From Octopus sinensis (lineage: Eukaryota): a stretch of 35,773 nucleotides of DNA. Both the position numbers and the translations under genes were made by a program. The stretch covers positions 1-35,773 of the forward strand of contig NW_021835824.1 of assembly GCF_006345805.1 (NCBI RefSeq), read 5' to 3'. Shown here piece after piece: positions 1 through 35,773 of the stretch; within the stretch, counting starts at the first letter, position 1; each line of letters starts with the position of its first letter. The notes below the pieces were generated by a model, which ran no database searches, was not told the DNA's origin, and worked only from the letters and a program-made list of their open reading frames with translations.

Positions 1-8646: not shown

Positions 8647-11600
8647 GACAAAACACAGTAGAAGACTTCTAATGAAGATACAAGTCTCAAAACACGGTAC
8701 AAGACTTCTGATGAAGATACAAGACTCAAAACACGGTACAAGACTTCTAATGAAGATACAAGACTCAAAACACGGTTCAAGACTTCTAATGAAGATACAA
8801 GACTCAAAACACGGTTCAAGACTTCTAATGAAGATACAAGACTCAAAACACGGTACAAGACTTCTAATGAAGATACAAGACTCAAAACACGGTACAAGAC
8901 TTCTAATGAAGATACAAGACTCAAAACACGGTACAAGACTTCTAATGAAGATAGAAGACTCAAAACACGGTACAAGACTTCTAATGAAGATACAAGACTC
9001 AAAACACGGTACAAGACTTCTAATGAAGATACAAGACTCAAAACACGGTACAAGACTTCTAATGAAGATACAAGACTCAAAACACGGTTCAAGACTTCTA
9101 ATGAAGATACAAGACTCAAAACACGGTTCAAGACTTCTAATGAAGATACAAGACTCAAAACACGGTTCAAGACTTCTAATGAAGATACAAGACTCAAAAC
9201 ACGGTTCAAGACTTCTAATGAAGATACAAGACTCAAAACACGGTACAAGACTTCTAATGAAGATACAAGACTCAAAACACGGTACAAGACTTCTAATGAA
9301 GATACAAGACTCAAAACACGGTACAAGACTTCTAATGAAGATACAAGACTCAAAACACGGTTCAAGACTTCTAATGAAGATACAAGACTCAAAACACGTT
9401 CAAGACTTCTAATGAAGATACAAGACTCAAAACACGGTTCAAGACTTCTAATGAAGATACAAGACTCAAAACACGGTTCAAGACTTCTAATGAAGATACA
9501 AGACTCAAAACACGGTTCAAGACTTCTAATGAAGATACAAGACTCAAAACACGGTTCAAGACTTCTAATGAAGATACAAGACTCAAAACACGGTTCAAGA
9601 CTTCTAATGAAGATACAAGACTCAAAACACGGTTCAAGACTTCTAATGAAGATACAAGTCTCAAAACACGGTACAAGACTTCTAATGAAGATACAAGACT
9701 CAAAACACGGTACAAGACTTCTAATGAAGATACAAGACTCAAAACACGGTACAAGACTTCTGATGAAGATACAAGACTCAAAACACGGTACAAGACTTCT
9801 AATGAAGATACAAGACTCAAAACACGGTACAAGACTTCTGATGAAGATACAAGACTCAAAACACGGTACAAGACTTCTAATGAAGATACAAGACTCAAAA
9901 CACGGTACAAGACTTCTAATGAAGATACAAGACTCAAAACACGGTACAAGACTTCTAATGAAGATACAAGACTCAAAACACGGTTCAAGACTTCTAATGA
10001 AGATACAAGACTCAAAACACGGTACAAGACTTCTAATGAAGATACAACACTCAAAACACGGTACAAAACTTCTAATGAAGATACAAGACTCAAAACACGG
10101 TACAAGACTTCTAATGAAGATACAAGACTCAAAACACGGTTCAAGACTTCTAATGAAGATACAAGACTCAAAACACGGTTCAAGACTTCTAATGAAGATA
10201 CAAGACTCAAAACACGGTTCAAGACTTCTAATGAAGATACAAAACTCAAAACACGGTTCAAGACTTCTAATGAAGATACAAGACTCAAAACACGGTTCAA
10301 GACTTCTAATGAAGATACAAGACTCAAAACACGGTTCAAGACTTCTAATGAAGATACAAGACTCAAAACACGGTTCAAGACTTCTGATGAAGATACAAGT
10401 CTCAAAACACGGTACAAGACTTCTAATGAAGATACAAGACTCAAAACACGGTACAAGACTTCTAATGAAGATACAAGACTCAAAACACGGTACAAGACTT
10501 CTGATGAAGATACAAGACTCAAACACGGTACAGACTTCTAATGAAGATACAAGACTCAAAACACGGTACAAGACTTCTGATGAAGATACAAGACTCAAAA
10601 CACGGTACAAGACTTCTAATGAAGATACAAGACTCAAAACACGGTAAACAAGACTTCTAATGAAGATACAAGACTCAAAACACGGTACAAGACTTCTAAT
10701 GAAGATACAAGACTCAAAACACGGTACAAGACTTCTAATGAAGATACAAGACTCAAAACACGGTACAAAACTTCTAATGAAGATACAAGACTCAAAACAC
10801 GGTACAAGACTTCTAATGAAGATACAAGACTCAAAACACGGTACAAGACTTCTAATGAAGATACAAGACTCAAAACAACACGGTACAAGACTTCTAATGA
10901 AGATACAAGACTCAAAACACGGTACAAGACTTCTAATGAAGATACAAGACTCAAAACACGGTACAAGACTTCTAATGAAGATACATGACTCAAAACACGG
11001 TACAAGACTTCTAATGAAGATACAAGACTCAAAACACGGTACAAGACTTCTAATGAGATACAAGACTCAAAACACGGTACAAGACTTCTATGAAGATACA
11101 AGACTCAAAACACGGTACAAGACTTCTAATGAAGATACAAACTCAAAACACGGTACAAGACTTCTAATGAAGATACAAGACTCAAAACACGGTACAAGAC
11201 TTCTAATGAAGATACAAACTCAAACACGTACACAAGACTTCTAATGAAGATACAAGACTCAAAACACGGTACAAGACTTCTAATGAAGATACAGACTCAA
11301 AACACGGTACAAGACTTCTGATGAAGATACAAGTCTCAAAACACTGTACAAGACTTCTAATGAAGATACAAGACTCAAAACACGGTACAAGACTTCTAAT
11401 GAAGATACAAGACTCAAAACACGGTACAAGACTTCTAATGAAGATACAAGACTCAAAACACGGTACAAGACTTCTAATGAAGATACAAGACTCAAACCAC
11501 GGTACAAGACTTCTAATGAAGATACAGACTCAAAACACGGTACAAGACTTCTAATGAAGATACAAGACTCAAAACACGGTACAAGACTTCTAATGAAGAT

Positions 11601-12847
11601 ACAAGACTCAAAACACGGTACAAGACTTCTGATGAAGATACAAGTCTCAAAACACGGTACAAGACTTCTAATGAAGATACAAGACTCAAAACACGGTACA
11701 AGACTTCTAATGAAGATACAAGACTCAAAACACGGTACAAGACTTCTAATGAAGATACAAGACTCAAAACACGGTACAAGACTTCTAATGAAGATACAAG
11801 ACTCAAAACACGGTACAAGACTTCTAATGAAGATACAAGACTCAAAACACGGTTCAAGACTTCTAATGAAGATACAAGACTCAAAACACGGTACAAGACT
11901 TCTAATGAAGATACAAGACTCAAAACACGGTACAAAACTTCTAATGAAGATACAAGACTCAAAACACGGTACAAGACTTCTAATGAAGATACAAGACTCA
12001 AAACACGGTACAAGACTTCTAATGAAGATACAAGACTCAAAACACGGTACAAGACTTCTAATGAAGATACAAGACTCAAAACACGGTACAAGAATTCTAA
12101 TGAAGATACAAGACTCAAAACACGGTACAAGACTTCTAATGAAGATACAAGACTCAAAACACGGTACAAGACTTCTAATGAAGATACAAGACTCAAAACA
12201 CGGTACAAGACTTCTAATGAAGATACAAGACTCAAAACACGGTACAAGACTTCTAATGAAGATACATGACTCAAAACACGGTACAAGACTTCTAATGAAG
12301 ATACAAGACTCAAAACACGGTACAAGACTTCTAATGAAGATACAAGACTCAAAACACGGTACAAGACTTCTAATGAAGATACAAGACTCAAAACACGGTA
12401 CAAGACTTCTAATGAAGATACAAGACTCAAAACACGGTACAAGACTTCTAATGAAGATACAAGACTCAAAACACGGTACAAGACTTCTAATGAAGATACA
12501 AGACTCAAAACACGGTACAAGACTTCTGATGAAGATACAAGTCTCAAAACACGGTACAAGACTTCTAATGAAGATACAAGACTCAAAACACGGTACAAGA
12601 CTTCTAATGAAGATACAAGACTCAAAACACGGTACAAGACTTCTAATGAAGATACAAGACTCAAAACACGGTACAAGACTTCTAATGAAGATACAAGACT
12701 CAAAACACGGTACAAGACTTCTAATGAAGATACAAGACTCAAAACACGGTACAAGACTTCTAATGAAGATACAAGACTCAAAACACGGTACAAGACTTCT
12801 AATGAAGATACAAGACTCGAAACACGGTACAATACTTCTGATGACGG
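8647..12847 (+). repeat. 39-bp tandem satellite, about 108 units
   Basis: Unit aagacttctaatgaagatacaagactcaaaacacggt(a/t)c, repeated with few substitutions and occasional indels. Confidence 0.98.
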
Positions 12848-13048
12848 TACATGGCCACAATCAAATAACTAAAACAAGTAAAACGAAATAAAATAAAATA
12901 AAATAAATATCATCCTCTTCATAGTTGACGAGGTCATCGTTGTCATTGTGTTTGTCGTCAACGCCACCACTGCTCTCGTGGTCGCCATTATTTTTATGCT
13001 TGCTTTGCAACAGCTCAACCCTGTATTAGATACATGTATATATTATGA

Positions 13049-13770
13049 TAGATAATCTATCCTAAAGTCTCAGCTATTATTTCGTGAATTTATCATTCGC
13101 TTTGAACTTAATTATAGCATCCAGCTGTCCGGTATTTTCTTCCAGTATTTCTTTGTGGAGGCGCAATGGCCCAGTGGTTAGGGCAGCGGACTCGCGGTCG
13201 TAGGATCGCGGTTTCGATTCCCAGACCGGGCGTTGTGAGTGTTTATTGAACGAAAACACCTAAAAGCTCCACGAGGTTCCGGCAGGGAATGGTGGTGATC
13301 CCTGCTGTACTCTTTCACCACAACTTTCTCTCTCACTCTTTCTTCCTGTTTCTGTTGTACCTGTATTTCAAGGGGCCGGCCTTGTCACTCTCTGTGTCAC
13401 GCTGAATATCCCCGAGAACTACGTTAAGGGTGCACGTGTCTGTGGAGTACTCAGCCACCTATACGTTAATTTCACGAGCAGGCTGTTCCGTTGATTCGGA
13501 TCAACCGGAACCCTCATCGTCGTAACCGACGGAGTGCTTCCATCCTTCCATTTTCTTCCAATATTCGATATATGTCGGGAATGAAGTGATCCATTTCTAT
13601 TGTTTCTTTCCGCTGCGATCAATCACCGCTACAGATCGATCTGTTGATAAGTGGTAATCACATCACAATAAAGCAGAACAGCCGATATCCAAATGGTTGG
13701 ATTTTCAGTCTCAGCTAATTGATCTGTAGCTAATTTGTCCATCGCAAATAGCACCAGGTCGCTATTGTTT
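13049..13770. repeat. Unclassified ~310-bp repeat (family G), interrupted by SINE-C
   Basis: Collinear with 21253-21560 once 13150-13549 is removed. Confidence 0.8.
13155..13542 (+). mobile_element. SINE-C, full length with a 16-bp TSD
   Basis: attttcttcca(g/a)tatt at 13134-13149 and 13550-13565; the empty site is visible in the paralogue near 21340. Confidence 0.92.
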
Positions 13771-14243
13771 CTGTCAACAAGTAGAAAAGCACTCGATCAG
13801 CTAAGAGAGTGAAGATAATCTTGAAATATAAAATCACTAATCTTTGCAATAACAGTTCCCCAGGGTTTTCTGGTCGAAATAATAATCTGTTCAACCATTT
13901 ATCAAGCTGAAAGCAAGACCGTCTGTCAGTTTTTTTTGTTTTTGAGTAGATAACGTTTAAACAAGAATCACTCGTAAAGAAGAAAAGAAGACAAGAAGAA
14001 AAGCACAATGGAGATATCTAACGTTACAATAATTCGATGTCAACCAGATGTTAATGGTTTACTAAGTGTCCGGGTTCTATTTTTAAATTCCGACAAAAAA
14101 ATATTTCTTGAAAGGCGGACATAAAGAAAAAAATCTCGTTCCTCGAATTTATGTATTCATTGAGGTTCTCAAGTTTTTCTAGCGAACACAGTGAAGAGTT
14201 TTTTAGACCCGTTAATGCAGGAGGCGCAGGCGTGGCTGTAAAA

Positions 14244-14442
14244 GAGGCAATTTCTACTCTTCTCCTCTGGAAGCCATCTACTCGCGATACCGGAGGTCGC
14301 ACACTCTCCTACCCTGATGTAATCTCCAGGGATACAAGAATCCAGCAACAGGACCTCCGTAATGCTATGATGGACCATGAAGTCTGGCGTAGCATGGTAT
14401 ATTCCATTGTCTCGACCACGGTCGAACAATGATGATGATGAT
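14244..14442 (+). mobile_element. RTE-clade LINE 3' end, copy 1
   Basis: Encodes EAISTLLLWKPSTRDTGGRTLSYPDVISRDT..AMMDHEVWRSMV* followed by a (TGA)n tail, typical of RTE ORF2 C-termini. Confidence 0.75.
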
Positions 14443-14454
14443 ATATATATATAT

Positions 14455-14720
14455 ATATATGCTGTCCTGGTGTTCGTATGCATTCGATCCTTCTTCCAGG
14501 AAATCTACGCTTCCAGCTTAGTTTTTCTAATGCTCGTTGCTTAGTTTTTCTTGGAGGGCTGGCCGTGATCTAGTAATCTCAAGATTAATCAGCCGAAATT
14601 ACTACGATGATCCGGTTCTTGACTGAAGACTGAGGGTTTCGAATGTCCTGTCCATGTTTATTGTATCGTCTTCTAAGAGTTATACGTTCTTGTCCATGTT
14701 GTATTTTTCTACTTACCTTA
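14455..14720. mobile_element. Decayed repeat related to 1-150 (probably Penelope-like)
   Basis: Shared motifs with 1-150; bounded by (TA)n and (TA)/(CATA)n. Confidence 0.35.
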
Positions 14721-14768
14721 ATATATATACATACATACATACAAACATACATACATACATACATACAT

Positions 14769-15028
14769 ATCATCTCTTGTGAAAGGTAGAAGAGTCCAGT
14801 TTACTAGACATTGTTGTAGAGCTGAAAACGAGGCAATTTCTACTCATCTCCTCTGGAAGCCATCTACTCGCGATACCAGAGGTCGCACACTCTCCTACCC
14901 TGATGTAATCTCCAGGGATACAGGCATCCAGCAACAGGACCTCCGTAATGCCATGATGGACCATGAAGTCTGGCGTAGCATAGTAAATTCTATCGTCTCG
15001 ACCACGGTCAAACAATGATGATGATGAT
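14769..15028 (+). mobile_element. RTE-clade LINE 3' end, copy 2
   Basis: SSLVKGRRVQF..HCCRAE..DHEVWRS..* plus (TGA)n tail. Confidence 0.8.
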
Positions 15029-15091
15029 ATATATATATATATATATATACATACATACATACATACATACATACATACATACATGCATACA

Positions 15092-15120
<29 letters not shown>

Positions 15121-15122
<2 letters not shown>

Positions 15123-15380
15123 CATCTCTTGTGAAAGGTAGGAGGGTCCAGTTTGCTGGACATTGTTGCAGAGCTGAGAAAGAAGTAATTTCTACTCATC
15201 TCCTCTGGAAGCCATCTACTCGCGATACCAGAGGGCGCACACTCTCCTACCCTGATGTAATCTCCAGGGATACAGGCATCCAGCAACAGGACCTCTGTAA
15301 TGCCATGATGGACCGTGAAGTCTGGCGTAACATAGTAAATTCCATTGTCTCGACCACGGTCGAACAATGATGATGATGAT
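15121..15380 (+). mobile_element. RTE-clade LINE 3' end, copy 3
   Basis: Same 5' breakpoint (catacat|atcatctcttgtgaaagg), with RRVQFAGHCCR and DREVWR motifs. Confidence 0.8.
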
Positions 15381-16483
15381 TATATATATATATATATACA
15401 TACATACATGCATGCATACATACATACATACATACATGCATGCATACATACATACAACATACATACATACATACATACATACATACATACATACATACAT
15501 ACATACATGCATACATACATACATACATACATACATACATACATACATACATGCATACATACATACATACATACATGCATGCATACATACATACATACAT
15601 ACATACATACATACATACATACATACATACATGCATCCATACATACATACATACATGCATACATACATACATACATACATACATACATACATACATACAT
15701 ACATACATACATACATACATACATTCATACATACATAAATACATACATACATACATTCATACATACATACATACACACATAAAAACATACATACATACAT
15801 ACATACATACATACATACATACATACATACATACATACATACATACATACATACATACACACATAAATACATACATACATACATACATACATACATACAT
15901 ACATACATACATACATACATACATTCATACATACATACATACACACATAAATACATACATACATACATTCATACATACATACATACACACATAAATACAT
16001 ACATACATACATTCATACATACATACATACACACATAAATACATACATACATACATTCATACATACATACATACACACATAATACATACATACATACATA
16101 CATACATACATACATACATAATACATACATACAACATTCATACATACATACATACACACATAAAACATACATACATACTACATACATATACATACATACA
16201 TACATACATACATACATACATACATACATACATACATACATACATACATACATACATACATACATACACACATAATAAATACATACATACAATCATACAT
16301 ACATACATACATACATACATACATACATACTACATACCACCATAATACATACATACATACATACATACATACATACATACATACATACATACATACATAC
16401 ATACACATACATACATACACACATAAATACATACATACATACATACATACATACACACATAAATACATACATACATACATACA

Positions 16484-16512
<29 letters not shown>
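15381..16512. repeat. (CATA)n microsatellite, ~1.1 kb
   Basis: Seen directly. Confidence 0.98.
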
Positions 16513-16514
<2 letters not shown>

Positions 16515-16776
16515 CATCTCTTGTGAAAGGTAGAAGAGTCCAGTTTGCTGGACATTGTTGTAGAGCTGAAAACGAGGCAATTTCTACTCTTCTCCTCTGG
16601 AAGCCATCTGCTCGCAATACCAGAGGTCGCACACTCTCCTACCCTGATGTAATCTCCAGGGATACAGACATCCAGCAACAGGACCTCCGTAATGCCATGA
16701 TGGACCGTGAAGTCTGGCGTAGCATGGTAAATTCCATTGTCTCGACCACTGTCGAACAATGATGAATGATGATGAT
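16513..16776 (+). mobile_element. RTE-clade LINE 3' end, copy 4
   Basis: Same 5' breakpoint and tail as copies 2 and 3. Confidence 0.8.
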
Positions 16777-16778
16777 GT

Positions 16779-17153
16779 TTACCAACCACATGGTTCTGGG
16801 TTCAGTCCCACAGCGTGGCACCTTGGGCAAGTGTCTTCTACTATAGCCTCGGGCCGACCAAAGCCTTGTGAGTGGGTTTGGTAGACGGAACTGAAAGAAG
16901 CCCGTCGTATATATGTATATATATATATATATATATGCGTGTGTGTGTTTTGTTGTCTGTGTTTGTCCCCCTAGCATTGCTTGACAACCGATGCTGGTGT
17001 GTTTATGTCCCCGTTACTTAGCGTTCGGCAAAATAGACCGATAGAATAAGTACTGGGCTTACAAAAAGAATAAGTCCTGGGGTCGAGTTGCTCGACTAAA
17101 GGCGGTGCTCCAGCATGGCCGCAGTCAAATGACTGAAACAAGTAAAAGTAAAG
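16779..17153 (+). mobile_element. SINE-A, 5'-truncated, abutting the RTE tail
   Basis: Begins at ttaccaaccacatgg; the remainder is collinear with the other copies. Confidence 0.9.
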
Positions 17154-17344
17154 GTAAGTAGCGACTGTTATTAACGGGTGGAGCTGGAAGGACGAACGTT
17201 TTTGAAAAATTAAGAAAATCATTAATTTTTGCTGCAAACAAATTTTATTGACACCAAATGTGTTCGTATTGAATTAGTATTTGTCAAAATCAAACTTGAA
17301 AAACATCATTTATCATGTGGTGTCCGTTTTCATTGATGCATGTG

Positions 17345-17580
17345 TATGTGTGTGCGTAGATGTATGTGTGTCTGCGTTTGCACCCCACCCCACCCCACCA
17401 CTATCGGTTGATAACCGATGTTGGTATGTTTACGTCCCCGTAATTTAGCGGTTCGGCAAAAAAGATACCGATAGGATGACTACTAGTCTTTACAAAATAC
17501 AAGTCCTGCGGTCGATATGTTCGACTAAAAGGCGGTGCTCCAGCGTGGTCACAGTCAAATGGCTGAAACATATAAAAGAA
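17345..17580 (+). mobile_element. Diverged SINE-A 3' module
   Basis: Shares diagnostic variants (ccactatcggttg, aagataccgataggatga) with 215-440. Confidence 0.8.
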
Positions 17581-17591
17581 TAAAAAGCATA

Positions 17592-17992
17592 GCGCAGGAG
17601 TGGCTGTGTGGTAAATAGCTTGCTTACCAACCACATGGTTCCGGGTTCAGTCCCACTGCGTGGCATCTTGGGCAAGTGTCTTCTACTATAGTCTCGGGCC
17701 GACCAATGCCTTGTGAGTGGATTTGGTAGACGGAAACTGAAAAGAAGCCCGTCGTATATATGTATATATATATGTGTGTGTATGTGTGTTTGTGTGTCTG
17801 TGTTTGTCCCCCTAGCGTTGCTTGACAACCGATGCTGGTGTGTTTATGTCCCCGTTACTTAGCGGTTCGGCAAAAGAGACCGATAGAATAAGTACTGGGC
17901 TTACAAAAAGAATAAGTCCCGGGGTCGATTTGCTCGATTAAAGGCGGTGCTCCAGCATGGCCGCAGTCAAATGACTGAAACAAGTAAAAGAG
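17592..17992 (+). mobile_element. SINE-A, full length with a 20-bp TSD
   Basis: taaaagaataaaaagcatag at 17573-17592 and 17993-18012. Confidence 0.9.
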
Positions 17993-18061
17993 TAAAAGAA
18001 TAAAAAGCATAGATAGATACAGATATGGATATTTACCCCCTTTTGTTCTTGGAAATTGGCA

Positions 18062-18410
18062 TTGCCCTGTCGATTTGGGCGACTTCCACGCGAATAGGTT
18101 CCCTCAAACGGTTCAATGTTCGGGGCTTATGCACATACACACGTGCCTTGAGGTTTCTCCGCAAGAAATAATCACACATGGACAAATCAGGGGATCAAGG
18201 AGGCCAAGGAATGTCAGCAAACCTGGAAATGAAGCGGTCGCCGAAGAGAGGGCTGAAGAGCGTCCATTGATGCTCCGGCTGTGTGGGCCGGGTGTAAATG
18301 CAGGTCTTCATGAAAAATACACCTTACCGATCGATTACCGATGCCAAGTTCAGTGGAATGCCTCCGAACAGAGCGATTCGGATTCCGTATCAAAGCTTCG
18401 CGTTTGCCTC
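18062..18410 (-). pseudogene. Tc1/mariner-superfamily transposase fragment (HTH end, internal deletion, catalytic C-terminus)
   Basis: Minus strand reads ALIRNPNRSVRRHSTELGIGNRSVRCIFHEDLHLHP, then FGDRFISRFADIPWPP*SPDLSMCDYFLRRNLKARVY. This matches the WPPRSPDL motif with a CGA>TGA stop at 18195-18197. Confidence 0.85.
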
Positions 18411-18414
18411 TTTC

Positions 18415-18829
18415 TCTTTCTCTTTTCTCTTTTACTTGTTTCAGTCATTTGACTGCGGCCATGCTGGAGCACCGCCTTTAGTCGAGCAAATCGACCCCGG
18501 GACTTATTCTTTGTAAGCCCAGTACTTATTCTATCGGTCTCTTTTTGCCGAACCGCTAAGTGACGGGGACGTAAACACACCAGCATCGGTTGTCAAGCAA
18601 TGCTAGGGGGACAAACACAGAGACACAAGCACAGACACACATACATATATATATATACATATATACGACAGGCTTCTTTCAGTTTCCGTCTACCAAATCC
18701 ACTCACAAGGCATTGGTCGGCCCGGGGCTATAGCAGAAGACACTTGCCCAAGATGCCACACAGTGGGACTGAACCCGAAACCATGAGGTTGGTTAGCAAG
18801 CTACTTACCACACAGCCACTCCTGCGCCT
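18415..18829 (-). mobile_element. SINE-A, full length
   Basis: Reverse complement of the consensus; the head ends at cctgcgcc. Confidence 0.9.
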
Positions 18830-19110
18830 ACGACACTTACGTGAAGAACAACGAGTCTGTCGTCACAGCAGCTCAGCGTGAGTTTCGGCGCCACTTCAAC
18901 ATTCACCGAAATCAGGCTGTTCCCACCCGTAACACAATCTTACGTTGGTTGAATGCACTTCGTACACGAGGTACGCTAATGAATAGGAGACTGGTGGGGG
19001 AACCCCGAATAGTACGGATCCCGGAAAATGCGGAACGCGTCAGGCAAGCTTTGATACGGTGTCCGAATCGCTCTACTCGGAGGCATTCCACTGAAGTTGC
19101 AGTTCGTGTT
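18830..19110 (+). pseudogene. Tc1/mariner transposase N-terminal HTH fragment (DUF4817-like)
   Basis: YDTYVKNNESVVTAAQREFRRHFNIHRNQAVPTRNTILRWLNALRTRGTL..ENAERVRQALIRCPNRSTRRHS. Confidence 0.8.
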
Positions 19111-19161
19111 TAAAGGCGACTAACTTAAATTCTCATATCAACAGTTCCTTAGACTTTAGAT

Positions 19162-21249
19162 CAGTGGTTTTCAACAAGGGTTCCGCGGAACCTTAGGGTT
19201 CCGCCAGTACAGTCCAGGGGTTCCGCAAGAAGTTACAAAAATGCTAAAATCGACAGTAATTTTTAATTTTCCTGTGCAGATATGTGTGCATAAGACTATT
19301 AAATTATTGCACAGGGGTTCCTCGAGCCAGTGGAATGTTTCCTTGGGGGTTCCGCTCCAGCAAAAATATTGAAAAGCACTGGTCTAACTAGTGTCTAACT
19401 CAGTGGTTTTCAACCAGGGTTCCGCCAGTACAGTCCAGGGGTTCCGCAAGAAGTTACAAAAATGCTAAAATCGACAGTAATTTTTAATTCTCCTGTGCAG
19501 ATATGTGTGCATATAAGACAATTAAATTATTGCACAGGGGTTCCTCGAACCAGTGGAATGTTTCCTTGGGGTTCCGCTCCAGCAAAAATATTGAAAAGCA
19601 CTGATCTAACTAGTGTCTATCTAACTCAGTGGTTTTCAACCAGAGTTCCGCCAGTACAGTCCAGGGGTTCCGCAAGAAGTTACAAAACTGCTAAAATCGG
19701 CAGTAATTTTTAATTCTCCTGTGCAAATATGTGTGCATAAGACAATTAAATTATTGCACAGGGATTCCTCGAGCCAGTGGAATGTTTCCTTGGGGTTCCA
19801 CTCCAGCAAAAAGGTTGAAAAGCACTGGTCTAACTAGTGTCTAACTGACTGTGTCTAGCTCAGTGGTTTTCAACCAGGGTTCCATGGAACCTTAGGGTTC
19901 CGCCAGTACAGTCCAGGGGTTCCGCAAGAAGTTACAAAAATGCTAAAATCGACAGTAATTTTTAATTTTCCTGTGCAGATATGTGTGCATAAGACTATTA
20001 AATTATTGCACAGGGGTTCCTCGAGCCAGTGGAATGTTTCCTTGGGGGTTCCGCTCCAGCAAAAATATTGAAAAGCACTGGTCTAACTAGTGTCTAACTC
20101 AGTGGTTTTCAACCAGGGTTCCGCCAGTACAGTCCAGGGGTTCCGCAAGAAGTTACAAAAATGCTAAAATCGACAGTAATTTTTAATTCACCAGTGCAGA
20201 TGTGTGTGTATAAGACTATTAAATTTTTGCACAGGGGTTCCTCGAGCCAGTGGAATGTTTCCTTGGGGTTCCGCTCCAGCAAAAAGATTGAAAAGCACTG
20301 GTCTAACTAGTGTCTAACTGATTGTGTCTAACTCAGTGGTTTTCAACCAAGGTTCTGCCAGTACAGTCCAGGGGTTCCGCAAGAAGTTACAAAACTGCTA
20401 AAATCGGCAGTAATTTTTAATTCACCAGTGCAGATGTGTGTGTATAAGACTATTAAATTTTTGCACAGGGGTTCCTCGAGCCAGTGGAATGTTTCCTTGG
20501 GGTTCCGCTCCAGCAAAAATATTGAAAAGCACTGGTCTAACTAGTGTCTATCTAACTCAGTGGTTTTCAACCAGAGTTCCGCCAGTACAGTCCAGGGGTT
20601 CCGCAAGAAGTTACAAAAACGCTAAAATCGACAGTAATTTTTAATTCTCCTGTCGAGATATGTGTGCATATAAGACAATTAAATTATTGCACAGGGGTTC
20701 CTCGAGCCAGTGGAATGTTTCCTTGGGGTTCCACTCCAGCAAAAAGGTTGAAAAGCACTGGTCTAACTAGTGTCTAACTGACTGTGTTTAGCTCAGTGGT
20801 TTTCAACCAGGGTTCCGTGGAACCTTAGGGTTCCGCCAGTACAGTCCAGTGGTTCCGCAAGAAGTTACAAAAATGCTAAAATCGACAGTAATTTTTAATT
20901 CTCCTGTGCAGATATGTGTGCATATAAGACAATTAAATTATTGCACAGGGGTTCCTCGAGCCAGTGGAATGTTTCCTTGGGGTTCCGCCCCAGCAAAAAG
21001 ATTGAAAAGCACTGGTCTAACTAGTGTCTAACTGATTGTGTCTAACTCAGTGGTTTTCAACCAGGGTTCTGCCAGTACAGTCCAGGGGTTCCGCAAGAAG
21101 TTACAAAACTGCTAAAATCGGCAGTAATTTTTAATTCACCAGTGCAGATGTGTGTGTATAAGACTATTAAATTTTTGCACAGGGGGTTCCTCGAGCCAGT
21201 GGAATGTTTCCTTGGGGTTCAGCTCCAGCAAAAAGGTTGAAAAGCACTG
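19162..21249. mobile_element. Tandem array of nine hAT/Charlie-type MITE units (~200-220 bp each)
   Basis: Each unit has TIRs cagtggttttcaacc / (gg)ttgaaaagcactg. Unit starts are 19162, 19401, 19627, 19861, 20100, 20334, 20558, 20794 and 21048. The 8-bp TSD ctttagat is at 19154-19161 and 21250-21257. Confidence 0.9.
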
Positions 21250-21252
21250 CTT

Positions 21253-21560
21253 TAGATAATCTATCCTAAAGTCTCAGCTAGTATTTCGTGAAGTTATCAT
21301 TCGCTTTGAACTTAATTATATACATTCAGCTGTCCGGTATTTTCTCCCAATATTCGATATATATCGGGAATGAAGTGATCTATTTCTAATGTTTCTTTCC
21401 GCTGCGATCAATCACCGCTACAGATCGAACTGTTGATAAGTGGCAATCACATCACAATAAAACAGAACAGCCGATATCCAAATGGTTGGATTTTCAGTCT
21501 CAGCTAATTGCTCTTTAGCTAATTAGTCCATCGCAAATAGCACCAGGTCGCTATTGTGTC
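21253..21560. repeat. Unclassified repeat family G, uninterrupted copy
   Basis: Collinear with 13049-13770. Confidence 0.8.
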
Positions 21561-21727
21561 TATTGATTCGTTTGTTAACTGTTATCTGGTGTAATTGTTT
21601 AGTTGTGTCGATGGTGAAGTTCTGTTTGAATTTTATCGTTAACTGTGTTTTCAGTTGTTTATAATCATGGATCTGTTCTGTCTGTTCGGAATTGGGTCGT
21701 TTAACCGCAGCATATTTATCTTGATAC

Positions 21728-22477
21728 TTATTTCTTTATTGCCCACAAGGGGCTAAACACAGAGGGGACAAACATGGACAGACATAGGTATTAAGTCGAT
21801 TACATCGACCCCAGTGCGTAACTGGTACTTAATTTATCGACCCCGAAAGGATGAAAGGCAAAGTCAACCTCGGCGGAATTTGAACTCACAACGTAACGGC
21901 AGACGAAATATCTATTTCTTTATTACCCACAAGGGGCTAAACACAGAGGGGACAAACAAGGACAGACATAGGTATTAAGTCGATTACATCGACCCCAGTG
22001 CGTAACTGGTACTTAATTTATCGACCCCAAAAGGACGAAAGGCAAAGTCGACCTCGGCGGAATTTGAACTCACAACGTAACGCAGACGAAATACCGCTAA
22101 GCATTTCGCCCGGCGTGCTAACGTTTCTGCAAGCTCGCCGCCTTTAATACCTATTTCTTTATTACCTACAAGGGGCTAAACATAGAGGGGACAAACAAGG
22201 ACAGACATAGGTATTAAGTCGATTACATCGACCCCAGTGCGTAACTGGTACTTTATTTATCGACCCCGAAAGGATGAAAGGCAAAATCGACCTCGGCGGA
22301 ATTTGAACTCACAACGTAGCGGCAGACGAAATACCTATTTCTTTATTACCCACAAGGGGCTAAACATAGGTGGGACAAACAAGGACAGACATGGGTATTA
22401 AGTCGATTACATCGACCCCAGTGCGTAACTGGTACTTAATTTATCGACCCCGAAAGGATGAACAGCAAAGTCGACCT
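21728..22477 (-). mobile_element. SINE-B head-to-tail multimer (four units, one with a head)
   Basis: Tail-to-internal junctions near 21910 and 22335, and a tail-to-head junction near 22145. Confidence 0.9.
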
Positions 22478-22664
22478 TAAAGGATGCAGTGTCATGGCAG
22501 TCAACAACTGACGCAGGCAGTTTATTCCATGCTTCAGCAACTCTGAGCGTGAAGAAATGTTTCCGAAAGTCATGGGAGCTGTGCTGTTTTCTGACTTTGT
22601 AGGCATGTCCACGTGTGTTAGACACATGGAGATCAAAAAGTAGTTGAGATATTTTAGATCGCAA
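22476..22664 (-). mobile_element. CR1/L2-type LINE ORF2 C-terminal fragment
   Basis: NTRGHAYKVRKQHSSHDFRKHFFTLRVAEAWNKLPASVVDCHDTASFK matches the TRGH..FF..RV..WN.LP..VV...FK signature. Confidence 0.85.
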
Positions 22665-22824
22665 TCACTCTTCATCCTTTTCATTTAACCAATCGAGATA
22701 TATTCCTGAGCTTTTTCATAGCATTAAGAGAGGTCTGGGATTCAAAGGTCCACTGAAATTTCTCTCGATAGTTTCACGACCCTACGATAGCTGACCTCAG
22801 TCTCTAGCCATGGTGTATATAATA

Positions 22825-23479
22825 GTGGAGGCGCAATGGCCCAGTGGTTAGGGCAGCGGACTCGCGGTCATAGGATCGCGGTTTCGATTCCCAGACCGGG
22901 CGTTGTGAGTGTTTATTGAGTGAAACACCTAAAAGCTCCACGAGGCTCCGGCAGGGGATGGTGGTGATCCCTGCTGTACTCTTTCACCACAACTTTCTCT
23001 CACTCTTACTTCCTGTTTCTGTTGTACCTGTATTTCAAAGGGGCCGGCCTTGTCACTCTCTGTGTCACGCTGAATATCCCCGAGAACTGCGTTAAGGGTA
23101 CACGTGTCTGTGGAGTGCTCAGCCACTTACACGTTTATTTCACGAGCAGGCTGTTCCGTTGATTCGGATCAACCGGAACCCTCGTCGTCGTAACCAACTG
23201 AGTGCTTACATCCGAGGCTCTGGCAGGGGATGGTGGTGATCCCTGCTGTACTCTTTCACCACAACTTTCTCTCACTCTTACTTCCTGTTTCTCTTGTACC
23301 TGTATTTCAAAAGGGCCGGCCTTGTCACTTTCTGTGTCACGCTGAATATCCCCGAGAACTACGTTAAGGGTGCACGTGTCTGTGGAGTGCTCAGCCACTT
23401 ACACGTTAATTTCACGAGCAGGCTGTTCCGTTGATTCGGATCAACCGGAACCCTCGTCGTCGTAACCGACGGAGTGCTT
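22825..23479 (+). mobile_element. SINE-C dimer (full copy plus headless copy)
   Basis: Junction aaccaactgagtgcttacatc|cgaggctc at ~23195-23220. Confidence 0.9.
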
Positions 23480-23650
23480 TTCATAGAATAGTAATCCAGT
23501 TGATGTTCAGTTTTCTCCATTTGATTACTGCTCTGATCTTCCGTTATAAAAGGACTTCTTCGCATTTATCTGAAATTAACCAACTTTTTACCACGCTTGT
23601 TTCAGCATCAACGATTCTCGAGGAGATGTGACTGACTTCGACATCGTAAC

Positions 23651-23689
23651 ATGTATGTATGCATGTATGTATGTATGTATGTATGTATG

Positions 23690-23723
<34 letters not shown>

Positions 23724-23797
23724 TGTATGTATTTATGTATGTATGTATGTATGTATGTATGTGTGCGTGTATGTATGTGTGTATGTATGTTGGTATG

Positions 23798-23831
<34 letters not shown>

Positions 23832-23955
23832 TGTATGTATATATGTATGTATGCATGCATGCATGCATGCATGTATGTATGTATGTATGTATGTCTGTCT
23901 ATGTATGTATGTATGTATGTATGTGTGTATGTATGTATGTATGAATGTATGTATG

Positions 23956-23989
<34 letters not shown>

Positions 23990-24027
23990 TGTGTGCGTGT
24001 ATGTATGTGTGTATGTATGTTGGTATG

Positions 24028-24061
<34 letters not shown>

Positions 24062-24256
24062 TGTATATATGTATGTATGTATGTATGTATATATGTATGT
24101 ATGCATACATGCATGCATGCATGTATGTATGTATGTATGTATGTATGTATGTATGTATGTATGTATGTGTGTATGGTTGTATGTATGTTTGTATGTATGT
24201 TTGTATGTATGTATGTATGTATGTATGCATGCGTGTATGCATGCATGCATGTATGT
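23651..24256. repeat. (TATG)n microsatellite
   Basis: Seen directly. Confidence 0.97.
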
Positions 24257-24534
24257 TGGGATTGATGGATTGATGGATATTTTTCTTTGTGTTTTATTTA
24301 GGCTCTTAATAAAATTCGAATCGGTTACTAACAAAACGACAAGACTTTTGAGCTCCCACTGTTTGTATGTATGTGGTTCAGTTGATGGGTTGGTTGGGCT
24401 GTCGATGCATACACCCAAGAGTGTGCATCTGTTCAGAGAAGAATCTCAGATGGAAACTTTTTAGAATGTGTTACAGATCTTTATTGTGCCGCTAATAGAT
24501 TGAAGTTTCATGAATCCGTTCCTTTTCAACCTTC

Positions 24535-24535
<1 letters not shown>

Positions 24536-24584
<49 letters not shown>

Positions 24585-24689
24585 CACACTCACACACACA
24601 TACACACACACACGCACACACACGCGCACACGCACACACACACACACACACACACGCGCGCACGCACACGCACGCACACACACACACAT
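24536..24689. repeat. (CA)n microsatellite
   Basis: Seen directly. Confidence 0.97.
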
Positions 24690-25007
24690 TTTGATGACAT
24701 CTTAAAAGCTTTGGGAGAAGGCTCCAACACTGACGCCATATACCTTGATTTCAGCAAGGCATTTGACAGATCGGACAACAAAATCCTGCTGCAGAAACTG
24801 TCCAAGATTGGAGTCTGTGGAAAGCTATTGCAGTGGGTAAAGTGTTTCCTGACGAACAGCGCTCAACATGTGTTTGAGGGAATCCAGCTCAGCCAAAGTC
24901 AGTAGTGGTGCTCCACAAGGTACTGTGTTGGGCCCACTCCTCTTCATTATCTACCTCAATGACATAGTAGACGTCATCTAACATTCTACACTGAAAATCT
25001 TTGCAGA

Positions 25008-25420
25008 TGGCCGTGTGGTAAGTAGCTTGCTAACCAACCACATGGTTCCGGGTTCAGTCCCACTGCGTGGCATCTTGGGCAAGTCTTCTATTATAGCCCC
25101 GGGCCGACCAATGCCTTGTGAGTGGATTTGGTAGACGGAAACTGAAAGAAGCCTGTCGTATATATGTATATATATATATGTGTATGTGTTTGTGTGTCTG
25201 TGTTTGTCCCCCTAGCATTGCTTGACAACCGATGCTGGTGTGTTTGCGTCCCCGTCACTTAGCGGTTCAGCAAAAAAAGAGACCGATAGAATAAGTACTG
25301 GGCTTACAAAAGAATAAGCCCCGGGATCGAGTTGCTCGATTAAAGGCGGTGCTCCAGCATGGCCACGGTCAAATGACTGAAACAAGTAAAGAGTAAAGAG
25401 TAAAGAGTAAAGAGTAAGAG
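25008..25420 (+). mobile_element. SINE-A nested in the LINE RT domain
   Basis: Splits tttgcagatg|attccagtc (FAD|D). Confidence 0.9.
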
Positions 25421-25455
25421 TATGATTCCAGTCTCCAGAAAGCCATAAACGGTAT

Positions 25456-25968
25456 GGGAGACCGGAAGACAAGTTTAATGTGATCCACCCTAGAAAAGAG
25501 GGTACCCTGTAACTATCATATACTCTCCCTTCGGTCGACTCCCTAGTGTCATCCAACAATACCAGAGACCTTAGAGTAATTGTTGATAACAATCTAAGCT
25601 GGAGTTCCCACGTAAACAGCAAGGTTGGGAGACCAGAAGATAAGTTTAATGGGATCCACTCTAGAAAAGAGGGTACTCTGTAACTATCATATACTCTCCC
25701 CTCGGTCGACTCCCTAGTGTCATCCAACAACACCAGAGACCTTAGAGTAATTGTTGATAACAATCTAAGCTGGAGTTCCCACGTAAACAGCAAGGTTGGG
25801 AGACCAGAAGATAAGTTTAATGGGATCCACTCTAGAAAAGAGGGTACTCTGTAACTATCATATACTCTCCCCTCGGTCGACTCCCTAGTGTCATCCAACA
25901 ACACCAGAGACCTTAGAGTAATTGTTGATAACAATCTAAGCTGGAGTTCCCACGTAAACAGCAAGGTT
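25456..25968 (+). repeat. Three tandem 171-bp units inside the LINE
   Basis: Units at 25456-25626, 25627-25797 and 25798-25968. Confidence 0.95.
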
Positions 25969-26375
25969 GACTTGGCCCGCAAAATGTGTTCTTGGATTCT
26001 GAGAACTTTCCGGTCTAGAGATGCCCACACGATCATCCTTCTCTACTCTACTTTTGTCCGACCCCACCTTGAATACTGTTGCTCACCGTGGTCTCCCCAT
26101 ACGAAGCAACTCATTAATGAAAGTGGAAGCACTCCAGAAAGATAGACGGGAGGACAGGCATTGACTATCGGGGTTGACTAAAATCACTCAATCTCTACAT
26201 CATTTGTGTGACGTGGATAATATTCCATCAATACTTCACAAATGATGTTGTCATCAATTTTAAAATCCACCCATGACTTGACCCACGTGCTACTCGCCCA
26301 CTTCAAATATCGAACCCAGGACACATAACAACGCTACGTCACAATTACCTTATGTCAACCAGTCCAGCTCTCTTT

Positions 26376-26614
26376 AATACCTATTTCTTTATTACCCACA
26401 AGGGGCTAAACGTAGAGGGGACAAACAAGGACAGACATAGGTATTAAGTCGATTACATCGACCCCAGTGCGTAACTGGTACTTAATTTATCGACCCCGAA
26501 AGGATGAAAGGTAAAGTCGACCTCGGCGGAATTTGAACTCAGAATGTAACGACAGACGAAATACCGCTAGGCATTTCGCCCGGCGTGCTAACGTTTCTGC
26601 CAGCTCTCCGCCTT
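26376..26614 (-). mobile_element. SINE-B, full length, nested in the LINE 3' region
   Basis: The empty site ctctctttaataccataccaaaa is visible in the paralogue at ~28988-29010. Confidence 0.92.
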
Positions 26615-27010
26615 TATACTATACCAAAATACGTCAAAACGGAAACGGATCCCACAAGATACAAAAGTTTATTGGATAAATTTCTTTAAAAATGCTGGAC
26701 AAACCTCCTACAACCGGATATGTCTCCAACAATAATAACTCTTGGCTAGAGGAGGCCATGGTGCCCCATATGTGACTAAAAGACTTCACCAGGTGGTGCT
26801 ATTGAGTCAGACATGGCCTGGGCCTATACTGGCCGAAACCTGTCAAAGTTATACCAACGTTATATATGTATGTATGTATGTATGCATTTATGTATGTATG
26901 TATGTATGTATGTATGTATGTATGTATGTATGTATGTATGCATTTATGTATGTATGTATATATATATATGCATATATGTATATATGTACATATATTTATA
27001 TGTATATATG

Positions 27011-27150
27011 TTCTCGGAATCCAGGAACACATTTTGCAGGCCAAGTCAACCTTGCTGCTTACGTGGGAACTCCAGCTTAGATTGTTATCAACAATTACTC
27101 TAAGGTTTCTGGTGTTGTTGGATGACACTAGGGAGTCGACCGAGGGGAGA

Positions 27151-27156
<6 letters not shown>
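27011..27156 (-). mobile_element. Inverted copy of LINE segment 25861-26006
   Basis: Reverse-complement match, flanked by (TA)-rich microsatellites. Confidence 0.9.
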
Positions 27157-27201
<45 letters not shown>

Positions 27202-27288
27202 GTGAAATAGAAAGATGAATAATCTTGTTGTAGATTAATCAAAAGTTAACCGATACCTTAGTAGCAAAAAAATCACAGCAGTAAGTAA

Positions 27289-27323
<35 letters not shown>

Positions 27324-27407
27324 GATATAATATATATATATATAATATATAATATATATATATATATATATAATATATATATATATGTATATATATATGT
27401 GTATATA

Positions 27408-27440
<33 letters not shown>

Positions 27441-27681
27441 AATACGCACACACACATCTACATATGTGTGTATATGTCTGCATGCATGCAATTATGTATG
27501 TATATGTATGTATATGTATGTATGCATGTATGTATGTATGTATTATGTATGTATGTATGTATGTATGTGTGTATGTAGGTATGTGTGTGTGAGTGTATGC
27601 ATATTTGCATTATACATACATGCACTCATACATATGTATGACCACAGCGTTAAAGCTGAAACGCTTTAAAGATACACACAC

Positions 27682-27722
<41 letters not shown>

Positions 27723-27944
27723 GCACACACACACACACACGCACACACATGCACATGCCTCGGTCTTCTCTATCTCTTGTGGGTCCAGCAATTAATGAGA
27801 AACTAGAATCTTCCATTAACGTTTGACACTTCTCAACACGTCACGTGGGAACTACGTAAGCATCTGTAGTTGCTGTGTGATTAACAGCCGACACTCGACG
27901 CCGTACGGCCAGCTGCCGTGTAATCATGCGGCTTTGCACACAGC

Positions 27945-28625
27945 TGAACACCACCGCCGCCGCCGCCGCCTCCACCAGCACCACCACCAGCACTACCATC
28001 ACCAACACCACCGATACCACTACCAGCAGCAGCACCACCACCAACAGTAGCAGCTGCAGCCGCAGCACCACCGCTACCACCCCACCACCACCACCACCAC
28101 CACCACCACCACCACCACCACCACCACCACCGCTACCACCACCGCCACCACCACCACCACCACCACCACCACCGCTACCACCACCATCACCACCATCACC
28201 ACCAACAGCAGCACCACTACATCGCCACTATCACTATCACTATCACCACTGCCACCACCACCACCACCACCGCCACAGCCACCGCCACCACCGCCGCCAT
28301 CGCCACTATCACCGCCACCACAGCCACCACCACCACCACCACCACCACCAAGAACAACAACAACACCACCACCACCCACCACCAACCGCCACCCTCACCA
28401 CCACCACCAACAAAAACAACACCACCGCCACCACCACCAACAACAGCAACACCACCACCAACCACCACCACCACTATCACCACCACCAACCGCCACCACC
28501 ACCACCACCACCAACAACAACAACACCTTCGCCACCACCACCAACAACAGCAACACCACCACCAACCTCCAACCACCACCACCACCACCATCACTACCAC
28601 CACCACCAACAACAACACCACCACT
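27945..28625. repeat. (CAC/CAA/CCG)n low-complexity trinucleotide tract
   Basis: Seen directly. Confidence 0.95.
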
Positions 28626-28860
28626 TCGTCTCACACCATTACCATTTGGCCTCTCTGTTGCACGCACACAAACCCCCGTCCTCCACCCACACAGAAAATA
28701 CACCTGTAATAGATTGATAGTAATCTCCCAGGTAATGTACAGCATGCAGCTGAAAGTAAGAAAGTACTGAATGCCGTGTGGTAGACTGGAATATCATTTA
28801 TAATATTAGTCTCCTAAGCAGCGGGAACAGGGAACTCCGAGTGGTTGGTGTCAGCTCTAA

Positions 28861-29081
28861 ATATGATGTTGTCATCAATTTAAAATCTATCCATGACTTG
28901 GCCCACGTGCTACTCGCCCACTTCAAATATCAAACTCAGGACACATAACAACGCTACGTCACAACTACCTTACAACAACCAGTCCAGCTCTCTTTAATAC
29001 CATACCAAAATACGTCAAAACGGAAACGGATCCCATAAGATACAAAAGTTCATTGGATAAATTTCTTCAAAAATGCTGGAC
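28861..29081 (+). mobile_element. Second fragment of the CR1-type LINE 3' region
   Basis: Collinear with 26240-26700 once the SINE-B insertion is removed. Confidence 0.85.
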
Positions 29082-29100
29082 ATTGTGTGTATAGATAAAC

Positions 29101-29765
29101 TCCAATTTCTGCAGTAATGGCTGAAGGGTCAGAACGTACAGGAGGGAGGAGAGAGGGTGTCCTTGGGCCGAGCGCATAATGTTGAACGGTTTTGATAGAT
29201 GACCGTTCAACCGAATTACCGACCGCATGTTACTGTATAGAGCAATGATCCATCACGGAAAGTTGGGTCAAAACCGGCCGCCTCGAGGACAGCCGCCGGG
29301 TTCCGATGGTCTATCCTATCAAAAGCTTTTAGATGATCCAAACTAATCAGAACCCCTCCCATTCCAGGATTCTTTACCCCTCTATCTATGGTGCAGCGCA
29401 TGAGGTGGAGGTTGTCGAGGATGGTCCTGTTTGAGATGGCGCAGGTTTGCGCATCCCCAACCAGTTTATCGACAAGAGCCAATCTCTTAACTAGCAACTT
29501 GGCCAAAATTTTCAACTCTGCATTTAGCAGAATGATGGGCCTGAAATTATCATACCCATCCTCCTTGTTTGGGTCCTTCCTTAGCAGCACCACAGCCCCT
29601 CGGCTTACAGAGCTAGGAATGTTCCTATTCTGTTGTCAGAAGGCACTCCTAACAAGTCTGGCATACTATAATAGAAGTCGTAAACCTGGTGATTTGCTCC
29701 ATCGGCCCTACGCAAAGCTCCGCCTCCCTTACTGAGAGTAACGGCAGGTCAACGAGGAAGTCCGA
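29101..29765 (-). pseudogene. Tx1/L1-clade reverse transcriptase fragment
   Basis: LPLLSVREAELCVGP..NFRPIILLNAELKILAKLLVKRL..ISLDHLKAFDRIDH..LEAAGF..LNGHLSKPFNIMRSAQGHPLS..LYVLTLQPLL, frameshifted. Confidence 0.85.
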
Positions 29766-29996
29766 GAAGTCCATCCTAGATATAGACAGTCCATTTTTTT
29801 AGTGGTCAGTCCTCTAAATTTTGTATGTAAAAAAATTTTTAATCTTCGGGTTTTTAAAAAATATGCTAGGCCACTTGTTTTTATTGATTATGATCAATTT
29901 CTACCATTATTTAAACTGATATATATATATATATATATGTATATAGATGGTGTATATATATTATATATATATATATATATATTATCTATCTATCTA

Positions 29997-30073
<77 letters not shown>

Positions 30074-30074
30074 C

Positions 30075-30107
<33 letters not shown>

Positions 30108-30110
30108 GTA

Positions 30111-30448
30111 TCAAGACCCCCTTCAGTCACTAATGACTATGAGATTGCACCTAGAAAGTTCCCTTCCGAAGTAGAATTCGGATAAGGTTGTTTGATGGTT
30201 GACCAGTAGTCGCTCCTGCATACCAGCCTCCTCTCTCCATGTCACTGATGTTATCCAAGGGAACGACAAAGGCCGATACAGCTTGACACCAGTGATGTCG
30301 CAACTCATTTCTACAGATGAGTGAACTGGAGCAGCGGGAACTATTGAGTCTTGTTCAAGAGCACAACACAGAGCCTAGACTGAGAATCGAACTCACTACC
30401 ACATGATTGTGTGTCCGACGCTCTAACCACTGAGCTAGGCGCCTTCAC
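30111..30448 (-). mobile_element. SINE-D, a tRNA-headed CORE-like SINE
   Basis: Minus strand gtgaaggcgcctagctcagtggttagagcgtcgg (A box), gagttcgattctc (B box), then gtgctcttgaacaagac..gctccagttcactcatctgtagaaatgag (CORE-like). Confidence 0.75.
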
Positions 30449-30506
30449 ACACACATGTATGACGTATACATTTATATGTATATACAAACACACATATAAA
30501 TACATA

Positions 30507-30652
30507 GCAGGAGTGGCTGTGTGGTAAGTAGCTTGCTAACCAACCACATGGTTCCAGGTTCAGTCCCACTGCGTGGCATCTTGGGCAAGTGTCTTCCGAC
30601 CAATGCCCTGTGAGTGGATTTTGTAGACGGAAACTGAAAGAAGCCTGTCGTA

Positions 30653-30683
<31 letters not shown>

Positions 30684-30925
30684 TATTGTGTGTGTGTGTG
30701 TGTAAGTGTGTGTGTTTGTCCCCCTAGCATTGCTTGACAACCGATGCTGGTGTGTTTACGTCCCCGTCACTTAGCGGTTCGGCAAAAAGAGACCGATAGA
30801 ATAAGTACTGTGCTTACAAAAGAATAAGTCCCGGGGTTGATTTGCTCGACTAAAGGCAGTGCTCCAGCATGGCCGCAGTCAAATGACTGAAACAAGTAAA
30901 AGAGTAAAAAAAAAAAGAGTAAAGA
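30507..30925 (+). mobile_element. SINE-A with a short internal deletion
   Basis: gtgtcttcc|gaccaatgcc lacks ~15 bp of the consensus. Confidence 0.9.
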
Positions 30926-31176
30926 GTATATATACGTAGATACACAGATGCACAGACACATATACATATCCATGTATGTATGTATGTGTGTCTGTGTATT
31001 TGTGTGCGCATGCGTTATGCTGCGTGTTTGTGTGTACAGTGAATCACAGAAAAATAAACAGTAAACAGAAAATTAAATATTTATGAAATAAGATGAAATA
31101 AGTGGGCGTGCTGATTCAGAAAATTTGTAGCCGTTGTTTTAATAGTGTAAAACGAAACAAATATATAAAAAGAAAA

Positions 31177-31569
31177 TCTTTATATATAAAAGTGAAGTTG
31201 TGTGTCTGTCTACTCCAATTTAGATTCCTAACTACTCCCACATTTTGCGATGCAGTTTAACCAAAACCGGGTATCTTATAGTCGTGATTCATATCGAGCC
31301 CTTCTGGGTATTAGCGCGCGTCTACGATGAGTCTACGATTTTAAAAATAATTTAACATCATTTTTTCCATTTTAACGCATATTTTTTAAATAAAGGGAAG
31401 TAACTCTCTAAAAATGTCTACGATGAGTCAACGATTTAAAAAAAAATTTACCATAATTTTTTTTCCATTTTTAATGCATTTTTTGCTATTTTTTTTGGCT
31501 ATAACTCTCTAAAAATGCTTTATAGTTATTTCCCTTACAAACCCGAGCAACGCCGGGCGATACTGCTAG
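31177..31569 (+). mobile_element. Non-autonomous Helitron, complete
   Basis: 5' A|TC(tttatatataaaa), 3' hairpin cccgagcaacgccggg (31542-31557) then CTAG|T, no TSD, internal ~96-bp direct repeat. Confidence 0.85.
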
Positions 31570-32746
31570 TATATACATAAACCAGATCGGTTCGCGTTTT
31601 AGCCACTGCAGGTAGTGTTTAATTTGTTCACCGAACACCGCCGCAAATTACCCCTTGTTTTTCAAAAATCCACCCCCGCCAAATTACAAAATAAGGGGGG
31701 AATAATCTGCCTTGTTTTTCAAATCCTGGCAGCAGCACTAAAACTTGAAGCAAGATAATAATCTAATTCTACATTTTATCACATTCAAGAATATAAATGT
31801 TTTTAAGCACAACACACACGGAGTCAAAAAGAAACACTACCTTTCACTAGCACACAAAGGTCGACAATGGGTGAACCACAGTGCTTTCTTTCCGTAGCGT
31901 AGAGCTTCCTATCTCGGACATGTGAGTATGCGCACAACAGCCAAACACCGCGTCACTGGAACTGTGAAGCGCATAGTTCTATACAAGGATTTTTGTATTT
32001 TTTTCATAAACTAGATGATGGCTACTGACGTTAAGCTTAAGGATAATATAATGTACAAGTATAAAGAAAGAATTAAAGAAAAAAAGGACTCATTATATTG
32101 AATGTTAACAGTAATATGGGGTAGAAATGGGGGGTGGGGTGCCTATACACGAGCCAGCACGTTGAAATTGCTCTCCTTGATTACAGAGTTGCATATATAA
32201 TCTTTCTCCTTGTCTGTGAAGAAATCTTAGAATTCATTGATTTGTCGTCTGATTTTATTCATTATTGTTTTTTCTGAGTGTCTTGGTTGTTCCTTGTAGT
32301 AGGTTTGGTTTGTTAACATTTCTAATATTTTATCTTTATGATAGTCCTTGTCCATGATTACCATCACCCCTCCCATATCGGCTTCATTGGAACAAAAGCA
32401 CACTAACTAATCCCCCGAGCCAGCTGTAACAAGAAGCGGAAGAACAAATTGTCTTACGTACCGATACTTAATTGAAGGACCAGAATTCAAATTTAAAGGT
32501 TGTCAAACATTCAAAGTAAAAGTTAACTTCATATGCAACTCAGAAAATTGAATCTACGTAATTACATGCGGTGGATGTCAGTAAAGCTACATTAGACGGA
32601 CGTGTCATTACGCAAAAGAATGATTCATCGCCAATAGATCCGAGAGGAAAATGCAAGGAACATTTCCTTTAGTCGTCATGTTACAGATTTTGCAGGAATG
32701 GACTTACTCAACTTCTAAACCTCCCAACTTTACAAGTGCTCGGGTT

Positions 32747-33424
32747 TTTTCACCCAAGAGCAGAGGATAAATAAATGAAAGCAATTCTTTAATAAATATT
32801 AGGTTGTCCCAAAAGTTCGTAAACACTTGCGAAAATTGAATTTTTACTCGCCAAGTACTAACAAAAACAACAAAAATTATTCCTCAAAATAAAGACCATT
32901 ATTTTCAAAGACTTTCTACGAACTTTTGGGACAACCTTATATAAACCAAAATTAAATAGGAAAACGTGTGCAATTAGTCAACAAATAAGGATTTATAGAC
33001 TACACTCCCTTATCACTTTACTGCGAGTTTGTGATTGTTAAACTCTTTCTAAAAACGGAGAATTTCTTGTATAAATGATTTAACTTTTCACCCAAGAGCA
33101 GAGGATAAATAAATGAAAGCAATTCTTTAATAAATATTAGGTTGTCCCAAAAGTTCGTAAACACTTGCGAAAATTGAATTTTTACTCGCCAAGTACTAAC
33201 AAAAACAACAAAAATTATTCCTCAAAATAAAGACCATTATTTTCAAAGACTTTCTACGAACTTTTGGGACAATCTTATATAAACCAAAATTAAATAGGAA
33301 AACGTGTGCAATTAGTCAACAAATAAGGATTTATAGACTACACTACCTTATCACTTTACTGCGAGTTTGTGATTGTTAAACTATTTCTAAAAACGGAGAA
33401 TTTCTTGTATAAATGATTTAACTT
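32747..33424. repeat. 338-bp tandem duplication, each unit containing a 141-bp mariner-type MITE
   Basis: MITEs at 32799-32939 and 33137-33277 with TIR ttaggttgtcccaaaagttcgta and TA flanks; I count three differences between units. Confidence 0.9.
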
Positions 33425-33446
33425 GTGTGTAAGTGTGTATGTGTAC

Positions 33447-34110
33447 GCGCGGAGGCGCAATGGTCCAGTGGTTAGGGCAGCGGACTCGCGGTCGTAGGAT
33501 CGCGGTTTCGATTCCCAGACCGGGCGTTGTGAGTGTTTATTGAGCGAAAACACCTAAAAGCTCCACGAGGCTCCGGCAGGGGATGGTGGTGATCCCTGCT
33601 GTACTCTTTCACCACAACTTTCTCTCTCACTCTTACTTCCTGTTTCTCTTGTACCTGTATTTTTAAAAGGGCCGGCCTTGTCACTCTCTGTGTCACGCTG
33701 AATATCCCCGAGAACTACGTTAAGGGTACACGTGTCTGTGGAGTGCTCAGCCATTTATACGTTAATTTCACGAGCAGGCTGTTCCGTTGATTCGGATCAA
33801 CCGGAACCCTCGTCGTCGTAACCAACTGAGTGCTTCCATCCGAGGCTCCGGCAGGGGATGGTGGTGATCCCTGCTGTACTCTTTCACCACAACTTTCTCT
33901 CACTCTTACTTCCTGTTTCTGTTGTACCTGTATTTTCAAAAGGGCGGGCCTTTTCACTCTCTGTGTCACGCTGAATATCCCCGACAACTACGTTAAGGGT
34001 ACACGCGTCTGCGGAGTGCTCAGCCACTTACACGTTAATTTCACGAGTAGGCTGTTCCGTCGATTCGGATCAACCGGAACCCTCGTCGTCTAACCGACGG
34101 AGTGCTTCCA
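33447..34110 (+). mobile_element. SINE-C dimer with TSD
   Basis: Same junction as 22825-23479; atgtgtac(g/a)cgc on both sides. Confidence 0.9.
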
Positions 34111-34131
34111 TGTGTACACGCCCGAACTCAC

Positions 34132-34277
34132 ATCCGTTCTGGTGATTCATACTCTTCCCGTTCAGTATTGCAACCATAAGCGCCACAAAGTAAGTAAAGA
34201 GGGAAAAAGACCATCCTTAAATCCAATTTTAACTTATTTGGACATTTATCGCGAGCGCGAACACAGCTGAGCATTTT
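34132..34277 (-). CDS. Candidate internal exon of an unidentified host gene (146 bp)
   Basis: Minus strand has branch-like gactaac, polypyrimidine atttcttttctattcag acceptor and GTGAGT donor. One frame is open throughout (KMLSCVRARDKCPNKLKLDLRMVFFPLYLLCGAYGCNTEREEYESPER). Coding status is unproven. Confidence 0.4.
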
Positions 34278-34372
34278 CTGAATAGAAAAGAAATCTGTTA
34301 GTCTATTAATAGAATTTTGTGACACAATAATAATTCCTTCCCCGAAACGACATATTCCCCAAATCTGCAAAC

Positions 34373-34384
34373 ACACAACACCAC

Positions 34385-34427
<43 letters not shown>

Positions 34428-34820
34428 ACACCCACACAATCACACACAAACACACACACAGACACACACCACACACAGACACCACACACACACACAGACA
34501 CCACACACACAGAACAGACACACACACACACACAGACACACACACACACAGACACACACCACCACACCATACACAAACACACACCACACAGACACACACA
34601 CCACACACAGACACACACCACACAGACACAACAAACAGACACAAACACACACACACAAACACCAACACACAAACACACACACACACAGACACACACACAT
34701 ACACAGACACACACAAACACACACACAGACACACACACACAGACACACACACAGACACAGACACACACACTCACACACACACACACACACAAACACAGAC
34801 ACACACAAACACACACACAG

Positions 34821-34851
<31 letters not shown>

Positions 34852-34921
34852 AACACAGACACACACAAACACACACACAGACACACACACAAACACACAC
34901 ACACACAAAACACACACACAC

Positions 34922-34952
<31 letters not shown>
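34373..34952. repeat. Imperfect (CA)n / (CACACAGA)n tract
   Basis: Seen directly. Confidence 0.95.
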
Positions 34953-34954
34953 TT

Positions 34955-35097
34955 ATATGTGTGTCTTTGTATCTGTGTTTGTTCCGCCACCATCATCGCT
35001 TGACAACCGATGTCGGTGTGTTTACATCTCCGCAACTTAGCGATTCGGCAAAAGGAACCGATAGAATAAGTACTTGGTTTACAAAGAATAAGTCCTG
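34955..35097 (+). mobile_element. Diverged SINE-A 3' module fragment
   Basis: cgcttgacaaccgatgtcggtgtgtttacatctccgcaacttagcgattcggcaaaa..aataagtcct. Confidence 0.8.
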
Positions 35098-35140
35098 AAC
35101 TTTAATAAAGCGAACGACAGCAAGATCTAACGCATATATA

Positions 35141-35773
35141 TCTATTATATAAAATCCGTTCTGTGTGTGTGTGTGTGTCTTCTAGGATCTCGGGCATCCT
35201 CCATCCGATTGCGCTCAAATTTGATATGTAGATACCGACGGTATCAAGGCGGCGAGCTGGCAGAACCGTTAGCACGTCGGGCGAAATGCTCATCAGTATT
35301 TCATCTGTCACTACGTTCTGAGTTCAAATTCCGCCGAGGTCGACTTTGCCTTTCATCCTTTCGGGGTCGATTAAATAAGTACCAGTTACGCACTGGGGTC
35401 GATATGATCGACTTAATCCGTTTGTACGTCCTTGTTTGTCCTCTCTTTGTTTAGCCCCTTGTGGGTAGTAAAGAAATAGGTATCAGGGCGTGTATAAGTC
35501 TTGAAAAAATTACAAAAATCGATTCCAGGTGAGAATGCGATCGATAAAGTGAATAAAATCGTTTTTCTTTGGAATAGAAAAAAAAGTCTATCTTTATTTC
35601 TTCTTTTTCTGGTGTCTCAAATCAGTGTTTCTCAAAGGGGAAACCTATGGGATAATCGGACAAGTCGTTTTGATAAATTTCTCAAAGGGGAAGCCTATGG
35701 GATGATCGGACAAGTCGTTTTGAGAAAATTTGGTTTAAATGTTTGACAACTCAGCACCGTCCATTGGACGGGG
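35141..35773 (+). mobile_element. Non-autonomous Helitron-like element, 3' end probably just beyond the window
   Basis: A|TCTATTATATAAAA start followed by (GT)n; 50-bp internal tandem repeat at 35628-35727; GC hairpin ccgtcc-att-ggacgg at 35757-35771. Confidence 0.6.
35247..35483 (+). mobile_element. SINE-B, full length, nested in the Helitron
   Basis: TSD ggtatca at 35240-35246 and 35479-35485. Confidence 0.92.

What the first reader, a model, noticed from the sequence alone, without database searches (positions are those of the whole stretch)
19154..21257. Nine-unit hAT MITE array that appears to have transposed as one macro-element
Seen: all nine units have their own TIRs, but only the outer ends carry the perfect 8-bp TSD CTTTAGAT. 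Every internal junction is instead a 19-33-bp spacer that begins and ends with a different 8-mer, GTCTAACT or a close variant (e.g. cactg-gtctaact-agt-gtctaact-cagtgg). Long units (1, 4, 8, with the ggttcc-gc-ggaacc palindrome) and spacer types recur, so the array has higher-order structure. Known: hAT elements make 8-bp TSDs. Inference: the array formed at a donor locus whose target was GTCTAACT and was then cut and pasted here by its outermost TIRs. That would make it a satellite travelling as a DNA transposon.
Basis: partly seen in the sequence, partly recalled or inferred. Interest (0 to 1): 0.7.

Follow-up and report, generated by a model that had tools for sequence, protein, structure and literature searches.

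The report
Tandem hAT MITE array, probably transposed
Nine head-to-tail copies of a small hAT-type transposon sit inside one 8-bp target duplication, while their internal joints carry a different duplicated 8-mer; so a ready-made multimer was most likely moved here as one element, a known kind of event (macrotransposition) not previously shown for a MITE array.

Summary
Observation confirmed. Window 19162-21249 holds nine head-to-tail copies (201-221 bp, 91.5-98.6% identical) of a non-coding element with 13-14-bp terminal inverted repeats. The block is bracketed by a perfect 8-bp direct repeat, CTTTAGAT, found nowhere else in the window. The eight internal joints are 19, 23 or 33-bp spacers built from a different 8-mer, GTCTAACT.

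The ends match SPIN/Charlie-type hAT transposons. Both 8-mers fit that group's published target, NYYTARRN. Related elements in 27 metagenome contigs include copies with 8-bp duplications.

Growth in place from one or two insertions predicts CTTTAGAT at the joints. It is absent, so at least one joint was imported. Best reading (about 0.55): a multimer formed at a GTCTAACT site elsewhere, and transposase moved it here using ends of different monomers, as with maize Ac macrotransposons.

How many units moved cannot be told. Four joint types each occur twice, and a 304-bp tract recurs exactly three units away, so the array also turns over by exchange or conversion.

I found no donor, second array or empty allele, because the source genome is in no searchable collection. 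Main rival: a solo insertion enlarged by ectopic conversion. Verdict: new variant of known kinds, moderate interest.

The parts
19154..19161 (.). Left copy of the outer 8-bp target-site duplication, CTTTAGAT
   Evidence: It abuts the first left end. It is one of only two copies in the window. It fits NYYTARRN at 6 of 6 specified positions.
19162..19381 (+). Unit 1, long form (220 bp). Palindrome GGTTCCGCGGAACC at 19179-19192.
   Evidence: 98.6% identical to unit 4.
19382..19400 (+). Spacer 1 (19 bp): GTCTAACT-AGT-GTCTAACT
   Evidence: Identical to spacer 4.
19401..19603 (+). Unit 2, short form (203 bp)
19604..19626 (+). Spacer 2 (23 bp): ATCTAACT-AGT-GTCTA-TCTAACT. This is the 19-mer plus a TCTA duplication.
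   Evidence: Same type as spacer 6.
19627..19827 (+). Unit 3, short form (201 bp)
   Evidence: Closest to unit 7 (96.5%).
19828..19860 (+). Spacer 3 (33 bp): GTCTAACT-AGT-GTCTAACT-GACTGT-GTCTAGCT
   Evidence: Same type as spacer 7.
19861..20080 (+). Unit 4, long form (220 bp). Palindrome GGTTCCATGGAACC at 19878-19891.
20081..20099 (+). Spacer 4 (19 bp): GTCTAACT-AGT-GTCTAACT
20100..20300 (+). Unit 5, short form (201 bp)
   Evidence: Groups with units 6 and 9 (97.5%).
20301..20333 (+). Spacer 5 (33 bp): GTCTAACT-AGT-GTCTAACT-GATTGT-GTCTAACT
   Evidence: Identical to spacer 8.
20334..20534 (+). Unit 6, short form (201 bp)
   Evidence: 98.0% identical to unit 9.
20535..20557 (+). Spacer 6 (23 bp): GTCTAACT-AGT-GTCTA-TCTAACT
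20558..20760 (+). Unit 7, short form (203 bp)
20761..20793 (+). Spacer 7 (33 bp): GTCTAACT-AGT-GTCTAACT-GACTGT-GTTTAGCT
20794..21014 (+). Unit 8, long form (221 bp). Palindrome GGTTCCGTGGAACC at 20811-20824.
21015..21047 (+). Spacer 8 (33 bp): GTCTAACT-AGT-GTCTAACT-GATTGT-GTCTAACT
21048..21249 (+). Unit 9, short form (202 bp)
21250..21257 (.). Right copy of the outer 8-bp target-site duplication, CTTTAGAT
19187..19490 (+). 304-bp tract exactly identical to 19886-20189, at an offset of 699 bp (three units). It marks a recent conversion or exchange within the array.
   Evidence: It is the longest exact internal repeat; the next longest is 121 bp.
21253..21561 (+). Right-flank repeat X. Its other copy in the window (13049-13149 plus 13550-13772, 93-95% identical) begins at the same TAGATAATC and carries a single TAGAT. 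It therefore serves as a partial (right-half) empty site.

Best explanation
The block is a composite non-autonomous hAT transposon: a head-to-tail multimer of one SPIN/Charlie-like MITE.

Shown:
- Every monomer keeps both terminal inverted repeats and four or five subterminal GGTTCC copies (most in the GGGTTCCGC form), the likely transposase-binding sites.
- Every internal monomer is flanked by direct copies of GTCTAACT.
- Only the outermost ends are flanked by CTTTAGAT.

Inferred history:
1. One founder MITE inserted at a GTCTAACT target elsewhere in the genome.
2. The founder was duplicated in tandem together with both copies of its target duplication and three extra bases, giving the ancestral joint GTCTAACT-AGT-GTCTAACT. 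One route is microhomology or slippage duplication. The other is two insertions into a hAT excision footprint. AGT is the reverse complement of the preceding ACT, as a hairpin-derived footprint would give.
3. Unequal exchange and gene conversion expanded and diversified the array. Small slippage events turned the 19-bp joint into the 23-bp and 33-bp forms.
4. A transposase supplied in trans paired a left end and a right end from different monomers. It excised a multimer and integrated it at CTTTAGAT, at the edge of repeat X, making the 8-bp duplication.
5. Exchange and conversion continued, either here or just before the move, so the number of units that actually moved (two to nine) is unknown.
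For: - hAT identity. The outer duplication is exactly 8 bp. The left end CAGTGGTTTTCAACC matches the published SPIN / hAT-N1 inverted repeat CAGTGGTTCTCAACC at 14 of 15 bases, and that group's target is NYYTARRN (PMC3014272). CTTTAGAT fits 6 of 6 specified positions, as do 0.3-0.4% of background 8-mers. GTCTAACT fits 5 of 6, as do 4.5%.
- The ends are real transposon ends. 27 metagenome contigs carry the same 23-nt terminus on related 230-700-bp elements that share the first ~65 and last ~35 bp. One insertion has a perfect 8-bp duplication, two have 7 of 8, and one has 6 of 8. Fourteen independent left flanks fit NYYTARRN at 61 of 84 positions against about 36 expected, with resampling P < 1e-5.
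- Subterminal motif. GGTTCC occurs at 15.8 per kb in the array against 0.3 per kb elsewhere in the window.
- Formation in place is contradicted. Double insertion or slippage at this site puts the site's own duplication in the joint. The hobo array, with one 8-nt motif at every joint, is the example (PMC5932611). Here the joint 8-mer differs from the outer one at 4 of 8 positions.
- The mechanism exists. Ac macrotransposons bounded by one 5' and one 3' end excise and reinsert with 8-bp duplications (PMC9910405).
- Array turnover. Four joint types occur in pairs, and there is an exact 304-bp tract at a three-unit offset.
Against: - This is a single locus. The window holds no other copy of the MITE, even in an nhmmer search at E<=10.
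- No donor, second array, GTCTAACT-flanked solo copy or empty allele could be looked for. The source genome is absent from the protein and contig collections, and the element's internal 22-mer has no match in metagenome or prokaryote contigs.
- No tail-to-head joints were seen among the relatives.
- No autonomous hAT transposase is linked to these ends, either in the window or in the related contigs.
- Invariance of the inverted repeats within the array is only weakly unusual: 0 of 27 columns vary against 25 of 174 inside the units (P = 0.02), and four internal invariant runs are as long or longer. So there is no clear sign of selection for mobility.
- Ectopic conversion into a solo copy would leave the same final sequence.
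Confidence: 0.55

Rival explanations
1. Solo insertion enlarged by ectopic conversion. A single MITE inserted at CTTTAGAT. Later a break inside it was repaired by synthesis-dependent strand annealing, using as template an array of the same family elsewhere in the genome. That copied several units and their GTCTAACT joints between the resident ends.
For: It gives exactly the observed end state: outer duplication from the solo insertion, foreign joints inside. The array clearly undergoes conversion-like events, shown by the 304-bp exact tract flanked by diverged sequence. Unit 1 has a private base at alignment column 14 and a private centre to its palindrome. That is compatible with a resident left end.
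Against: It still needs a pre-existing array with GTCTAACT joints elsewhere, so it does not remove the unseen donor. Ectopic repair is generally rarer than transposition for an element with intact ends (general knowledge, not tested here). Unit 9's right half is 97.6% identical to unit 5's, so the right end is not a visibly older resident.
Confidence: 0.2
2. Rolling-circle concatemer. Recombination between two units of a donor dimer released a circle of one unit plus one spacer. Rolling-circle replication made a concatemer, and transposase cut a multimer out of it and integrated it here.
For: Rolling-circle replication is a standard proposal for arrays of complete transposons (PMC5932611, PMC12628747). 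It would explain why every joint begins with the same 16 bases.
Against: A fresh concatemer should be homogeneous. Here units differ by up to 8.5% and there are four joint types in a fixed order. The diversity would all have to be later than the insertion.
Confidence: 0.08
3. Assembly artefact. The copy number or order of units, or the array itself, was produced by mis-assembly of a repeated family.
For: Short tandem arrays are error-prone. The exact 304-bp duplicate inside otherwise 2-8% diverged units could be a polishing or collapse artefact.
Against: Units differ at 25 substitution columns plus indels in a consistent mosaic. Joint types covary perfectly with the 3' dinucleotide of the preceding unit and with the 5' type of the following unit. 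Both boundaries are exact to the base, with an 8-bp duplication.
Confidence: 0.07
4. Array built in place. Repeated insertion into the same target (double insertion), or slippage duplication of a solo MITE, at this very site.
For: This is the documented origin of P-element and hobo dimers and of a 13-19-copy hobo array.
Against: It predicts one copy of the site's own duplication (CTTTAGAT) at each joint. The joints instead hold two or three copies of GTCTAACT, which differs from the outer 8-mer at 4 of 8 positions. CTTTAGAT occurs only at the two outer edges.
Confidence: 0.03

Closest known systems
Ac/Ds macrotransposons of maize (Huang & Dooner 2008; Wang et al. 2022; cited in PMC9910405)
   Same: Same hAT superfamily. 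One 5' end and one 3' end from different, directly oriented elements are used together. Everything between them moves, and the new site gains an 8-bp duplication.
   Different: In maize the ends belong to two Ac/fAc copies separated by kilobases of host DNA, and the events were seen experimentally. Here the cargo is nothing but further copies of the same MITE with 19-33-bp remnants of an old target, and the event is inferred from one locus.
Transposon dimers and arrays formed by double insertion, including a 13-19-copy hobo array (McGurk & Barbash 2018, PMC5932611)
   Same: Head-to-tail arrays of complete hAT elements with target-duplication sequence at the joints, later expanded by unequal exchange.
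   Different: In that model each joint holds one 8-mer, and it is the target of the locus where the array sits. Here each joint holds two or three copies of an 8-mer that is not the local target.
SPIN / hAT-N1-type non-autonomous hAT elements (Novick et al. 2011, PMC3014272)
   Same: The inverted repeat matches at 14 of 15 bases. The duplication is 8 bp and fits NYYTARRN. The elements are short and non-coding.
   Different: Those families are described as dispersed single copies in vertebrates. The internal sequence here is unrelated as far as could be tested, and no transposase partner was found.
Tandem arrays of full-size MITEs in corals (CMITE, piggyBac-type; Wang et al. 2010, PMC2872659)
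   Same: Complete MITEs repeated in tandem, with similar sequences between the copies. Replication slippage was proposed as the origin.
   Different: A different superfamily (TTAA targets). No contrast between inner and outer duplications was reported, and movement of an array was not proposed.
MITEs and Helentrons that carry internal tandem repeats (Xstir, miDNA4, clam and oyster elements; review PMC12628747)
   Same: Tandem repeats are dispersed around a genome because they lie between transposon ends.
   Different: In those elements the repeated unit is an internal segment without its own ends. Here each repeat unit is a whole MITE with both ends, so any left-right pair could in principle define a mobile sub-array.
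Tandem accumulations of hAT-derived MITEs at Atlantic cod inversion breakpoints (PMC12368964)
   Same: hAT-derived MITE sequence in kilobase-scale tandem arrangement.
   Different: Those repeats are partial or inverted segments of long terminal repeats. Target duplications were not analysed.

Membership tests
hAT superfamily (non-autonomous member) | 8-bp target-site duplication | tested here: met
   CTTTAGAT, exactly 8 bp, lies at both outer edges. Related elements in metagenome contigs show 8/8, 7/8, 7/8 and 6/8 duplications.
hAT superfamily (non-autonomous member) | Short terminal inverted repeats beginning CAG or TAG and matching a known hAT lineage | tested here: met
   The 13-14-bp repeat CAGTGGTTTTCAAC pairs with CAGTGCTTTTCAA(C/T). 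It matches the published SPIN / hAT-N1 repeat at 14 of 15 bases.
hAT superfamily (non-autonomous member) | Target preference of the lineage (NYYTARRN for SPIN-like elements) | tested here: met
   The outer 8-mer fits 6/6 and the inner 8-mer 5/6. Fourteen flanks of relatives fit 61/84 against about 36 expected, P < 1e-5.
hAT superfamily (non-autonomous member) | An autonomous partner encoding a hAT transposase with the same ends | not testable with these tools
   There is no hAT domain in the window ORFs tested. The 27 related contigs hold no long ORF. The source genome is not searchable.
MITE | Small, non-coding, with terminal inverted repeats and a target duplication | tested here: met
   Units are 201-221 bp. 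Only short ORFs occur in the array, the longest being 83 aa and spanning a joint. A 57-aa unit ORF has no protein homologue.
MITE | High copy number of dispersed, homogeneous copies | not testable with these tools
   No copy lies outside the array in 35.8 kb. Genome-wide copy number is unknown.
Macrotransposon / composite transposon | The outer duplication flanks the whole composite, and internal element ends lack that duplication | tested here: met
   CTTTAGAT occurs only at 19154 and 21250. All 16 internal end flanks carry GTCTAACT-type 8-mers.
Macrotransposon / composite transposon | Direct evidence of movement: an empty site, a donor footprint or a second copy | not testable with these tools
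   Only a partial paralogous empty site exists. The copy of repeat X at 13049 carries a single TAGAT. No donor or allele data are available.
Array formed by double insertion in place (McGurk & Barbash model) | Each joint holds one copy of the local target duplication | tested here: not met
   The joints hold two or three copies of a different 8-mer plus filler.
Satellite DNA | Head-to-tail repeats with higher-order structure and concerted evolution | tested here: met
   Periods 234 and 473. Paired joint types. A 304-bp exact tract.
Satellite DNA | Long arrays or high genomic abundance | not testable with these tools
   Only one 2.1-kb array is visible.

The most novel reading that the evidence does not exclude
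The family is a self-dispersing satellite. Every monomer keeps working ends, so transposase can cut out any sub-array, from one left end to any later right end, and seed new arrays of variable length at new NYYTARRN sites. All such arrays would carry the same fossil GTCTAACT-AGT-GTCTAACT joint but different outer duplications. This would be a direct, enzyme-driven route for spreading a satellite 'library' through a genome. The 33-bp joints, with three copies of the 8-mer, could then be healed scars of monomers excised from inside the array.
Probability: 0.3. Interest if true: 0.7.

Novelty: new variant of a known kind. Interest (0 to 1): 0.45.

Why it matters
How satellite repeats appear at many unlinked places in a genome is an old question. 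The usual answers are unequal exchange, extrachromosomal circles, or capture of a repeat inside a transposon. An array whose repeat unit is itself a complete MITE, and which carries one target duplication outside and a different one inside, would be physical evidence that a tandem array can be relocated by ordinary cut-and-paste transposition.

It also matters for genome stability. Each joint places a right end and a left end 19-33 bp apart in 'reversed' orientation. In maize that arrangement is the substrate for alternative transposition, which produces deletions, inversions and duplications.

The claim is cheap to test once the genome is available, because a single k-mer search for the joint sequence settles most of it.

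Tried and rejected
1. Other copies in the window. BLAST and an nhmmer profile of the nine units found none outside the array.

2. The source genome or other individuals.
- Exact look-ups of three window ORFs, including one inside the array, found nothing.
- Protein searches with a reverse-transcriptase fragment and with an array ORF found nothing.
- The flanking DUF4817 ORF found only 49-77% relatives. Their contigs (L001-L010) lack the MITE and the window's SINEs, so they come from other species.

3. Collection scans. An internal 22-mer gave no match in metagenome or prokaryote contigs. The 23-nt terminus gave 27 metagenome contigs but none in prokaryote or viral contigs.

4. Arrays among the relatives. 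No tail-to-head joints within 80 bp were found, only one nested insertion in L026.

5. A transposase partner. The related contigs hold no long ORF.

6. Selection on the inverted repeats within the array. The signal is weak (P = 0.02, and internal invariant runs are as long), so I do not use it as evidence.

7. RNA genes. Rfam and tRNA scans of the window found none.

8. Rejected reading: the 8-mers are part of longer inverted repeats. They are direct, not inverted.

9. Rejected reading: the inversion breakpoint at 19099/19100 was made by the array's ends. It lies 54 bp from the array's target duplication (62 bp from the first left end), not at an element end.

10. The filler GACTGT / GATTGT in the 33-bp joints could not be explained cleanly as hairpin-derived nucleotides. 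It is best read as the 19-mer plus an imperfect 14-bp duplication, or as two joints fused with the loss of 5 bp.
Full report
**What is there**

Reading 18900-21500 and locating the ends by pattern shows nine head-to-tail units between 19162 and 21249.
- Each unit starts CAGTGGTTTTCAAC and ends (A/G)TTGAAAAGCACTG. The two ends are inverted repeats agreeing at 12-13 of 14 bases.
- Units are 201-203 bp, or 220-221 bp in units 1, 4 and 8. The long units carry an extra 18 bp with the palindrome GGTTCC-NN-GGAACC.
- Pairwise identity is 91.5-98.6%.
- Tandem Repeats Finder reports periods of 234 and 473 bp.
- The units contain only short ORFs, and a 57-aa ORF from one unit has no protein homologue.

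The block is bracketed by CTTTAGAT at 19154-19161 and 21250-21257. These are the only two copies of that 8-mer on either strand of the window, and the repeat is exactly 8 bp long.

The eight internal joints are 19, 23, 33, 19, 33, 23, 33 and 33 bp. All begin (G/A)TCTAACTAGTGTCTA and end with GTCTAACT or a near variant. GTCTAACT occurs 15 times in the window, all inside the array.

**What kind of element it is**

A published table of lizard DNA transposons lists the hAT families SPIN, SPIN_NA1 and hAT-N1. Their inverted repeats are CAGYGGTTCTCAACCT and CAGTGGTTCTCAACCTGTGG, and their 8-bp target is NYYTARRN (PMC3014272).
- The left end here matches at 14 of 15 bases.
- CTTTAGAT fits the target consensus at all six specified positions, as do 0.3-0.4% of background 8-mers.
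- GTCTAACT fits at five of six, as do about 4.5%.

A scan of public metagenome contigs with the 23-nt terminus returned 27 contigs, apparently contaminating host DNA, since the same insertions recur across samples.
- They carry related non-coding elements of about 230-700 bp. These share the first ~65 bp, including the palindrome, and the last ~35 bp with the long form here.
- One element has a perfect 8-bp duplication (CTGTAGAG), two have 7 of 8, and one has 6 of 8.
- The 14 independent left flanks fit NYYTARRN at 61 of 84 positions against about 36 expected, with P < 1e-5.

The motif GGTTCC (mostly as GGGTTCCGC) occurs four or five times per unit, which is 15.8 per kb against 0.3 per kb elsewhere in the window. 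It behaves like the subterminal transposase-binding repeats of hAT elements.

So the termini are genuine ends of a widespread SPIN/Charlie-like hAT lineage, and the long form is the ancestral one. No transposase partner could be linked to them.

**Why the joints matter**

Each internal unit is flanked by direct copies of GTCTAACT, exactly as a target duplication would look. The shortest joint is GTCTAACT-AGT-GTCTAACT.
- The 23-mer is this joint plus a TCTA duplication.
- The 33-mers are this joint plus an imperfect 14-bp repeat.
- The 19-mer is therefore most simply the ancestral joint, modified later by slippage. This is inference.

Models that build an array at the site where it lies are double insertion into the target duplication, and slippage between the two duplication copies. 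Both place the local 8-mer in the joint. This is documented for P-element dimers and for a 13-19-copy hobo array with one 8-nt motif at every joint (PMC5932611). Here the joint 8-mer differs from the outer one at four of eight positions, and the outer one never appears inside. Formation in place from an insertion at CTTTAGAT is therefore contradicted. At least one joint, meaning two or more units, was imported.

**Most likely mechanism**

hAT transposase acts on any correctly oriented left-right pair of ends. In maize, Ac ends from separate elements move the intervening DNA as a macrotransposon, which excises and reinserts with 8-bp duplications (PMC9910405). A multimer of this MITE offers such pairs. 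Excision by ends of different monomers, followed by integration at CTTTAGAT, gives the observed structure without further assumptions.

The insertion point lies at the edge of repeat X. The other copy of X in the window (13049-13149 and 13550-13772, 93-95% identical) starts at TAGATAATC with a single TAGAT. It acts as a right-half empty site.

How the first dimer arose at the donor is not shown. There are two candidates.
- Microhomology-mediated tandem duplication of [8-mer - MITE - 8-mer - AGT].
- Two insertions into a hAT excision footprint. hAT excision leaves hairpinned flanks that are rejoined with footprints (PMC5499845). AGT is the reverse complement of the preceding ACT, as a hairpin-derived addition would be. 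By chance this is expected about 1 time in 32, so it is only a lead.

**How much moved**

This cannot be decided from one locus.
- Segments centred on the joints fall into four types, each present twice, in the order a b c a d b c d.
- The 3' dinucleotide of each unit and the 5' type of the next unit covary perfectly with spacer type.
- A 304-bp tract (19187-19490) is exactly identical to 19886-20189, three units away, while the sequence on either side is diverged. That looks like a recent conversion tract rather than a simple unequal crossover, which would leave at least two identical units.

The array therefore evolves as a small satellite. A dimer or short oligomer could have landed and expanded here, or the diversity could predate the move. 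The perfect outer duplication does not date the event: at the observed divergence, roughly half of such 16-base pairs would still be intact.

**Rivals**
- Solo insertion enlarged by ectopic conversion. A solo MITE at CTTTAGAT, enlarged by repair from an array elsewhere, gives the same sequence. This cannot be excluded (confidence about 0.2), and it still needs the unseen donor array.
- Rolling-circle concatemer. A fresh concatemer should be homogeneous, which this array is not.
- Assembly artefact. The consistent mosaic of variants and the base-exact boundaries argue against it, but only spanning reads can settle it.
- Selection on the inverted repeats. Their invariance within the array (0 of 27 columns against 25 of 174, P = 0.02) is not distinctive, because internal invariant runs are as long.

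**What could not be done**

The source genome is absent from every searchable collection (16, 17, 22, 23). The decisive tests were therefore out of reach: other arrays with the same joint and different outer duplications, a GTCTAACT donor, and an empty or solo allele. Among the relatives in metagenome contigs no tail-to-head joints occur.

**Comparison with what is known, and verdict**

All of the following are already known:
- tandem arrays of complete MITEs;
- arrays of hAT elements;
- adjacent or nested MITE multimers;
- MITEs or Helentrons that disperse internal tandem repeats;
- hAT macrotransposition.

I did not find a described case of an array of whole MITEs whose inner and outer target duplications differ, which is the signature that the multimer itself was relocated. 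I rate this a new variant of known kinds. It is moderately interesting (0.45), resting on one locus and easily testable with the genome in hand.

Each joint also forms a 13-bp inverted repeat around a 19-33-nt loop (z = -4 to -5). It places 'reversed' ends close together, a known substrate for transposase-induced rearrangement.

Noticed in passing
window 13049-13772 and 21253-21561: Repeat X has two copies, 93-95% identical. The homology of the second copy begins at TAGATAATC, within 5 bp of the point where the array is inserted in the first copy. So the array sits exactly at the edge of X, or both copies broke at the same small palindrome AGACTTTAG-N10-CTAAAGTCT. The second copy is interrupted at 13150-13549 by a 400-bp repeat with a tRNA-like head, here called S2.
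   Followed up: partly
window 22825-23479 and 33451-34111: The 400-bp SINE-like repeat S2 occurs at two separate loci in the same 'full copy plus partial copy (positions 123-394)' head-to-tail form. This internally duplicated variant seems to have spread as a unit.
   Followed up: partly
window 21729-22477; also 6387-7069, 26382-26563, 35297-35478: A 184-bp interspersed repeat forms a four-copy tandem array only about 470 bp downstream of the MITE array, and a two-copy array at 6699-7069. Short tandem multimers of dispersed repeats are common in this window. Other examples are a 166-bp unit x3.9 at 4255-4904, a 171-bp unit x3 at 25455-25969, and a 338-bp unit x2 at 99% identity at 32747-33424.
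   Followed up: partly
window 8649-12851: A 4.2-kb minisatellite: 108 copies of a 39-bp unit (CAAAACACGGTACAAGACTTCTAATGAAGATACAAGACT) with 97% matches.
   Followed up: no
window 17176-19099: A DUF4817 helix-turn-helix transposon remnant (ORF 18841-19113) is rearranged relative to its relative in contig L001. Part is in reverse orientation (17176-18398) and part is forward (18826-19099). A 54-bp segment is present in both (18345-18398 and 19046-19099), and an inserted SINE lies between them. The breakpoint at 19099/19100 lies 54 bp from the array's target duplication.
   Followed up: partly
window 19118-19125: GACTAACT, a 7 of 8 match to the joint 8-mer GTCTAACT, lies about 30 bp left of the array. 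This is probably chance, at roughly 4% for a match that good in the 54-bp flank.
   Followed up: no
window 19185-19186, 19884-19885, 20817-20818: The centre of the long-form palindrome reads GC, AT and GT in units 1, 4 and 8, and is similarly variable in the metagenome relatives. The pattern fits CpG-to-TpG/CpA decay, suggesting the element is methylated.
   Followed up: no
L026 1020-1743; also L011, L022, L027, L036: In the related metagenome contigs, one element is nested inside another of the same lineage (L026; the inner copy has a 7 of 8 duplication). The same 701-bp insertion with duplication CTGTAGAG recurs in four different samples, which indicates host genomic DNA rather than microbial sequence.
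   Followed up: partly
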